Assembly (NCBI GenBank): GCA_020724555.1
Contig: DYGT01000006.1
Location: forward strand, 1,649-65,648
Reading direction: 5' to 3'
DNA length: 64,000 bases
Origin: Candidatus Microgenomatus sp.
Lineage (GTDB): Bacteria; Patescibacteriota; Microgenomatia; UBA8517
Shown: in pieces, positions 1-64,000 of the stretch
Layout: each line of letters opens with the position of its first letter
Position numbering within the stretch: position 1 is the stretch's first letter
Program-made: the position numbers and the translations under genes
The notes under the pieces: model-generated
Seen by the model: only the letters and a program-made list of their open reading frames with translations
Database searches by the model: none
Told to the model about the DNA's origin: nothing

Positions 1-1157
1 ACTAACGCATCCAAAACCCTTGCATTTACCCCTCCAATGTGGCAACGGCGTTGCTCTTTTGGAAAATGATGTAATCTCTCCTCGCAGCGATAGTAGTAAT
101 GTCCGTGCCTGTTACAGCCGTCTCCAGCCCTACGGTTGCCACATCCGCACCACAACACCTCTGAGAGTAGATAATCAAACTTTCTATTCTTCCTGGCGTA
201 TCTTCTGTTGTATTCCATTATCACTTGTGCTTTCTCGTATAAAGCTCTATCTTCCATAATTATCGGCACTTTGAAGGGATACCACTCGTCTTTGGTTCGT
301 AACTTGCGGCTGTTTTTCTTAACCTTACGATATTTGTCGTTCTTAATTCTGGTTTTAGACTCTACTGCTTCGTGCTTGTTGTAATAAGCAATGCCTGTCC
401 AATAGGTTTCGCAGCGAAGCATTCTGGTTACCGAACCCTTTGTCCAAAAGTCACTTCTTCTCTTTTTAGGCTTGATGCCAAGGTCATATAAACGCCTAAT
501 GATACCGTTTATTGATATTCTTTCGATAACAAACCACTCAAAAACCAGTTTTATTGTCCGTATTTCTTCTTCGTTTCTTTCCCAGTGCGTAGGCGTGGTA
601 TCGGTTCTCTTGACATAGTTATAGCCATACAAGGCACTCCCGCTTATCACTATGCCATTTTTGGCTTTGTAGAGTTTGCCTCTCCTGAACCGTTCGGCAA
701 TCTTCACTCTTTCGTAGTCATGAAAGCATGCCAATACATTTCTCATAAAACTCTGCTCACCATTTATTGGGTTGATATCGTGAAGTGAGATGAGCTTTAT
801 GCCAGCTTCTTCGAATTCTTTAACAAGGACGAGTTGATAAGTAACATCTCTCGATAAACGACCGAGATCATAAACATATAAAACTTGAATTTCCTGCCTC
901 TTTGTTGCGTCACGCAGAGTATCTAAGCCTGGTCGAGCCAGTATTGTGCCTGTCCAACCATCATCCAAAAAGATGTGTTTATCCGAAAGAATGTTGCCGT
1001 CAGCCTCAATTCGACTTTTAATCTCATCGGTTTGTGACTCTATCGTTTGCTCGTTCTCTTGTCTCCCTGTTGAAACCCTGGCATACAAGCCCGCAATCAA
1101 CGATTGCCTGGCTTGACCGTTCCCTGTATCATTTGTGTTAGGCAGTAAATCTTCCAT
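1..1157 (-). CDS. Large serine recombinase (integrase/resolvase family), C-terminal end outside the window
   Basis: Minus-strand ORF starting at the ATG complementary to 1155-1157 and running off the window start (no Met-to-stop ORF in the track because it is truncated). N-terminal resolvase-type catalytic motif YARVSTGRQ, internal recombinase domain, Cys-rich zinc-ribbon region CGCGNRRAGDGCNRHGHYYYRCEE typical of large serine recombinases. Confidence 0.85.
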   Translation of the reverse strand, partial: MEDLLPNTNDTGNGQARQSLIAGLYARVSTGRQENEQTIESQTDEIKSRIEADGNILSDKHIFLDDGWTGTILARPGLDTLRDATKRQEIQVLYVYDLGRLSRDVTYQLVLVKEFEEAGIKLISLHDINPINGEQSFMRNVLACFHDYERVKIAERFRRGKLYKAKNGIVISGSALYGYNYVKRTDTTPTHWERNEEEIRTIKLVFEWFVIERISINGIIRRLYDLGIKPKKRRSDFWTKGSVTRMLRCETYWTGIAYYNKHEAVESKTRIKNDKYRKVKKNSRKLRTKDEWYPFKVPIIMEDRALYEKAQVIMEYNRRYARKNRKFDYLLSEVLWCGCGNRRAGDGCNRHGHYYYRCEERLHHFPKEQRRCHIGGVNARVLDAL

Positions 1158-1217
1158 TGGTTTATTTGCTTATCAGGGGTCTTGGCTTCGCTAGCGAAAG
1201 ACCTCTGATTTTTTTAA

Positions 1218-1424
1218 TCAAGTTTTCGTCATAGTTTTTTCAAATAACGCTGCCAGTTTTGTATTGCTTATTCGCCAGGCTTTGCCCAACTTCACTGCTG
1301 GCAATTGCCCTCGTCTTGCCATACGATAAATGGTTATTTTGGCAAGTTTCAACTTCTCAGCTGCCTCATTTATGGTTAAGTATTCTTGGTTCTCCATATG
1401 GCTAATTGATGCTGTTTGATACAC
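1218..1424 (-). CDS. Excisionase-family/MerR-like helix-turn-helix DNA-binding protein (putative recombination directionality factor)
   Basis: 68 aa; LTINEAAEKLKLAKITIYRMARRGQLPAVKLGKAWRI matches the excisionase-type HTH (LTxxEAAxxLxVSxxTIYRLxxxGxLPAxKxGxxWRI); immediately next to the serine recombinase. Confidence 0.6.
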   Translation of the reverse strand: MYQTASISHMENQEYLTINEAAEKLKLAKITIYRMARRGQLPAVKLGKAWRISNTKLAALFEKTMTKT

Positions 1425-1591
1425 TCACACACTACCCAGAGGGTCTGTGTAAGTCAAGTGTGATCGCTAATGATCTTTTATCTACCTTTTGTCTGTCTAT
1501 AATGTTTTGCCTCGCCATCGTAAAAATACGGTCATAAACCAGCTTTAAACGCCCAGTGCTTTCTGGTTTGTCTGTATAAATAAAGCTGATG

Positions 1592-2197
1592 TTAGGCGGC
1601 ACTATTCTTCTCATTTTGTTTATCGTTAAATTCGATCTCCAACTCGGTGATCTTTTTACTCAACTCGATTTCTTCTGGAGTTAATGGTCTTTGTTGGCTT
1701 TCATCAATGTAGTTCTTTGAAACTTCGTATTTACCAACTGGTTCACCCCATTCAATTCTTGTCATCTCCCAAAGAATTCTGACCTCCTGAACCGAAGTTG
1801 GTTCACCCGCCTGCATTTGCTTTCTAAGCATTTGCAGTTTGCTCCAGAAAGCCTCTGTAATGAGGTAAGCCCTCTTTTGTCGTATCTGCGTGGTCTTCTT
1901 TTTCAGTCCCTCCAAATCTTCTGCTAATTTCTTGTCTGCCCGCTCCACCCACTGGTATTTAACCGACCAGCGCTCAATTGTCCTTTCCGAGGGTAAATCG
2001 CCGAGTTTAGAGCCAAAAATCACCGACAACTCTCCTGCTGAACTCCGACTTATTTGCTCCCATGCTTGAATTAGTTTGGAAACACTCCCAACTTCGCAAT
2101 ACAGCAAGAAAGCTGTATATTGCTTTTCGGTCTCCCCAGGCATTTTTGATGTTGTTGGTTTTTCAGGTTTTGTTGTTTGCATATAATTCTTCTCCAT
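1592..2197 (-). CDS. Hypothetical protein (mobile-element cargo, charged, possibly DNA-binding)
   Basis: 201-aa ORF in the recombinase/excisionase block; no motif recognised. Confidence 0.4.
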   Translation of the reverse strand: MEKNYMQTTKPEKPTTSKMPGETEKQYTAFLLYCEVGSVSKLIQAWEQISRSSAGELSVIFGSKLGDLPSERTIERWSVKYQWVERADKKLAEDLEGLKKKTTQIRQKRAYLITEAFWSKLQMLRKQMQAGEPTSVQEVRILWEMTRIEWGEPVGKYEVSKNYIDESQQRPLTPEEIELSKKITELEIEFNDKQNEKNSAA

Positions 2198-2849
2198 GCG
2201 GGCAAACGCCAGTTGATTCCCAAAGCGACTCGTCTATTTCCTGCATCGTTTTTATGTCTAAGTTATTTGCGTCTTTCTCTAACATCTCCCGATACTCTTC
2301 ATTACTCCTATGACCATTGCGAAGATTACATCCACACTTAAAGGAACTTAAAGGTTTATAATCGGCTCTTTGCATCTTTGCAACGGATTGAGGAGAATTG
2401 TCGTCATTCTCTTTAGAGACTTTCTGTTGCAAATCTGAATGAGGTTGTTGTGCTTCTGCAACGACGCCTTGCAAATCTGCAATATGTTCTTGCAGGTCAA
2501 CGATCTTTTTCTCTTTAACAATTTCAGTTAGCTTCTCCCGAATATCAAAATCAACCACATACACCCTCTTGCCTTGTTTTCTCCAAAAACCAAGCGAGTA
2601 GAGCTTGCCTGCGTTTCTGCTCACCTTAGAAGGACTCCAACCTATCAACCAACCGATTTCCCAAAGCGCATACTCAAAGCTTCCATATACTTCTCCATGA
2701 CTTTTATCCCAATCAGCAAGGCACGAGTAGCTCAAATCCCACAAGATATACTCCTGATCAGACAACAACTTCCTATGAAGAAGTAAAAACCTCCCTCTAA
2801 AATGACGGTCAAACCCACTTAATCTGTTCATAATCTTTGTTTGTTGCAT
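2163..2849 (-). CDS. Hypothetical protein (mobile-element cargo)
   Basis: 228-aa ORF, co-directional and overlapping the previous ORF by 35 nt; no recognised motif. Confidence 0.4.
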   Translation of the reverse strand: MQQTKIMNRLSGFDRHFRGRFLLLHRKLLSDQEYILWDLSYSCLADWDKSHGEVYGSFEYALWEIGWLIGWSPSKVSRNAGKLYSLGFWRKQGKRVYVVDFDIREKLTEIVKEKKIVDLQEHIADLQGVVAEAQQPHSDLQQKVSKENDDNSPQSVAKMQRADYKPLSSFKCGCNLRNGHRSNEEYREMLEKDANNLDIKTMQEIDESLWESTGVCPHGEELYANNKT

Positions 2850-2860
2850 ACTGATTCTTA

Positions 2861-3160
2861 TTAGACTTTTTCTGAATATAACCTCTCTTTCAGGCTTTTA
2901 ATGACTGTTACTGCCTTACGAAAGTCCACTAAAACCTCTGGAGAGTTTTCCTCCGCAAAATTGAAAGCCCTAAGAATTTCTTGTCGACTTGGGGAATCTT
3001 TCAGAACAAAAACTGATCTATTAGGATTTGAAGAAGGCTGGATTGATATAAGCTCCAAGCCTCGGAGCATCAAAAAAACTGCCGAGTAGAAGCTACTTGT
3101 GTAATACTGATTATCTTTTGATTTTTGACCAGACATAAATACGCCTTTCTCCAGCCACAA
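2861..3160 (-). CDS. Hypothetical protein
   Basis: 99-aa ORF, last gene of the leftward cargo block. Confidence 0.3.
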   Translation of the reverse strand: MWLEKGVFMSGQKSKDNQYYTSSFYSAVFLMLRGLELISIQPSSNPNRSVFVLKDSPSRQEILRAFNFAEENSPEVLVDFRKAVTVIKSLKERLYSEKV

Positions 3161-3486
3161 AAAAAGGACTGCATTACTACAGCTACACTGCCATTTCTTG
3201 CGTGTTGCTATCGTGCAGTCCGTCTATTGCGTTCGATTATGTCTGAAAACCTCTTGCAGGAAAAAAGAGGATTTGCCCTTGGCATTCCGAAGATCCTGCT
3301 GCATGCCCTTATTGCGAGTTGCTTTCGTGCGTTCTTGCTTTCCGAGTCCTATCGTTTGCGAATTTCAACTTAAGGCAGTTGTGCCTTAGTAGCTATATTT
3401 TTACAAAATTCCTATCTTCTTGTCAAGAGTTTCTTGATTAAAAATGTAGTAAGAAAGTCTCCAAATTGATACAATATAAGTATAAA

Positions 3487-3625
3487 GCCTAAACCCCTTC
3501 TGGGGCATGGCTAAGAAAACCCATCACAGGCGGTAAGCTCCTCGTCAGAGCACCTGTAATGGGTCATATCCCGAAAGGGGTATGGGTAGTCGAAAGGCTA
3601 TCGCTGGTGGGGAGCTTTTTGTTTG
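3487..3625 (+). ncRNA. Candidate structured ncRNA or cis-regulatory RNA of unknown family
   Basis: Non-coding, locally GC-richer segment in a divergent intergenic region. It contains an imperfect 11-bp stem (cccatcacagg / cctgtaatggg), two GNRA-type hairpins (cccgaaagggg, gtcgaaaggc) and a terminal G-run followed by a T-run (ggtggggagcttttt). Strand and family not determinable by eye. Confidence 0.2.
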
Positions 3626-3676
3626 GATTTGACAATCTCTCCCAAGCGAAGTTAACATAGCGAACCATATCAAAAT

Positions 3677-4345
3677 ATGACAATAAAGATGAAAAATAAG
3701 GTTAAAACTATCGTTCCTCTCCTGCTTGTTGTCCTATTGCTTTCACTTGGCGGTTTTTATTTGTTCAAATCATCCCATGATAAGTTTGCGCCTCCCCGCA
3801 AAGACGCTCCAATGGTGCAGTTTCGAGTAGACAAAAAAAATACCCTGATGGCAGTCACTGGTAATCTTCACTACTATGGCTTTGTTAAAGATGAAGAAGC
3901 CCTTGAATATGCCCTGGAACATACCAAAGACAATACTCCTGGTAAGCCTGGGGCAATTAAGATTGGCAATAACAGTATCGATACAGAGACTGCCTACGAT
4001 ATTTCTCAATCAATGACCGCCTGGGAAATAGCCAGAATTCTTCTTAATGAAGGCACACCCAGTATCAGAGACTGTGACCACGGTTGCGAGGAATATAACC
4101 CCTTTACTCCAGCGCTTCTGCCTGGAGGAGATATTGCTCCTACTTGGCAAGAGCGTATGCGGGCTAAATATAGCTGGGTAAAAAACTATGATGACTGTCT
4201 TAAAGCTATTGGTCATGATGGGGGTCAAGTAACTTCTGAGGAGGCTTCCAAGCGCACTGGTCACCCAAGAGTGTGTAATACAGCAGACGGTCGTTATTTT
4301 ATTCAAGGAAAAGAAGGCTGGAGTGATTATCCGCCTTACCCGTAA
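3677..4345 (+). CDS. Secreted/membrane-anchored hypothetical protein
   Basis: 222 aa, N-terminal hydrophobic signal/anchor (IVPLLLVVLLLSLGGFYLF), several Cys. Confidence 0.5.
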   Translation: MTIKMKNKVKTIVPLLLVVLLLSLGGFYLFKSSHDKFAPPRKDAPMVQFRVDKKNTLMAVTGNLHYYGFVKDEEALEYALEHTKDNTPGKPGAIKIGNNSIDTETAYDISQSMTAWEIARILLNEGTPSIRDCDHGCEEYNPFTPALLPGGDIAPTWQERMRAKYSWVKNYDDCLKAIGHDGGQVTSEEASKRTGHPRVCNTADGRYFIQGKEGWSDYPPYP

Positions 4346-4358
4346 AGGAGGTGAGAAT

Positions 4359-5069
4359 ATGAAGATAAAAATTGTCATTGCACTACTGGTTATCGCCGCT
4401 CTGGGAAGTGTTTTTGTTTGGTCAAGGCAAAGTAGCAAAACTGCTTTGTTGCCATCAAAACAAACAACTAATGTAACAACCCAGGAAGAGACGATTATCC
4501 ATAATTTCATGGCAGAACCTAACCTCAAGCTGTCTTTTATTAAGACTGATTTACCGTTTCCAAGTTACTTCAGTGTCGGTAAAGTAACTCAGGTAAATGG
4601 TGGTGAGAATATGGAGGCGGTAGAGGAGTGGACACGCCAGGTTAATGTTTATCGCCAAAAGGAATTACTTAATGGACAATGCTCGGTTTATGAGTATCAC
4701 ATTGATCCCAGAAGTCATTCCTTGGTAGCAGTTGTCGTTGCGGGGTTAAAGCCTAATGAAATTGAGGCATACAAGGTAAAGGGTATTGAGTGTAAGACCG
4801 AGGTTCACAACTTGCCAGAAATATCTAAGGCAGAGGCTGAAAGTGTTGCCATGGAATATCTAAAACGAGTCTTACCCAACTTTGACCAAATTAAAGACAG
4901 GCTTGTTTATTCTCACGGTAAAACGCACAGTTGGCTATGGGAAAACAAAGACTACCGCTTACCAGATGGTTTAGAAGGTCGACCATACTCATATCCCACT
5001 ATCCGCATATCAGTAGACAACAACAAAAACATTCAGTATTGGAATACTGTGTCGTTGTTTGAGAAGTAA
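4359..5069 (+). CDS. Secreted/membrane-anchored hypothetical protein
   Basis: Start placed at the Met after a strong SD (aaggaggtgagaat-ATG); N-terminal TM/signal (IVIALLVIAALGSVFVW). Confidence 0.5.
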   Translation: MKIKIVIALLVIAALGSVFVWSRQSSKTALLPSKQTTNVTTQEETIIHNFMAEPNLKLSFIKTDLPFPSYFSVGKVTQVNGGENMEAVEEWTRQVNVYRQKELLNGQCSVYEYHIDPRSHSLVAVVVAGLKPNEIEAYKVKGIECKTEVHNLPEISKAEAESVAMEYLKRVLPNFDQIKDRLVYSHGKTHSWLWENKDYRLPDGLEGRPYSYPTIRISVDNNKNIQYWNTVSLFEK

Positions 5070-5169
5070 GGTCTGTTAGAAGTTCCTCTCGGTCTTTTTA
5101 GAAACTAAACAGAGGTGAAACTTTTATCCACCCCAAGCACGAAAGCCCCATACAAGTCAACACACGGCG

Positions 5170-6177
5170 TCACCTTGAGTAAAATTCCCTAACTGAAGCA
5201 GCTAAAACTCTTACATCTTGGTTGTCTAATCTGAAAAACGGTTTACCCAGTACACTTTCTGGAATACCCATTTTTCTAATAACATCCAGCGCCTGCGCTT
5301 GTGAGACTATCGTTCCACCCCTACTCCTGTCATGTTTGCTAAGAGTCGAAACATCTCTTGAGCCATTGTATTCGCCAAGCATTTGTCTAAGTTCTCTTTT
5401 GACATTTGACCTATCTCGTCTATGTGATTCTCGTTTAGATAAATCACCGCCTCCACCTCTCTGGCTGGCATCAACAAGTGCCTGTTTCATCTCATTCACA
5501 ACCAAACCAAATCTGCCTGTTCTTCTAAACAAATATGCAAATATATAGTCAGCGGGGTTGGCTTCGATTTCCCTCCTGTCCTTAGGGTCAAACTCCATCA
5601 CAATAGCATCTGTTCTCGGCTGCGGGTAAAAAGCTTCTCTGGACACTTGTGCTAAAACTCTTGAGTCAAAAAAAGTCTGACCCAGCAACGACAACTTCCC
5701 AAAGCCCATACTAGCCTCCGATTCCTGAAACTCTCTGGCGACATTATCTCCCAACATCAAGACAGCGCTGCTTATAGGTAAATCTATCAGCTTATACATA
5801 AAAGGTTCAGTAATATGGAAAGGTAAGTTTGCGACAATTTGAGCCTCCTCATCTCTACCAATCAAAGAACCAAACTGCACCCTCAAGGCGTCGCCAAATA
5901 TAAATCTGATTCTTGGGTTTTTTTCTTGAATACCCTCTAAAATAGGTTGAAATCTCTTGTCAATTTCTATCCCAATGACCGAACCAGCTCGTTGAGCAAG
6001 GGCTTCAGTTACATGTCCTATTCCAGAACCAACCTCAATGACTTTTGACCCTTCTATCACTGTAGCAACAAGCCTACCGATCACCCTTTCGTCAATCAAA
6101 AAATGCTGACCCAACCGTTCGCTAAGATCGATTCCTTCTGCCTCTAGTTGCGATGTAATAATTCTCTCTCTATTCAT
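5170..6177 (-). CDS. rRNA adenine N6,N6-dimethyltransferase family protein (KsgA/RsmA/Erm-type), paralogue 1, with an Arg/Ser-rich insertion
   Basis: GQHFLID SAM-binding motif, VIEVGSGIGHVTEAL, NLPFHITEP (motif IV NLPY-like), C-terminal helical domain ending MGIPESVLGKPFFRLDNQDVRVLAASV that resembles the KsgA C-terminus. ~50-aa low-complexity insert (RGGGGDLSKRESHRRDRS...). Confidence 0.8.
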   Translation of the reverse strand: MNRERIITSQLEAEGIDLSERLGQHFLIDERVIGRLVATVIEGSKVIEVGSGIGHVTEALAQRAGSVIGIEIDKRFQPILEGIQEKNPRIRFIFGDALRVQFGSLIGRDEEAQIVANLPFHITEPFMYKLIDLPISSAVLMLGDNVAREFQESEASMGFGKLSLLGQTFFDSRVLAQVSREAFYPQPRTDAIVMEFDPKDRREIEANPADYIFAYLFRRTGRFGLVVNEMKQALVDASQRGGGGDLSKRESHRRDRSNVKRELRQMLGEYNGSRDVSTLSKHDRSRGGTIVSQAQALDVIRKMGIPESVLGKPFFRLDNQDVRVLAASVREFYSR

Positions 6178-6198
6178 AAGTTGCGTATTTTAACATTC

Positions 6199-6897
6199 CT
6201 AAGAGACGGGTTCAATTGTGCCTGTTTTAAGCATAAATTGTATAACCTGAGTAGTTGTGTTCCTAAAGTCTCCTGTATTGTCAACACAAAATAGCCTGTT
6301 TTTAGAAACTTGTCTACTTTGTCGAATAATTTCATCTTGCAAAAGAAGTAGTTTGTCAGTTGAGTATCTTTCATTCAACTCTACATTATCCCCCCCAAAC
6401 ATTTTTCTTCTGTTACTTTCTAGCTGTTGCGCATTAGAAGTTACAATTATTAACCTATTATTACCACTTAGATATGGTGCTACTATTGATGGTATTAATT
6501 GGACTCCTTCAAACAATACATTTTGTGCTCCTTGAACTTCTAATTTAGGAATAATGTTGCGCAAAGGTGAACAAACTATTTTAGAATAACCATTGAATCC
6601 TGCAATTAGGCTTTGTGGAGAATAGGAACCATCTCCAATGGCAATATAGCTGTCACAAGAGCCATAGTTAACAAACGGGCTTCGCTCGGCTTCTGGTTTA
6701 TGGCTTTCTATTTCCTGGACTACAAGTCTAATAATGTCCATCGATTGTAAAGTGCAATTTTCAATTAATGAGGTAATAAGCGGAGCAATAGTAGACTTTC
6801 CCGATAGCGGGACTCCAGTAATAAAAACTAGAGTTCCCTGTCTGGTAAATCTGTATTCTGGACTTCGAGCTAATTCTGGATGGTTTAATTTTTCCAT
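6199..6897 (-). CDS. P-loop NTPase/kinase, substrate unknown
   Basis: Walker A VFITGVPLSGKSTIA near the N-terminus; 232 aa; start abuts the stop of the upstream SHMT-like gene. Confidence 0.55.
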   Translation of the reverse strand: MEKLNHPELARSPEYRFTRQGTLVFITGVPLSGKSTIAPLITSLIENCTLQSMDIIRLVVQEIESHKPEAERSPFVNYGSCDSYIAIGDGSYSPQSLIAGFNGYSKIVCSPLRNIIPKLEVQGAQNVLFEGVQLIPSIVAPYLSGNNRLIIVTSNAQQLESNRRKMFGGDNVELNERYSTDKLLLLQDEIIRQSRQVSKNRLFCVDNTGDFRNTTTQVIQFMLKTGTIEPVS

Positions 6898-8154
6898 TTA
6901 TTCATACCAAACATCATTCTTTCTTTTAATTTTTAGTAGTTTTTTCAAATTATTTTTCGATTCTGTCTGGAGAGAGGTATCGGTCGGATCTGCTAGGTTT
7001 TGCAGAATTATGTCAGCAATAATCCCCACATCTTCTTCAGAATAACCTCTAGCAGTAATCCAAGAAGTTCCCAATCTGATTCCACTGGCTACATACGGCT
7101 TTAATGTCTCCCCAGGAACAACTTGTCTATTTGTAAGAATTCCAAGACTTTCTAATAGCTCCTCAGCTTCCTTACCCGTTAAGCCGAATACTCGGTAAGT
7201 GTTTAAAACCATTAAGTGTGTATCGCTTCCTCCAGTAACAACCAAATCAGGATATTGATTAAACTTTTGCTCGAAAATCTTAATATTTCTGATTACTCGG
7301 TCAATATAGTCATTAAACCAAGGCGAGCCGCAATCAATGAGACACTGGGTCATTTGATAAATTCTTCTTAGCGGCACACTCGATTGGACTCCTGGATGGA
7401 TAGCTTTATCTATTTTTTGGCTTAAATCGTTTTTACATAGCAATATCCCGCCATGTGGACCAAGCATAGTTTTATCTAAAGTTAAGGTAACTACATCACA
7501 GTGGGGAAATGGTTGTGGAAACCTTCCTGCTACAATTAAACCTGCTGGATGAGATAAATCTGCCATTAGATATGCCCCAACTTTTTTTGAAATTTCTGCC
7601 AATCTCTTAAACTCAATTATTCGAGGATATGAAGATGCGCCACAAACAATTAGTTTTGGTTTAAATTCCAATGCTTTTCTTTCTACTTCCTCGTAATCAA
7701 GCCAGCCGTTCTCATCAACGCCATAAAAGTCAAAATTATAAAAGATACCCGAGAAGTTCCTGCTCATGCCGTGGGTTAAATGTCCACCAGCGTCAAATCT
7801 CATAGCTAGCGCTCTATCACCATAATTAAGAAGTGCTTGATATACTGCCTGATTAGCTTGACTCACAGAATGTGGTTGGACATTAGCGTGTTCCGCTCCA
7901 AACAATTTACATGCAGCTTCAGCAGCTATCCTTTCAATACGGTTAAACCCCTCTACACCAGCATAAGGTCTATTTTCAAGTAACCCCTCAGCTATTGCAT
8001 TGTGCTTCAGGGGTAGATTATAAAAATACTTCATAGGAGTAGGACTTGCGGGGGCTATTAGGTTGATGGTATTCAAGTCATATTGATCTTGCTGTTTAGC
8101 AGCTTCGACTAACTCCTGTCCCAGCTTTTGAAAATATTCGCTTACTCGCCTCAT
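6898..8154 (-). CDS. Serine hydroxymethyltransferase-like PLP-dependent enzyme (divergent second SHMT-family copy; possible transaldolase)
   Basis: 418 aa; SHMT fold-type I signatures GGHLTHG and TLDKTMLGPHGG (PLP-lysine motif; canonical glyA in this window has TTHKTLRGPRAA). Clearly more divergent than the glyA at 48453-49769. Confidence 0.75.
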   Translation of the reverse strand: MRRVSEYFQKLGQELVEAAKQQDQYDLNTINLIAPASPTPMKYFYNLPLKHNAIAEGLLENRPYAGVEGFNRIERIAAEAACKLFGAEHANVQPHSVSQANQAVYQALLNYGDRALAMRFDAGGHLTHGMSRNFSGIFYNFDFYGVDENGWLDYEEVERKALEFKPKLIVCGASSYPRIIEFKRLAEISKKVGAYLMADLSHPAGLIVAGRFPQPFPHCDVVTLTLDKTMLGPHGGILLCKNDLSQKIDKAIHPGVQSSVPLRRIYQMTQCLIDCGSPWFNDYIDRVIRNIKIFEQKFNQYPDLVVTGGSDTHLMVLNTYRVFGLTGKEAEELLESLGILTNRQVVPGETLKPYVASGIRLGTSWITARGYSEEDVGIIADIILQNLADPTDTSLQTESKNNLKKLLKIKRKNDVWYE

Positions 8155-8155
8155 A

Positions 8156-9304
8156 TTATTTAAATTTTTGATAAACTTTTAAGATTGACTCGGCGAAATC
8201 GATAATCTCATTTTGACTCAATCCAGGGTGCACATAAAGATTAAAAACTCTTTTTGAAATTTCGACGGCTACGGGGGTTAACGCAACATTACCGATACCA
8301 ATTTTTCGACATATTTGAGTTTCGGGGAGAGTTAATGGGTATTGGCGCTTAATAGGAACTCCTTGTTTCAATACCTCTCTGACAAACTGGTCCCTTTTAT
8401 TAGTAAGCCTTTTTGGTAAAATCCCAGTCAGATAACAATAAACATTGTACGTGTCATCGGCTTCCTTTTGGAAAGTAAGATCTGTATTTGCTAATATCTC
8501 TTTGTAAAGCATGGCATATTTTCTTCTAACCTTGTTTAGGTTATCCAGTCTTTCTAACTGCCTCAGACCTAATGCCGCCTGTATTTCTGTCATCTGATAG
8601 TTAAATCCTATGTGATCAAAATCGTAATCATCCACATTCGGATGTTTAATGCCATTGTTTAATATTGAACGAAGAGTATTAGCGTATGATTGAGAGTTAG
8701 TTGTTATCATTCCACCCTCACCACACACGAGATTTTTTGTTTGATAGAAACTAAAACAGCTAATGTCACCGAAAGAGCCGACAAACCTATCTTTGTATTT
8801 AGCGCCTACAGCTTGTGCGCAATCTTCTATTAGGATTAAATTATTTTCTTTGGCTATCTTGACTAGTTCATCCATTCTTGCAGGTTGACCATAAAGGTGC
8901 ACAACAATCAAGGCTTTTGTTCGTTTGGTGATCTTTTTTAAAACATCCTTGGGATCTAAATTAAAATCATCCTCACAAATGTCTACGAAAACTGGGGTAG
9001 CACCTTCTTGAATTACCACAGAAGCATCCGCCATAAAAGTAAGAGATGGAACCAATATTTCATCTCCTTTTTTCAAATTTAATGCAGCCATGGTCGCATG
9101 CAGAGAGGATGTGCCTGAAGAAGTGGCAAATGAAAATCTCCTTCCGAGCAATCTTGACATTCTGTGTTGAAACAACTTAACATAAGGTCCTCCTTCAGGC
9201 TTAGAAAGGAACCCAGACTTTAAAACTTTCACTACATTGTCTATACCTTTCTTGTCGACATTTTGTTTGTTCATTTTCTTTAATAAAGTCGTTATCTTGT
9301 TCAT
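8156..9304 (-). CDS. DegT/DnrJ/EryC1/StrS-family PLP-dependent (sugar) aminotransferase
   Basis: 382 aa; family-typical layout including SFYQTKNLVCGEGGMITTN (PLP-Lys region) and CAQAVGAKYKDRFVGSFGDISCFSF. Confidence 0.85.
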   Translation of the reverse strand: MNKITTLLKKMNKQNVDKKGIDNVVKVLKSGFLSKPEGGPYVKLFQHRMSRLLGRRFSFATSSGTSSLHATMAALNLKKGDEILVPSLTFMADASVVIQEGATPVFVDICEDDFNLDPKDVLKKITKRTKALIVVHLYGQPARMDELVKIAKENNLILIEDCAQAVGAKYKDRFVGSFGDISCFSFYQTKNLVCGEGGMITTNSQSYANTLRSILNNGIKHPNVDDYDFDHIGFNYQMTEIQAALGLRQLERLDNLNKVRRKYAMLYKEILANTDLTFQKEADDTYNVYCYLTGILPKRLTNKRDQFVREVLKQGVPIKRQYPLTLPETQICRKIGIGNVALTPVAVEISKRVFNLYVHPGLSQNEIIDFAESILKVYQKFK

Positions 9305-9306
9305 GC

Positions 9307-10407
9307 TTAACTTACTCCTAGACCTCCAATTAATTGTTTAAGGCTATCTTCCATGTCATATATGGTGCTAATTTTCCCCGCTAAGATGCTCATGTAATAT
9401 GGGTTTTGGGAATGAATGGTGATAAGAGTTGGTCTTGAATCGTCTTTCTCGGAGGACATTAAAATAGGTTTTACTTCGAAGATTGAGTTTAGATATTCAA
9501 AGTCGATATTCTTTTTGAGATAACTCCTAGCGAGAGATTCCGCCCTTTTATCATCTGGTTTAGCTCTTATACCATTAATGTTCTGCGGTTTTGTGTAGGA
9601 AGTATTTAGTGGAGTAAAACTTACTGATGACAAAGAATAGATACTACCATCACCAAACGGCATTAGAGAGAAAAATGGACCATCCATCACGGTTAGCCCA
9701 ATTCCTGAAAATCCATTATTCATCTTGCATATTTTAAGTTCACAAAGCTCATATTTAATATCATAACCATTAAACCCAAACATTTTATTGATCTCGTTAA
9801 CATTACTGTATGTTGCGTTCACAATAAGCGGTGCTTCGAGAAGAGAAGCGTCTTTTAATGTTAAAACATACTTGGAATCTGAAACTTTTTGAGCGGTGGG
9901 GAAGTTTTGGTAATAAATGTCAATATTTTTATTGTTTGAGAGTTGGTTTAGAAAGTATTCCTTAAGTTTTGCGTAATCAAAACATGCCTCTTCTGCTTCA
10001 AAAACAACATCTACTCTATCTTCCTGGAAAAATAGTGACCTACTAACTTCTTTTAATGGAATTCCAACTTTTCTACAAAATCTAATATATTCTTCTGGTG
10101 ATGTCTTAGAATTTTCTTTCGAAATTGCATAATATTGTTTAAAAGGTTTTAGTATAGCGAAGCTAAAGTCGTTGCAAAAACGGTTGTAATAATTTGCTGT
10201 TTTTCGTGCGGTTTCTAAGCTTCTCGGATAGTGATATCCCCTGTGAACCCTTGCTTGATTGATCTTACTTGCTCTCTCAAAAATTTCTTTTTCTTTTTCC
10301 AATACCGCCACTTTTAAGCCTTTGGACGATAGCACCTGTGCGGCATAAAGACCAAAAATTCCCCCGCCAATAATAATCGCATTATATTTTCTAATTTTTT
10401 TACTCAT
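9307..10407 (-). CDS. FAD/NAD(P)-binding oxidoreductase
   Basis: N-terminal Rossmann dinucleotide-binding motif YNAIIIGGGIFGLYAAQVLSSKGLKVAVLEKE; 366 aa. Confidence 0.7.
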   Translation of the reverse strand: MSKKIRKYNAIIIGGGIFGLYAAQVLSSKGLKVAVLEKEKEIFERASKINQARVHRGYHYPRSLETARKTANYYNRFCNDFSFAILKPFKQYYAISKENSKTSPEEYIRFCRKVGIPLKEVSRSLFFQEDRVDVVFEAEEACFDYAKLKEYFLNQLSNNKNIDIYYQNFPTAQKVSDSKYVLTLKDASLLEAPLIVNATYSNVNEINKMFGFNGYDIKYELCELKICKMNNGFSGIGLTVMDGPFFSLMPFGDGSIYSLSSVSFTPLNTSYTKPQNINGIRAKPDDKRAESLARSYLKKNIDFEYLNSIFEVKPILMSSEKDDSRPTLITIHSQNPYYMSILAGKISTIYDMEDSLKQLIGGLGVS

Positions 10408-11399
10408 GATTCTTTAGATTTAAATGGTATTTGAATTCCTTCTGGATTTATCTGAACATAATCTCTATATTCTTTGATATTTTTTAACTCTTTGATTGTC
10501 TCTCTGAGGAGCTTGATATAAGGTCTATAAATAATCCTTTCTACTTCTGGAGAGATAGGGTAATCGTTGTGCCTGTCGCCAGTGATAATATATCGGTAAT
10601 TTTTCAAATTCATTCTAAAACTGTGGTAGTGATAATAGACTAACGGATAGCTGTCATTCAGCAAAATTTGATCATTTTTCTTGGTGATATCATATTTCTG
10701 AATATTCCACGGGGCAGCATTTGTCCCAACATTAACAAGTTCTCTCACTTTTTTAAATCGTGTTCTCCAATCGTCCAAATACTTCTGCTCTCCAAACTTA
10801 CCATCTTCAAATTTTGATGAACACCATTCCATCGTTCTTTTATGCCACCAATCCAGAATTTTTTTGCTATTTCTGTTTTTCCTAAAACACTGAAAAGAGG
10901 TGCAATAATAGCCAACTCTAACAAAGTCATTTACAAATTGGAAAGAAAAATTGTTTGGCTGGATCAACACATCGGCATTGCCAAGCTCCTTGAAGATTAC
11001 TTCAGGAGATTGAAAAAACATTAAGTCGCAATCACAAGAAGAGATAAAATCCGTGTCCTGCTCTAATAAAACCTTCCTAGTTATAAAAGGGTTGCAAGCC
11101 CAATAGTATTCATATCTTTTTACTTTCGAAGCCTTAACCTTCAGCAATTCCTTATTTTCGAACTCTGTTGGATGATAAATTTTGATATTTTTGTAGTTCA
11201 GCTTCCTAAAAATATTGTAAGCTATATCGTCAAAGCAAAACATGTGTAAGAGAAAGTTTTTATGAACTTTTGACAGAGATTTGTATAAAACAATCGCTTT
11301 ATGCAAATAATTAGCGTCGGTGCTAGTTGCGATATGCCTAACTGATGATGTCCTGACGGATTTATTATTTTGCATAATTAATCGGATCAACAGACCCAT
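10404..11399 (-). CDS. Putative nucleotide-sugar (glycosyl)transferase-like protein
   Basis: 331 aa soluble protein with a DxD-like acidic cluster (SSCDCDLMFF) and overall resemblance to small capsule/LPS-type transferases; weak assignment. Confidence 0.4.
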   Translation of the reverse strand: MGLLIRLIMQNNKSVRTSSVRHIATSTDANYLHKAIVLYKSLSKVHKNFLLHMFCFDDIAYNIFRKLNYKNIKIYHPTEFENKELLKVKASKVKRYEYYWACNPFITRKVLLEQDTDFISSCDCDLMFFQSPEVIFKELGNADVLIQPNNFSFQFVNDFVRVGYYCTSFQCFRKNRNSKKILDWWHKRTMEWCSSKFEDGKFGEQKYLDDWRTRFKKVRELVNVGTNAAPWNIQKYDITKKNDQILLNDSYPLVYYHYHSFRMNLKNYRYIITGDRHNDYPISPEVERIIYRPYIKLLRETIKELKNIKEYRDYVQINPEGIQIPFKSKES

Positions 11400-12048
11400 T
11401 CCTTTGGAATGCCTCTAATCTTGATTTACAATTACTACACCTACCACAGGCAATATCAGAATTGTTATGGCATGACCAAGTCAACTCGAAGGGCACTCCA
11501 AGCTCAAGACCCAACCTGACTGCACCGATCTTGTCAGTTTGAATTAAGGGGGCAACTATCTGAATTGACGGCTTTATAAGAGTTCCCTCCTCAATTAAAC
11601 GCTGCATTGCCTCGACAAATTTTGGACTGTTATCTGGGCAGATATGGTCTCCGCCAGTTGAACCTATACAAACGGCCCCAGCCCTTAAATACTCTGCATA
11701 AGCAATAGCCTGGCTCTCCAAAATAGCGTTTCTGTTGGGAACATATTCATTAACAGCAGTTGTCAGCGTTTCACTCTGAGTTAATGAGACTCCTGGTAGA
11801 GATTTAAGAAGTGGAACTTCAACAACCTTTAAACTTGCACCAAAGTGTTTAGAAAGTGCCTGGGCACACCCCAATTCCTTCTCATAAGTTTTTTGTCCCC
11901 AATCGAAAAATATAAAATGCAACTTAAAACCAGCTCTAGCCATTAGGGCGGCTGCTACAGCGCTATCCAAACCACCACTTACGGTGCATACAGCACTTCT
12001 GCGATCGATTGACTCAAGTCTTTTTTGAATTTCAATTTCTTTTCCCAT
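11365..12048 (-). CDS. queC: 7-cyano-7-deazaguanine synthase QueC
   Basis: PP-loop SGGLDSAVAA, C-terminal zinc motif CGRCSNCKSRLEAF; start chosen at MGKEIEIQ (ATG 12046-12048), directly after the queE stop. Confidence 0.9.
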   Translation of the reverse strand: MGKEIEIQKRLESIDRRSAVCTVSGGLDSAVAAALMARAGFKLHFIFFDWGQKTYEKELGCAQALSKHFGASLKVVEVPLLKSLPGVSLTQSETLTTAVNEYVPNRNAILESQAIAYAEYLRAGAVCIGSTGGDHICPDNSPKFVEAMQRLIEEGTLIKPSIQIVAPLIQTDKIGAVRLGLELGVPFELTWSCHNNSDIACGRCSNCKSRLEAFQRNGSVDPINYAK

Positions 12049-12049
12049 A

Positions 12050-12832
12050 TTAAGTTCTTCTTTTAGGACCAAACCATATAAGCTGATTTCTAAGTGTGAT
12101 TCTCCAACCCCTAACTTCAACTACTTCTCTAATTACACCCAAGTGTGCCTCTACCTCTTCCTTTGTATGTCCCTCAGGCATCAATAAGATTTTTCCATTG
12201 TCTAAATTACATTCCTCAATAATCTTGTCGATTTCATCTAAATCAGAAGGTCTTGTAACCACGAATTTAAATTGCGATTTGGGCAATCCATTTATTACTC
12301 TCAAAACTTCTGGTTTATATCTTCTCTGTAGAGTATTTCCACTATTCTCGAGCTTTGGGGAACAATTAAATTGACAAGTATGCAACTCTGGAATAGGCAT
12401 AACTGTCCCATTTGTTTCTATTTCCACTTTCCACCCTAGCAGTTTTTGCAGAAGCCTGGCAATCTTCTTTTGCTGCAACAATGGTTCGCCTCCAGTTACA
12501 ACCAGCCTTCGCTCTTTTGATGGGGAGAAAGTTGACTCCCAAGCATTACTAATCTTGATGGCAGCTTCATTGTAAGACCAATCTTCTGGTTCTTGCCAAA
12601 ACTCCCGCTTGCTAGTATCCCAAGTATATCCAGTATCACATAACCATCCGTTTGGAACACCGCATGTTAAATTACAGTAGTGAAGGCGCAAAAAGACAGA
12701 AGGTAGACCTGCAGTAATACCCTCTCCCTGAAAAGTCGTAAAAACTCCATCACCACTAACCTTTAATTTATCGGGCTGAGGTTTTATTCTCTCTCGATCC
12801 TCTGGTGTCGGTTTATATATTTCTCGAGTCAT
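12050..12832 (-). CDS. queE: 7-carboxy-7-deazaguanine synthase QueE (radical SAM)
   Basis: Radical-SAM cysteine cluster CNLTCGVPNGWLCDTGYTWD in a QueE-length protein; 4-nt overlap with queD. Confidence 0.85.
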   Translation of the reverse strand: MTREIYKPTPEDRERIKPQPDKLKVSGDGVFTTFQGEGITAGLPSVFLRLHYCNLTCGVPNGWLCDTGYTWDTSKREFWQEPEDWSYNEAAIKISNAWESTFSPSKERRLVVTGGEPLLQQKKIARLLQKLLGWKVEIETNGTVMPIPELHTCQFNCSPKLENSGNTLQRRYKPEVLRVINGLPKSQFKFVVTRPSDLDEIDKIIEECNLDNGKILLMPEGHTKEEVEAHLGVIREVVEVRGWRITLRNQLIWFGPKRRT

Positions 12833-13299
12833 AATCTTTTTTCCAATTTTTCAATATCCTTCCGTGTGCAGATAGCCGCACTTGTAGGTGTTTCCCACAA
12901 CTTGATAGAGTAAAGTCTCAAACCCGTTTTGTATTTATCTTTTATGTGACCATCAAGCTGTTTAAATATCCAGGCGGCAATATTTTCAGAAGTAGGCACA
13001 AATGGAACAATAATATATTTCTGTTCGGCATTTTCCTTGAAGAATTTTACAAGAACCTCGTCTTTATTCCACACCATAAACCCATGATCTAACACATTAT
13101 GAACCCGTTCTGTCGCAATTTTCTTGATATCGCCAAAATCTATCACCATCCCTTCATTAGAAACGCCCTCTATATTTACAAGATCGCCCTCAACACATAT
13201 CTCGGCTTTATATCTGTGACCATGCAAATTTCTACACTGCGAGTGGTGATTAGTTACCCGATGCCCCATATCCCACTGGATTTCCTTTATAACTTTCAT
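12829..13299 (-). CDS. queD: 6-carboxy-5,6,7,8-tetrahydropterin synthase QueD (PTPS family)
   Basis: 156 aa, CRNLHGHRYKAEICVEGD zinc/catalytic motif of the PTPS/QueD family. Confidence 0.85.
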   Translation of the reverse strand: MKVIKEIQWDMGHRVTNHHSQCRNLHGHRYKAEICVEGDLVNIEGVSNEGMVIDFGDIKKIATERVHNVLDHGFMVWNKDEVLVKFFKENAEQKYIIVPFVPTSENIAAWIFKQLDGHIKDKYKTGLRLYSIKLWETPTSAAICTRKDIEKLEKRL

Positions 13300-13300
13300 A

Positions 13301-13885
13301 TCATTTGCTTTGTTGGCTGTTTATTTCTCTATAAAATTGATCTATTAATTTAGTGTTCTTTTTTAGTAACCCTCTAAATATCGTTGTTTTCGTAATACAA
13401 TCTCTTTTTCTTACACCTCTCATACTCATACAAAGGTGTTCTGCTTCAATTGTGACGATTAATCCTCTCGGATTTAAATTTTCCTCTAAAGCATTGGCTA
13501 TTTGGTTAGTGAGATTTTCTTGCGTTTGAAATCGGTGGCTCAAAATTTCCGTCAATCGGACAAACTTAGAGAGTCCAAGCACTTTCCCGTTGGGAATATA
13601 ACCAATATGGATTTTCCCAAAAAACGGGAGCATATGGTGTTCACAGAGACTATGAAACCCTATATTCGTTAGGGTTACTAAATCTTTGTAACCGTTGCTT
13701 TTAAATGTTTTGAAGACTGTCTTTGGATCTTGAGAGTACCCACTAAGCAACTCTTCATACATCCTGAAAACTCTTATGGGTGTTTCTGCTAAACCATCTC
13801 TGGATATATCTTCACCGAAACTATTCAACAACTGGAGGATAAAATTGGTGACTAATTCTTTTCGAGAACCACTCTTATTTGTCAT
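13301..13885 (-). CDS. folE: GTP cyclohydrolase I FolE
   Basis: HSLCEHHMLPFFGKIHIGYIPNGKVLGLSKFVRLTEILSHRFQ is the conserved GCH-I core (CEHH ... VLGLSK). Confidence 0.9.
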   Translation of the reverse strand: MTNKSGSRKELVTNFILQLLNSFGEDISRDGLAETPIRVFRMYEELLSGYSQDPKTVFKTFKSNGYKDLVTLTNIGFHSLCEHHMLPFFGKIHIGYIPNGKVLGLSKFVRLTEILSHRFQTQENLTNQIANALEENLNPRGLIVTIEAEHLCMSMRGVRKRDCITKTTIFRGLLKKNTKLIDQFYREINSQQSK

Positions 13886-14001
13886 ATGTTGGGTTTTAAC
13901 CTTGCACGACGGCCTACACTTTGATGTTGTGCAGCACGCCCAACTACCGTTGCAATAACTGAATTATACTACAATAAGACGGTATTTGCAAAAATTACGA
14001 A

Positions 14002-14967
14002 TTACCTGAGAGCTCTTGAAAGTGCTTTTAAGTTTTCATTACTCAGTTGTTGAAAGGGTTTGTCCAGAACATCATTAGGAATATCCATTTCTGAAATAAT
14101 AGCCCTTGCTTGATTTTGGGTTAGTGTTTCACCCGAAAGTCGTGCAAGTTCAATTAGTCCTTCTTTTAAGGAATTCTTTGTCAATGGGCTGTATCTTGAT
14201 GTTACAAACAATCTTTTTAACAGATAATCCCGCTTGCTCAAGTTCATCCCCTCTCTTGTTTTGGGCGTTAATCTTATGATTGCTGAGTCAGTTCTTGGAA
14301 CTGGAAAGAATTTCTTTTTTTCTATTGTTCTGATTACTTGAGGATTAAAAAATGTCTGAGTTAATAAAGTTAGTTGACCAAATGAAGGATCAGTTTCGCT
14401 GCCTACCTCCATTGCATGCATAAACCTCTTACCGACGACAAGGGTAGCATCATGCATTGGAAACTCCGTAATTTTATGTAAAAATGGTTCAGTAATATGG
14501 TAGGGTAGACTAGCAATGATCTGCGTTCGCCCCTTGCGTTTCCCAACCAATGCAGACATCTCTAAAGCAAGAATATCGCCGTAAACTATTCGAACATTTG
14601 GATTGGCTCTTTCAATTTGTGTCAAAATTGGGCTATAGCGCTCGTCTATCTCTACAGAGACAACTTCATTAGCTCTTTTTGCGAGTGCTTCCGTTAATTG
14701 CCCAACTCCAGCTCCAATCTCAATAACTGTTGCTCTCGATACAACAGAATCCGCAAGTGTATTAATTGCATCCTCATCCACCAAAAAATGTTGTCCCAGA
14801 TTTTCGTTGGGTCTAATTCCCAATCTATTAAGCCTGTCAATAATAAGTTTTTTTAAGTCGTCTTCTCTCGAATAAAGTCTTTCCATACTTTTGATTTTAT
14901 TTTGTATTTTACCCATAATTATAAGGTATTTTACCAAGAAACTAGTTACAGAATCCATAAGATACAA
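14002..14967 (-). CDS. rRNA adenine N6,N6-dimethyltransferase family protein (KsgA/RsmA/Erm-type), paralogue 2
   Basis: GQHFLVD, VIEIGAGVGQLTEAL, SLPYHITEP, C-terminal DIPNDVLDKPFQQLSNENLKALSRAL (KsgA-like C-terminus). The true start may be an internal Met (MERLYSRED at about 14886). Confidence 0.8.
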   Translation of the reverse strand: MYLMDSVTSFLVKYLIIMGKIQNKIKSMERLYSREDDLKKLIIDRLNRLGIRPNENLGQHFLVDEDAINTLADSVVSRATVIEIGAGVGQLTEALAKRANEVVSVEIDERYSPILTQIERANPNVRIVYGDILALEMSALVGKRKGRTQIIASLPYHITEPFLHKITEFPMHDATLVVGKRFMHAMEVGSETDPSFGQLTLLTQTFFNPQVIRTIEKKKFFPVPRTDSAIIRLTPKTREGMNLSKRDYLLKRLFVTSRYSPLTKNSLKEGLIELARLSGETLTQNQARAIISEMDIPNDVLDKPFQQLSNENLKALSRALR

Positions 14968-15338
14968 AGTTACCCCTCGTAAAAGCCAGATGAGAAGGCT
15001 TAGAAAGTTCAGCCTGCTACATCCAACAGTTGTTGTGTATTATACTGTAGGGTAATTTCTGGAAATTCCAGGATGTCTAACCAGTTTGCTCGCCTAAAAT
15101 CGTTCCATTTATCCAGCCAAATAGGACGAGAGGGTCGTAAAGACCTCTTTTGGGCTGATTTATCGGGCATTTTTGCAGGTTCGAAAATCTTTTCTCCAAA
15201 TTATCCCGAATTGGTCCCTTTCGACCCGTTAGCCTCAACCACTGCATTGTGTATGAGTTTGAAGACCAAATAAGGGGTAGTTTTTCTGTTTTAAGTAAGC
15301 AACATCTAATTTTAATTTTTGCTAAAGATTGGTCATAT

Positions 15339-15529
15339 TTATTTTTTGTTCCTCAGTATTGTTTCAATGTCTTTGGGATCGTAACGCCTGTCGCCTCGCT
15401 TATTAACTCTAATAGCCTTTAATTTCCCGCTTTTACCCCACCTGCGCAAAGTCTCTAATGCACATTCAGAACTTCTGCTGCCTGTTTTATGGTTAAAAGT
15501 TTTGGTAATTCACTTTTGGTCTTCGGCAT
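15339..15529 (-). pseudogene. Excisionase-family HTH gene interrupted by a frameshift
   Basis: Minus-strand reading gives MPKTKSELPKLLTIKQAAEVLNVH then a stop. The +1 frame continues LETLRRWGKSGKLKAIRVNKRGDRRYDPKDIETILRNKK, which together form an excisionase-type HTH (LTIKQAAExLxVSxxTLRRWxKxGKLKAIR). Not in the ORF track because each piece is under 60 aa. Confidence 0.45.
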
Positions 15530-15579
15530 ACTTATACAAAATTGTACAAATTCTGGGTGAAATTTGCTATACTGTTTTT

Positions 15580-15793
15580 ATGGACAAAGTTAGAACTGAA
15601 GCTACTTTAACCTGTCCAAAGTGCGGTAAAGACCAAAAGGTCACCATCCATGCCCATCGACGCCTGTCAACACTTCTACAAATGCGTCCACTGTGGGGAA
15701 ATGTTAAAGCCAAAAGAAGGTGACTGCTGTGTTTTTTGCTCATATGCCAACAGCAAATGCCCGCCAAAACAAATAGGATCTCAACAATTATGA
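15580..15793 (+). CDS. Small Cys-rich zinc-ribbon protein, apparently frameshifted
   Basis: Frame A is MDKVRTEATLTCPKCGKDQKVTIHAHRR...; the +1 frame continues MPIDACQHFYKCVHCGEMLKPKEGDCCVFCSYANSKCPPKQ. Successive CxxC pairs suggest one zinc-ribbon protein split by a frameshift. Confidence 0.35.
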
Positions 15794-15951
15794 AGATAAA
15801 CAAGGAATGGCACTTGGCAAACAGGATGCCTAAAAATCCAACACTCGATCAGAGAGTCAAATGGCATGTTGAACACGCCAGAAATTGCTCTTGCCGTCCT
15901 CTTAGTGGAAAAATCTTGGAAGAGATTAAGAAACGAGGCATTAAAGTCTAA
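15790..15951 (+). CDS. Small conserved hypothetical protein
   Basis: MKINKEWHLANRMPKNPTLDQRVKWHVEHARNCSCRPL... reads like a conserved small-protein family; ATGA overlap with the preceding zinc-ribbon ORF. Confidence 0.4.
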   Translation: MKINKEWHLANRMPKNPTLDQRVKWHVEHARNCSCRPLSGKILEEIKKRGIKV

Positions 15952-16202
15952 GCCTGAATCTGTGCTATTGTAGGACTTTCAAAGGTTAGAGGTGGTGGCG
16001 TAGAGTGTATTATCCTCCCGCAATCGTCTCTCTGGGTTATTATTCTCACTTTTCTTTTGTTGGGAAGTATCAATCCAAACCTGAAGTCTAATGTTGTGGT
16101 TTGGTAAGTTCTATCCCAATCGAAAGTTTTGACATGAATGAAGTATATCAAAATTTGAACTAATTTCTTATTCTGCCTTTCGCCATTTTGTTTGACCTTC
16201 AT
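15948..16202 (-). CDS. Small hypothetical ORF, copy A of a locally repeated sequence
   Basis: 84 aa; paralogous to the ORF at 19431-19613 (YFIHVKTFD...ILPNKRKVRIITQRDDCGRIIHSTPP versus YFIHVKTYD...ILPNKRTVTIITKRDEYGRIIRSIPP). Confidence 0.35.
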   Translation of the reverse strand: MKVKQNGERQNKKLVQILIYFIHVKTFDWDRTYQTTTLDFRFGLILPNKRKVRIITQRDDCGRIIHSTPPPLTFESPTIAQIQA

Positions 16203-17539
16203 GATCGTATAATTTTACCCCCATCTGAGTTAATCTGTCTCTGACCTGATCAGCTTCTTCATAGCGTTTTGCTTTTCTCAAAGCATTTCTCTGCTCAATT
16301 AGTCGTTCGATTTCCCTTATATCATCAACCTCTTTGTGTTCAAACCTAAAAACGCCAAAAACTTTGTCAATTTTTCTAAAAAACTCTATTGCACTTTTCC
16401 CAGCCTCACCGTCAATATTTCTTGCCTTCAGATAATCATATATAAGAGACAAGGCTTGGGGGGGTGTTAAAGTCATTATCAAGAGCTGCTATTACACCTG
16501 CTTTTAACTCATCCACCAGTTCTTTCTCTTTAGCCGAGGCATACCCACTATCAAGTCTAAACATAAACTCATCAATTCTCTGCAATGCCTGCCTAGACTG
16601 TTCCAGGACATCTTCATCGTATGTCAATGTAGATCTATAATGACCACTAATAAACATAAATCTCAATACCCGCGGATCATTTGCTTTTAGTGCCTCTCTA
16701 ATAGTTACTATGTTTCCCAAACTCTTTGACATTTTCTCTTCTTTCATGTTCAAAAACCCAGCATGAAGCCAATATTTTACAAATGGGACTTTGCCAGAAA
16801 CGGCTTCCATCTGTGCTATCTCTGCCTCATGATGGGGAAACATTAAATCAACTGCTCCACCGTGAATATCGTACTGAGGCCCAAAGATAGTTTCTGTAAT
16901 TGCTGTATCCTCGATATGCCATCCCGGTCGACCGTTCCCTATATCAGTCTCCCAATAAGGCTCTCCTTCCTTTGCAAATTTCCACAAGCAAAAGTCATTA
17001 GGTCCACGTTTTTCAGGATCTTCATCAACTCGAGAAACACCGTCGGACGGTTTCACATCAGTCCGCCCCGAGAGCTTGCCATAATCAGCGAATCTAGCAA
17101 TTTCAAAATAAATTCCACCTGAAGTTCGGTAGGCATAACCTTATTCTTGGAGTCTCTTTACTTGATCAACGATTTGAGGTATAAAGTCTGTTGCATTAGC
17201 ATATTCAGTTACAGCATCATTCCCAAGTGCCCGCATATCATCTATGAATATGTCTCGATACTTATCGGCTAATTCACGCCAAGAAGTTCCTCTTTCGCGA
17301 GAGCGATTTATAATCTTATCATCAATATCAGTTATATTTTGTAAGTAGTGTACATCATAACCTCGATACCTTAGATATTTAACAATAAAATCAAATTGGG
17401 TAAATGTCTTTGCGTTGCCGATGTGTGCGTAATCATACACAGTAGGACCGCAGACAAACATTTTTACTTCTCTATCGTCGCCAATCGGCTCAAAACTCTC
17501 AGTGCTTCTGGATAGAGTGTTGAAAATTTCAATACTCAT
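16168..17539 (-). pseudogene. cysS: Degenerate second copy of cysteine--tRNA ligase (cysS), disrupted
   Basis: Three consecutive minus-strand ORFs carry the CysRS N-terminus (CGPTVYDYAHIGNAKT), core (HIEDTAITE..., KMSKSLGN) and C-terminal anticodon-binding region. Fragment 1 ends with an in-frame TAA where the intact copy at 37453-38883 has Lys (LQE*GYAY versus LEEKGFTY). Fragments 2 and 3 are offset by a frameshift in a G7 run (16448-16454). Confidence 0.8.
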
Positions 17540-17640
17540 TTTAATACTTTATTGAGCAATTTTATCATGTCAAGCGCCCCTTTTAAGACAATTGTATATA
17601 CTGATATAATTATGAAGAGTAAGAAGGAGGTGATAAATAA

Positions 17641-17889
17641 ATGAGAGAAAGGACACTAGATATTAACCCTTTTGCAACAAAATTTGCGGAACCAATTGCG
17701 GATGAAGATATACTCGACGCTACTGGTTATTATGACGAAGAAACACAAACATGGATACTAGAAAACGATGGTTCTGATTCATCAGTGTTAATGTCTGGTT
17801 TAAACCCCGAACGTCCCCCTACAACTTGTCAAAGAATGACCAAAGTAGGAGATAAGCATTGGACAAGTGACACTTATGTAGATGATTAA
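17641..17889 (+). CDS. Putative graspetide (microviridin-like) RiPP precursor peptide
   Basis: 82 aa with strong SD (aaggaggtgataaataa-ATG). Leader contains INPFATKFAEP resembling the microviridin PFFARFL recognition motif. C-terminal region is rich in Thr/Ser plus Asp/Glu with aromatic residues (TGYYDEETQTW; TKVGDKHWTSDTYVDD, compare microviridin core TxKYPSDWEE[YW]). An MdnC-like ATP-grasp ligase sits two genes away. Confidence 0.55.
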   Translation: MRERTLDINPFATKFAEPIADEDILDATGYYDEETQTWILENDGSDSSVLMSGLNPERPPTTCQRMTKVGDKHWTSDTYVDD

Positions 17890-17898
17890 GGATATCCC

Positions 17899-18423
17899 AT
17901 GGGCAAAAGTATAGGTTTCTTTCGAAAAAATAAAGACTCGAATAAAGAGTTAGTAGTTTTGTTTGAGAAAATTCAAGAGATCAGAGCAAAAAGTTCTGAT
18001 CGGGACTGGGAAAATAATAATTTTGTCCAAGAACTAGAAGTTTTAGAGGGAAGAGTTCGTCGAAAAACATTAAAACTCCTAGAGAGAAAAAAACTAAAAA
18101 CCGCTGATGATTTTTATAGAGCATCATTTATCTTCCACCATGGTAAGGATTATAAGTCATATTCAATAGCAACGGCTCTTGCTGCCATTAGTCATCATTT
18201 GGGAGACCCATGGGGAAAAAATTTATATGCTGTTGCTTTGGATAGACTATTATTAAGCATCGGTCTACCGCAACAATTTGGTACTCAATACGTTAAAAAG
18301 GGAGGTAAATATCAACTTGCTCCCTTTAATAAATCCACCACAGACAAAGAAAGAAAGAAATATCTTGTTGAACCACTGAGAAAACTAAAAACAAGAGAAA
18401 AAGAACTAAATAAAAAAAATTAA
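17899..18423 (+). CDS. Hypothetical protein (lysine-rich C-terminus), between precursor and ligase
   Basis: 174-aa ORF 10 nt downstream of the precursor; no recognised motif. Confidence 0.45.
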   Translation: MGKSIGFFRKNKDSNKELVVLFEKIQEIRAKSSDRDWENNNFVQELEVLEGRVRRKTLKLLERKKLKTADDFYRASFIFHHGKDYKSYSIATALAAISHHLGDPWGKNLYAVALDRLLLSIGLPQQFGTQYVKKGGKYQLAPFNKSTTDKERKKYLVEPLRKLKTREKELNKKN

Positions 18424-19438
18424 TATCTATTACCTTTCAGAAGATCAACTATTTCATTGGAGATTGGAAGACCGGTCAAATCCTCTACCCAACCCCACTG
18501 ACCATTAGGATTAATTTCCAGAAAGATGTATCTTTGATCAGGGGTCAATATCATATCTATAGCCCCAAAGTTAAGCCCTAGCCTACGAACAAGGTTAATG
18601 ATTTTCTGCTCAATCTCACCAGGAAGTACGTGTACTCTGTGCACTAAATTTAAGGTATCTCTTCTCCAATCAACTTTAGCTTTGTCACTCTCTTGTGAGT
18701 GAATCTCAACTGAGAAAACCTTGTCACCAACAACTGTAATTCTTAATTCAATATCTTTCGGTACATATTCTTGAAAAAGCGCTGGTGTATATTTGACTCT
18801 TTCAATATCTACAATATCATTTTCAGAGACCAAACTTGTATAAATGGCAGAACCCTGACTTTCATCTAAAACTATTCCGCCTCCGAGTCGCTTAATAATC
18901 ACTCCTTTTGACTTGGCGGTTTTTCTGAAAAATCTATCTGCATCCTCAGGGTTATTTGTTATTAAGGTTTTCGGTATCTCAAGACCAACTTCGCTAGCAA
19001 CTCTAAGCTGTCTTATTTTTAACTCTGCCACCCGATTCTGCTCAGGATGATTAACCCAAACACAATCTAATAATTGCCACAACCCCATAATCGTGGCTCT
19101 ACTTTCTTGTTCTGCAAAAACATGAATTGCCGGAGAAAACTCGGGTGGAAATTGAAAATCTGCAGGGCGTCGATACCAAACGCCGGTAACTTGATTACCA
19201 CGAATTTGCCTACCCCGAGGAAATCTTAGGATCTGCTCTCTTTCATCCCCATTAAACAAGAGAGAGAGACAGAAACTTTTAGAGGAAAATCCTCTGTATT
19301 AAATCTAACAAAAGGAATTCTTTCTTCATTCAACTTTTTAGCAATAATATCCACATGCGGATCCAGTTTCCGACTAACTATCAAAATTTGAGGACTTTCC
19401 TCCCGAAGATTCTCTTTGTTAAACTCTCTCTCAATCAT
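18420..19438 (-). CDS. Microviridin/graspetide-type ATP-grasp ligase (MdnC/MvdD-like), interrupted by a frameshift in an (AG)5 run
   Basis: Two overlapping ORFs (19226-19438 and 18420-19259) align colinearly to MdnC-type ligases: ILIVSRKLDPHVDIIAKKLNEERIPFVRFNTEDFPLKV (cf. LIVTFSRDNESIPLVIKAIEAMGKKAFRFDTDRFPTEV), VTGVWYRR, ELRITVVGDKVFSVEIHSQESDKAKVDWRR, FGAIDMILTPDQRYIFLEINPNGQW. The frame switch falls inside (AG)5 at 19259-19268. Confidence 0.8.
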
Positions 19439-19613
19439 ATTTTCGAATTATACAGAAAATTTGTCCAGCTAAAGCTGTTTCAAAGATCATCTCTGGTGGA
19501 ATTGACCTGATAATCCTACCGTATTCGTCCCTCTTAGTGATAATTGTGACTGTTCTTTTGTTAGGAAGTATAAATTCAAAATCGTAAGTTTTGACATGAA
19601 TAAAGTATAGCAA
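19431..19613 (-). CDS. Small hypothetical ORF, copy B of the repeat
   Basis: 60 aa; paralogous to 15948-16202; the underlying DNA (about 19470-19610) is ~80 percent identical to 15975-16175. Confidence 0.35.
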   Translation of the reverse strand: MLYFIHVKTYDFEFILPNKRTVTIITKRDEYGRIIRSIPPEMIFETALAGQIFCIIRKYD

Positions 19614-19637
19614 AATTTGTCCTGATGTCCCGATGAG

Positions 19638-20147
19638 TTATGAAGTTATATGCTGTTTTGCTAACTTGATAGCATCCCTAAATATCGCCTCACCTGTTTT
19701 TCCCCACTTAACATAATTTGTTACTTCAGAGGCGGGTACAAACTTTCTCTCCCAAGTACTGTCGTTAGCGGGATCAGGAGTTTGAGGGTTAAGCTTTTTA
19801 AGTTTAGCAACACATCTAACTTGATAAATTGCTTTATCAGGATCATTATCTGGAAATATAACCTTTTGTACTCCTAAGGGCTTAATGCCCTCTACCTCAA
19901 CATCAACCTCTTCCAAAAGCTCTCTTTTCAGAGTATCTTCAATGGATTCCCCCTCTTCAGGATGTCCACCAGGAATAATCCAACTACCTTCTTTTGATTC
20001 TCTACACACCAATATCTCACCATTATCATTAAAGACAATTCCATAAACTTGGGTGATTGGGGAGTAATTTTTAATATCATCAGTTTTAATCCAAGTATTT
20101 GTCACTTTAGTACCTTTGTATAGATATATGTCCTGAGGGTATTTCAT
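19638..20147 (-). CDS. NUDIX hydrolase
   Basis: Nudix box GGHPEEGESIEDTLKRELLEEVDV (GX5EX7REUXEEXGU). Confidence 0.85.
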   Translation of the reverse strand: MKYPQDIYLYKGTKVTNTWIKTDDIKNYSPITQVYGIVFNDNGEILVCRESKEGSWIIPGGHPEEGESIEDTLKRELLEEVDVEVEGIKPLGVQKVIFPDNDPDKAIYQVRCVAKLKKLNPQTPDPANDSTWERKFVPASEVTNYVKWGKTGEAIFRDAIKLAKQHITS

Positions 20148-20890
20148 TTTAATAAAAACTTGAGAATAAAATCTGTGTAAAGCTTTTGAGCAAGTCTTTT
20201 ATCTTTCCCATTTATTTTTGAGAAATTATGGTTTGCTCCTTCGACAGTAACTTTTTCCTTTTTGGCATTTTTATATCCGTCAAACAATTTATTTTGCGCT
20301 TCAAATGGCACCACATCGTCTTTGCTTCCTTGAAGAAAAAGTAGTTTTCCTTTATATGCTTTCACTGAATTAAGAACTGCACTTTCAGAAGGACAAGTAG
20401 AAAGAATAGGTTTAGTAGAGTCTCCATATCCCGTGCCCGTTCCAGCCAAAACCAATTTATCAATATACTTAAATTTATCCTTTAAGGTAGAAACTACTGT
20501 TCCCCCTATTGAACTGGCAACTATGTAAAGTCTTATCTCTTCCTTCTCAACTCCGAATAAAAACTTACTTTGATCAAGTACTAAATCTACGGCATCAGCC
20601 AGATCTTGAGCTTCTTGGGCAAAGGTCTTGCCGCTAAAAGACTCTTGTTGTTTTGCAAAATCGCCGTCAGTTGGAAAAATATTCCAGTCTCTAGATGAAG
20701 AAAAATGCACAACGTTTGCAATATTCTTCTCCAAAACCTTGTTGCCCAAAAATTTAGACTTTGACCCCCTGTCGCCCGTCATTGCATACAGCCCGTGGAC
20801 GTTTAGCAAAACCTTATTTGTTTTTTTCTTTGCTTTGAAAACATCAAGCTTGATGAGGGACTTGTAATTGCCTTTAAGAAACACCTCCAT
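20144..20890 (-). CDS. Alpha/beta-hydrolase fold protein (dienelactone-hydrolase/esterase-like)
   Basis: GxSxG-type nucleophile elbow in LYIVASSIGGTV, followed by Asp and His at the expected distances. Confidence 0.7.
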   Translation of the reverse strand: MEVFLKGNYKSLIKLDVFKAKKKTNKVLLNVHGLYAMTGDRGSKSKFLGNKVLEKNIANVVHFSSSRDWNIFPTDGDFAKQQESFSGKTFAQEAQDLADAVDLVLDQSKFLFGVEKEEIRLYIVASSIGGTVVSTLKDKFKYIDKLVLAGTGTGYGDSTKPILSTCPSESAVLNSVKAYKGKLLFLQGSKDDVVPFEAQNKLFDGYKNAKKEKVTVEGANHNFSKINGKDKRLAQKLYTDFILKFLLK

Positions 20891-20977
20891 GGATCTATTA
20901 TCTCATAAAAATAGAGATATCCTAACAACAAACAACCCTTGATGAGTTCAAAGGTTGTTTGCTAGCATAAGCGGTTT

Positions 20978-21514
20978 TTAGTTACGCGACATAAACCTCA
21001 TATGGTGGCCAGCGAAACCTTCACCTTGATTTTTTACAACAAAACCCATGAGGTATTTTAAATCAATATCATTTTCCTCGGCCCATGCCCGTAAATCATC
21101 GTGCATCGCCTGCATCTCGGCCATGCGGGCTTCGCGCTCTTCTTTAGTCAGATCGCTAGCCGTAATATCACGATGGTGCTCATCCCTTAAGGCTTCAAGC
21201 TCGGCACGTTTATCTAAGATAAGCTCTTTTTGTGCTTCGGTAATGTCCCCGTTTACAACCGCCTCGCTCCAGCGATCTTCATAGGCCATCTCCATGCGAA
21301 CGCGCATATTATTTCTATCTTCATCAAAGACGGCCTGAACTTCGTCTTCGTTTAATCCAAAACGCTGGGCAATTTTTTGCACCAAGGAAGTTTGAAAGGA
21401 ATTATCGCTTTGGGCACTCACCATGTTGTCCGCAAAAAGCAAGGCGCCAACGAGTACAAAAGTCAGTGCCGGAATAAATAAAGTGACCTTATTAACTTTT
21501 TTCATCTTCTTCAC
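20978..21514 (-). CDS. Secreted coiled-coil hypothetical protein (GC-richer than neighbours)
   Basis: Signal peptide (LFIPALTFVLVGALLFA), Glu/Arg-rich helical body; codon usage visibly more GC-rich than flanks. Confidence 0.5.
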   Translation of the reverse strand: MKKMKKVNKVTLFIPALTFVLVGALLFADNMVSAQSDNSFQTSLVQKIAQRFGLNEDEVQAVFDEDRNNMRVRMEMAYEDRWSEAVVNGDITEAQKELILDKRAELEALRDEHHRDITASDLTKEEREARMAEMQAMHDDLRAWAEENDIDLKYLMGFVVKNQGEGFAGHHMRFMSRN

Positions 21515-21595
21515 CTCCTTTCTTTATGTATCTTCAATCTAGCAGCCAATTCTTAAAGTTTGCTTAAAAATAGACTGCCACAGCCCAAGCTTTAT

Positions 21596-22683
21596 TTAAA
21601 CCCAACCGGCCAAAATCACAATGCCCATGGCAAGCATAACAATACCTGCTATCAAATGCAGTGCCCTAAGCCTTTTTTGACGAATTTCTTCGGCTTTATT
21701 TGGATCAAAACCTTTATAAACCGCCAAAGTTATCAAAATCATGGGGTTTACAAAAATTAAATTATAAATAAACAAATAAAAAATTGCCTGAGCATCAAAA
21801 GCATTTTTGGCAAGCATACCCAGTATAATTATGTATGGACCGCTGGTACAGGGAAGTAAAAACAAGCTCACCAAAAAACCTACAAAAAACGCACCCCTTG
21901 GACTTGTAACGGAACGGATAATTTTCTTTAGGCTCGGCCTCCAAGCCATCGGAACTTCCATCAAAAAGCCTTTCCCATACCAAAAAAATCTTTTAAATTA
22001 AGAAGGCCCAGAATAATGGCTACCCAACCTACAGCTTTAAATAAAGTGCCGGAGACCCCGCCGATGCTTATAGCTTTATACAAACCTAGTCCCATCAAAA
22101 AGTAAGAAATAAATATAGAAATTGAAAAAGCCAATCCTGAATACAACCCCTTTTTGGCATCACCTATAGCCAAAACCGTAGTCATAAGAATTATTAAAAC
22201 CGCAAAGGCACATGGGTTAATCGCATCCACTAGACTTCCTGCAATTACAGCTGCAAAGGTAATGCTTGATTTGCCATTATTAACGTCTTCTGCTGGGATG
22301 TCTGAATTTTCCGTATCGTTCAGATATTCATCAGCAAATTCAATAAATCCATTAATGATCGGCGTATCTCCAATAAGCACTTTATCTCCGATTACTACCG
22401 CTGGTACTCCCCGCTTATTATCCGGCACATCCAAACTTTCCATTAACGTGTTAAACAATAAGGCGTTTTCGCGGTCAAAATAAATTTCTTTTCTTTCTAT
22501 GGGGTAGCGCGAGTATAAGTCTTCAGATGTAAAAAATTCATCTACCCGTCCACAATGGGGACAGCCGGTGCCGTAAAATAAATATATTTTTTTATCGTTA
22601 CCGGCTTTTGCAGAAACATTAAAAACAGTTAAAAACCCGAGTCCAAAAAGAGTAAATATAATTATAATTTTTTTAATTGACAT
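21596..22683 (-). CDS. Thioredoxin-like domain fused to CcdA/DsbD-type thiol:disulfide interchange membrane protein; two ORFs joined at an A5 run
   Basis: N-terminal part (21961-22683) has GTGCPHCG thioredoxin/glutaredoxin-like motif then CcdA TM region with DAINPCAFAVL. The downstream ORF (21596-21964) continues the CcdA core with the second conserved Cys (LLPCTSGPYI). The frames meet at the A5 run 21963-21967. Confidence 0.7.
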
Positions 22684-22686
22684 AAT

Positions 22687-23457
22687 TTACTTTCTTTTAA
22701 AAATAGCCGAGATTAAAAACATAATAGTACCCGCAATAATCACTCCCGGCCCAATTGGTATTTCAAACATTTTATAAACTACCACTCCCCAAAACCCAGC
22801 GACAGCACCTATAAACGCCCCGCCAAAGGCGTATTGGTTTATGTTTTTACTAAAATTTCTGCTGGTTGCCGCGGGTATAGAAACAATGGCTGCCGTTAAT
22901 AGACTTCCGACAATCCTCACGGACAAACCAATAACTAAAGCAACCATAGCCAAATATATTAAATTATATTTATCTACGTTTATGTTTTCGGATTTTGCCA
23001 AATCTTCAGAAATCGCAATAAACACCATTTTTTTATAAATTTTGTAAATAACCGCAAAAATAAAAATGGAAGAAATAAAACTCACACCTACAGATACTAA
23101 AGAAATCTGGGAAATATCTCCGATTAACGCCACCACCGTTTCTTCTTCGGGTAGAAACAAAAACGCAATTGCCACTGAAGAAGTGAATACAATGGCGGTC
23201 AAAGTCTCCATTGGCAATTTCGTCCAACGTTCAAAAATCCAGATTAAAAATATAGCCACAGACAATACTAAAAAAGCTCCCAAAGATACATCAAACCCAT
23301 ATATTAGTGCAATGGCAATTCCCGGGAGGGTTAAATGCCCTAAGGGTCCCCCGGCAAGTGACATCCTTTTTGTCAACATCAAAGTTCCCAAATAACCGGC
23401 TGCAGCCGTTATGGAAACTGTCAAAATTAATGCCAATAATAATTTTTCATCCATCAT
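22687..23457 (-). CDS. znuB: Metal (Zn/Mn) ABC transporter permease, ZnuB/MntB family
   Basis: 256-aa polytopic membrane protein of ABC-3 type directly downstream of the ATPase; 4-nt overlap. Confidence 0.75.
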   Translation of the reverse strand: MMDEKLLLALILTVSITAAAGYLGTLMLTKRMSLAGGPLGHLTLPGIAIALIYGFDVSLGAFLVLSVAIFLIWIFERWTKLPMETLTAIVFTSSVAIAFLFLPEEETVVALIGDISQISLVSVGVSFISSIFIFAVIYKIYKKMVFIAISEDLAKSENINVDKYNLIYLAMVALVIGLSVRIVGSLLTAAIVSIPAATSRNFSKNINQYAFGGAFIGAVAGFWGVVVYKMFEIPIGPGVIIAGTIMFLISAIFKRK

Positions 23458-24185
23458 TTGTTATGAAGGTAATATTTCACGCCAACACCATAGAGATCTT
23501 TTAAATTTTTTGTTGTAAGGGCGCGGGATGGCGGGCCATAACAAACGTTCTTTTTATTAAGACACAAGACATTGTCAGCATGCTCCCAAACAATACTTAA
23601 ATCATGAGTAACCAGCAGTATGGTTAAAGCTTTCTCTTGCCAAAATTTATGAAGCAATGAATATATAGTCTCAGCTCCACCAACGTCTATACCGGAAGTC
23701 GGCTCGTCAAAAATTAACGTGTCCGGCTCATCAACCAATGCCCACGCGATTGACAATCTTTGAAATTGGCCGGTAGATAAATGTGACAATCTCTTGTTTA
23801 AACAGTCTCGTTCAAGTCCGACAGATTCAATACTGTTATAAACCTGTTTATCATTAACATTTTTAATTTTAAAAAAATCGTTCACAGTCAAAGGCATTAC
23901 CCCACGCCTTTGCATTAATTCGCTTGGCGGTAAATAACTTATATTTTTTGTGTGCCAATATATTTCCCCCTTACTGGGAATTATCCCCAGAAGTGCACGA
24001 AGAAGAGTCGTTTTGCCGGCTCCGTTTGGACCCAGAATTACCAAAGTCTCCCCCCTTTTTACCCGAAAACTTAAATTATCAATAATTTTTTGATCAGCTA
24101 AAATTACCGACAGATCTTTTACTTCCAGTACTATTTCGTTTTTATTGCCCTCCATAATTTCCTCTGCATTCAGCGCATAAACCAT
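23454..24185 (-). CDS. znuC: Metal ABC transporter ATP-binding protein, ZnuC family
   Basis: Walker A ILGPNGAGKTTLL, signature LSTGQFQRLSIAWAL, Walker B LIFDEPTSGID. Confidence 0.85.
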   Translation of the reverse strand: MVYALNAEEIMEGNKNEIVLEVKDLSVILADQKIIDNLSFRVKRGETLVILGPNGAGKTTLLRALLGIIPSKGEIYWHTKNISYLPPSELMQRRGVMPLTVNDFFKIKNVNDKQVYNSIESVGLERDCLNKRLSHLSTGQFQRLSIAWALVDEPDTLIFDEPTSGIDVGGAETIYSLLHKFWQEKALTILLVTHDLSIVWEHADNVLCLNKKNVCYGPPSRALTTKNLKDLYGVGVKYYLHNK

Positions 24186-24570
24186 AAAATTCCAAAACGT
24201 GGCGTTTAATCAAAAAGCCCTTACCCATAATCTTATCCAGATTTTGCAAAAAACAGCCGTCAATATCATCAACCTTACCGCATTTATCACAAATTAAATG
24301 ATGGTGGTGAGCGAGATTTGCTAATTCAAAAAATCTTTCATTGGAGCGCAAATGAACTTCTTTAAGGTAATCATTTTCTAACAAAAAAAGTAATTCCCTA
24401 TAAACAGTTGTTAAGTCAACAATTACATGTTTTTTGGTTAATTTTTTATAAATTTCTTTTGCTGATAAAGGTTTTCTTGCCTGAAAAAAGATATTTATTA
24501 TTTCTCTTCTGGCTTTAGTAATCCTAAAATTTCGTTTTTGAAGATCGTTGATAATTTTTTTTGTTTGCAT
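24142..24570 (-). CDS. zur: Fur-family metalloregulator (Zur-like)
   Basis: HTH N-terminus, HHHHLICDKCGKV and CAECRG metal sites; heads the znuCB operon. Confidence 0.8.
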   Translation of the reverse strand: MQTKKIINDLQKRNFRITKARREIINIFFQARKPLSAKEIYKKLTKKHVIVDLTTVYRELLFLLENDYLKEVHLRSNERFFELANLAHHHHLICDKCGKVDDIDGCFLQNLDKIMGKGFLIKRHVLEFYGLCAECRGNYGGQ

Positions 24571-24596
24571 AAGATATTCGCCGTATTTAAAAGATT

Positions 24597-24615
24597 AATG
24601 CAAATAACTTGCATT
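24597..24615. promoter_or_regulatory. Candidate Zur/Fur operator: 7-5-7 inverted repeat AATGCAA-ataac-TTGCATT
   Basis: Perfect 7-bp inverted repeat 27 nt upstream of the zur start codon, in the zur/fic divergent intergenic region. Followed by the tandem direct repeat ttctggtaat x2 (about 24668-24690). Confidence 0.3.
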
Positions 24616-24696
24616 TGTCAACCCAATGTAATTTCAATTTTAGGAAATATTAGGTAACATTTGGCAATTTCTGGTAATTTCTGGTAATCTTAAGAT

Positions 24697-25686
24697 ATGT
24701 TAATTCCGCCACGTTATGCGCTAAATTCACGGATCGTTGAATTATTAAATTCTATTGACGCCAGCCGTGAAGTAATTGAATCTATAACCATCCCCCCCAA
24801 AATAGAACAACACATCCGCCGGCAATCGACGTTAAAAAGTGCGCTTTTCAGTGCCCGGATTGAAGGGAATGAAATCACTGAAGAATCCTATAGTACTTTT
24901 CCTTCAAAAAACCAAAAAAAGATGGAAGTTACCAATATCCTGCGTGCTATGAACTGGATAGTAAAAAGAAGAAAGAAAGACACGGCTCTTGGGGACATTC
25001 TGGCGCTCCACAAAGAAGCCATGGATGGGTTGAGTGAAAATGCAGGCAAATTTAGAATTCAAAATGAAGCCATATACAATAGCGCCGGTATTGCCGTTTA
25101 TATGCCCCCTCCGCCCAAACAAATGAATCATTTCTTAAAAAAATTAATTAATTATATAAATAGCGACAAAGAAAAGTTTGTCCCCATCAAGGCCATCCTT
25201 TCGCACTATACTTTTGAAAAAATACACCCCTTTGAAGACGGCAATGGTCGTGTGGGAAGACTGCTCATCCAAAAAATCCTTTGGCAAGGTGGCTATGGCA
25301 TGAAAGGGATTTTACCATTAGAGCAATATTTGGAAAACAAAAGAGCAAATTATTACCGCGCTCTGGAAGAACCTGAAAAAGACACGACAGATTACGTGGT
25401 TTTTATGCTGGAAGCTATCGCAGAAACGGCAAATGAGGCAAAAAAACTGGTATTGAGCAAGCAAGAGGTTCAAGCTTCAGATTTTTTGTTACCCAGGCGG
25501 GCAGAAATATACAAAATAATTACTGACCAAAAAATGGTTAATTTTGATCAAATAAAAAGGCGTTTTGCTGCCGTCAATGAACGCACTTTAAGATACGACC
25601 TTAAAAAACTTATCGACGAGGGGTTTATCGTAAAACTTGGCAATACTAAGGGGGTTTATTATAAATTGGCAAAATCACCAAAATAG
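24697..25686 (+). CDS. fic: Fic-family protein (putative AMPylator), class II with N-terminal inhibitory motif and C-terminal winged-helix domain
   Basis: Fic motif HPFEDGNGRVGR; N-terminal inhibitory-helix motif SARIEGN ([ST]xxxE[GN]) about 110 aa upstream of the Fic motif. Confidence 0.85.
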   Translation: MLIPPRYALNSRIVELLNSIDASREVIESITIPPKIEQHIRRQSTLKSALFSARIEGNEITEESYSTFPSKNQKKMEVTNILRAMNWIVKRRKKDTALGDILALHKEAMDGLSENAGKFRIQNEAIYNSAGIAVYMPPPPKQMNHFLKKLINYINSDKEKFVPIKAILSHYTFEKIHPFEDGNGRVGRLLIQKILWQGGYGMKGILPLEQYLENKRANYYRALEEPEKDTTDYVVFMLEAIAETANEAKKLVLSKQEVQASDFLLPRRAEIYKIITDQKMVNFDQIKRRFAAVNERTLRYDLKKLIDEGFIVKLGNTKGVYYKLAKSPK

Positions 25687-26255
25687 GTTATTTTGTAAAA
25701 ATCAATCCCCGCTTCGCCGGATGCTTTTTCATCCGAGCCACTATCGCCTATTAACAAGTATTCATTTTTGGGAATATCGGGGTCGTAAATAAATTCAAAC
25801 CCGTCGATTTTTGGTTTTATATAAGTCACGTCATCACGTGTGATTATTTTTTCCATAAATTGAAGAATACCCATTTGATTTAAAATAGGAACAACGGTTT
25901 GCCTGGTATTTGACGTCCATAAATATTTTTTGCCAAATAAAACTTTTATCTGGTCTACCAATTCTTGGTTTATTTTAATGCCTTTCAGTGCTTTTTGCTC
26001 AAACTCACGGTTATGGACAATAATTTTATTTCTGATATCTTTTCCAAACTTTTCAACAAAGCTATTTTGCAATTCACTTAAGTTAAGCTGACCGTTTTTT
26101 CCTTTTACAATTAGATCATGATCAAGCGAGGAAAGCTCCCGCTCGATTCCCTCAAACCACTCGTCCCAATTTATCATCAAGTGCACAAGCGTATTGTCAA
26201 AATCAAAAATAAGCTGGCTCTTGGGATTTTTATCCAAATGCGACAAAAGACTCAT
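25659..26255 (-). CDS. HAD-superfamily hydrolase
   Basis: Motif I FDFDNTLV and motif IV LIGDSGSDEKA; convergent 28-nt overlap with fic. Confidence 0.7.
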   Translation of the reverse strand: MSLLSHLDKNPKSQLIFDFDNTLVHLMINWDEWFEGIERELSSLDHDLIVKGKNGQLNLSELQNSFVEKFGKDIRNKIIVHNREFEQKALKGIKINQELVDQIKVLFGKKYLWTSNTRQTVVPILNQMGILQFMEKIITRDDVTYIKPKIDGFEFIYDPDIPKNEYLLIGDSGSDEKASGEAGIDFYKITYFGDFANL

Positions 26256-26294
26256 AGCTAGATTATATAACCAAATGGGATTTTACGAATGAAG

Positions 26295-26879
26295 TTACTG
26301 GTTTAAAAATTCTGAAGCATTTTCAAGCATTGACGACATATCCTGGAATTGAACTGTTTCAGGCAGTTCAAACTGCGAGGCATCCGGAGTCCAAGGATAG
26401 CATTCATAATCCATCGCTTTGTTTATGTCTAATGCGCTTGCCTCTCCCCCAATTTCCGATAAGTCAGTCAACCCATCCAGAGAAGCTGTAAAACCCTGTG
26501 TTTCCCCCTCCATCCAAACATATGCATCTGTTGAATTCAAAACCACGAGATGGGAAACTGAGGCCTGGTTGTTTACATCGGACTGGAAATCCCCTCTTAT
26601 ATTTCCATCGCCAATAAAAACTGTGCCTACAGCACCGGTTTCGCTATCAGTAAAAGTGCACAACTGGTTTTTTTGTTCACTGATGATGCCCGACAGTGAA
26701 ACAGTATCTGTCGTTACTTGATCCGGAGCTTTTTGTTCAGTATTTGGTACACTGGTATTTGTTTCCGGAATGACCGTTTCAGGAGGCTCCTCTTTATCTC
26801 TGCCTACAATAAAATATGCACTTAAGCCAACGACTAAAACTAAAACTACAGCTAGAGATCCATATATTAATTTATTCAT
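26295..26879 (-). CDS. Membrane-anchored/secreted hypothetical protein
   Basis: N-terminal TM (LAVVLVLVVGLSAYFIV), Thr/Pro-rich linker. Confidence 0.45.
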   Translation of the reverse strand: MNKLIYGSLAVVLVLVVGLSAYFIVGRDKEEPPETVIPETNTSVPNTEQKAPDQVTTDTVSLSGIISEQKNQLCTFTDSETGAVGTVFIGDGNIRGDFQSDVNNQASVSHLVVLNSTDAYVWMEGETQGFTASLDGLTDLSEIGGEASALDINKAMDYECYPWTPDASQFELPETVQFQDMSSMLENASEFLNQ

Positions 26880-26913
26880 ATATCTTAAAAAGATTATATA
26901 GACTATTTAAACA

Positions 26914-28233
26914 TTATTCAACCAATACAACTTCTTCGTCCAAAACCGGGAGGTTGACCTCCCCCACTTCAGTCTCTCTTCTAATATTTAGGGCCAATGG
27001 TATGCGTGCCTCATCCTCACCATGAGTCAAAAATACTTCTTCAACATTCTTTATTTGTTTGAGCCAATTGATTAATCTTGGCTGATCCGCGTGTGAACTT
27101 AGTGTTTCTATGGCATCAATTTGAGCGTTTACAAAAATTTCTTTACCGTCTATAAAAACTCGCTCGGCTCCTTCTTTTATTTCACGCCCCAGGGTTTCCT
27201 CGGCCTGGTAACCGACAAACAAAAGCATTGTGCGTTTTTGGTTTAGATATTTTTTTGCATGGGACAATATCCTCCCCCCATTCATCATGCCGGAGCCTGC
27301 AATAATGACTTTTGCTCCTTTTTGCTTGTGAATCTTTTTGCTTTGCCCGCCTTTTGCCGTAAACACCAAACCGGGAAAAGAAAAATTACTGGTGCTGATT
27401 TCGTCCTTATGATCCATATAAATTTTAGTTACATCAAATGCCATGGGGCTATCCAGATAAACCGGAAGGTCGGCACTTACCACCCCTTGTCTTTTCATAG
27501 CGGATATCATTTCCAGTAGAACCTGTGTTTTTTGGATAGCAAAAGCGGGAATCAATAAGGTCCTTTTGCCTCTATCTGCTTCAACAAGAAAACGCGCAAA
27601 CTCGGTCACGGGATCACTCGTGGGGTGAATTTTACCGCCATAAGTAGACTCCATCACCACCCAATCGGCGCTGTCTATAAATTCCGTATAAGGAACCAAA
27701 GGATCGGGATAAGAACCAATGTCACCACTAAAAATAACGCTTTTACCGCTTGTTTTGTTGGTAAATTTAATGCTGGCTGCGCCCAATATATGCCCTGCGT
27801 TGAAATATTCTACCAGTAAATTTCTAAACACTACCTGTTCGTGAAATGAAACTAACTTAAATAAGGCCAAAGTGTCAACGACATCGGAGTCTGTATACAT
27901 TGGTTCATAAAAATTTTCATATTCGGCAATTTTTGCGGAATCAAACATGACAATTTCCGCCAATTCGCGCGTAGCAGTGGTTGCAAATATTGGCCCGGAA
28001 AATCCGTTTTTTACAAGTAACGGGAGCCGGCCGCAGTGATCCAGGTGTGCATGAGTCAAAAATAAGGCATCAACTTCTTTTGGGTTAAAACTAAACGGAC
28101 GGAAATTCAACTCTTCTTCCGCACTGGTTCCTTGAAACATCCCAAAATCAATTAATACTTTTGTTTTATTTGCCGTAAGTAAATAAGAAGATCCGGTAAC
28201 GGTCCCGGAAGCTCCTAAAAATTTTAGCTCCAT
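26914..28233 (-). CDS. Metallo-beta-lactamase-fold hydrolase with beta-CASP-like C-terminal domain (RNA-metabolising MBL family)
   Basis: HAHLDHCGRLP (HxHxDH motif) after MELKFLGASGTVTGSSYLL; 439 aa. Confidence 0.7.
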   Translation of the reverse strand: MELKFLGASGTVTGSSYLLTANKTKVLIDFGMFQGTSAEEELNFRPFSFNPKEVDALFLTHAHLDHCGRLPLLVKNGFSGPIFATTATRELAEIVMFDSAKIAEYENFYEPMYTDSDVVDTLALFKLVSFHEQVVFRNLLVEYFNAGHILGAASIKFTNKTSGKSVIFSGDIGSYPDPLVPYTEFIDSADWVVMESTYGGKIHPTSDPVTEFARFLVEADRGKRTLLIPAFAIQKTQVLLEMISAMKRQGVVSADLPVYLDSPMAFDVTKIYMDHKDEISTSNFSFPGLVFTAKGGQSKKIHKQKGAKVIIAGSGMMNGGRILSHAKKYLNQKRTMLLFVGYQAEETLGREIKEGAERVFIDGKEIFVNAQIDAIETLSSHADQPRLINWLKQIKNVEEVFLTHGEDEARIPLALNIRRETEVGEVNLPVLDEEVVLVE

Positions 28234-28280
28234 CCATCCATCTTAGCAAAAAAATTATTTAAATTGCCAGAGAAAGCTTA

Positions 28281-29198
28281 TCATACGCCACATCCGCTTC
28301 CGAAGGTATCGGGTGAAGGCAGGCTCTTAATTTGCTTTCGTGTTTCTGCATATCCTTGCCCGCTGGAATAAGTAGATCCCAATACCACCTTAGGGTCTAC
28401 TTCTGTCCAGTCTATCCCTTGTTCTTTAAAATAAGTTGCCAAATCCAAGTATGTCTGTGGAAACCAATAAGAATTTACTTTTAAAGCAAACTTATACATA
28501 TCTTCTTCGGAAACATTATTGGCTGCCATCAATTGCAAAAGGCCAAGCATAGCCATTCCATGATTACAATCCGGAAAATGAGTAGAATTACCGCAACATG
28601 GTCTATAAACACCATAGGCTACTTTTTCAACCAATTCTTGCTGGCTCTCTGTCAATTCCAGATATTTATGAGCGCTATAATGATCCATTACATCACCTTT
28701 GGCCAATATCCAGCCTCCTGTGGAGGCAAACCTACTTGCATCTCCTCCGTATCGAGGATCCGACATTTCTCCGTTTATCAATATTTCATTTCTATTAGCA
28801 AGACCAAAGGCCCAAAGCAAATTGAGCAAATATCCACTATTTTGTTGTGTCATAATAACAGAACCTTGAAATTCATCGGTTAACATTTGCTCTTCTTTGG
28901 CGCCAAGTCCTTCCGGGTAAAGTTTTCTAAATGCAACCTCATTAATCACTCCATCTTCTATCAATTTTCCACCAAGATCTCCCCATACAATCGGTAATTC
29001 TACACCGTTTTCAGGTAAAACCAGCTCTTCCGGGTTGCTTTCATCGCGTGTGTTTTTAACTAAATTTTCCGGATTTGTATTATTTTTATTTAAAGTAGTT
29101 ATAAATAAAATAAATACGATTATTAACAACATAAACGATGAGGAACGCCAAAAGAGAAGCGATGACGTTTTTGGGGGCAAGTTTATATAATTTTTCAT
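28281..29198 (-). CDS. Secreted Cys-rich hypothetical protein
   Basis: N-terminal TM/signal, motif YRPCCGNSTHFPDCNHGMAM, C-terminal GSGCGV. Confidence 0.45.
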   Translation of the reverse strand: MKNYINLPPKTSSLLFWRSSSFMLLIIVFILFITTLNKNNTNPENLVKNTRDESNPEELVLPENGVELPIVWGDLGGKLIEDGVINEVAFRKLYPEGLGAKEEQMLTDEFQGSVIMTQQNSGYLLNLLWAFGLANRNEILINGEMSDPRYGGDASRFASTGGWILAKGDVMDHYSAHKYLELTESQQELVEKVAYGVYRPCCGNSTHFPDCNHGMAMLGLLQLMAANNVSEEDMYKFALKVNSYWFPQTYLDLATYFKEQGIDWTEVDPKVVLGSTYSSGQGYAETRKQIKSLPSPDTFGSGCGV

Positions 29199-29714
29199 CT
29201 ATATATAAAAATTTAGAACCACATACATTCCCAAACTTAAAAGCAAAATAGAACCTAGACTTACAACAATTGACTGATATGGGAATAACGCCTTGCCATT
29301 TATTTTTTTGAGATATGTGTTTGCATAATCCGCAAAATAAAACAAAACTCCTCCCAAAATCATTCCAAAGGTTAATTTGGGAATATCATAAATAAGTCCG
29401 TTATGTTCATTTATGAGACCCAACCGATAAAACGATATCAGAGTCGAGACAAAAATTACTAAATAAAGTAAAAGTCGTTGAAAAGGAATATAAGTTTTTT
29501 TTAGTAAGTTATGGATCCAAAAACCCATTGCTCCTAAAAAAGCCCCCATCCATATACCGGTAATTGAATCGTCTATACCAAAAATCCGGGATAAAGATAA
29601 ACCAGCTCCTGCGCCGGCAACACACAACGGGCAATGGGCAAAGGCTGGTTTGATGAATAAAAACATTCCTAAAAAGGATAAAGGCAAACTGAAAAAAATT
29701 ATTTTTTTTATCAT
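29199..29714 (-). CDS. Polytopic membrane protein with N-terminal CxxC (AHCPLCVAG)
   Basis: 171 aa, 4-5 predicted TM segments, single CPLC pair just after TM1. Confidence 0.45.
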   Translation of the reverse strand: MIKKIIFFSLPLSFLGMFLFIKPAFAHCPLCVAGAGAGLSLSRIFGIDDSITGIWMGAFLGAMGFWIHNLLKKTYIPFQRLLLYLVIFVSTLISFYRLGLINEHNGLIYDIPKLTFGMILGGVLFYFADYANTYLKKINGKALFPYQSIVVSLGSILLLSLGMYVVLNFYI

Positions 29715-30244
29715 TTTACTACCGTACCATTAAATGTAAGATTCACTGCAGCCAAAGGTTCACTGAACGTTAAATTAACCACTCTATCAAAAGGTCCAGT
29801 GCCTTCCGGGCCGTGTGCAGCCGGATCAAAATTTACAATTACTTTCGCGGTTTCTCCCGGCTCTATTTTATAATTTAAATTTGGATTTCTATCTCCAGGG
29901 TGCTCCATGCCAAAAAACCGCGACTGCCTATCGCCTACTACTATTTTAGCTTCGGTACACATGCAGGAAGTTACAATTTTTTGCAATATCATGGGTGTAC
30001 CGGTATCATTTTTGAGTTCGTATTCTTTGGTGACAATGCCGCCTCTAAGCGGCACTTCACCCAGATTATAATTTTCCGGAATTATCTGTAGCCCTTCCAC
30101 CTGGCCAAGGGGTTGTGTGTTCGCGTTTGCAGTTTCACCGCTTTCGCGCTTTATAGCCAAAGCAAACACAAGAAGCAAAGAAGCAACTGTTAAACCTAAA
30201 AATATTTTAACGTCTTTACCCATATTATTTTCCGTTTTTATCAA
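29711..30244 (-). CDS. Secreted DUF1573-like protein
   Basis: Signal anchor plus an Ig-like body with a TSCMCT motif (DUF1573 proteins carry a TSCGCT-like motif); weak. Confidence 0.4.
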   Translation of the reverse strand: MIKTENNMGKDVKIFLGLTVASLLLVFALAIKRESGETANANTQPLGQVEGLQIIPENYNLGEVPLRGGIVTKEYELKNDTGTPMILQKIVTSCMCTEAKIVVGDRQSRFFGMEHPGDRNPNLNYKIEPGETAKVIVNFDPAAHGPEGTGPFDRVVNLTFSEPLAAVNLTFNGTVVK

Positions 30245-30497
30245 ACAAATCTACGATTTCTTTTATTAATTTTTCCTTTTTGGCCTTTGGAGCATTTATA
30301 TTTGCTAAAACACAGCAATCAAGATGCCCTTCTAATATAATCTGGTCAATTTTTTTTAGTGAAGACTGTACTGCTTGGGATTGATGAATAATATCAGGAC
30401 AGTATTCTTCATCCTCTACCATTTCTCGAACTTTTTGCAGATGGCCTTGGGCAATTGCCAATCTACGCAGAGATTCTTTTTTTACTTCAATATTCAT
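30225..30497 (-). CDS. CsoR/RcnR-family metal-sensing transcriptional repressor
   Basis: 90 aa; conserved C...H...C arrangement (EEYCPDIIHQSQAVQSSL, HLDCC) of the DUF156/CsoR fold. Confidence 0.7.
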   Translation of the reverse strand: MNIEVKKESLRRLAIAQGHLQKVREMVEDEEYCPDIIHQSQAVQSSLKKIDQIILEGHLDCCVLANINAPKAKKEKLIKEIVDLFDKNGK

Positions 30498-30571
30498 CTT
30501 ATTCCCCCTCCCTGGGATGGGGATATAAATAAGATATAAAAAACTTTAAACTATGTCAAGAAGTAGATTTA

Positions 30572-31063
30572 CTAAATAATGAGAAATTTGGAGGGTTTTT
30601 CTACAAATTTTTCTTTGCAAGCTTTACTGCAAAAATAATAAATTTTCCCATTGTATTTATATGTTACGTTTGCGGATTTTGGACAAAGCCTTTTGCCGCA
30701 TACTAAATCATGTGTTAAGGGGACCAATTCATCCATATTTTTTTCAAGCTCAGACGCTAACTCGGTATCCTTATATCTTTTTGCCAAAACTTCGCGCAAA
30801 GCATCGCTTGCTTCTATAAAATTTTTATCCGAAAGTTTATAAAAAATATTTTTTCCTTTTCTTTCTGTGACAACAATCCCGGCTTCACGAAGTGTCATTA
30901 GATGCTGGCTAAGATTTGCCTGGGGAAGATCAAGCTTTTGTTGAATTTCCCCAACACAAAGATTTTTTCCACGAAGCAAATGAATTATCTCCAAACGTTT
31001 AGGATGGCTCATGGCTCGCAGAAGCTGTGCATGAAGCTCAAACATTTTATTGTACATTTTCAT
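30572..31063 (-). CDS. ArsR/SmtB-family HTH regulator fused to a C-terminal YHS/TRASH-like metal-binding domain
   Basis: HTH VGEIQQKLDLPQANLSQHLMTLREAGIV, then CGKRLCPKSANVTYKYNGKIYYFCSKACKEKF. Confidence 0.7.
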   Translation of the reverse strand: MKMYNKMFELHAQLLRAMSHPKRLEIIHLLRGKNLCVGEIQQKLDLPQANLSQHLMTLREAGIVVTERKGKNIFYKLSDKNFIEASDALREVLAKRYKDTELASELEKNMDELVPLTHDLVCGKRLCPKSANVTYKYNGKIYYFCSKACKEKFVEKPSKFLII

Positions 31064-31127
31064 TAAGACATTACCCTCAAAACGTTTTTAAGTCAAGACC
31101 TTTTTTAAATTAAAAATTTAAAAGTAA

Positions 31128-31835
31128 TCAACGCAGATCTGCAATCGCTTGTTCCAATTGAGCCAAGGGCACAGCACCCGGAATATAGGAAACCTCACCC
31201 GTTTCCCTGTTCATTAAAAAGTTACCCGGTGTACCGCTAACTCCTGCAGATTGCCCGCCCGCCATATCGCTATCCACTTTTTCTTCAACACTTTCATCGA
31301 CAATACAAGTATTATAATCATCCGCATTAACACCCAGCTCAGCCGCAATACCCACCAAATCGCGGTCAACGACTGCCGTTTCACTTGTAAAGATTCTGTC
31401 AACAAATGCCCAAAACGCGTCGTTGCCTGCAATCCTCCCTATACATTCAGAGGCTATAGCGCGGGGTCTGGCGCTTGGATGGATTGTGTCCAAAGGAAAA
31501 TGTCGGTAAACCCATCCCACATCGTTATCTTTTTCAATAAGTTGGTTGGCTGTTGCATGAAATTGCTGGCAATATGGGCATTCTAAATCTGAGTACTCTA
31601 TTAGTAAAATATTTCCATCGGGATTGCCCGTTATCCAATCGCCGTCATTTATTTCGGGTACATCGCCCGGAGGCGGAGTTGGTTGAGACCCACCTGCTGC
31701 CAAATTATTCGGTGCATTGGTCCCGGTTTGATTATCTTCTAGCTGCTGGACGCGCATCCACAAAGTGCCGATAAAAAATGAGGCTACTACTAAAAGAATT
31801 ACTAAAATCACTGTTGGGGCGTTTTTTATTTGCAT
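31128..31835 (-). CDS. DsbA-family thiol:disulfide oxidoreductase, membrane-anchored (GC-richer than neighbours)
   Basis: N-terminal TM anchor, active site DLECPYCQQFH (CxxC). Confidence 0.75.
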   Translation of the reverse strand: MQIKNAPTVILVILLVVASFFIGTLWMRVQQLEDNQTGTNAPNNLAAGGSQPTPPPGDVPEINDGDWITGNPDGNILLIEYSDLECPYCQQFHATANQLIEKDNDVGWVYRHFPLDTIHPSARPRAIASECIGRIAGNDAFWAFVDRIFTSETAVVDRDLVGIAAELGVNADDYNTCIVDESVEEKVDSDMAGGQSAGVSGTPGNFLMNRETGEVSYIPGAVPLAQLEQAIADLR

Positions 31836-31849
31836 CTAAGTAACAAAGT

Positions 31850-33748
31850 TTAATTCAATATTATGAATATATAGGCATATATAAAGCCTGTCAAGGACTT
31901 TTTGATTTGTGCAGGTTTTTGGCTTATAAAGATAACTCCGGATATCAACAAAGCCTTAAGCTTTCCATGATACACTTTAGCTCCGTCTGCCAAATACTTC
32001 TGTGCCTTATCCCCAACCTTTTTTGCGGATGCACCATGGTGATGAAGAATGGAAAATTTTGGCAAGTAGTAAACGCTTATGCCTTCTCTTTTTAACCTCC
32101 TTGCATATTCAACATCTTCAAAATACATAAAAGTTTGCTCAGACAACTCCCCTACTTTATGAAAAATAGTGGCAGGTATAAGAAGAGCCGCCATTACTAC
32201 CCCTTCAACTTTTTGCGGCATATTTCCGGCCGGTCTAAATAATCCATAAGCTTGTTTTTTGCCAAACCAGAATTTTTTTATTGCTCCCGCTAGAGTCGGC
32301 AAAACAAAGGCCGATTCCTGGACAGAACCATCCGAAAGTATTAATTTGCAAGAAGCAACGGCGTTTGGATGTTTATCTAAAAAAGAAATCATATATTCAA
32401 CCGATCCTTTTGTTACTTCTGTGTCGGAATTTAATAAAAGAAAGTATTTACCCCTGCAGTAATTTAAAGCTCTGTTGTAACCGCCAGAAAATCCTAAATT
32501 CTTTTTAAGTTGGATCGTTTTTACTTTAGGATAAATTTCTCTAATTCGTTCTATTAAACCGTCATTAGAATCGTTATCTAATACTATAATTTCTTTTCTG
32601 ACCTGCGAAGAAACATTCTTGTGCAGACTTTTTAATAAATCAAGCGTTAATTTCGCCGTTTTGTAATTTACTATGGCTATGGAAACGTCAAAGGGAAAGT
32701 GAGGAGCAACTTCCGGCTGCTTTTCAAAAAAACCGTGGCGCCCTAAAAAGAAATCGAGAACACCTTTTTTTTGGGCTTTTCTCCCGAAGATAACTTGCCT
32801 AATGGCTTCACGCACGAGGGCAAATTTAGTTTTTAAATTTGCGTATTTAAAACCAACATACAATCTGTTTCTTGTTAATAAATAGTCTGTAAAAAAAGAA
32901 CCAACCCCTGCCGTTTGCGATACTTTATGATAAATACTGGCTTTTCCGTTGTACCATGATTCAAAACCTGCAAGGCCAGCCCGCATGACAAAATCAAAAT
33001 CTTCATAGTAAGCAAAATATTTTTCGTCAAAAAAACCTATTTTTTCAATAACATCCCTCTTAACCATAAAACAACAACCACTGATAAATTCCGTTTTTTC
33101 CACCCCCTCGTATTGCCCTCGGTCAATTTCATCTAAACCCCGGTGGTGAGAATATATATTATTCCAATCGATCGTCCCTCCGGCAAACCAGATAACTTTG
33201 CCTAAATCGTTTTTGGTGTAGCGGTCTTTGTAAAATTCATAACCGGGGGCAAAATATATTTTGGGGCTAACTATTCCGACACGTTTATCAAGCTTAAAAG
33301 TTTTCAATAATTTTTGTAAAAAATCACTATCTTTTACTAAAGTATCGTTATTTATGACCAGGATGTAGTCCGCACCCCAAGACATCGCATATTTAATACC
33401 CCGGTTATACCCGCCCGCGAAGCCTAAATTTATACCGGTAGGTAATAAAACAGTATTAGCAAAAAATTCCACTTTATTTAAAGAAAGCGGGTCTTTTGAA
33501 CCGTTATCAACGACAATAGTTAAGACATCCAAATCGGTTTTATTAACTAAATCAAGGGATTTTAATAAATCAAATGTGTGGTCGTGTTCGTTATAATCAA
33601 CTGTTACTATTGCTATTTTATTTTTATTCATATCTTTTGCAAAACACTTTTGTGCGCCAAAAAAAGATTTTTCTTTCCGAGTAATAAAAAGACGATCATC
33701 CTCCATAAAGAACCGATATAAACTATTATTTTGATAAAACTTTTGCAA
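31850..33748 (-). CDS. Tandem double-domain family-2 glycosyltransferase
   Basis: Two GT2 modules: IAIVTVDYNEHDHT...VVDNGSKD and VSIAIVNYKTAKLT...IVLDNDSNDG, each followed by DxD-type motifs (YYEDFD, YFEDVE); C-terminal TM. Confidence 0.75.
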   Translation of the reverse strand: MQKFYQNNSLYRFFMEDDRLFITRKEKSFFGAQKCFAKDMNKNKIAIVTVDYNEHDHTFDLLKSLDLVNKTDLDVLTIVVDNGSKDPLSLNKVEFFANTVLLPTGINLGFAGGYNRGIKYAMSWGADYILVINNDTLVKDSDFLQKLLKTFKLDKRVGIVSPKIYFAPGYEFYKDRYTKNDLGKVIWFAGGTIDWNNIYSHHRGLDEIDRGQYEGVEKTEFISGCCFMVKRDVIEKIGFFDEKYFAYYEDFDFVMRAGLAGFESWYNGKASIYHKVSQTAGVGSFFTDYLLTRNRLYVGFKYANLKTKFALVREAIRQVIFGRKAQKKGVLDFFLGRHGFFEKQPEVAPHFPFDVSIAIVNYKTAKLTLDLLKSLHKNVSSQVRKEIIVLDNDSNDGLIERIREIYPKVKTIQLKKNLGFSGGYNRALNYCRGKYFLLLNSDTEVTKGSVEYMISFLDKHPNAVASCKLILSDGSVQESAFVLPTLAGAIKKFWFGKKQAYGLFRPAGNMPQKVEGVVMAALLIPATIFHKVGELSEQTFMYFEDVEYARRLKREGISVYYLPKFSILHHHGASAKKVGDKAQKYLADGAKVYHGKLKALLISGVIFISQKPAQIKKSLTGFIYAYIFIILN

Positions 33749-34611
33749 TTGGGGAAATGTTTGTTTGCGTAATATATTAGTCCGGTTTTTTCCAAAATAA
33801 TTGCTTTTGTGTTATCCCCTCCACTACTGGATTTATCTAAATGAACAATAGAAAACCTTGGCGTATAAACCACTTTGAAACCATGCTTATGAATGCGTTT
33901 GTACCACTCAACTTCTTCTGTATACATAAAAAAATTCTCGTCAAAACCTTTAGTCTTTGTATAAACCTCTTTTTTTAAAAACATAAATGCTCCCATTGCC
34001 CAGCCAATCTTTCTATCTTTAGCAAAGTAACCTTTATAATTTGCGTGCACAGGTGGAACTAGATACCGAATTAATGGTAAATTCGCAATTCCCAACATCC
34101 AGGTTGTGATGTTTAATGGATTAGGCAACGAGCCGGCGCTGGGCTGCAAGTTACCATTTTTAAAATTTAAACGGCAAGCCAAAACATCGCATTCATTTTC
34201 ACTCATATATTTTCTGGCTTTAATTAATGTGTTTTTATCTACATAAGCATCCGAATTTAAAAGAAGAAAATAATTTCCACTGGCGCGGCGCATGGCATAA
34301 TTATTGCCTTTGGCAAAACCCAGATTAATGTCTGAGCGCATTAATTTCACCCACGGGTGCTTTTTTGCAATCATTTCAGCCGAGCCATCAGTGGACGCAT
34401 TGTCCAAAACGATTACTTCCACTTCCCTTTTTAGTTTTTGCTTGAATTCCTTGACAGCCTTTTTTAATAACACCAGGCATTCATTGGTAATTTGGGAGGT
34501 ATTATAGGAAAGAATTATTACGGAAATTTCCATGTCAAAATATTTTGTGTCTTTCACAATTTTATCATGTAAGCGTAAAACTCCAAGCGTTAGCTTGGAA
34601 ATATAAGCCAC
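33628..34611 (-). CDS. Family-2 glycosyltransferase
   Basis: ISVIILSYNTSQIT...VIVLDNASTDGS, MYTEEVEW (GT2 signatures); 121-nt overlap with the downstream GT2. Confidence 0.75.
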   Translation of the reverse strand: MAYISKLTLGVLRLHDKIVKDTKYFDMEISVIILSYNTSQITNECLVLLKKAVKEFKQKLKREVEVIVLDNASTDGSAEMIAKKHPWVKLMRSDINLGFAKGNNYAMRRASGNYFLLLNSDAYVDKNTLIKARKYMSENECDVLACRLNFKNGNLQPSAGSLPNPLNITTWMLGIANLPLIRYLVPPVHANYKGYFAKDRKIGWAMGAFMFLKKEVYTKTKGFDENFFMYTEEVEWYKRIHKHGFKVVYTPRFSIVHLDKSSSGGDNTKAIILEKTGLIYYANKHFPNCKSFIKIIVYIGSLWRMIVFLLLGKKNLFLAHKSVLQKI

Positions 34612-34692
34612 AAGGAAACTTCATCATTTAGCCGAACAATATTCTTTACTGGTTTTTGACACGACCAAGTGGTAGTCTAAAAAAATAATAAT

Positions 34693-35022
34693 ATGGCAAA
34701 AACCAAGTACCAAGAATACTATGAACTAATGATCGCGAACAACAAAGCTTTATTTGACGATTTCAAAATCATTCACGACCAATTTGTGCTTGAACCTCAA
34801 AAATACCAAGATGAATTTAATAAAAAGGGCGAAGAAATAATGAGGGTTGTTCACCAATGGGAAGACAGGCTTTGCAATCATTCAGAAGGAAGCGGTTATG
34901 GTTTATATAGCGCCAATTTAGCAGAAAAATTCAAAAACCAAATTAGAAAAAATTTTCCTAAATTCGACGAAATCGGAGTAAAAAGATCTTTCTTTTCTTT
35001 AAATAAAATCAGTCCGAAATAA
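34693..35022 (+). CDS. Hypothetical protein
   Basis: 109-aa ORF with plausible start; no motif. Confidence 0.4.
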   Translation: MAKTKYQEYYELMIANNKALFDDFKIIHDQFVLEPQKYQDEFNKKGEEIMRVVHQWEDRLCNHSEGSGYGLYSANLAEKFKNQIRKNFPKFDEIGVKRSFFSLNKISPK

Positions 35023-36199
35023 TCAAATAGACAGCTTTTGCTTTATCATCGGATAAATATAGCTCACCTGCCTTCCCAAATTCCAAATCAACCGGCCTGC
35101 CCAAGGCAGTTGTCCCTTGTAAAAAGCCGGTCAAAAAATCTTCCTCAGAAACAATATTCTCTCCCTCAACATCCAAGCGCACTACTTTATATCCAACCGG
35201 CGTGCTTCTATTCCAAGACCCATGGTACGCTACCAAAAGGTCTCCTTGCCAATTTTGTGGGAAAAGAGGAGAGTTAATAAAAACCAGACCCAATGGCGCG
35301 CTATGGGCCTCAATTTCATAAACGGGGGAGGCGGTTGAATCACAAAAAGATTGGTCACCATCCTTCATTGCCGGATCATATATCTTGTCTCCATAACAAT
35401 AAGGCCAACCATAATGTCCCTCTTTTATGATATTTATTTCATCCGGCGGCTTATCGTCACCTAAAAAATCTCTGCCCATTTCTACTCCCCACAGTTTATT
35501 TGTAGACGGGTTGACTTTTATAAACACTGCATTTCTCAAACCTTGGGCAAACACTTGAGGGTTGTCTCCGTTGGCATTTGATTTTATGACTGCCGCAAGC
35601 CACGGATGATTTTCCCGGCAGACATCACACGATGAACCAAGAGACACATACATCGATCCATCCGGTGTAAATTCAATAGTCCGGGTCCAGTGCCTGCCTC
35701 CGGCGGGTAAATCAAAAAGTTTTTTATCAAACTCGGCTGTTTTTTCATTTTCATTCCAAATATAGCGCACCACTTCCTCTTCTTCGGCAACGTACAATTT
35801 ATCTTCCCAAAATGCAAGTCCATGAGGTCTATTTAGCCCTTGCAATACCACTTTCTTTTCTTCGCTTGTGCCGTCTTTATCGCTGTCTATTAAAGCTAAT
35901 ACTTGGCCCTGATTGGGAATCGAAACCAATAAAGACCCTCCCGGCGTAATCTGTAAATCACGAGGGCTACCCGAACCCATCTCATCTGCAAAAACGCTAA
36001 TCCTAAACCCTGCCGGAAGCTTTAAAGGCACATCAAGAGGTTCGCCGCGCAGCCTTTGGTTTGTTTGCTTTACTTTATCGGCTGCGTTTTCGGTTACGGG
36101 CAACAAAGGCCTTAAGTCTCCTACTTCACGCCTCAATACATACCACACCCCAAGTATTCCAACTAAGATAAGAGCACTTATAAAAACCGCTTTTTTCAT
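35009..36199 (-). CDS. PQQ-dependent sugar dehydrogenase-like beta-propeller protein (sorbosone/glucose dehydrogenase family)
   Basis: N-terminal TM anchor; GLRNAVF...GWPYCYG and GRDFLGDDKPPDEIN are typical of soluble quinoprotein dehydrogenases. Confidence 0.65.
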   Translation of the reverse strand: MKKAVFISALILVGILGVWYVLRREVGDLRPLLPVTENAADKVKQTNQRLRGEPLDVPLKLPAGFRISVFADEMGSGSPRDLQITPGGSLLVSIPNQGQVLALIDSDKDGTSEEKKVVLQGLNRPHGLAFWEDKLYVAEEEEVVRYIWNENEKTAEFDKKLFDLPAGGRHWTRTIEFTPDGSMYVSLGSSCDVCRENHPWLAAVIKSNANGDNPQVFAQGLRNAVFIKVNPSTNKLWGVEMGRDFLGDDKPPDEINIIKEGHYGWPYCYGDKIYDPAMKDGDQSFCDSTASPVYEIEAHSAPLGLVFINSPLFPQNWQGDLLVAYHGSWNRSTPVGYKVVRLDVEGENIVSEEDFLTGFLQGTTALGRPVDLEFGKAGELYLSDDKAKAVYLIISD

Positions 36200-36612
36200 T
36201 CAAAATTGATGTCCCAATCCAAACTAGGAACTCTGAGCCTATCGTCTCGAAAATTAATTTCTTGAAGCTTTAACTCTATTGATTTAATTTTTTCTTCGAT
36301 CGCGAGCACCTCTTCATCTTCTGCATACAAAGACGGCTCTTTTGTATCTTCTACGTGAGTAGGAAACGGCGTGGGCGTAGGTTCTATGGGTGGCGTAGTT
36401 TCTGTCATAAAGTTTTGATAAACATAATAAATAATCAAAAAAGCCAAAACAACAATCAACACAATTACAGCTACTTTTATAATTAAATTTTTAATCCCGG
36501 AATTAAAGGAAAAATTAAATTTTGGAAAATTAAATCTTTTCGGCTTATCCGGTGCAACAACAACGGAAGCCTCCGGGATATGCGTGTGTGTTTGAGGATT
36601 ATTTTCTTCCAT
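36196..36612 (-). CDS. Membrane hypothetical protein
   Basis: 138 aa, one central TM (VAVIVLIVVLAFLIIYYV). Confidence 0.4.
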   Translation of the reverse strand: MEENNPQTHTHIPEASVVVAPDKPKRFNFPKFNFSFNSGIKNLIIKVAVIVLIVVLAFLIIYYVYQNFMTETTPPIEPTPTPFPTHVEDTKEPSLYAEDEEVLAIEEKIKSIELKLQEINFRDDRLRVPSLDWDINFE

Positions 36613-37427
36613 TATTTTGTCTTTATTTGTTTAATAATTTCAATCATATAGCTATTTGCCTCTCTTAAATATTGGTTAGCTTCCAGCAGATGCGTTAGCA
36701 CATTCTCATATTGCGATTTGCCTGTTTCCCGGCTTGATTGCGACTGAATTTGAAAAACCAAATTTTGTGCTTCTACTTCTTTATCCAAAGCCCTGATTAA
36801 TTTATTTTCAGTTTCCAGCACCCAACGCTCGGCAAAAGCAACATCGTGGTCTCCTTTTTGCCTAATTTCCTGAATTTTACCTTTAGTCTCGTTCAAGACT
36901 GCCGTCATGTCTTCACGCGTGCTTTTTAATTTGTAATAAGGAATGAGGCTTAAAGTCTCATAAGTAAGCCTTTGAGTAAACATAAACCTATCATAAGCTT
37001 CCTCTGAATCACTTTCTAAATCATTGAGTGTCCCCGCGCTCGGTATAGTGTCTTTGTGGTTTTCAAACCAGGCGATATCAGCATCTATTCGGGCAAAAAG
37101 ACTATTTTTAGCTTGTATATCCACCGCATCTTCTTCAAGCAAACGCATACGAAGCGCCCTAAGGTAAGTAATGACAACATCGTCCCGCGCCGCTAGCATA
37201 TTTACGGTTGCCAGCTGGGCTTTAGACTGCGATGTTAAAGTTTGCGCCTGTGAATATTGTGCTTTAGCAAGCAAATACTCTCCATGCGCATCTTGATATA
37301 AATCCGTCATATACACATAATCCTGGTATGCTTTCTCGTACGTGAACTCTTCTTCCTCGGCAAAAACCATATGAAATGAAAAAAACAGCACAAAAGTGGA
37401 TAGGCCTAAGGCAGATAATTTTCGCAT
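36612..37427 (-). CDS. Secreted coiled-coil hypothetical protein
   Basis: Signal peptide then helical Gln/Glu-rich body. Confidence 0.45.
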   Translation of the reverse strand: MRKLSALGLSTFVLFFSFHMVFAEEEEFTYEKAYQDYVYMTDLYQDAHGEYLLAKAQYSQAQTLTSQSKAQLATVNMLAARDDVVITYLRALRMRLLEEDAVDIQAKNSLFARIDADIAWFENHKDTIPSAGTLNDLESDSEEAYDRFMFTQRLTYETLSLIPYYKLKSTREDMTAVLNETKGKIQEIRQKGDHDVAFAERWVLETENKLIRALDKEVEAQNLVFQIQSQSSRETGKSQYENVLTHLLEANQYLREANSYMIEIIKQIKTK

Positions 37428-37452
37428 ATTTTATTTTATAACAAAAGCATAC

Positions 37453-38883
37453 TTACGCCACGGGCTTTAACTGAAAACCATCCTGACCGTCAATTATTTC
37501 CCAGCCCATTTGCTGCAATTGAATCCTTATTTCATCTGCTTTGCCAAAATTATTCTCTCTTCTAAACGTTTCCCTCTTTTGTGCCAAATCAATTACTTTT
37601 TGGGGTATTTTTACTTCTTCTATATTTATGTTTCTCATATTAAGGCCAAAGACTTCGTCAAATAGATATAATAAGTCCAACTTATCTTCCGAGGGAATGT
37701 TGCTTTTTACCATGTCCCACATTATTGCCAATGCCTGTGGCATATTAAGATCGTTATTAACAGCCTTTAAAAATTCACTTCTATATCCATCTACTTTTTC
37801 CAACTTATCCTGGGATAATTGCTTTCGTTCACTTGCTGATGGATTTTTAAGATCAAGCACAATTGAACGCAAACGCTCAAGCGACTTTTCTGAAGCCGCG
37901 AGCGCTTCCCAGGTAAAATTTAAAGGTTTTCGGTAATGGCCGGTTAAATAAAAATAGCGCAAACTCAAATACCCAAACCCCTTTTCAGCTACATCCCAAA
38001 GTGTATACGCATTTCCCAAACTTTTACCCATCCTTCCCCCATCCACAGTTAAAAAGGCGCCGTGCACCCAATATTTTACAAAAGGTTTTTTACCGGTGGC
38101 TGCTTCGGATTGGGCAATTTCATTTGGGTGGTGAGTGCTTCTCAGGTCTTCCCCTCCCACATGAACATCAAACTGATCACCCAAGTACTTGGTACTCATG
38201 GCAGAGCACTCAATATGCCAACCCGGAAACCCTACACCCCAAGGGCTTTCCCATTCCATTTGTCTTTTAGTGTCAGTGGGGGAAAACTTCCATAAAGCAA
38301 AATCTCGAGGATCCTTTTTTTCAGGATTAGATTCAACCCTTACCCCTTCCTTAATTTGGTCTAACTCTGACAATTGCCCATATTTAAAACCTTTAGCTTC
38401 ATAAGCTTGAGTGTCAAAATAAATAGCATCTTGAGTTTTATAGGTAAAACCTTTTTCTTCGAGTTTTTGAATCATACTTATTTGTTCAGCGATATGGTTA
38501 GTAGCTTTGGGAATTATATTGGGACGAATAAGATTTAATTTTTCCAGTCCTTCCATAAAATCACTCGCATAAAAGTCTGCTATCTCCCAAGCAGATTTGT
38601 TTTCGCGTTTGGCTGCTTTTTCCATCCTGTCCTGTCCTTGATCTGCATCTCCTTCGTTGTCTCCGGTAAGATGTCCTACGTCCGTAATATTCATTACATA
38701 AGTCACATCGTAGCCGTTTAGCTTCATTGTTCTGAGTAAAAAATCGCCAAGCGTATACGTGCGCCAGTTGCCGATACTCACATAGTCATAAACCGTAGGG
38801 CCGCATGTATACATGCCGACTTTGGGCGGATTTAAGGGCTTAAATTCTTCAATTTTTTTGCTAAGCGAATTATATAACTTCAT
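37453..38883 (-). CDS. cysS: Cysteine--tRNA ligase (intact copy)
   Basis: 476 aa; HIGH-region CGPTVYDYVSIGNWRT, zinc Cys, KMSKS (GRMGKSLGN), C-terminal anticodon-binding domain. Confidence 0.9.
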   Translation of the reverse strand: MKLYNSLSKKIEEFKPLNPPKVGMYTCGPTVYDYVSIGNWRTYTLGDFLLRTMKLNGYDVTYVMNITDVGHLTGDNEGDADQGQDRMEKAAKRENKSAWEIADFYASDFMEGLEKLNLIRPNIIPKATNHIAEQISMIQKLEEKGFTYKTQDAIYFDTQAYEAKGFKYGQLSELDQIKEGVRVESNPEKKDPRDFALWKFSPTDTKRQMEWESPWGVGFPGWHIECSAMSTKYLGDQFDVHVGGEDLRSTHHPNEIAQSEAATGKKPFVKYWVHGAFLTVDGGRMGKSLGNAYTLWDVAEKGFGYLSLRYFYLTGHYRKPLNFTWEALAASEKSLERLRSIVLDLKNPSASERKQLSQDKLEKVDGYRSEFLKAVNNDLNMPQALAIMWDMVKSNIPSEDKLDLLYLFDEVFGLNMRNINIEEVKIPQKVIDLAQKRETFRRENNFGKADEIRIQLQQMGWEIIDGQDGFQLKPVA

Positions 38884-38907
38884 GCCCTATTGTAACATTT
38901 GTAACAT

Positions 38908-39378
38908 TTAACCTTTTTTTCTTCCGGTTTCGCTTTTTGTAACTTTATTTTTAATAGCACTAAACACGCCACTGCGTTTTTTACTTCCGGTTTCAATCGC
39001 CGGCCGGTAAGGCTGTTCTTCTTTTTTGTCTCCCCTAAGTGCTTGGTCCGACGCTTTTTCCCATTCTTCACTTTTTTGCCGGGATACGTAAGCTGCTTGT
39101 TGTAATTCCTGCTCTTGTAAAGCCGCCAAACGCCTCTGGAGTGATTCTAATTTTGCCCGATTTTCCTGATCATGTACTTGGCGATCGTAGCTGGCATTTG
39201 CCATCTCTTGAGCCATATTGGTGACGTACTCGCTCCTACCCTGTCGGTCAGCAATCTCAGGCAACCCAAATTGCTTTTGTACTGATTTGATTGTTTCTAA
39301 AGCTTCATCGGTTGCCAGTGCTTTTGCGGCTTGCATCCCCCTTTTAACCTGAGTTGTCGTGGTTTTTTTGATATCCAT
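38908..39378 (-). CDS. Hypothetical charged coiled-coil protein
   Basis: 156-aa ORF downstream of recR. Confidence 0.4.
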   Translation of the reverse strand: MDIKKTTTTQVKRGMQAAKALATDEALETIKSVQKQFGLPEIADRQGRSEYVTNMAQEMANASYDRQVHDQENRAKLESLQRRLAALQEQELQQAAYVSRQKSEEWEKASDQALRGDKKEEQPYRPAIETGSKKRSGVFSAIKNKVTKSETGRKKG

Positions 39379-39380
39379 GT

Positions 39381-40013
39381 TTAAATATTTTTTCTGCCTT
39401 CAAATGCCTGTGATAGTGTATTTTCATCTGCAAATTCCAGATACGCGCCGGTCGGTACCCCCACACCCAAACGGCTCAAGACAATCTTCCTGCCGTTTCC
39501 GTTTTTTTCTGCAATAATCTTTTTTACTTCTTTGGCTATATACATACTCGTTGCCTCGCCTTCCATCGTAGGATTAGTGGCAACGATTACTTCAAGCTCA
39601 TTTGGTGCATTTTTAATCCGGGAAAAAAGGTCGTCCAAAAAAATTTCGTCCGGTCCGATGTTATCCAAAGGATTGATGCTTCCATGAAGGACATGGTAAA
39701 GACCAAAGTATTTTCCCGTTTTTTCAAACGCAACAACATCCAACGGTTGCTCAACCACTAAAATTTGGGCCTGATTTCTATTCCTGTCACTGCAAATAGC
39801 GCAAGGGCTTGTTTCAGAAACACTTTTACATATTTCGCATAGCACCGTATCGCGCTTAACACGCTCGAGGGCATCGGCAAAACTATCGAGCTCGCTCTGT
39901 GGTACATGAAGCAGATAATAAGACAGCCGTTCAGCGGTCCTGGGCCCGATACCCGGTAACTTTTGAAAAGAATCTATTAGCTTTTGTAAAGGTTTAACGC
40001 TCTTCATATTCAA
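39381..40013 (-). CDS. recR: Recombination protein RecR
   Basis: HhH N-terminus, C4 zinc finger CEICKSVSETSPCAICSD, Toprim domain; sits in the dnaX-ybaB-recR arrangement. Confidence 0.9.
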   Translation of the reverse strand: MNMKSVKPLQKLIDSFQKLPGIGPRTAERLSYYLLHVPQSELDSFADALERVKRDTVLCEICKSVSETSPCAICSDRNRNQAQILVVEQPLDVVAFEKTGKYFGLYHVLHGSINPLDNIGPDEIFLDDLFSRIKNAPNELEVIVATNPTMEGEATSMYIAKEVKKIIAEKNGNGRKIVLSRLGVGVPTGAYLEFADENTLSQAFEGRKNI

Positions 40014-40068
40014 AGGTAATTCTAACAGGTTTTGTTAATTTTATATAACCTAACCCCTTTTAAAAAAA

Positions 40069-40371
40069 TTATTGGAGTTTTCCCAGAAGTCCGCCCATGC
40101 CACCCATCTGGCCCATCATCTTTTTCTGGATTTCTTTTTGCGATTTTTCAAAGGCTTTATTGATGACCTTAACCAGCTCACTTTTTGGCTCACCATCGAT
40201 TTCCAAATATGCAATCTTCATATCTCCCGTAACCTTAACAACAATATTTTTATCCTCATGTCTAAACTGCATCGCTGCCAATTCTTTTTGCAATATTTCC
40301 ATTTGGGCGATTTCTTTTTCAGAAATTCCCAAAGCTTTTGATGCTGCTTTTCGTTTTACTTTTCCTAGCAT
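40069..40371 (-). CDS. ybaB: Nucleoid-associated protein YbaB/EbfC
   Basis: 100 aa, typical YbaB sequence between dnaX and recR. Confidence 0.85.
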   Translation of the reverse strand: MLGKVKRKAASKALGISEKEIAQMEILQKELAAMQFRHEDKNIVVKVTGDMKIAYLEIDGEPKSELVKVINKAFEKSQKEIQKKMMGQMGGMGGLLGKLQ

Positions 40372-41877
40372 TTAATCTCCAAAGATTTCCTTTGCAGCTT
40401 GAATAATATCATCTTCATGGGTCTCAGTCAAAGGCGGATCAGGTGAAATTGATTCGCGTCTCTCCGTTACCTCATAGGAGACGTGTACACCTGTACCCAG
40501 GATGCTCCTGCAAATTTGCTCAAACATCAGTCTATTTTTTTGCATTTCCAACTGTTCTTTGTGAAAACGGTAATAAACGCCGATTTTTAAATTTTCTCCA
40601 TCAAAATTAAGCAAATAAGCTGAGCGTAAAAGTGCCTCAATCGTAGTATTTTTGCCGCTTACTTCTTCCAAAATCTTATTCCAGACATTTTTATCCATAT
40701 TTTTTTCATGACCGTTTCCGTTGACTTTGGTATCTACCGATGCCGCCTTTTTTTTGACTTTATCGCTCATATTTTGATTCTCATCCGGGGCAGGATTTGA
40801 GACTTTTTTTCTTTGTGCTTCTCCATAGGTGATTACGGCCAGCTCCAATGGAAGGCTAGCGATCGGGCTAATTCGCAAATTGTTTCTCGCTTTAAATAAT
40901 AATTCAATTAATTTATAAGTTCCGTCAGAATCAATTTTATATGCAGGTTTACCATCTAGTTGAAGCGATAACAAATGGTCTCTAAGTAGAATAATCAACT
41001 GATCTACAAGGTCTTTTATCGACCCGTTGGCTTGGCAATAAATTTTAATCTCCTTAAGCGCCGCATTTATTTCACCATTTGCGACGTTTTTTAATATTTT
41101 TTCTGATATCTCAGACGAGCCCCCTCCTCCTTGAAGAATTTCTTTTATTTTTGATATATCGTCGGGTAAACCGGCAGATATTAAAGTTTCTAAATTCTTT
41201 GCCGCATCGCGGAAAGAACCCCCCGACGCTTGCGCAATAAGTTTAAGGGTCTCACGACCAAGCTTTAATTTTTCTCCTTTAGAAATTCTTTTTAACTGCC
41301 GGATAATTTCATCCTCCCCTGCTTGATTAAAAACGATTTGGGTTAGGCGCGAACGGACGGTTTCCGGAAGTTTTTGTGGATCGGTTGTAGCTAAAATAAA
41401 AATTACGTGGCTTGGTGGCTCCTCAAGGGTTTTTAAAAAAGCATTAGAAGCTTCAAGGGTTAGCATGTGGGCTTCATCTAAAATATATATTTTTTTTAAC
41501 CCAGAAGTCGGAGCCAGGGCAATATTCTCACGCAAGGAGCGAATATCGTCTATTCCCCTGTGGCTTGCTGCATCCAATTCCACCACATCCATGTGAGTAC
41601 CCTTAGTAATCCTTAAACAGGCCTCACATTTATTGCATGGTTCAGCGGGTTTATTTTTATTTTTCTCGCAATTTATGGCCTTTGCCAGAATCCGTGCGGC
41701 AGACGTTTTACCTACCCCCTTGGGGCCGGAAAATAAAAATGCATGCGGGAGATTACCCGAATTTATTATCTCCAAAAGCTTTGTACGGGCCTGAGTGCTG
41801 TCAAGTTCAGAAATAGTTTGCGGGCGGTATTTTAAATAAAGGGTCATTTTATATATATTAATCGTGGTGAATGCCAA
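40372..41877 (-). CDS. dnaX: DNA polymerase III subunit gamma/tau
   Basis: AAA+ Walker A GPKGVGKTSAARILAKAINCE, zinc module CNKCEAC, DEAH box ILDEAHML. Confidence 0.9.
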   Translation of the reverse strand: MAFTTINIYKMTLYLKYRPQTISELDSTQARTKLLEIINSGNLPHAFLFSGPKGVGKTSAARILAKAINCEKNKNKPAEPCNKCEACLRITKGTHMDVVELDAASHRGIDDIRSLRENIALAPTSGLKKIYILDEAHMLTLEASNAFLKTLEEPPSHVIFILATTDPQKLPETVRSRLTQIVFNQAGEDEIIRQLKRISKGEKLKLGRETLKLIAQASGGSFRDAAKNLETLISAGLPDDISKIKEILQGGGGSSEISEKILKNVANGEINAALKEIKIYCQANGSIKDLVDQLIILLRDHLLSLQLDGKPAYKIDSDGTYKLIELLFKARNNLRISPIASLPLELAVITYGEAQRKKVSNPAPDENQNMSDKVKKKAASVDTKVNGNGHEKNMDKNVWNKILEEVSGKNTTIEALLRSAYLLNFDGENLKIGVYYRFHKEQLEMQKNRLMFEQICRSILGTGVHVSYEVTERRESISPDPPLTETHEDDIIQAAKEIFGD

Positions 41878-42256
41878 TTAAATGTAACGCGCCGTGGCAG
41901 GCCAGATCAACTACCACATCGTCAACCAGCCGGTTTTCTTTTTTCGCATACTCCACTGCTTTTTGGTAAGAAACGACAATTTCTCCCAGATGGAGCGTTT
42001 TATCCGGTGGAAATTGAAAAGGCCCTTTCAGTTCTGCTGTGGGAAAAGACAAAACCGGGTGCATCGCCGCCGTACCCACTTCTTCTTTCAAATAATCAAG
42101 GGCATATTCAATCATTTTACTATGGCTTACGATAGCCACAGAAGCCTCGGCTTCGGATTGGAGCCCGTTGTCCAAAAAAGTTTTTACCACAGCATCTTTC
42201 ACCTTTTTTGCACTGACCGGATAATTTGATTGTTTATATATGTTTACAGTAATCAT
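41858..42256 (-). CDS. ybeY: Endoribonuclease YbeY (rRNA maturation factor)
   Basis: C-terminal HGALHLIGIHHD zinc motif (H3xH5xH). Confidence 0.85.
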   Translation of the reverse strand: MITVNIYKQSNYPVSAKKVKDAVVKTFLDNGLQSEAEASVAIVSHSKMIEYALDYLKEEVGTAAMHPVLSFPTAELKGPFQFPPDKTLHLGEIVVSYQKAVEYAKKENRLVDDVVVDLACHGALHLIGIHHD

Positions 42257-42699
42257 CCCAACTTTTCTTTCACCAAAGCTGCTACCCGCGCCCCATCCGC
42301 ACGCCCGTGAGATCTTCTCACTACTTGTCCGATAACTTGTCCCATTTGCGAAAGCCCGCTGGCACCTGTTTCTGCCAATACTTCTTCTACCAATTTTTCC
42401 AAGTCCTCATCACTCATCTCCTCGGGTAAATACTCTTTTAAAATCTGCATTTCCTGTTTTTCTTGTTCGGCAAGCTCGGCTCTCCCCGCTTTTTCATAAG
42501 CTTCGATAGCCTCCACCCGTTTTTTTACTTCTTTGCGGACAACCGCCAGCTCGTCTTCTTCGTTCATGTCTGGCTTGTCTATTTTTACGTTTCTAAGCTC
42601 GCTTAAAAGCATCCGAAGGGTGGACACACGCACCCTATCTCTGGCCTTCATGGCTTTACTAATTTGTGCTGTTAGTTGGTCTACTATGATTTTTGCCAT
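42253..42699 (-). CDS. GatB/YqeY-domain protein
   Basis: 148 aa with the conserved YqeY N- and C-terminal helices. Confidence 0.8.
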   Translation of the reverse strand: MAKIIVDQLTAQISKAMKARDRVRVSTLRMLLSELRNVKIDKPDMNEEDELAVVRKEVKKRVEAIEAYEKAGRAELAEQEKQEMQILKEYLPEEMSDEDLEKLVEEVLAETGASGLSQMGQVIGQVVRRSHGRADGARVAALVKEKLG

Positions 42700-43044
42700 T
42701 TATGTTTGGTCGAGAGCTTGTTTTCCTCCGACAAATTCCCCTCCCAAAAGATGCCAATGCAAATGTGAAACCGTCTGAAATTTCCCCCCGTTAAATACCA
42801 ATCTATAGGCATCTTCTAATTTTTTACTTTTGATTATTTGTTGGGCAGCTTTCGCCAGGAACACCAAAACATCGTTATTATCCAATTCCATAAATGACTC
42901 TATGTGTTTTTTGGGTACTACTAAAATATGTGTTTCTGCAATAGGTTTTATACTATCGAACGCAATTATATTTTCGTCTTCATACCAAATTGTGGCGGGT
43001 GCTTCGCCTTTGACTATTTTGCAAAAAATGCAATCTTTTTCCAT
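42700..43044 (-). CDS. HIT-family (histidine triad) protein
   Basis: HLHWHLL histidine-triad motif, CIFCKIV N-terminus. Confidence 0.85.
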   Translation of the reverse strand: MEKDCIFCKIVKGEAPATIWYEDENIIAFDSIKPIAETHILVVPKKHIESFMELDNNDVLVFLAKAAQQIIKSKKLEDAYRLVFNGGKFQTVSHLHWHLLGGEFVGGKQALDQT

Positions 43045-43096
43045 GTTGCCACCAGTATAGTATTGGAGTAAATTTCTCTCAAGTGGTCAAAAGGAG

Positions 43097-44320
43097 TCAC
43101 TTTAATTTATTCAAAACTTGTTCCAAGTCAAGGTACTCAGTGCCGTCGGAATTTCTCATTTTCCATTCATACTTCTCACCGGTTTTTTCTGAAGATACAA
43201 GCCTTACCGGAATTCCGATCAAATCCGCGTCTGCAAATTTTTCTCCGGCCCCTGTTTGTCTGTCATCCCAAAGCACTTCCACTCCCAGCTCTATAAGAGA
43301 ATCATAAATAGCTTGCCCACGTCCACCCGGCAGATCAATTAGATGAACTGCAAAAGGAGAAATCTCGGGACTCCAGATAATGCCGCGTTCATCATGGCTC
43401 ACTTCCACCCAAGCACCCATGGTGCGCGTTGTCCCGATTCCGTAACTGCCCAGATAAGGATATTTTTTATAGCCGTTTTCATCGGTATACGTAAAATTCA
43501 TTTTCTCACTGTAGCTTGTGCCAAAACGAAAAATATTTCCCACTTCTATCGATTTACTGGAGCCGATAATCCCTTCCTTGCATTTTGGACAAACACCCCC
43601 CTCTTTTAGTTTGAAAATCTCTTTATTTTGAGCCCAATCACATTTATCGCAGTAATAAACAAAATCTTCTCCGGAGTCTGCAAATACCTGCATTTCATGG
43701 GTGATGCCCTCGGTAAAAACTCCACCACCGGCTTCGACTACATGCATATCGAAACCTATACAGGCAAAGATATTTTTGTATGCTTCCGCCACTTTCCAAT
43801 AGTATTCATCCAAATCATCCTGACTGGCGTGGATACTATACAAATCCTTCATCATAAATTCCCTTCCACGCAAAACACCCGATTTGGCTCTAAGCTCATT
43901 TCTGAATTTTGTAGAAAAATGATAAAGTGCAAGCGGTAAGTCCTGATACGAAAAAACGTGCTTTCTTGCGAGGTCTAAAAAGATTTCCTCATGTGTAAAA
44001 GACAAAGCAAAATCGCGTTTTCTGGCATCGGTAAGCTTATACATAATTTCATCTGCCTTGTCCCACCTACCAGTTTCATTCCAGATATTTTTAGGGTGCA
44101 TTAGTGGCATCAAAATTTCCTGCGCCCCGATTTTGTTTAGCTCTTCAGAAATAATTTTATTAATTTTATTAACCACCTTTTTCCCCATGGGCATAAGCGT
44201 CCATGAACCTGCCATCATTTGGTCAACAAAACCTGCACGGACCAACAACTTGTGGTTGACGCTTTCTGCACCTTTTGGTGCTTCTTTAAGAGTTTTTGGG
44301 AAAAGTTCCGACTGTCGCAT
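43097..44320 (-). CDS. proS: Proline--tRNA ligase (short form lacking editing insertion)
   Basis: Class II motif 2 FSTKFRNELRAKSGVLRGREFMMKD (cf. TKFRDE...RxREFxMKD of ProRS), C-terminal anticodon-binding domain. Confidence 0.8.
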   Translation of the reverse strand: MRQSELFPKTLKEAPKGAESVNHKLLVRAGFVDQMMAGSWTLMPMGKKVVNKINKIISEELNKIGAQEILMPLMHPKNIWNETGRWDKADEIMYKLTDARKRDFALSFTHEEIFLDLARKHVFSYQDLPLALYHFSTKFRNELRAKSGVLRGREFMMKDLYSIHASQDDLDEYYWKVAEAYKNIFACIGFDMHVVEAGGGVFTEGITHEMQVFADSGEDFVYYCDKCDWAQNKEIFKLKEGGVCPKCKEGIIGSSKSIEVGNIFRFGTSYSEKMNFTYTDENGYKKYPYLGSYGIGTTRTMGAWVEVSHDERGIIWSPEISPFAVHLIDLPGGRGQAIYDSLIELGVEVLWDDRQTGAGEKFADADLIGIPVRLVSSEKTGEKYEWKMRNSDGTEYLDLEQVLNKLK

Positions 44321-44332
44321 GAACCTAGTATA

Positions 44333-45448
44333 TCATTGCACTAGGCTCTCAACAAAAGCGCTCAGAGAGCCTGCCGAAATAAGCTTGGGGATTTCTCCGG
44401 CGGTCAACACCAACATCAACATTAACAAAATTACCATACCAATGGTGTGTATCATGGACTCAACCCGGGGTAACATCTTTTTACCTGCAACACCCTCGAC
44501 GATAATTATTAATAATCGGCTTCCATCCAAAGGAGGAAACGGCACTAAGTTTATTATTGCCAAATTTATGGAGATAATTGCAGTAAAATGCAGTAGATTA
44601 ACTAGCCCCGCCCGGGCAGCCTCGGCCCCAAGCCCAGCTGCACCGACAGGTCCCACCAAACCTTCCGGTTTAGTTCCAGAAACAACATCAACAATTAAAC
44701 CACCGAATGCTTCAATTATTTTTTCGGATAAATATGCGGCCTTGGTAAAACCATAGTAAAGATAAGTAAACGGCGCTTGCCACAAGGAAGGTGCCACTAT
44801 GCTTTCCGGTAAATATCCTACCCCCAACAGACCCCTTTCTTCAGAGTATTGTGAAGGAAGCGTTACTTCGGTCTCATAAGTTTTAATACTTCCGTTTTCT
44901 TCCCTTTCATATATTAAAGTGGCAGTTTTTCCTTTATTTAATTCAATCTCCGGTAAAAAAGATTCAGTTAGAGTTAGACGCTCTCCCCCCAGCGCCACGA
45001 TTACATCGCCTTCTTTAAGGCCCGCGCTTTGCGCCGGTGAATCCGTCAAAACGCTGCTAACTAACACTCCTTTGGCAACACCTCCAGCGTAAGCGTATAA
45101 AGCTGAAAATACGACTACAGCAAAAACAAAATTCATAAATACACCCGCCACAGCCACCAAAGCTTTAGCTAGCGGAGGTTTGTGAGAAAACGAACGTTCA
45201 GGGTATTTTGCCTTTTCACTGGGGTCTTCGCCATGCAATCTGACAAAACCTCCCAAAGGAAGCGCATTAAGCGAATAAAGGGTTTCACCGAATTTTTTAC
45301 CAAAAAGACGTGGAGGATATCCGATCCCAAATTCTTCAGGCCAAATACCCACCATTTTTGCCACCAAAAAATGTCCAAATTCATGGACTAATACTAAAAT
45401 TGAAAGCGCAATAAGCGCCATGATTAAAAGTGGAATTACAGTTGGCAT
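44333..45448 (-). CDS. rseP: RIP zinc metalloprotease RseP (site-2 protease, M50) with PDZ domain
   Basis: HEFGHFLVAK at N-terminus, central PDZ, C-terminal LDGSRL motif. Confidence 0.85.
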   Translation of the reverse strand: MPTVIPLLIMALIALSILVLVHEFGHFLVAKMVGIWPEEFGIGYPPRLFGKKFGETLYSLNALPLGGFVRLHGEDPSEKAKYPERSFSHKPPLAKALVAVAGVFMNFVFAVVVFSALYAYAGGVAKGVLVSSVLTDSPAQSAGLKEGDVIVALGGERLTLTESFLPEIELNKGKTATLIYEREENGSIKTYETEVTLPSQYSEERGLLGVGYLPESIVAPSLWQAPFTYLYYGFTKAAYLSEKIIEAFGGLIVDVVSGTKPEGLVGPVGAAGLGAEAARAGLVNLLHFTAIISINLAIINLVPFPPLDGSRLLIIIVEGVAGKKMLPRVESMIHTIGMVILLMLMLVLTAGEIPKLISAGSLSAFVESLVQ

Positions 45449-45449
45449 A

Positions 45450-46010
45450 TTACGAAGACAACAATTCTTTCTCTTTTGTTTCCCCTATATCTTCAATAGA
45501 TTTTGTAAAATTATCGGTTATTTCCTGTAATCTTTTTTCAGATGCAAACTTTTCGTCCTCGGATATTTCCTTATTTTCATAAGCATCTTTTATATCTTTC
45601 ATTGCGTTTGTCCGAATCTGCCGAAGCATAATTTTACCGTTCTCCAGTTTGGTACCAAGAAGTTTAACATATTTCTCACGGTCTTCGGTAGTCAGGGGTG
45701 ACATAGTAATTCTAATAATTTCGCCATCGATAGATGGATTAAAACCGGCGTTACTTGCCAGTATACCTTTTCTTATTTCACCAATTACAGATTTATCCCA
45801 TGGTGAAATTACTAAAGTTTGGGCATCGGTTGCAGTAATAGAAGCCAGTTCGTTAAGCTTCATTTTTTGTGTTCCGCCGTAAGCATCTATACTAATATCC
45901 TCAACTAAAGATGGAGCTGCACGGCCAGTACGGATAGAAGATATGTCATTTTTTACCATAGATACCACCTCTTCCATTTTTTGCTTTACTTGATTATCGT
46001 CCATTTTCAA
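45450..46010 (-). CDS. frr: Ribosome recycling factor
   Basis: RRF signature ...SIRTGRAAPSLVEDISIDAYGG...; frr-tsf-rpsB synteny. Confidence 0.9.
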   Translation of the reverse strand: MKMDDNQVKQKMEEVVSMVKNDISSIRTGRAAPSLVEDISIDAYGGTQKMKLNELASITATDAQTLVISPWDKSVIGEIRKGILASNAGFNPSIDGEIIRITMSPLTTEDREKYVKLLGTKLENGKIMLRQIRTNAMKDIKDAYENKEISEDEKFASEKRLQEITDNFTKSIEDIGETKEKELLSS

Positions 46011-46036
46011 TCCAATTATACCAAATAATTACACAG

Positions 46037-46501
46037 TTAAACGCCAATTTCAATGCGTGTAAAGCGCCCCAACTTTATATTTTCACCGGTTTTTGTAATA
46101 ACCTCTTTAATTTTATCTTCCACTTTTACACTGGGGTCTTTTATAAAATCCTGGGCTAGTAGTTCCTTTTTATCTTCTGGGTTCATGGATGCAATTTGAA
46201 GTGCTATATCATTGGCTAAATTTTTAAACAGATCGTTTTTAGCCACAAAATCTGTTTCGCAAAGAAGCTCGACCAAAACCGCAACTCTGCCAGTGTAATG
46301 GCTGTAGGCAACGACTATCCCCTGCCCGGTTTCCCGGCCTTCGCGCTTACTCACTTTGGCAAAACCTTCTTCTTTTAAAGCTTTTAATGAAGCTTCTTCA
46401 TCTCCATTTTTTTCCACCAAGACCTCTTTAACGCGAGCCATAGGAGCCCCCGATTCTTCTCTGAGCCGCCGGATCATGTCAGCTGTAATTTTTATTGCCA
46501 T
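46037..46501 (-). CDS. tsf: Elongation factor Ts (short form)
   Basis: MAIKITADMIRRLREESGAPMARVKEVL (UBA-like N-terminus of EF-Ts); start placed at this Met, which abuts the rpsB stop. Confidence 0.85.
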   Translation of the reverse strand: MAIKITADMIRRLREESGAPMARVKEVLVEKNGDEEASLKALKEEGFAKVSKREGRETGQGIVVAYSHYTGRVAVLVELLCETDFVAKNDLFKNLANDIALQIASMNPEDKKELLAQDFIKDPSVKVEDKIKEVITKTGENIKLGRFTRIEIGV

Positions 46502-46502
46502 T

Positions 46503-47237
46503 TTATTTTTTAGTATTTTTGGGTTTAACTTTTTTACCCTCTGCAATTGCCTCGGATATCAGCTCAAGTGCATACTCCAATGATTTGGCGGCATCGTCGT
46601 TCATGGGTATCACCCAATCAACATCGTCTGGATCGCCATTTGAGTCTACTATGCCAACTGTCGGGATTCCAAGCTGTTTTGCTTCTTTCACTGCTCCTTG
46701 CTCTTTATGGGTATCAATTATTATCATAAAATCCGGGAGTTCCTTCATTTCCAAAATGCCACCAAACTGGTTTTCCAATTTTTCGATTTTGCGAGCAAGC
46801 TTTAATCTTTCTTTTTTTGTATATCCGCGTTTTTGGGCATTGGCTAATTCATCCTTTAGACCACCTAGTTTATCGATAGAATTTCTAATTTGTTTAAAGT
46901 TAGTGAAGGTTCCGCCAAGCCATCGCTCAGTTACATACCACAAGCCATGTTTTTGGGCTATTTCTTTTGTCTTCTCCCTTGCCTGTTTTTTAGCGCCAAC
47001 GATTAAGATGTTTTTATTTTCGGAGGCTGCTTTTGTAATCTCCGCAAGAGCTTCTTCCATGGCACTTTGAGTTTTTATTAAGTCAAAAACATAAATACCG
47101 TCGCGTACGTCATACATGTACTTTTCCATTTTCGGGTTCCAACGGCGGTATTGGTGCCCGAAATGGGCGCCAACAGCAAGTAATTTTTCTAAATCTATCT
47201 TTGGCATATAATTTTGTTCCTCCTTATTTTCCGCCAT
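46503..47237 (-). CDS. rpsB: 30S ribosomal protein S2
   Basis: LLAVGAHFGHQYRRWNPKM... canonical S2. Confidence 0.9.
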   Translation of the reverse strand: MAENKEEQNYMPKIDLEKLLAVGAHFGHQYRRWNPKMEKYMYDVRDGIYVFDLIKTQSAMEEALAEITKAASENKNILIVGAKKQAREKTKEIAQKHGLWYVTERWLGGTFTNFKQIRNSIDKLGGLKDELANAQKRGYTKKERLKLARKIEKLENQFGGILEMKELPDFMIIIDTHKEQGAVKEAKQLGIPTVGIVDSNGDPDDVDWVIPMNDDAAKSLEYALELISEAIAEGKKVKPKNTKK

Positions 47238-47310
47238 CTGTCAGAAGTAAATCAGGAGGATCTGACTAGATGTGTGTGATGTATCTATTATATGGCAAAA
47301 ATAGATAAAA

Positions 47311-48126
47311 TCAAGCCGTCGGATTTGCTATATCTATTGTTTTTTCTGAAGCGATAATTACATTTTTTAAAAGCTCGGCAATGGTCATAGGGCCAATGCC
47401 CCCAGGGACCGGGGTAATGAGTTTTGCTTTTTGACTGACATCTGTTTGCACCTCTGGTTTAGGAGAACCCACATCTATAACGCTTGCTCCTTTTTTAACC
47501 ATATCTTTGGAAATAATTCCTGCTCTACCCGTTGCCGCAATAATTATATCTGCCTGTTTTAACATTTTGACTTTATCTTTCGTATCCATATCCACCCCGG
47601 CTACGCTATAGCTTTTATCAAGCAAAAACTGCGCAGTCTTGCCACCAACCATCCCTTTGGCACCGACCACGGCAATGCTTGTCTTATCCGAATTAGCGGC
47701 TATTTCAACCACCTCATAGATTGCTTTGACCGTTGGGTGTATATACGGGCTATTTGTACGCAAACCATCTACATCTTTTTCTCTGGCAATAGCTTTTACA
47801 ATTTTTTTTGAATCAATGTTTTTCGGAAGCGGCATTTGGACCATAATCCCATGGACATTACTATCTTTATTTTTTTCTTTTATAAAGTCCTTTATTTCTT
47901 TTGTGGTGGCATTTGCTTCCAAAATACGGATAGTAAAGATAATACCCACGCGCTCAGCTGCTTCTTTTTTTAGTCTAGTATAAATTTTACTGGCTTTATC
48001 ATCACCCGCCAAAATAGTCACTAAATGGGGAAAAATACCATATTGGGACTTTAACTCGCGTACACGGGTACGGATAATGTCCTCTTCCATCCGGGCATGC
48101 GCGCGCCCGTCAAAAATTACAGCCAT
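47311..48126 (-). CDS. folD: Bifunctional methylenetetrahydrofolate dehydrogenase/methenyl-THF cyclohydrolase
   Basis: 271 aa, conserved FolD blocks (GIMVQMPLP, VVGAKGMVGG, TPVPGGIGPMT). Confidence 0.9.
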   Translation of the reverse strand: MAVIFDGRAHARMEEDIIRTRVRELKSQYGIFPHLVTILAGDDKASKIYTRLKKEAAERVGIIFTIRILEANATTKEIKDFIKEKNKDSNVHGIMVQMPLPKNIDSKKIVKAIAREKDVDGLRTNSPYIHPTVKAIYEVVEIAANSDKTSIAVVGAKGMVGGKTAQFLLDKSYSVAGVDMDTKDKVKMLKQADIIIAATGRAGIISKDMVKKGASVIDVGSPKPEVQTDVSQKAKLITPVPGGIGPMTIAELLKNVIIASEKTIDIANPTA

Positions 48127-48158
48127 GGAAAAATTATATCATCTTGAGGCTAAAAGTT

Positions 48159-48449
48159 TTAATCCGGACAATCGGCTAACGCTCCCTCAAGACCAACGTA
48201 CACTAATAATTTGCTCCAAATATCCTCCGGTACTTGTCCGTATATTTTGGGAGCAATTTGATCTCGCAAATATGTGTATAAAACAATGTTTTGGGCGTTT
48301 CGTTTCCCTAAAACCTCAATAAGAAGATCTTTGTATTCATGCTGTTCGAGAAACATCTCTCGCAACCCTGGCTCATAGGGAACATCAAATTGACCAAGAA
48401 ACTCTCTCAAGGCTTTCCAGTCTCCCCCAGATCTTTCTTTTAAAGACAT
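48159..48449 (-). CDS. Hypothetical protein
   Basis: 96-aa ORF between glyA and folD. Confidence 0.4.
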   Translation of the reverse strand: MSLKERSGGDWKALREFLGQFDVPYEPGLREMFLEQHEYKDLLIEVLGKRNAQNIVLYTYLRDQIAPKIYGQVPEDIWSKLLVYVGLEGALADCPD

Positions 48450-48452
48450 TTT

Positions 48453-49769
48453 TTAACTTAAATCTATTGGGAATTTTTTACAAAGCTTTTTTACTTCACT
48501 TCGTATCTCTAATAAAAATTTGTCTTTAACGATATCAGCTTTGAATTTTTTCAAAGTTTTTCTTCTTTGCTCATCGTCTTCTGGCACTTTTTGGGTACCA
48601 ACCCGTTCAACCACGTCGCTCACCCACTTTGCAATCTGTTTCATTTCCCTCTCTTTCATTCCCCGGACAGTTATAGCAGGAGTTCCGAGCCGTAATCCTG
48701 AAGGATAATAAGGTGAACCTGTATCATTAGGAATTGTATTGCGATTAGTAACAATTCCGGCAACCTCCAATGCCCAAGCAACATGCCAACCGGTTGTTCT
48801 TTTATTTCGCAAATCTACCAAAACCAAATGCTTATCAGTACCCCCGCTTATGACCTTAAAACCATATTTCTGTAATTCAGCCGATAGTGTTTTAGCATTC
48901 TTAATCACCTGTTTTGCATATTTTTCAAATCCCGCCGTTTGTGACTTTTCCAAAGCTATCGCTATTCCAGCAATACTGTGCAGATGCGGACCGCCTTGAA
49001 ATCCGGGAAAAATCGAGGCGTCTATAAGTGGCATAAGTTTACTTCTTGCAAAAATTAATGCTGCACGCGGGCCGCGTAAAGTCTTATGGGTTGTCATCAT
49101 CACTACATCGGAATAAGCAAACGGAGATTTATTTACCCCCCCGGCAATAAGTCCTGCCTCATGGCTCACATCAGCTAAATAATATGCACCAACTTCTTTT
49201 GCAATTCTCCCCATTTCAAAATGTTTAATCTCCCGGGGATATGCAGTGCCTCCGGAAATCAGTAATTTAGGTCTAAATTTCTTAGCCTCCTTTTCGATCT
49301 CAGCGTAATTTAACACACCTGTCTTAGGATCAACGTGATAAAAACTAACCTTATATGTTTTTGCCGAACTGGTTATTTTTTTACCCCCGTACTCCCAACC
49401 ATGGCTAAGGTGTCCCCCGTCAGATAAATACATTGACAATATCCTATCTCCGGGTTCCAATAATGCGTTATAAATAGCCAAATTAGCAGGCGTCCCACTA
49501 TAAGCTTGCACATTAACTCCCCACTTTTTAGGATTCAATTTAAAGGCCTTTAGAGCTTGATCCTCGCAATATTGCTCAATCCGATCAACTATTCCCATTC
49601 CCTGGTAGTAACGCTTATTGGGTTGCCCCTCAGCATATTTATGCATTAATACCGACCCAACAGCAGCTCTGACCTCAGGATAGGTATAATTTTCAGAAGG
49701 TATCATCATAAGTGTTTCCGCTTGCCGTTTTTCTTCTTGGGCAATTAAAGACTTGAGGTTTTGATTCAT
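48453..49769 (-). CDS. glyA: Serine hydroxymethyltransferase (housekeeping copy)
   Basis: 438 aa; SHMT signatures GGHLSHG and TTHKTLRGPRAALIF with the PLP-lysine. Confidence 0.9.
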   Translation of the reverse strand: MNQNLKSLIAQEEKRQAETLMMIPSENYTYPEVRAAVGSVLMHKYAEGQPNKRYYQGMGIVDRIEQYCEDQALKAFKLNPKKWGVNVQAYSGTPANLAIYNALLEPGDRILSMYLSDGGHLSHGWEYGGKKITSSAKTYKVSFYHVDPKTGVLNYAEIEKEAKKFRPKLLISGGTAYPREIKHFEMGRIAKEVGAYYLADVSHEAGLIAGGVNKSPFAYSDVVMMTTHKTLRGPRAALIFARSKLMPLIDASIFPGFQGGPHLHSIAGIAIALEKSQTAGFEKYAKQVIKNAKTLSAELQKYGFKVISGGTDKHLVLVDLRNKRTTGWHVAWALEVAGIVTNRNTIPNDTGSPYYPSGLRLGTPAITVRGMKEREMKQIAKWVSDVVERVGTQKVPEDDEQRRKTLKKFKADIVKDKFLLEIRSEVKKLCKKFPIDLS

Positions 49770-49832
49770 GAAAGAATTCTAGCACAAAAAAGGCAATTGA
49801 CCACTTAGATAACAGGATGTAGTATCAAATAA

Positions 49833-50132
49833 ATGAAAGGGCTCCAAAAAGAGGAATTTTCAAAATTATTTTCAGAAACCTTTAAAGAGGTTGTACTACC
49901 AAGCCTGGATAGTATTCAGGAAGATGTTAATGGACTCAAGCAAGATGTTAATGGACTCAAGCAAGATGTTAATGGACTCAAGCAAGATATGGAGGTAGTT
50001 AAAAAAGTATTGTTTAAAGTCGAAGAAAAAATAGATAAACACGATGATCACCTTGAAAGACATGATGTTGAACTCGATAATCACAGAAAAAGATTGACTA
50101 AGTTAGAAAATAGATTGGGAGTGCCTTCTTAA
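49833..50132 (+). CDS. Coiled-coil protein with heptad tandem repeats (QDVNGLK)x3
   Basis: 99 aa; encodes three perfect in-frame QDVNGLK heptads. Confidence 0.45.
   Translation: MKGLQKEEFSKLFSETFKEVVLPSLDSIQEDVNGLKQDVNGLKQDVNGLKQDMEVVKKVLFKVEEKIDKHDDHLERHDVELDNHRKRLTKLENRLGVPS
49921..49992 (+). repeat. Perfect 21-bp tandem repeat (aagatgttaatggactcaagc), about 3.4 copies
   Basis: Three identical consecutive units at 49921-49941, 49942-49962 and 49963-49983, plus a partial fourth; in-frame with the ORF. Confidence 0.9.
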
Positions 50133-50181
50133 GTTGGTTTGCCGGGGACTATGTGTACAACAGGAAATTACAGTGAGCCTT

Positions 50182-50540
50182 TCAACCATTTCTTACCTTC
50201 TCTCCTGGAACATGAAGATAAAGATCTTCCCTTGGTAAACCAAATACCCCATATTCCATCTCTTCCATAAACTTTAGAAAGTCCTCTTTATATCTCAGGT
50301 GTAACTCGCCCACCATTGTAGCAGCGAGGTTTGGGTCAACTCTGTCAAGGTTGCCAAAATCAACTTTCAAGAATCGTCCAACCATAGCTCCAAAAAAGGA
50401 TTCTTCATATTGAGGAAAATCAAAAGTACATACTTGTAGACCAGTTTCCTCCGTGATTCTTGAAGTAAGCAATGCAAGCTGGGTTTTTTGCCGCTTCGGG
50501 CAGTACCCTCAAGAACTATAAACCGACCTCTTTTTGCCAT
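50182..50540 (-). pseudogene. tmk: Thymidylate kinase (tmk) remnant: N-terminal ~115 aa only, with frameshift in a T6/A6 run
   Basis: The ATG (50538-50540) 3 nt after the thyX stop opens MAKRGRFIVLEGTARSGKK (Tmk P-loop LEGxxxxGKST). After a -1 shift at the homopolymer 50484-50489 the reading continues TQLALL...TFDFPQYEESFFGAMVGRFL, which matches the eukaryote/archaeal-type Tmk (RFPERSTEIGKLLSSYL). It then terminates after ~115 aa with no DRY/lid region. Confidence 0.5.
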
Positions 50541-50543
50541 AAA

Positions 50544-52175
50544 TTAAACTAGCCTGCCCTTTCCATATTCATCAAGTTGCCATTTCCAAACAGGCTGGCC
50601 GCACCAACGAACGCCTTCCGGGCACTTTCCTGTGCCAGCCCAAAAAGCCGATGCACAAGGCGCCACAAGTAAATGTTCCGCTTCGGGCAGTAATTTCAAA
50701 ATTTCCTGCGCCTGAGCTATTGATATAAAACCGATTTCTTCTTGGGCCAAGATACAAAGCCGTTGCTTTAAGCGGTGCGCCCAATCGAATAAACTACCAC
50801 TTTCCACAACGCGAATGGCATGGGCATTTGGCAAAAGCGTTAAAGCGGCTTCTTTAGGTACCCCTGTCTCGATAAGTCTTTCAACATTTGTATAAATTTT
50901 TTGCATAATTAAATCATATCTTTCTTTCAATTCGTCATTTTCGCGAATTATCATGGGAGTGATATAGTCAGGCCGCCCGCTATAAGAAGCTTCAATAAAA
51001 GGTGTAGCCCCAGGAGTCATCCTGTGCCTTTGTCTTTGTGAATCTGCCGTATGAGAAAGTTTAGTGGCAAATGTAAGATGGGCCATAAATAAAGATTGTG
51101 TGATTGGGTCCAGCATGCCTGTTTCAAATGTATCTGACAAAACCGTATTTTTTTGTGGGTCTAAAAGTAGTGTCAGAGCCTCTTCATCACTCATCTCACT
51201 TTTAGATTTTTTCAAGACATTTTTTACACTTATAGCTAAAATTTCCGACAAATTACCGGGTGCGTTCAATAAAACACTGTCCCTTCCATCTAAAAATGCA
51301 TCAAATTCTTCGTTCGCACCCAAGACCTGTTGTGTGGTAAAATTTTGTGGCCGTTCAGGTAATACATCCGGCAATTCTTTTAAAAAATTCCCATCGTGTT
51401 TAACAATTTCCTCAACCATTCTGGCTATTACAAAACGTGCTTCATCAGAAAAATTATCCTGTCTGCTCGCACGAAACAGCCTAAGAAGCTGAATTTCGCT
51501 TAAGGTATAAAACATCGTCGTCTTTTGAGCAATTGGCAAAACGTATCTGGCAACCTCCAAACCTACTTTATCTATTTTTGTTTGCAATCTTTCCACTGTC
51601 TTGGGGACTTTCCAACCGGCCGGCGGGTACATCTGTCTTACCCTTCTTTCCACCTCCGGAGGAAGTAGTTCTATTAATTCAAAATATGCATCGTTGGCAA
51701 AATCAGCAGCTTCCAAAAACATTTGCCTTTGCTCTGCTGTTAAATCACCAGGAATTAGGTAAGCCCCTCTTTTCACTTCAGCATAACGTTGGCTTTGCTG
51801 TTCTGCATTGTAAAATCGGACAGCATTAAAAATCTCATGAGTAGCACTCCTGGATAGCCCTTCTAAGTGCCAGGTCATGTAATAATGCATCCTGGTCGTA
51901 TGGTGCCCAGCTTCCAAAGTGCTGTCTGCTACACTGTCTGCTTTTCCACCTTTCCTTTCTGCCATCCGTGTAATACCGGGGTTGTAGCACTGATAGGCAG
52001 TAGACACTGCTACATCGCGCGGACCTAGAGTGGACTCTCCAGTCGGGCTTCCCGACTCAAGGCTTAAAACAACTTGTGGAGGATTTTCCCATTTATTTGC
52101 TAAAGCTAAACATTCTTGTAAATATTCTTGGACGGTTTCTTTATGAGGTTTTTCCCCCTGTCTCTCTCTTTCCAT
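50544..52175 (-). CDS. thyX: FAD-dependent thymidylate synthase ThyX, long tandem-domain form
   Basis: ThyX RHR/serine motif SQRQRHRMTPG in the C-terminal half and a degenerate copy (QQSQRYAEV) in the N-terminal half; 543 aa. Confidence 0.8.
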   Translation of the reverse strand: MERERQGEKPHKETVQEYLQECLALANKWENPPQVVLSLESGSPTGESTLGPRDVAVSTAYQCYNPGITRMAERKGGKADSVADSTLEAGHHTTRMHYYMTWHLEGLSRSATHEIFNAVRFYNAEQQSQRYAEVKRGAYLIPGDLTAEQRQMFLEAADFANDAYFELIELLPPEVERRVRQMYPPAGWKVPKTVERLQTKIDKVGLEVARYVLPIAQKTTMFYTLSEIQLLRLFRASRQDNFSDEARFVIARMVEEIVKHDGNFLKELPDVLPERPQNFTTQQVLGANEEFDAFLDGRDSVLLNAPGNLSEILAISVKNVLKKSKSEMSDEEALTLLLDPQKNTVLSDTFETGMLDPITQSLFMAHLTFATKLSHTADSQRQRHRMTPGATPFIEASYSGRPDYITPMIIRENDELKERYDLIMQKIYTNVERLIETGVPKEAALTLLPNAHAIRVVESGSLFDWAHRLKQRLCILAQEEIGFISIAQAQEILKLLPEAEHLLVAPCASAFWAGTGKCPEGVRWCGQPVWKWQLDEYGKGRLV

Positions 52176-52244
52176 TTTTTAACTATCTTTTTATATCCTG
52201 TAATTTTTAAATTTACAAGAAGAATTTTATGTATAATTAATTAA

Positions 52245-52748
52245 ATGAACAAAAACAAAAAAAGCGGGAAGTATGAACGTCCTAGTTGGGATGATTATTT
52301 CTTGGAAATCATGGAAGTTGTTGGCCGCCGTTCCACCTGCGATCGCGGACGTACAAGCTGTATAATTGCCCGTGATAAGCAAATCCTTTGTACAGGTTAT
52401 GCAGGTGCACCGTCAGGTCTCCCTCACTGTGATGACGTTGGACACCAACTCGAAACTATAACTCATGAAGATGGCACACAAACAACCCATTGTATGCGTA
52501 CAGTCCACGCTGAACAAAATGCCATTTGCCAAGCAGCCAAAACCGGCGTCTCTATAAAAGACGCAACCGTTTATGTAAAAATGACTCCCTGCAGAACTTG
52601 TGCCATGATGTTAATTAATTGCGGAGTAAAACGGGTTTATTGTGAGAAAAAATACCATGCCGGAGAAGAAAGTGAAAAAATGTTCAAAAAAGCCGGAATA
52701 AAACTAGAATATAAATATAAAACTATAGAAAGATATAAAAATCAGTAA
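52245..52748 (+). CDS. dCMP deaminase (cytidine/deoxycytidylate deaminase family)
   Basis: Zinc motifs HAEQNAI and PCRTCAMML; 167 aa. Confidence 0.85.
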   Translation: MNKNKKSGKYERPSWDDYFLEIMEVVGRRSTCDRGRTSCIIARDKQILCTGYAGAPSGLPHCDDVGHQLETITHEDGTQTTHCMRTVHAEQNAICQAAKTGVSIKDATVYVKMTPCRTCAMMLINCGVKRVYCEKKYHAGEESEKMFKKAGIKLEYKYKTIERYKNQ

Positions 52749-52749
52749 A

Positions 52750-53079
52750 TCATCTATTATCTCCACTTCCGCCAAGCTTGTTTCTTTTCATTCTCGACTG
52801 CAGTTTTTCCAAATTTTTTTCAGCAACATGAGATAAGTTTAATTTTAACTCCGTAGAAAGCTGAGCAATATACCATAAAATATCTCCCAACTCTTTCTCA
52901 ATTTCGTTTCTTTTTTCAGGAGTTATCTCACCATTATCATCACGAATTACTTTTTTTATTTTTTCCGCTACTTCTCCAGCCTCACCTGCCAATCCCAAAG
53001 TTGGATAAATATAATTAGCTCCAATATTTGGATAAACTGCAGTTTTTTTAGCTAACTTTTGATATTTATCAAAATCCAT
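52750..53079 (-). CDS. MazG-like nucleotide pyrophosphohydrolase (small single-domain form)
   Basis: GLAGEAGEVAEKIKK and ELGDILWYIAQL (EExxE...D metal-binding helices). Confidence 0.75.
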   Translation of the reverse strand: MDFDKYQKLAKKTAVYPNIGANYIYPTLGLAGEAGEVAEKIKKVIRDDNGEITPEKRNEIEKELGDILWYIAQLSTELKLNLSHVAEKNLEKLQSRMKRNKLGGSGDNR

Positions 53080-53347
53080 ATAATTATTTTACAAACAACT
53101 TTTCTCTGTAATACTTAGCTCAAAGATCAAACCCTGCTCCTTCGGGATTTGTTAATTCTCGCTCCGCCAAATTTTCAACCAACCTGTGTTTTTTTACCAA
53201 CGTTAAAAGAGTATTTGGATCAATAACCATCCATTATTTGTAACAAACCCCAGGGAAAATTGCAATTAAAAATGCGGAGCCGGTGAAGAGACGATATTTT
53301 TATATTTTGTTTTTCGCCTCTTCACCGGTTTGCCTTGCCCATACTAC

Positions 53348-53482
53348 TTATTTCTGATTTGGTTTCTGCTCTTCGCCCTTTTCTTCGCGGTAGACACGCA
53401 GGCCTATCTCGATGTCACCATCACGACGTCGACGCTTTCGACCCTGCCGGAACTTGTTATCCGCTGGGCGTGGTGTATTCAT
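53348..53482 (-). CDS. Small basic protein (44 aa), unknown function
   Basis: MNTPRPADNKFRQGRKRRRRDGDIEIGLRVYREEKGEEQKPNQK with a GGAGG Shine-Dalgarno 7 nt upstream. GC-rich codons unlike neighbours. Too short for the ORF track; the plus-strand track ORF 53330-53527 lies antisense to it. Confidence 0.35.
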   Translation of the reverse strand: MNTPRPADNKFRQGRKRRRRDGDIEIGLRVYREEKGEEQKPNQK

Positions 53483-53568
53483 AAAAAACCTCCAAATGTA
53501 AACAGGGCAAAAGTAAAAGTATTATAACGCTTTTGAGCTAAATTCGCAAAAAAGACTTGTAAAGTATT

Positions 53569-55539
53569 TTAGGAGGAGGAAGAAGGTTTTGTATTTTGCC
53601 TTGGTTCTTTCCAAGAGGCAAATTTACAATCAGGATAACGCGAACAGCCAAAAAATTTCCTGCCTTTTTTAGTTTTCTTGACAATTACATCACCTTTACC
53701 GCATTCCGGGCATTTCATGCCGGTTTTGTCTAAATATTTGTCTGTATAATCACAATCCGGGAAGCGGCTGCAGGAAACAAATTTACCAAAACGCCCAACT
53801 CTAATCACAAGTTCGCCCTCTTTGCACTTTGGGCATTTTTTTCCAAGTTTCTCGGTTTCAATTTTTACCCGCTCGGCCTTTTCCTGGACATTTCCCAGCT
53901 TCCCCTCCAACGGATTCCAAAAATCCCCTATCACTTTTTTCCACTGTTTTTCTCCTTCGGCAATCTCGTCCAGCTCCCGCTCCATATCTGCCGTAAAAGA
54001 ATAGTCAAACACGTCAGGAAAATTTTGAAGCAAAAAATCATTTACCGTTTTTCCGATAATTGTTGGGGTAAAACGGCCTTCTTCTTTTTCTACATAATTT
54101 CTTTCCTGGATCGTAGATATAATGGGCGCGTAAGTACTTGGCCTCCCAATACCCAATTTCTCCAAAGTTTTAATCAGGCTTGCTTCGTTATACCTAGCAG
54201 GTGGCTGGGTAAACTTTTGCTCGGCATTAACTTTAACCAAATCCAGGGGATCGTCTTTTTGGACCTCTGGCAACCTTGGGTTATCTTCATAGACATTTTC
54301 CATAATCCGCCGCCACCCGTCAAATTTCATAATCTGCCCTGTTGCACGAAGGTCATACTCTTTGTTACCCGTGGCCACGACGTCTATTTTTGTCTGATCA
54401 TAAACGGCGTCGCTCATCTGACAAGCCATAAACCTTTTCCAAATAAGATCGTAAAGTTTTCTGGCGTCTGAGGCGAAACTGCCTTTCATTGGCCAACTGT
54501 CAACCGCATCCCGGCTTGGATTTGTCGGCCGGATGGCTTCGTGGGCTTCCTGGGCACCTTTACTTTTGGTTTTGTAAAAAAGCGGTTTTTCCGGCAAATA
54601 TTTATCGCCGAAATTTTTTTCAATATAACCTCTTCCGGCAGCCACGGCAGACTGGGATAAATTAAAGGAATCTGTCCTATGGTAAGTGATCAAACCCTCT
54701 TCATAAAGCCTTTGAGCTATACTCATGGTTTTCTTGCTGGACCAACCCATAAGGTTTGAGGCAGCTTGAGTCAGGGTGGACGTGGTATAAGGCGGATATG
54801 GCCTTTTTCTAACTTCTTTACGCTCAACATTAAACACTTTATATTTGGATTTATTAAGGTCCCTCACTAGTAGATCGGCCGCTTTTTTGTCGCTGATTTT
54901 AACCGGTTTTCCTCCAACTTTTTTTAGCTCAACCGAAAATACTTCACCTTTGGCGGTTTTGACATCAACCTTTATCTCCCAATATTCCTCGGCTTTAAAG
55001 GCTTCTCGTTCCCGCTCACGCTCAACAATTAAGCGCACAGCCACGGTTTGTACTCTTCCGGCAGACAAGCCACGGCGTACTTTGCGCCACAAAAGCGGAG
55101 ACAATTTATAACCGACCAAACGGTCCAAAACTCGTCTTGCCACCTGGGCATCAACCAAACAATTATCAATTTTTCGAGGATTTTGCATTGCCTCTTCCAC
55201 AGCCTCTTTGGTAATTTCATGAAAGACTATGCGCACTACTTTCTTATGATCAAGCTCCTCCATTACATGCTTGGCAATTGCTTCGCCTTCGCGGTCCGGG
55301 TCTGATGCTAAAAATATTGTATCTGCCCTTTTGGCTTCTTTTTGCAATTTTTTGACAGTATCGTTTTTTTTATGTACACGAACATAGTCCGGCTCAAAAC
55401 CGTTTTCGATATCCACGCCAAGCTTACTTTTGGGCAAATCTTTAATATGGCCCATAGTAGCTTCGACTTTGAAATCTTTACCCAGAAAACGCCCCAAAGT
55501 TTTTGCTTTAGTTGGTGATTCGACGATTATTAAATTCAT
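53569..55539 (-). CDS. topA: DNA topoisomerase I
   Basis: Toprim N-terminus (MNLIIVESPTKAKT), active-site region, three C-terminal C4 zinc ribbons (CPKCKEGELV, CPECGKGD, CSRYPDC). Confidence 0.9.
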   Translation of the reverse strand: MNLIIVESPTKAKTLGRFLGKDFKVEATMGHIKDLPKSKLGVDIENGFEPDYVRVHKKNDTVKKLQKEAKRADTIFLASDPDREGEAIAKHVMEELDHKKVVRIVFHEITKEAVEEAMQNPRKIDNCLVDAQVARRVLDRLVGYKLSPLLWRKVRRGLSAGRVQTVAVRLIVEREREREAFKAEEYWEIKVDVKTAKGEVFSVELKKVGGKPVKISDKKAADLLVRDLNKSKYKVFNVERKEVRKRPYPPYTTSTLTQAASNLMGWSSKKTMSIAQRLYEEGLITYHRTDSFNLSQSAVAAGRGYIEKNFGDKYLPEKPLFYKTKSKGAQEAHEAIRPTNPSRDAVDSWPMKGSFASDARKLYDLIWKRFMACQMSDAVYDQTKIDVVATGNKEYDLRATGQIMKFDGWRRIMENVYEDNPRLPEVQKDDPLDLVKVNAEQKFTQPPARYNEASLIKTLEKLGIGRPSTYAPIISTIQERNYVEKEEGRFTPTIIGKTVNDFLLQNFPDVFDYSFTADMERELDEIAEGEKQWKKVIGDFWNPLEGKLGNVQEKAERVKIETEKLGKKCPKCKEGELVIRVGRFGKFVSCSRFPDCDYTDKYLDKTGMKCPECGKGDVIVKKTKKGRKFFGCSRYPDCKFASWKEPRQNTKPSSSS

Positions 55540-55542
55540 ATC

Positions 55543-56238
55543 TTAAATATTTATGACAGTACTTAGGTACTCTAAAACATCCTCGGCACTATTTGCAACT
55601 TGCGCTCCATTTTTCACTAACCAGTTTGATGCCTGGGCCATAGGTGCGTTGGTGACACCTGAAACAGCAAACACCTCACGGCCTTCATTTGCGGCATGGG
55701 CAGCGGTTGAAAGTGTACCACTTTTTCTCAGCCCTTCAATGACAACCACAGCCAAAGAAAGCCCGGCTATAATCCTGTTTCTTGCCAAAAAATTTTTCGG
55801 GAGAGGCTTTGTCCCCATCTCAAACGGACTCACCACCGCACCATTTTCAATTATTTGATAGTATAAATTTTTATTTTCAGGTGGATATATCACATCCAAT
55901 CCGGAACCTAAAACAGCAATTGTCCTACCTCCGTTTTTTAATGCTTGCCAATGTGCCTCTGTGTCCACACCTCGCGCCATCCCGGAAACAATTGTTACCT
56001 TTTCTTTAACCAAAGCTTGGACAAATTGCTTGGTTTTGGCTTTTCCAAAAGCTGTCATATTGCGGCTTCCGACAACGGCTACCGCTAAAGCATCTCTTGG
56101 CTCAATTGTCCCTTTTATAAAAATATGTTGCGGCGGACTGCTAATTGTTTTTAAAAGTGAGGGATACTGCTTATCACCTAAGGTAAGTTTTTTAATTTCC
56201 ATTGGCGGTAAAATTCCTATTATGAAACCACCAGTCAA
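55543..56238 (-). CDS. dprA: DNA-processing protein DprA/Smf (Rossmann domain only)
   Basis: VVGSRNMTAFGKAKTKQFVQALVKEKVTIVSGMARGVDTEAHWQAL is the DprA core. Confidence 0.8.
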   Translation of the reverse strand: MTGGFIIGILPPMEIKKLTLGDKQYPSLLKTISSPPQHIFIKGTIEPRDALAVAVVGSRNMTAFGKAKTKQFVQALVKEKVTIVSGMARGVDTEAHWQALKNGGRTIAVLGSGLDVIYPPENKNLYYQIIENGAVVSPFEMGTKPLPKNFLARNRIIAGLSLAVVVIEGLRKSGTLSTAAHAANEGREVFAVSGVTNAPMAQASNWLVKNGAQVANSAEDVLEYLSTVINI

Positions 56239-57835
56239 ATATTTCTCGCGCTATCGGAGCTGCTACCTCAGAACCTTCACCACCGTTTTCCACCAACACG
56301 GTCACAATTATTTCCGGCTCTTCTACTGGCGCATAAACCGTAAACCACGCGTGCGTTTTATCTTCATCAGGGGTTTCTGCTGTACCCGTTTTACAGGCCG
56401 CCTGGGGAGAAAAATCAAAAAAAGGATAAGCAGTTCCCCCCAGGCTACAGGCACCCACCATCCCTTCTCGAATTTCAAAAAAAGTTTCGGCTTTAACTCC
56501 CAAATCCGAACATTCAGCTTGTCCGGCCAAATGTGGTTTACAAAATTTTCCTCCATTAGCAAGCGCCACTGTCATAGCATTTACCTGAAGAGCGGTGACT
56601 TCCAAATCTCCCTGGCCGATTGACAGATGGTAGGTATTCCCCAAAAACCAACGCTCACCTTTGACGGCTTTTTTCCACTGTGGCGATGGCACTAAACCAT
56701 CAATCTCTCCGGGTAAATCAATCCCTGTTTTTTTGCCAAAACCATAAATGCCAGCCCATTTGGCAATGTTTTCAGGCCCTGTTAATTCTCCTACTTTATA
56801 AAAAAAAGTATCAGTTGAGCGGGCAAGAGCGCGTGGCAGTTTTATCATACCCTCAGTCTTTCCGTATTGCGTAAAATACCAATTGGCATATGAGTAATCA
56901 TTAACGACTATCGCTCCGGGGTCATTATATTCATAGTCTGGTCCAATCGCACCTTCTTCTAAAGCAGCTGTTGCCGTTACCATTTTAAAAACCGAGCCTG
57001 GATGATACGCTCCTCCCAAAGCGCGGTTAAACATCGGTAGACTTTTATTGTTGAAATATTCATCTATTTTATCTGTATTTTTTAAAATAAAATCGTTCGG
57101 GTCAAATGATGGGGATGAATACAGTGCCAAAATTTCTCCCTTAGGATTAGATACAATAATTGATCCTTCCATGCCACTCAGACGATTGGCAATAATTTTC
57201 TGCAGGCGGTAATCGATTGTGGTTTTTAAATCTTCTCCCGGTACTGGTTGCTTTCTGCCAATAGTGCGGGCTTTATTTCCAAAGGTATCTACCTCTACCA
57301 GCTCTTCACCATCAATCCCCCGAAGCAAACATTCATAATAAGCTTCCAGTCCGCCTCTTCCCACCATAGTACCCAAACTTATTACTCCTTTATTTTGGCA
57401 TTCACCGTCCACGCGAAACACCTCTTCTTCGTTGGCCTCTCCCAGATAACCACTGACATGCGCAAAGGCAGAACCCAAAGGGTACAATCTTTGCCACTCA
57501 TTAATGGTATCTTCTGATATTTCACCGTTGTATTCTTTTTTTATAATCCCTTGCTCTTGATCAAAAATAATTTGCTTTATAATCTCTTCATTATCCACCA
57601 GAACCTCTCCGCCACGCGCTAAAATTTTACCCCGAGGTGCGTTGATAGTTATTCGCCTTACCCTATTGTTTTCTGCAAGAGAACGATAATAACCGCCTTT
57701 TATGATTTGCAGTTCGGCCAGTCTTCCCACAAGGATTAGCATTCCCAATAACAAAATTCCACGAAAAAACCAGAGCAACCAGCTTTGAACTTTTTGGGAA
57801 TTTAAGGTTTGCATCTTATCAAAACACAGTTTCAC
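56192..57835 (-). CDS. Penicillin-binding protein 2/3-type peptidoglycan D,D-transpeptidase
   Basis: N-terminal TM, transpeptidase SxxK (GSVFKMV), SxN and KTG (ACKTGTAE) motifs; adjacent to mreB, so PBP2 (mrdA) is the more likely assignment. Confidence 0.85.
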   Translation of the reverse strand: MKLCFDKMQTLNSQKVQSWLLWFFRGILLLGMLILVGRLAELQIIKGGYYRSLAENNRVRRITINAPRGKILARGGEVLVDNEEIIKQIIFDQEQGIIKKEYNGEISEDTINEWQRLYPLGSAFAHVSGYLGEANEEEVFRVDGECQNKGVISLGTMVGRGGLEAYYECLLRGIDGEELVEVDTFGNKARTIGRKQPVPGEDLKTTIDYRLQKIIANRLSGMEGSIIVSNPKGEILALYSSPSFDPNDFILKNTDKIDEYFNNKSLPMFNRALGGAYHPGSVFKMVTATAALEEGAIGPDYEYNDPGAIVVNDYSYANWYFTQYGKTEGMIKLPRALARSTDTFFYKVGELTGPENIAKWAGIYGFGKKTGIDLPGEIDGLVPSPQWKKAVKGERWFLGNTYHLSIGQGDLEVTALQVNAMTVALANGGKFCKPHLAGQAECSDLGVKAETFFEIREGMVGACSLGGTAYPFFDFSPQAACKTGTAETPDEDKTHAWFTVYAPVEEPEIIVTVLVENGGEGSEVAAPIAREIFDWWFHNRNFTANGN

Positions 57836-57907
57836 CTATTTAATCTAAAATATCAAGGTCGATAAAAAAGCCTGCTTTAGGTTTGTCGCCCAAAACAGGC
57901 TTACGCG

Positions 57908-58096
57908 TCATTCTATTAGTACCTGAGCCGTGGCCGTTTGTGTCGCGCTTCGGTTTTCTAAAATCCTTTGGTCCTCATGGTAGAGGGCCGACATTATCCA
58001 TATAACCAAAACTACAAATATTGCCACGAAAAACCAGATTATTATTTGCAAAACTCTTGGGATGTCATAGATGTTTGTATCTTCTCCACGATCCAT
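57908..58096 (-). CDS. Small membrane protein between PBP and mreB (hypothetical)
   Basis: 62 aa with one TM (IIIWFFVAIFVVLVIWIMSA). Confidence 0.3.
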   Translation of the reverse strand: MDRGEDTNIYDIPRVLQIIIWFFVAIFVVLVIWIMSALYHEDQRILENRSATQTATAQVLIE

Positions 58097-58222
58097 GGCT
58101 TTTACCCCTTTGTTGTTATTAACGAACGGTTTTTTGCGAAAAAAAGTATAGACGCGCCTTATGAAGATTGATTAAACTGAAGCAAACGATTTGCTCCACA
58201 ATAATAAATTGTAACACAAAAT

Positions 58223-59278
58223 TTATTGAAGACCGCTTGTGACCCTGATCCTTTTTAATAACGCCGGGTCGTTTAAAACCTTACCGCAACCTCGCACAAC
58301 ACAAGAAATTGGGTCATCAGCCACTGTTACTTTAGTTTTTGTAGCTTCAGAAACCATTTCAGCAATTCCAGCAATCAGCGACCCACCCCCGGCCATTACA
58401 ATTCCCCGTTTCATAATATCGCTAACCAGCTCCGGCGGGGCTTCCTCTAAAGTATCTTTTATATGCCCCACCAACTCCTGGACAATGGGTGCCAAAGCCT
58501 CCCTGACTTCGTCGCTTCCTAATTTTTGTGACCTGGGTAGCCCAGTTTCCAAATCACGCCCCCGGACAACCGTGAATTTTTCTTTTTTATCTTTATCCAC
58601 CTCGACGGCAGATCCTATGGTTATTTTTACTTCTTCTGCCGTCGGTTGCCCCAAAAGCAGTGAATACTTTAAACGAAAATAATTAACAATTGCTTCATCC
58701 ATCTCATCACCGGCGATACGTATCGACCTTCCCAGCACAATTCCCCCAAGGGAGATGATGGCAATTTCGGTAGTACCGCCTCCGATATCAACAATAAAAA
58801 CACCTGTAGGGTCTTCCACTGGAAGCTCAGCCCCGATTGCGGCTGCCATGGGCTCCTCAACCAAATAGGCGCTTCTCGCTCCTGCCGAAAGAGCGGCGTC
58901 CACGACAGCTCTTCTTTCAACTTCGGTTACGCCGGAAGGTATGCCAACCACCACTCTTGGCCTTGGTATTTTGGGAATAATTGTGCCGGATTCGTGTACT
59001 TTTCTAATGTAGTGTGTAAGCATCGCAGCCGTTGCATCAAAATCCGCAATCACCCCGTCTTTTAAGGGCCGGATGGCTTCAATCGTCGCCGGAGTTCTCC
59101 CCTCCATTTTTTTGGCTGCTGATCCTATAGCCAAAATCTCTTTGCTTTTTTTATGTCTGGCAACTGCAGATGGTTCGCGGATAACAATACCCTTACCCGC
59201 CACAAACACCAAAGTGTTTGCGGTACCAAGATCAATTCCTATGTCGTGGCTAAAAAATCCAAAAATGCGATTTATCAT
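58223..59278 (-). CDS. mreB: Rod shape-determining protein MreB
   Basis: Actin-fold ATPase motifs IGIDLGTANTLVFV, DIGGGTTEIAIIS. Confidence 0.9.
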   Translation of the reverse strand: MINRIFGFFSHDIGIDLGTANTLVFVAGKGIVIREPSAVARHKKSKEILAIGSAAKKMEGRTPATIEAIRPLKDGVIADFDATAAMLTHYIRKVHESGTIIPKIPRPRVVVGIPSGVTEVERRAVVDAALSAGARSAYLVEEPMAAAIGAELPVEDPTGVFIVDIGGGTTEIAIISLGGIVLGRSIRIAGDEMDEAIVNYFRLKYSLLLGQPTAEEVKITIGSAVEVDKDKKEKFTVVRGRDLETGLPRSQKLGSDEVREALAPIVQELVGHIKDTLEEAPPELVSDIMKRGIVMAGGGSLIAGIAEMVSEATKTKVTVADDPISCVVRGCGKVLNDPALLKRIRVTSGLQ

Positions 59279-59319
59279 GAGTTTTCAAAGTATACCACCG
59301 TAAGCTAGAATGGGCTTAT

Positions 59320-61209
59320 ATGGATCGCGCCTATTCACTCCTTTTGTTCATTTTACCTTTTTTATTTTTCCCTTATACCAGTGAAATTTTTGAAATAAAC
59401 AAGATAACCGTCTTATACCTATTTGCTGGAGTTATTTTATTAACAACCAATTTTATCGCTTTAAAAACAAACACTAAATCGTCGGTAAAAATTAATATTT
59501 TTAATCTAGCTTTAGCTTTTTTTGTTTTGGCCGGAATGATTACAACATGCTTTTCGGTTGATTTAAAAACCTCAATCTGGGGCTACTATTCACGCTTTAA
59601 CGGCGGACTCCTCTCTATTTTCGCTTATTTCATCCTTGTTGTGGTTTATACAAATTCTTTTAAACATAAAGACTCACTCAAACATATAAAAATTTTATTA
59701 ATAACCGCATTTCTCCTTTCCGCCATTGCCATACTTGAACATTTTAATATCAGCCTAACATGTATGCTTTTATCCGAAAAAATAAATAATTCCTGCTGGA
59801 GCCAAGACACGAGTTCGCGCGTTTTTGCAACTTTTGGCCAACCCAACTGGCTTGCGGCTTATTTAAGCGCCATCCTGCCATTGTCTTTAATACCTTTTAT
59901 TAAAAACAATAATTACAAATATTTTATTTTGCCCAACCTCACTTTTTTAGCAATAATATTTACGCGGTCACGCTCAGGGCTTTTATCGCTGGGGGTATCT
60001 TACTTAATATTTACTCTTTTTACTTTTTACCGGACAAAAACTAAATATATTACTAAAATATTTACCTTATTAATATTTTTTCTGGTTATTTACTTTTTTA
60101 CTAAACCCCAAGCCACCGTAAACAAAAATCCTTATATCAACATCACCCCCTCCACTCAAATCCGTTTTTTGGTTTGGAAAGGGGCCTGGGATATTTTTAC
60201 CCACAACCCCATTTTGGGAACCGGCCCGGAGACTTTTGCCTATTCATACTGGAAATATAGGCCCGAAGAACACAACACAACTTCTGAATGGGACTATACT
60301 TACAACAAAGCACACAACGATTACTTACACATCCTTGCAACCGAAGGTTTGGTGGGTTTTACCGCATACATGGGCGTGATATTGGTAGCCTTATATTTTC
60401 TTATTCCACGATATAAAGACAAATATTATTTTACCAAGCTAGGATTATTATCAGGGTATATCAGCCTTTTGGTTAGCCAATTTTTTGGATTTTTAACCGT
60501 TAATACGTCCCTTTTATTTTTTCTCTATCCTGCGTTTGCGATGAACCTATCCAGGCCAAACATACTAAAAAGAATGAAGCTCCCTCGAGCTTACGCCCAT
60601 GGTTTTTGGTCAAGGGGCATAAATTTAATTATTATTTTCATAAGTTTTATTTTTATCCTCACAGTTACCCGATTTTGGATAGCAGACGTTTTATACAAAA
60701 ATGCAAAAAGGGATAATCTTGAATCTTTAAAATTAGCCTACAGTTTGCATAAAGAGCCACTTTATTTAATTAAACTGGCAAATTTACAATACGAAAACGG
60801 CCATTTCCTGCAAGAATCTTACCAATTAATTGATGATGTTGTACTGCAGCACCCTCAAAACACCAGAGTATTGGAGATGGCATTTGATTTTTATATGGAA
60901 ACCGGTGCCCTGGATGGAAACTATATAGATGCACAAAATTTAAACGAAAAACTAAAAATTTTAATGCCAACAAATGCAAAATTGTTTTACCAAGAAGGGT
61001 TTATTTTGGCACAAAAAGGCCAAAAAGATAAGGCAATAGAATCACTTTTAAAAGCTGTTCATCTCAAGCCAAACTATGAAAAAGCCAGAATACTTTTGGG
61101 CTTATTGTACGAGGAAATGGGAAACCACAAAAAAGCCCAGTGGGAATTTCAATATGTAATAAACAATATTAATCCTGAAAACAGGACTGCCATAACAAGA
61201 CTCAAGTAG
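59320..61209 (+). CDS. O-antigen ligase-like (Wzy_C) polytopic membrane protein with C-terminal TPR repeats
   Basis: About 11 TM helices with a Wzy_C-type loop (FLVWKGAWDIFTHNPILGTGPETF), then TPR-like helical repeats. Confidence 0.6.
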   Translation: MDRAYSLLLFILPFLFFPYTSEIFEINKITVLYLFAGVILLTTNFIALKTNTKSSVKINIFNLALAFFVLAGMITTCFSVDLKTSIWGYYSRFNGGLLSIFAYFILVVVYTNSFKHKDSLKHIKILLITAFLLSAIAILEHFNISLTCMLLSEKINNSCWSQDTSSRVFATFGQPNWLAAYLSAILPLSLIPFIKNNNYKYFILPNLTFLAIIFTRSRSGLLSLGVSYLIFTLFTFYRTKTKYITKIFTLLIFFLVIYFFTKPQATVNKNPYINITPSTQIRFLVWKGAWDIFTHNPILGTGPETFAYSYWKYRPEEHNTTSEWDYTYNKAHNDYLHILATEGLVGFTAYMGVILVALYFLIPRYKDKYYFTKLGLLSGYISLLVSQFFGFLTVNTSLLFFLYPAFAMNLSRPNILKRMKLPRAYAHGFWSRGINLIIIFISFIFILTVTRFWIADVLYKNAKRDNLESLKLAYSLHKEPLYLIKLANLQYENGHFLQESYQLIDDVVLQHPQNTRVLEMAFDFYMETGALDGNYIDAQNLNEKLKILMPTNAKLFYQEGFILAQKGQKDKAIESLLKAVHLKPNYEKARILLGLLYEEMGNHKKAQWEFQYVINNINPENRTAITRLK

Positions 61210-61230
61210 AATTGATGTTATAATACTCCC

Positions 61231-61758
61231 ATGAAACTGGTGGATATCAAACACAAAGCCTTGAGAAAAAAGTCCATAAAAATAACCAAACTGGATAAAA
61301 AAATAAAAGATTTAATTGCAGACATGAAAAATACGCTAATCTCACAAAGCGACCCCGAAGGTGTGGGCTTGGCGGCTCCTCAAGTGGGTAAAAATCTACA
61401 ATTATTTATCATGCATTATCCAGAGGAAGGATTAAACTTAAAGGTTATTATGAACCCCAAAGTCATTAGCGTGAGTAAACAAAAAATAAAACCTAAAAAA
61501 GACGGAAACAATATCCTAGAAGGATGTCTATCGCTTCCTTACTATTACGGACCAATTTCAAGGGCAAAAGATATCACGATTGAATATTTAAATGAAGACG
61601 GGGTCATAACAACTGAAAAATTTGAGGGCTTTTCATCACAAATAGTACAGCACGAGATAGATCATTTAAATGGCAAGCTGTTCATTGACCATATTTTCAA
61701 AAACAAATCACCTTTATACTACATCCGGGGAGAAAATTGGGAGGAAGTAAAGCTATGA
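61231..61758 (+). CDS. def: Peptide deformylase
   Basis: Motifs GVGLAAPQVG, EGCLSLP, QHEIDHLNG. Confidence 0.9.
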   Translation: MKLVDIKHKALRKKSIKITKLDKKIKDLIADMKNTLISQSDPEGVGLAAPQVGKNLQLFIMHYPEEGLNLKVIMNPKVISVSKQKIKPKKDGNNILEGCLSLPYYYGPISRAKDITIEYLNEDGVITTEKFEGFSSQIVQHEIDHLNGKLFIDHIFKNKSPLYYIRGENWEEVKL

Positions 61759-62684
61759 AAGTTGTTTTTTTTGGTACCCCAGATTATGTAATTCCGGTAT
61801 TAATGGCCCTGCATAAACGTTTTAATAAACCACCGGAAAAAAATTTACTAGGGGTTGTTACGCAACCCCCAAAAATTGTTGGCCGGCGAAAATTTAGGGA
61901 ATTTAGCGCAGTTGACAATTTTGCCCATAAAAGAAAAATAGATATAATTCACGACCCTATGGATACACCCGGCGGAGACCTGGGAATACTGTCTGCCTAT
62001 GGGGAAATTATTCCCAAAAAGGTTATAGACCGCTTTAAATACGGCATCCTAAATATACATCCCTCAATTCTCCCGGAATTTAGAGGAGCATCGCCTACTC
62101 AAGCCGTTATTGCCCTGGGAAAACAGACGACCGGCGTAAGTATTATCAAAATGGATGAATTTCTGGACCACGGACCAATTGTAAGTAGTTTCAAGGATGA
62201 GGTGTTACCGGGTGACACCAACGAAACTTTGCGCCAAAGGTTATTTGCGCGTGCAAGCGACTTTTTAATGGAAATGGTAGATGACTATATAGCAGGAAAA
62301 ATTAAACTTAAACCTCAAGACCACGACAACGCCAGTTACACAAGACAAATAAATAAAGAGGATGGTTTTATCCCTCCTGAAATATTAAAAAACGCACTAT
62401 TGGGTATAGAAACAAATAAAACACTTGATAATTTTTTTATTAAGGACACTAGGTTTATAGCCAATGCCCAAAATATTGAAAGGTTAAGCCGCGCATACCA
62501 TCCCTGGCCGGGTATATGGACTTTAGTTAACACTAATAAAAATGTTAATGACCCCAAAAGACTAAAAATTATTAAATGCCGACTTGTTGACAATAAACTA
62601 ATACCTGAATTGGTTCAATTAGAAGGAAAAACGGAAGTGAGTTGGAAACAATTTCAGGAGGGTCACCCGAATTTTAAATTTTAA
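61737..62684 (+). CDS. fmt: Methionyl-tRNA formyltransferase
   Basis: NIHPSILPEFRGASP formyltransferase motif; def-fmt synteny. Confidence 0.9.
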   Translation: MGGSKAMKVVFFGTPDYVIPVLMALHKRFNKPPEKNLLGVVTQPPKIVGRRKFREFSAVDNFAHKRKIDIIHDPMDTPGGDLGILSAYGEIIPKKVIDRFKYGILNIHPSILPEFRGASPTQAVIALGKQTTGVSIIKMDEFLDHGPIVSSFKDEVLPGDTNETLRQRLFARASDFLMEMVDDYIAGKIKLKPQDHDNASYTRQINKEDGFIPPEILKNALLGIETNKTLDNFFIKDTRFIANAQNIERLSRAYHPWPGIWTLVNTNKNVNDPKRLKIIKCRLVDNKLIPELVQLEGKTEVSWKQFQEGHPNFKF

Positions 62685-62920
62685 ATGCTCAAAGACCGCT
62701 CTAAGGCATCTTTTTTGCGGCGTTTTATACATTTAGCACAAAGCATAACTTTTTTATTTCTGCCGTTTTCAACAATGGTTACAGCTTGGAGATTTGGTTT
62801 AAATGTACGCGGAGTAATCTGCGCTCTTTTTTTCCACCGTTTCCCCGCAACACCGCGGCGGTGCTGCTGAGACCTTCCATAAACTGTTTTTTTTCCACAA
62901 ATATAACAAATGCTTGCCAT
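62681..62920 (-). CDS. rpmB: 50S ribosomal protein L28
   Basis: MASICYICGKKTVYGRSQQHRR... matches the L28 N-terminus (CxxTGKxxxxGxxxSH). Confidence 0.8.
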   Translation of the reverse strand: MASICYICGKKTVYGRSQQHRRGVAGKRWKKRAQITPRTFKPNLQAVTIVENGRNKKVMLCAKCIKRRKKDALERSLSI

Positions 62921-62994
62921 AATAGTTTGTTCCTAACAACTTTTGTATTATAATATGTAATCTGGTTTTTAACAAATAAAACTCATTTTACCAC

Positions 62995-63642
62995 ATGATT
63001 AACACCTTGTTTACTGATCCAGTTCAATTTGTAGTGTGGCTAATTGCCTTACTTATTGCTATAGACGTACATGAATTTGCCCATGCCTTAAGCGCTACGC
63101 GTCTCGGGGACCCTACCCCCAAACTGCAAGGGAGACTAACGCTAAATCCCCTCGCCCACCTGGATCCCCTTGGTACGCTTATGCTTATAATCGTCCGTTT
63201 TGGTTGGGGAAAACCGGTACAGTTTGACCCCTACAATCTCCAAAATCCGCGGCGCGATGCCGCCATCATTTCTTTGGCAGGACCTGTTTCAAATCTAATA
63301 ACAGCAACCGTTTTTTCAATAATTCTAAATTTTGTAATACCAATTGCGCCTTCTTTGTATTTTTTAAATGCAATTTTGCCAACCATTATATTTTTAAATA
63401 TTATTCTTGCAGTATTTAACCTTTTACCCATTCACCCCCTGGACGGCGGGAAAATATTAGTAGGCATACTGCCACACAATGATGCGGTAAAAATCGATTT
63501 ATTTTTAAAACAATACGGAGTTTTCCTTTTGATACTTTTAATTTTTCCCATCTGGGGAGGCGTTTCTCCTGTTTTATACCTTTTATCACCAATAATAAAT
63601 ATCTTCACGTCCATTCTTTTACCCGGCTCTTTGCTTATATAG
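62995..63642 (+). CDS. Site-2 protease family (peptidase M50) membrane metalloprotease
   Basis: HEFAHAL zinc motif in TM1, second motif LLPIHPLDGGKIL; 215 aa. Confidence 0.75.
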   Translation: MINTLFTDPVQFVVWLIALLIAIDVHEFAHALSATRLGDPTPKLQGRLTLNPLAHLDPLGTLMLIIVRFGWGKPVQFDPYNLQNPRRDAAIISLAGPVSNLITATVFSIILNFVIPIAPSLYFLNAILPTIIFLNIILAVFNLLPIHPLDGGKILVGILPHNDAVKIDLFLKQYGVFLLILLIFPIWGGVSPVLYLLSPIINIFTSILLPGSLLI

Positions 63643-63894
63643 CTCTCTCTACAGGTTGTTTTTCCATGGTATAATTTAGTAGACCCTGCTAAAGGGAACA
63701 TATCTAGGTACATTTCCTGACCAAAAATTTTTTTGGGAGTTCCGCCCAGGGCGGAATGGCCGTAGCCACGAGGCGTCGGTCGAGCAGGTTTCCGGTTACC
63801 CCTTTGTGGGTGCTGGGATAGCTCAGCCCACCTGGTGTTCAGCCAGGAAATTTCCTAGATCCCGAAGGCGGGGTCTTTAGTGGTACAAATTACT

Positions 63895-63968
63895 GCCAAC
63901 GTAGCTCAGCTGGTTAGAGCAGCTGTTTTGTAAACAGCAGGTCATCGGTTCGAATCCGATCGTTGGCT
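63895..63968 (+). tRNA. tRNA-Thr (anticodon UGU)
   Basis: Hand-folded cloverleaf: acceptor GCCAACG/CGTTGGC, D-arm GCTC-AGCTGGTTA-GAGC, anticodon stem GCTGT/ACAGC with loop TTTGTAA (anticodon TGT), T-arm ATCGG-TTCGAAT-CCGAT, discriminator T; 74 nt, no encoded CCA. Confidence 0.85.
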
Positions 63969-64000
63969 CTTAAAAAATTTTGTTAAAATATATTACAAAT

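Follow-up and report, generated by a model that had tools for sequence, protein, structure and literature searches.

A three-gene graspetide cassette of the CPR type, frameshifted in its ligase gene and probably a recently inactivated relic

The locus described here lies in a window (the whole stretch of 64,000 nucleotides that was analysed) and holds, in this order, a precursor gene and a DUF6624-like gene on the plus strand, then a convergent ATP-grasp ligase gene on the minus strand. Its features, together with those of the flanking DNA, are the following, with the evidence for each in brackets.

16118..16157, no strand assigned: left member of a pair of 40-nt direct repeats, resembling the promoter and start of ychF (self-BLAST; alignment to the ychF start of L017)
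16168..17539, minus strand: pseudogene of a CysRS paralogue (comparison with the 99.8%-identical strain L017)
17583..17610, plus strand: promoter-like site TTAAGA-16-TGnTATAAT, 5' of the precursor gene (consensus scan)
17624-17634, plus strand: Shine-Dalgarno sequence AAGGAGGTGAT, 6 nt ahead of the precursor ATG (direct reading of the sequence)
17641..17889, plus strand: graspetide precursor gene, 82 aa (ORF and family conservation)
17668..17685, plus strand: leader motif PFATKF, residues 10-15 of the precursor (family consensus; motif count in the window)
17725..17754, plus strand: second leader element GYYDEETQTW, residues 29-38 (alignment; hhalign)
17821..17886, plus strand: predicted core TTCQRMTKVGDKHWTSDTYVDD, residues 61-82 (family alignment)
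17899..18423, plus strand: divergent DUF6624-like helical-repeat protein, 174 aa (conservation; weak profile match)
18420..19259, minus strand: 3' fragment of the ligase gene, 279 aa from an internal TTG (ORF; domain searches)
19226..19438, minus strand: 5' fragment of the ligase gene, 70 aa (ORF; translation; homologue alignment)
19259-19268, no strand assigned: (AG)5 on the plus strand, (TC)5 in the gene, reading AGAGAGAGAG (sequence)
19580..19619, no strand assigned: right member of the 40-nt repeat pair, a short way 5' of the ligase gene (self-BLAST)

An earlier note on this DNA had described the precursor as converging on the ligase within a minimal, single-ligase system. Every sequence feature that it quoted was recovered at the coordinates given. 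The convergence and the single ligase are indeed found, but the two genes are not adjacent and the system is not a two-gene one, as a strictly conserved third gene, the DUF6624-like gene at 17899-18423 on the plus strand, lies between them, starting 9 nt past the precursor stop and overlapping the ligase stop with its own. In agreement with that note, the cassette and its conserved neighbours include neither a GNAT nor an ABC transporter gene, and the cassette itself was found to lack a peptidase or exporter. The promoter-like site is predicted from its consensus match (10 of 12 positions, plus an extended -10 TG).

The trio of ligase, DUF6624-like gene and small ORF, with overlapping convergent stops, recurs at loci L001-L008, L012, L019-L021 and L099, where its genomic neighbourhoods vary, and dN/dS lies between 0.05 and 0.10 across all three cassette genes. 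Genes for an alpha/beta hydrolase and a NUDIX protein, located 5' of the ligase gene, were considered as further members and rejected, because the neighbours differ at every homologous locus. The nearest named genome is the complete chromosome of Ca. Woesebacteria Ch104a (CP055308.1, 87% identity), and further relatives come from Woesebacteria, Saccharibacteria, Vogelbacteria and Uhrbacteria, which places the host within the CPR/Patescibacteria.

The two fragments of the ligase gene overlap in different frames. The first 59 residues of the 5' fragment are the authentic N-terminus and are followed by 11 residues out of frame, while the 3' fragment carries the remainder of the pre-ATP-grasp domain and the ATP-grasp domain. 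In the protein repaired by a 2-nt deletion, residues 18-134 match PF21068 (MvdD pre-ATP-grasp; 61.2 bits against a cut-off of 27) and residues 140-332 match PF08443 (RimK; 33.1 bits against a cut-off of 21); of the 56 columns that are invariant in an alignment of 30 sequences, it departs from none. Its assignment to the MvdD/MdnC-like graspetide maturases rather than to RimK/GshB-type enzymes, as first proposed, is borne out by NCBIfam (TIGR04187 at 9e-87 and MvdC/MvdD at about 2e-75, vs 3e-13 for rimK_fam) and by matches in the PDB (MdnB 5ig8 at 1.6e-56, AMdnB, CdnC, and MdnC at 7e-52, vs 7e-6 for RimK). Judged by its sequence, the ligase is thus a graspetide maturase, with a predicted omega-ester/amide-forming activity on the adjacent precursor. 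A microviridin identity in the strict sense is not retained: the MvdC/MvdD equivalog cut-offs are missed (TIGR04185, 254.2 bits against 425; TIGR04184, 254 bits against 475), there is one ligase, and the precursor lacks a TxKxPSDx(D/E)(D/E) core.

The 82-aa ORF has the strong Shine-Dalgarno sequence that had been pointed out, and its INPFATKFAEP motif occupies residues 8-18. Within it, PFATKF shares with PFFARFL the P, the F and the terminal F, in line with the likeness seen at the outset, but it differs from PFFARFL proper and fits the generalised leader motif Phhx(1,2)h, which is expected within about the first 30 residues and is found here as P10-F-A-T-K-F15, conserved in 12 of the 14 family members (family leader consensus xPFAxQFMEP, or PFAxQFM for the motif itself). 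The loose Phhx(1,2)h form occurs in 17% of the small ORFs of the window, whereas PF[FA]x[RK]F within the N-terminal 30 aa is found in one of 278, the ORF at 17641-17889, which is also the sole small ORF of the window to combine this motif with a D/E- and S/T-rich tail. All 14 family members stand beside the same ATP-grasp and DUF6624-like genes wherever context is available; the proposed conservation of the small ORF beside the ligase is indeed observed, under strong purifying selection (dN/dS 0.05-0.09). The suggested search with precursor HMMs gave nothing, as no graspetide precursor model of Pfam or NCBIfam, nor any other model of these two collections, matches the small ORF. The precursor is highly conserved over its whole length, and not just in leader motif and core, a pattern that RiPP leaders do not usually show.

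The element TGYYDEETQTW, initially read as core-like, is better placed in the leader. G29, Y31, Q36 and W38 are invariant in the family, and hhalign aligns both PFAxxF and GHYDExxQ with a small ORF located 5' of the ATP-grasp gene of Ca. Woesebacteria GW2011_GWB1_39_12 (E 1.9e-4), so that GYYDEETQTW is probably a part of the leader common to another CPR precursor. The predicted core is instead the C-terminal TTCxxMTKVG...D...DD, in which T61, T62, C63, T67, V69, G70, D77, D81 and D82 are invariant and K68 is kept in at least 90% of the members, with an invariant PERPP directly ahead of it; neither GG nor another recognisable cleavage site was found in the precursor. In Ca. Woesebacteria Ch104a the ligase is intact, yet the precursor lacks PFAxxF, and for this reason the motif may be dispensable, unless the Ch104a locus is dying too.

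As regards the accessory gene, the 174-aa protein taken alone reaches just E 0.11 and 12.4 bits against DUF6624 (Pfam cut-off 27), and its membership therefore rests on transitive evidence. Weak DUF6624 matches over the same region are obtained for 18 of the 25 members of its family, and a search with the profile of this family brings up 2183 representatives, a few of them scoring above the DUF6624 cut-off (36.8, 29.4 and 27.8 bits). The protein is thus likely, from these profile comparisons, to be homologous to DUF6624, while lying below the threshold for formal Pfam membership. It bears a conserved cluster of residues (D70/D71/R74/H81/H100/K107/D115/R116) but no signal peptide or lipobox, and a Foldseek search against the PDB returned nothing below E 0.9 and no catalytic fold. 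Our best guess is that it acts as a peptide-binding partner, or as a processing factor other than a classical protease.

Such an architecture has precedents. The combination of an ATP-grasp ligase, a DUF6624 or "cluster 23" protein and a Phhx(1,2)h precursor has already been published for CPR bacteria, as ATP-grasp branches 1 and 2 with their Phhx(1,2)h leader and "cluster 23" protein (Makarova et al., 2022; PMC8939145) and as group 42, in which DUF6624 is present in 82% of the BGCs and whose representative comes from Ca. Komeilibacteria (Carter et al., 2026; PMC13097080). Since graspetides of small CPR genomes were thus described before, the host is not unusual, contrary to what the earlier note had supposed. 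A literature search for graspetides under the name Patescibacteria found no paper. The present locus resembles these systems in its CPR host, its single MvdD-like ATP-grasp ligase, the lack of a transporter or GNAT, the Phhx(1,2)h leader, the C-terminal Thr...Asp-rich core and, if the likely homology holds, a co-occurring protein of the DUF6624 family, in which His, Arg and Asp residues are conserved. The ligase is 43% identical to that of the branch-1 member Ca. Woesebacteria GW2011_GWB1_39_12 (L023), whose small ORF encodes a leader of similar type, PFAxxF...GHYDE. The locus differs from branches 1-2 and group 42 in that the DUF6624-like protein falls below the Pfam cut-off and the ligase is frameshifted; to our knowledge, these groups contain no chemically characterised member. 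The core signature of branch 1 is TxxxTx(6-10)Dx(1-4)D, whereas TTCQRMTKVGDKHWTSDTYVDD gives TxxxxT-x9-D-x3-DD, which marks a distinct 82-aa precursor family: in the observed T62-x4-T67-x9-D77-x3-D81-D82, the second half fits the signature, while the two Thr are separated by one residue more. This precursor family seems to be the only part of the architecture that is uncatalogued; neither of its signature strings, PERPPTTC and KVGDKH, occurs in the accessible parts of the supplements of PMC8939145 and PMC13097080, an absence that is no proof.

With the microviridin system, the locus shares its best relatives of solved structure (MdnB/MdnC, 1e-52 to 1e-56) and their domain architecture, the resemblance of PFATKF to PFFARFL, and a core order of possible donors and acceptors (T, K, S, D, D, D) that echoes T-x-K-x-P-S-D-x-E-E. 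Microviridin clusters, however, have two ligases, a GNAT (MdnD) and an ABC transporter (MdnE) and are hosted by cyanobacteria or Bacteroidota, whereas a single ligase with neither partner is found here in a CPR host, with a different core spacing, no KYPSD or KxPSD, and a leader of about 60 aa. Another likeness is offered by MirC of rosaritide (Carter et al., 2026; PMC13097080), a small non-ligase protein that strictly co-occurs with its synthetase. By analogy, the strict co-occurrence observed here suggests that the DUF6624-like protein may be an obligate partner of the graspetide synthetase, although MirC is PPIase-like and the accessory protein is a DUF6624-like, TPR-type helical one.

The surroundings of the cassette are decaying as well. 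The CysRS paralogue carries an in-frame TAA at 17141-17143 and an additional G in a G7 run at about 16452-16458, where the near-identical L017, from a different sample, has CAA and G6 and thus an intact 456-aa gene; both lesions are reproduced in L015 and L100. An intact second CysRS of 476 aa is encoded elsewhere in the window (37453-38883). The two copies of the 40-nt repeat, 92.5% identical, bound a block made of CysRS and cassette, and the CysRS pseudogene and the cassette belong to one decaying block. Independent lesions are also observed in sister lineages, namely an in-frame TAG together with a precursor start changed from ATG to ATA in L007/L012, a scrambled ligase N-terminus in L099, a premature stop in L009-L011, and a precursor without the leader motif in L001/L019. 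An alternative genetic code was considered for the TAA of the CysRS paralogue and the in-frame TAG of the L007 ligase, and rejected, as L017 has CAA at the TAA site, the TAG replaces a conserved CAG (Q), table 11 gives normal reading of other long genes (for instance, the 476-aa CysRS), and the ligase break studied here is a frameshift rather than a stop.

The break itself falls inside (AG)5 at 19259-19268, exactly where it had been placed, and the 2-nt deletion that repairs it yields a single ORF of 338 aa (about 339 in the earlier note). The repaired protein aligns end to end with intact homologues at 87% identity, and the repaired junction KVSVSLLFNGDE aligns without a gap with KVSVSLLFDKDE of an intact homologue; the insertion is at codon 60, within the N-terminal pre-ATP-grasp domain. 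(AG)5 is identical in the contig of the JGI metagenome (3300029893) and in the Logan assemblies of SRR5011273, SRR5011275, SRR6488484 and SRR6488487, and the assembly of SRR8731049 is identical up to its own contig end. JGI and Logan assemblies (at least four runs) differ by 0-1 mismatches over 3-8.5 kb, it being understood that these runs may share JGI's reads. None of the six assemblies, of which five come from Logan runs and one from a JGI metagenome, shows an (AG)4 allele, and a collection of 15 billion proteins contains both fragments but no exact copy of the repaired protein. At the position of the tract, relatives read the non-repetitive TCTGTTTCTCTTTTG. Six concordant assemblies, the failure to find (AG)4 and relatives devoid of the tract make a fixed inactivating mutation the most likely reading of the indel. 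The two explanations put forward at the start, an assembly indel or phase variation, lose ground accordingly, since the indel recurs across assemblies, with no length variant and no conserved tract.

A slipped-strand contingency switch, of which the assemblies would show the OFF state, nevertheless has some appeal: the lesion is exactly one unit of a dinucleotide run, the rest of the ligase gene is undamaged with every invariant residue retained, and the contig of L017 ends inside the run, at 19263, as it might at a branch of the assembly graph. That end, however, does not coincide with the branch point expected between (AG)4 and (AG)5 (about 19267) and, being ambiguous, was discarded as a sign of length polymorphism. 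The uniform (AG)5 of all six tract-spanning assemblies, the missing in-frame protein and the ordinary pseudogene lesions of the neighbouring CysRS also argue against a switch, and the tract is short (5 units) and not conserved; as relatives have TCTGTTTCTCTTTTG instead of a repeat, there is no evolved switch in the family, and we regard phase variation as very improbable. Slightly less credit still is given to a sequencing or assembly artefact hiding a true (AG)4 and an intact 338-aa ligase. The recurrence of the same sequence in the JGI and at least four Logan run assemblies, which may have reads in common, speaks against it and is the reason why we do not take the indel for an assembly error, and the CysRS lesions, which recur in L015 and L100, include a C-to-T nonsense substitution, not of the indel type, even though a lone 2-nt indel in an otherwise perfect gene looks like an error and the same contig has a homopolymer indel in CysRS. 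Least probable of all, in our opinion, is a functional cassette in which the ligase is still made by -1/+2 ribosomal frameshifting, by transcriptional slippage or as two interacting fragments. The frame would be regained by a -1 shift at any point from the run to the TAA at 19226-19228, and the precursor and DUF6624-like genes are intact with good predicted expression signals; but a slippery heptamer (X XXY YYZ), looked for in the 33-nt ORF overlap as a mark of programmed -1 frameshifting, is not present there, no Shine-Dalgarno sequence precedes the internal TTG, intact homologues need no recoding, the alignment to MdnB places the break inside a strand of the N-terminal pre-ATP-grasp domain, and the nonsense and truncation lesions of sister lineages argue for decay.

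The nature of the small ORF may also be questioned, since it could be an unrelated conserved protein, for instance a partner of the DUF6624-like protein, with the real precursor elsewhere or absent. Its co-location with the ligase at every homologous locus, though neighbourhoods change, its Phhx(1,2)h at the expected position with an invariant Thr/Asp-rich C-terminus, and the resemblance of its leader to that of a small ORF located 5' of a different Woesebacteria graspetide ligase gene make this very unlikely, against the lack of a precursor HMM match, a full-length conservation atypical of a RiPP leader, the lineage with a ligase and a small ORF devoid of PFAxxF, and the many CPR branch-2 loci in which precursors were not found (Makarova et al.; PMC8939145). 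Altogether, we consider it likely that the locus is a three-gene graspetide cassette of the CPR type, which, with its ligase gene frameshifted by 2 nt, is a recently inactivated relic.

From a mechanistic point of view, the intact state can be envisaged from the characterised MdnB/MdnC-type enzymes. The 82-aa precursor would be expressed from a small plus-strand operon along with the DUF6624-like protein, and the ligase would bind its leader via PFATKF, the downstream GxYDExxQxW element being a probable additional recognition site. With ATP, the ligase would convert the core Asp side chains D77, D81 and D82 into acyl phosphates, which the hydroxyls of T61/T62, T67 and S/T75-76, and possibly Lys68, would attack, closing macrolactone or macrolactam rings between side chains. 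The DUF6624-like protein would act as an obligate accessory. In this genome, the ligase is most probably not made, because the 2-nt (TC) insertion at codon 60 breaks the N-terminal pre-ATP-grasp domain. A more ambitious interpretation, in which the DUF6624-like protein would be an obligate partner or tailoring factor of a new mechanism, and the repeated, independent knock-outs among closely related Woesebacteria would reflect selection against a costly or host-harmful peptide, or population switching, instead of neutral decay, appears unlikely to us.

CPR graspetide clusters have been predicted twice, in 2022 (PMC8939145) and in 2026 (PMC13097080), and it had previously been suggested that the strictly co-occurring DUF6624 or "cluster 23" protein might be a biosynthetic enzyme still to be discovered. 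The window's own copy of the cassette is most probably dead and, within this genome, an ordinary decaying gene cluster. The clade to which it belongs nonetheless offers a very compact trio (a precursor with a well-delimited invariant core, a DUF6624-like protein and a single ligase, lacking both exporter and protease), and its intact orthologues (e.g., GCA_040961635.1), together with a natural series of broken alleles, make it a convenient test bed for the function of DUF6624. The same clade is suited to asking what such peptides do for episymbiotic bacteria.

The ATP-grasp region at 17.6-19.4 kb of the window consists of three genes rather than the two of the earlier note, namely a small putative precursor, a DUF6624-like gene and a ligase broken into two reading frames:

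17624-17634, plus strand: Shine-Dalgarno sequence AAGGAGGTGAT, 5' of the 82-aa ORF
5' of the 82-aa ORF, plus strand: promoter-like TTAAGA-16-TGnTATAAT (consensus match)
17641-17889, plus strand: precursor ORF of 82 aa (ORF reading)
17899-18423, plus strand: ORF of 174 aa, beginning 9 nt past the stop of the 82-aa ORF
19438..19226, minus strand: 5' piece of the ATP-grasp gene, 70-aa ORF (ORF reading)
19259..18420, minus strand: 3' piece of the ATP-grasp gene, 279-aa ORF with a TTG start (ORF reading)
19259-19268, AG run: frame switch within AGAGAGAGAG (sequence reading)

All the peptide strings quoted earlier were found in the window. The ATP-grasp gene converges on the two plus-strand genes, and its stop and that of the 174-aa gene overlap by 4 nt. 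Since flanking genes vary from locus to locus, the trio behaves as a cassette. The proposal of a minimal single-ligase system holds as to the one ligase and the missing GNAT and ABC transporter, but not as to its size, as a conserved third gene lies between precursor and ligase. Genes for a NUDIX hydrolase and an alpha/beta-hydrolase (Hydrolase_4/S33-like) immediately precede the ligase on its own strand (19638-20890, minus) and were considered as further members; they are not kept with the cassette at other loci and are probably unrelated.

Removal of one AG unit yields a single ligase ORF of 338 aa (about 339 in the earlier note, which had correctly placed the break inside (AG)5), and the repaired junction KVSVSLLFNGDE aligns without gaps with intact homologues, such as KVSVSLLFDKDE in the homologue P0001 (87% identity). 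Pfam finds in the repaired ligase an MvdD pre-ATP-grasp domain (PF21068, 61 bits against a cut-off of 27) together with an ATP-grasp domain of RimK type, and NCBIfam TIGR04187, "ATP-grasp ribosomal peptide maturase", matches it end to end (9e-87), yet under the model cut-off. Its best solved-structure matches were MdnB (1.6e-56), AMdnB, CdnC and MdnC (7e-52), with RimK at only ~1e-5, and all 56 positions that are invariant in an alignment of 30 family sequences are kept in it. Taken together, these matches identify it, as predicted from sequence, as a graspetide synthetase and not a RimK/GshB enzyme, in line with the MdnC/MvdD-like assignment made earlier. It is not a microviridin equivalog: it falls far under the MvdC/MvdD equivalog cut-offs (NCBIfam), and the cassette differs from the microviridin system in its single ligase, its different core and its lack of GNAT and ABC transporter.

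The 82-aa ORF matched no Pfam or NCBIfam model, the graspetide precursor profiles there included. Comparison among loci clearly points to a genuine gene tied to the ligase, with 14 homologues, a constant position relative to the ligase wherever context exists, and pairwise dN/dS of 0.05-0.09. The family alignment comprises an N-terminal xPFAxQFMEP, an ILDA(S/T)GxYDExxQxWxL block and a C-terminal (L/F)NPERPP-TTC-xx-M-TKVG-xxxxx-(S/T)-D-xx-V-DD, its invariant residues including T61, T62, C63, T67, D77, D81 and D82, with K68 nearly invariant. The leader signature Phhx(1,2)h published for graspetides (PMC8939145) accommodates PFATKF. By itself this loose signature turns up in 17% of the window's small ORFs, PF[FA]x[RK]F in 1 of 278, and the motif together with an acidic, hydroxyl-rich tail in the 82-aa ORF only. 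The small ORF that precedes the ligase in Ca. Woesebacteria GW2011_GWB1_39_12, which is listed in Makarova branch 1 (PMC8939145), reads ..VPFAALFADF..EGHYDEVVQ..TKSATRCGTKEFNIIDD.. and aligns with the leader of the precursor family (hhalign E 1.9e-4). On the basis of this alignment, we read GYYDEETQTW, formerly taken as core-like, as a probable second leader element. The predicted core is the last 22 residues, in which microviridin-like nested rings might conceivably form (T67-D77, S76-D81 and K68-D82, or with T61/T62 donating instead).

All complete homologous cassettes encode the 174-aa protein, its stop always overlapping that of the ligase, and its dN/dS is 0.06-0.10. Compared directly with DUF6624 it gives only E 0.11; weak DUF6624 matches fall in the same region in 18 of 25 family members, and the family profile retrieves 2183 representatives among 1.84 billion proteins, several of which exceed the DUF6624 cut-off. 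This profile also weakly detects ligase-adjacent proteins at three other Patescibacteria loci (L036, L064, L074). In the AF2 model, which is confident (pLDDT 91.9), helices form a TPR-like repeat and a small beta element comes after it; no signal peptide was found in the window's protein. Conserved polar residues (D70, D71, R74, H80/81, H100, K107, N108, Y110, D115, R116, R152) suggest a putative binding or active site. The protein probably corresponds to Makarova cluster 23, an uncharacterised protein whose His/Arg residues are conserved and which every CPR branch 1-2 locus contains (PMC8939145), and also to a second published description, that of graspetide group 42, in which 82% of BGCs carry DUF6624 and the representative comes from Ca. 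Komeilibacteria (PMC13097080).

It is the N-terminal pre-ATP-grasp domain that the frame break interrupts. An assembly indel, one of the two earlier explanations, is unlikely, since (AG)5 and the split ORFs recur in a JGI contig and in Logan assemblies of SRR5011273, SRR5011275, SRR6488484 and SRR6488487, with 0-1 mismatches to the window across 3-8.5 kb, and since a 15-billion-protein collection holds both the 70-aa and 279-aa pieces (sources NCBI, JGI, Logan and GEM) and lacks the exact repaired ligase. Against slipped-strand phase variation, the other explanation, no AG-tract length variant was seen in the assembly comparison, and the tract is not conserved in orthologues, which read GTT TCT GTT TCT CTT TTG TTT, so that (TC)4 was the most that the window lineage carried, by chance, before one unit was added. 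Neither a slippery heptamer for -1 frameshifting in the break region nor a Shine-Dalgarno sequence before the internal TTG of the 279-aa ORF was found. The break is best explained by a recent slippage mutation that is fixed and inactivates the gene. Separately, L017, a Logan contig from SRR8731049, ends at window position 19263, exactly at the AG run, and the Logan contig L015 starts at 16111, exactly at the left repeat boundary (below), as might be seen if structural variants co-existed in those samples.

The surroundings of the cassette support its decay:

17539..16168, minus strand: CysRS paralogue, a pseudogene immediately beside the cassette (in-frame TAA and frameshift)
17141-17143, minus strand: in-frame TAA of this pseudogene (sequence reading)
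~16452-16458: extra G in its G7 run (G7/C7), causing the frameshift
37453-38883, minus strand: second CysRS, intact, 476 aa, 20 kb from the broken copy
16118-16157: left copy of a 40-nt direct repeat (92.5% identity between copies) bounding the CysRS-plus-cassette block
19580-19619: right copy of this repeat

In L017, 99.8% identical over 3.15 kb, CAA and G6 give an intact 456-aa CysRS; three of the seven differences from the window strain in the block are gene-inactivating. The broken copy is dispensable because of the second CysRS, to which it is ~33% identical (N-terminal 145 aa compared). Each repeat copy contains sequence resembling the promoter and start of ychF, and the diverged similarity that continues for ~110 nt beyond it is read as two paralogous ORFs of 84 and 60 aa (15948-16202 and 19431-19613, both minus; 50% identical). 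As real ychF adjoins CysRS at the left boundary in L017, these repeats suggest a possible past rearrangement or integration at ychF. The window copy of the cassette is most probably non-functional.

Sister lineages carry other lesions. In four samples (L007, L008, L012, L013), the ligase has a CAG-to-TAG change, the precursor start is ATA instead of ATG, and the DUF6624-like gene has a read-through extension; L099 shares the ATA start and has a scrambled ligase N-terminus, and L009-L011 carry a ligase homologue with a premature stop. L001-L004 and L019, a set to which the complete Ch104a genome belongs, keep the ligase, and their precursor begins MEPI.., a ychF 5' fragment standing in place of the PFAxxF part and abutting the truncated precursor (L001). 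Fully intact trios were found in L005/L006 (GCA_040961635.1) and L021. Low dN/dS across lineages shows the lesions to be recent relative to lineage divergence. At ~5780-5900 of L009-L011, contigs (26, 40 and 12 kb) from at least three independent assemblies end within ~100 nt past the truncated homologue, suggesting a repeat or strain-variable junction there. Beside the cassette in two related lineages (L001 8179-10258; L007 1-1677) lies another conserved trio, absent from the window by tblastn, of a 57-aa ORF, a 90-aa protein of RRE/PqqD-like size (weak nSTAND_NTPase4 match) and a 536-aa protein (faint asparagine-synthase match), which looks like a lasso-peptide-type RiPP cluster.

Ca. Woesebacteria Ch104a, whose complete chromosome measures 802 kb, is the nearest genome (ligase 87% identical). 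Ligases above 65% identity occur in only three GTDB species representatives, and the next tier (40-45%) belongs to other CPR, namely Woesebacteria, Saccharibacteria, Vogelbacteria and Uhrbacteria. The GC content of the window is 39%, and its genes show a strong strand bias; at 3486-3602 (plus) Rfam also places a full-length match to LOOT (RF03000; 81.9 bits against a gathering score of 46.4), an orphan structured RNA motif.

The combination of a CPR host, a single MvdD-like ligase, a DUF6624/cluster-23 protein and a Phhx(1,2)h precursor has been published bioinformatically, and this architecture is experimentally uncharacterised (PMC8939145; PMC13097080). Signature strings of the precursor family were not found in the supplements of these two papers, some of them covered only in part, and within that coverage the family appears to be new. 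The bipartite precursor leader also appears to be new, as does the pattern of repeated independent inactivation of the cassette.
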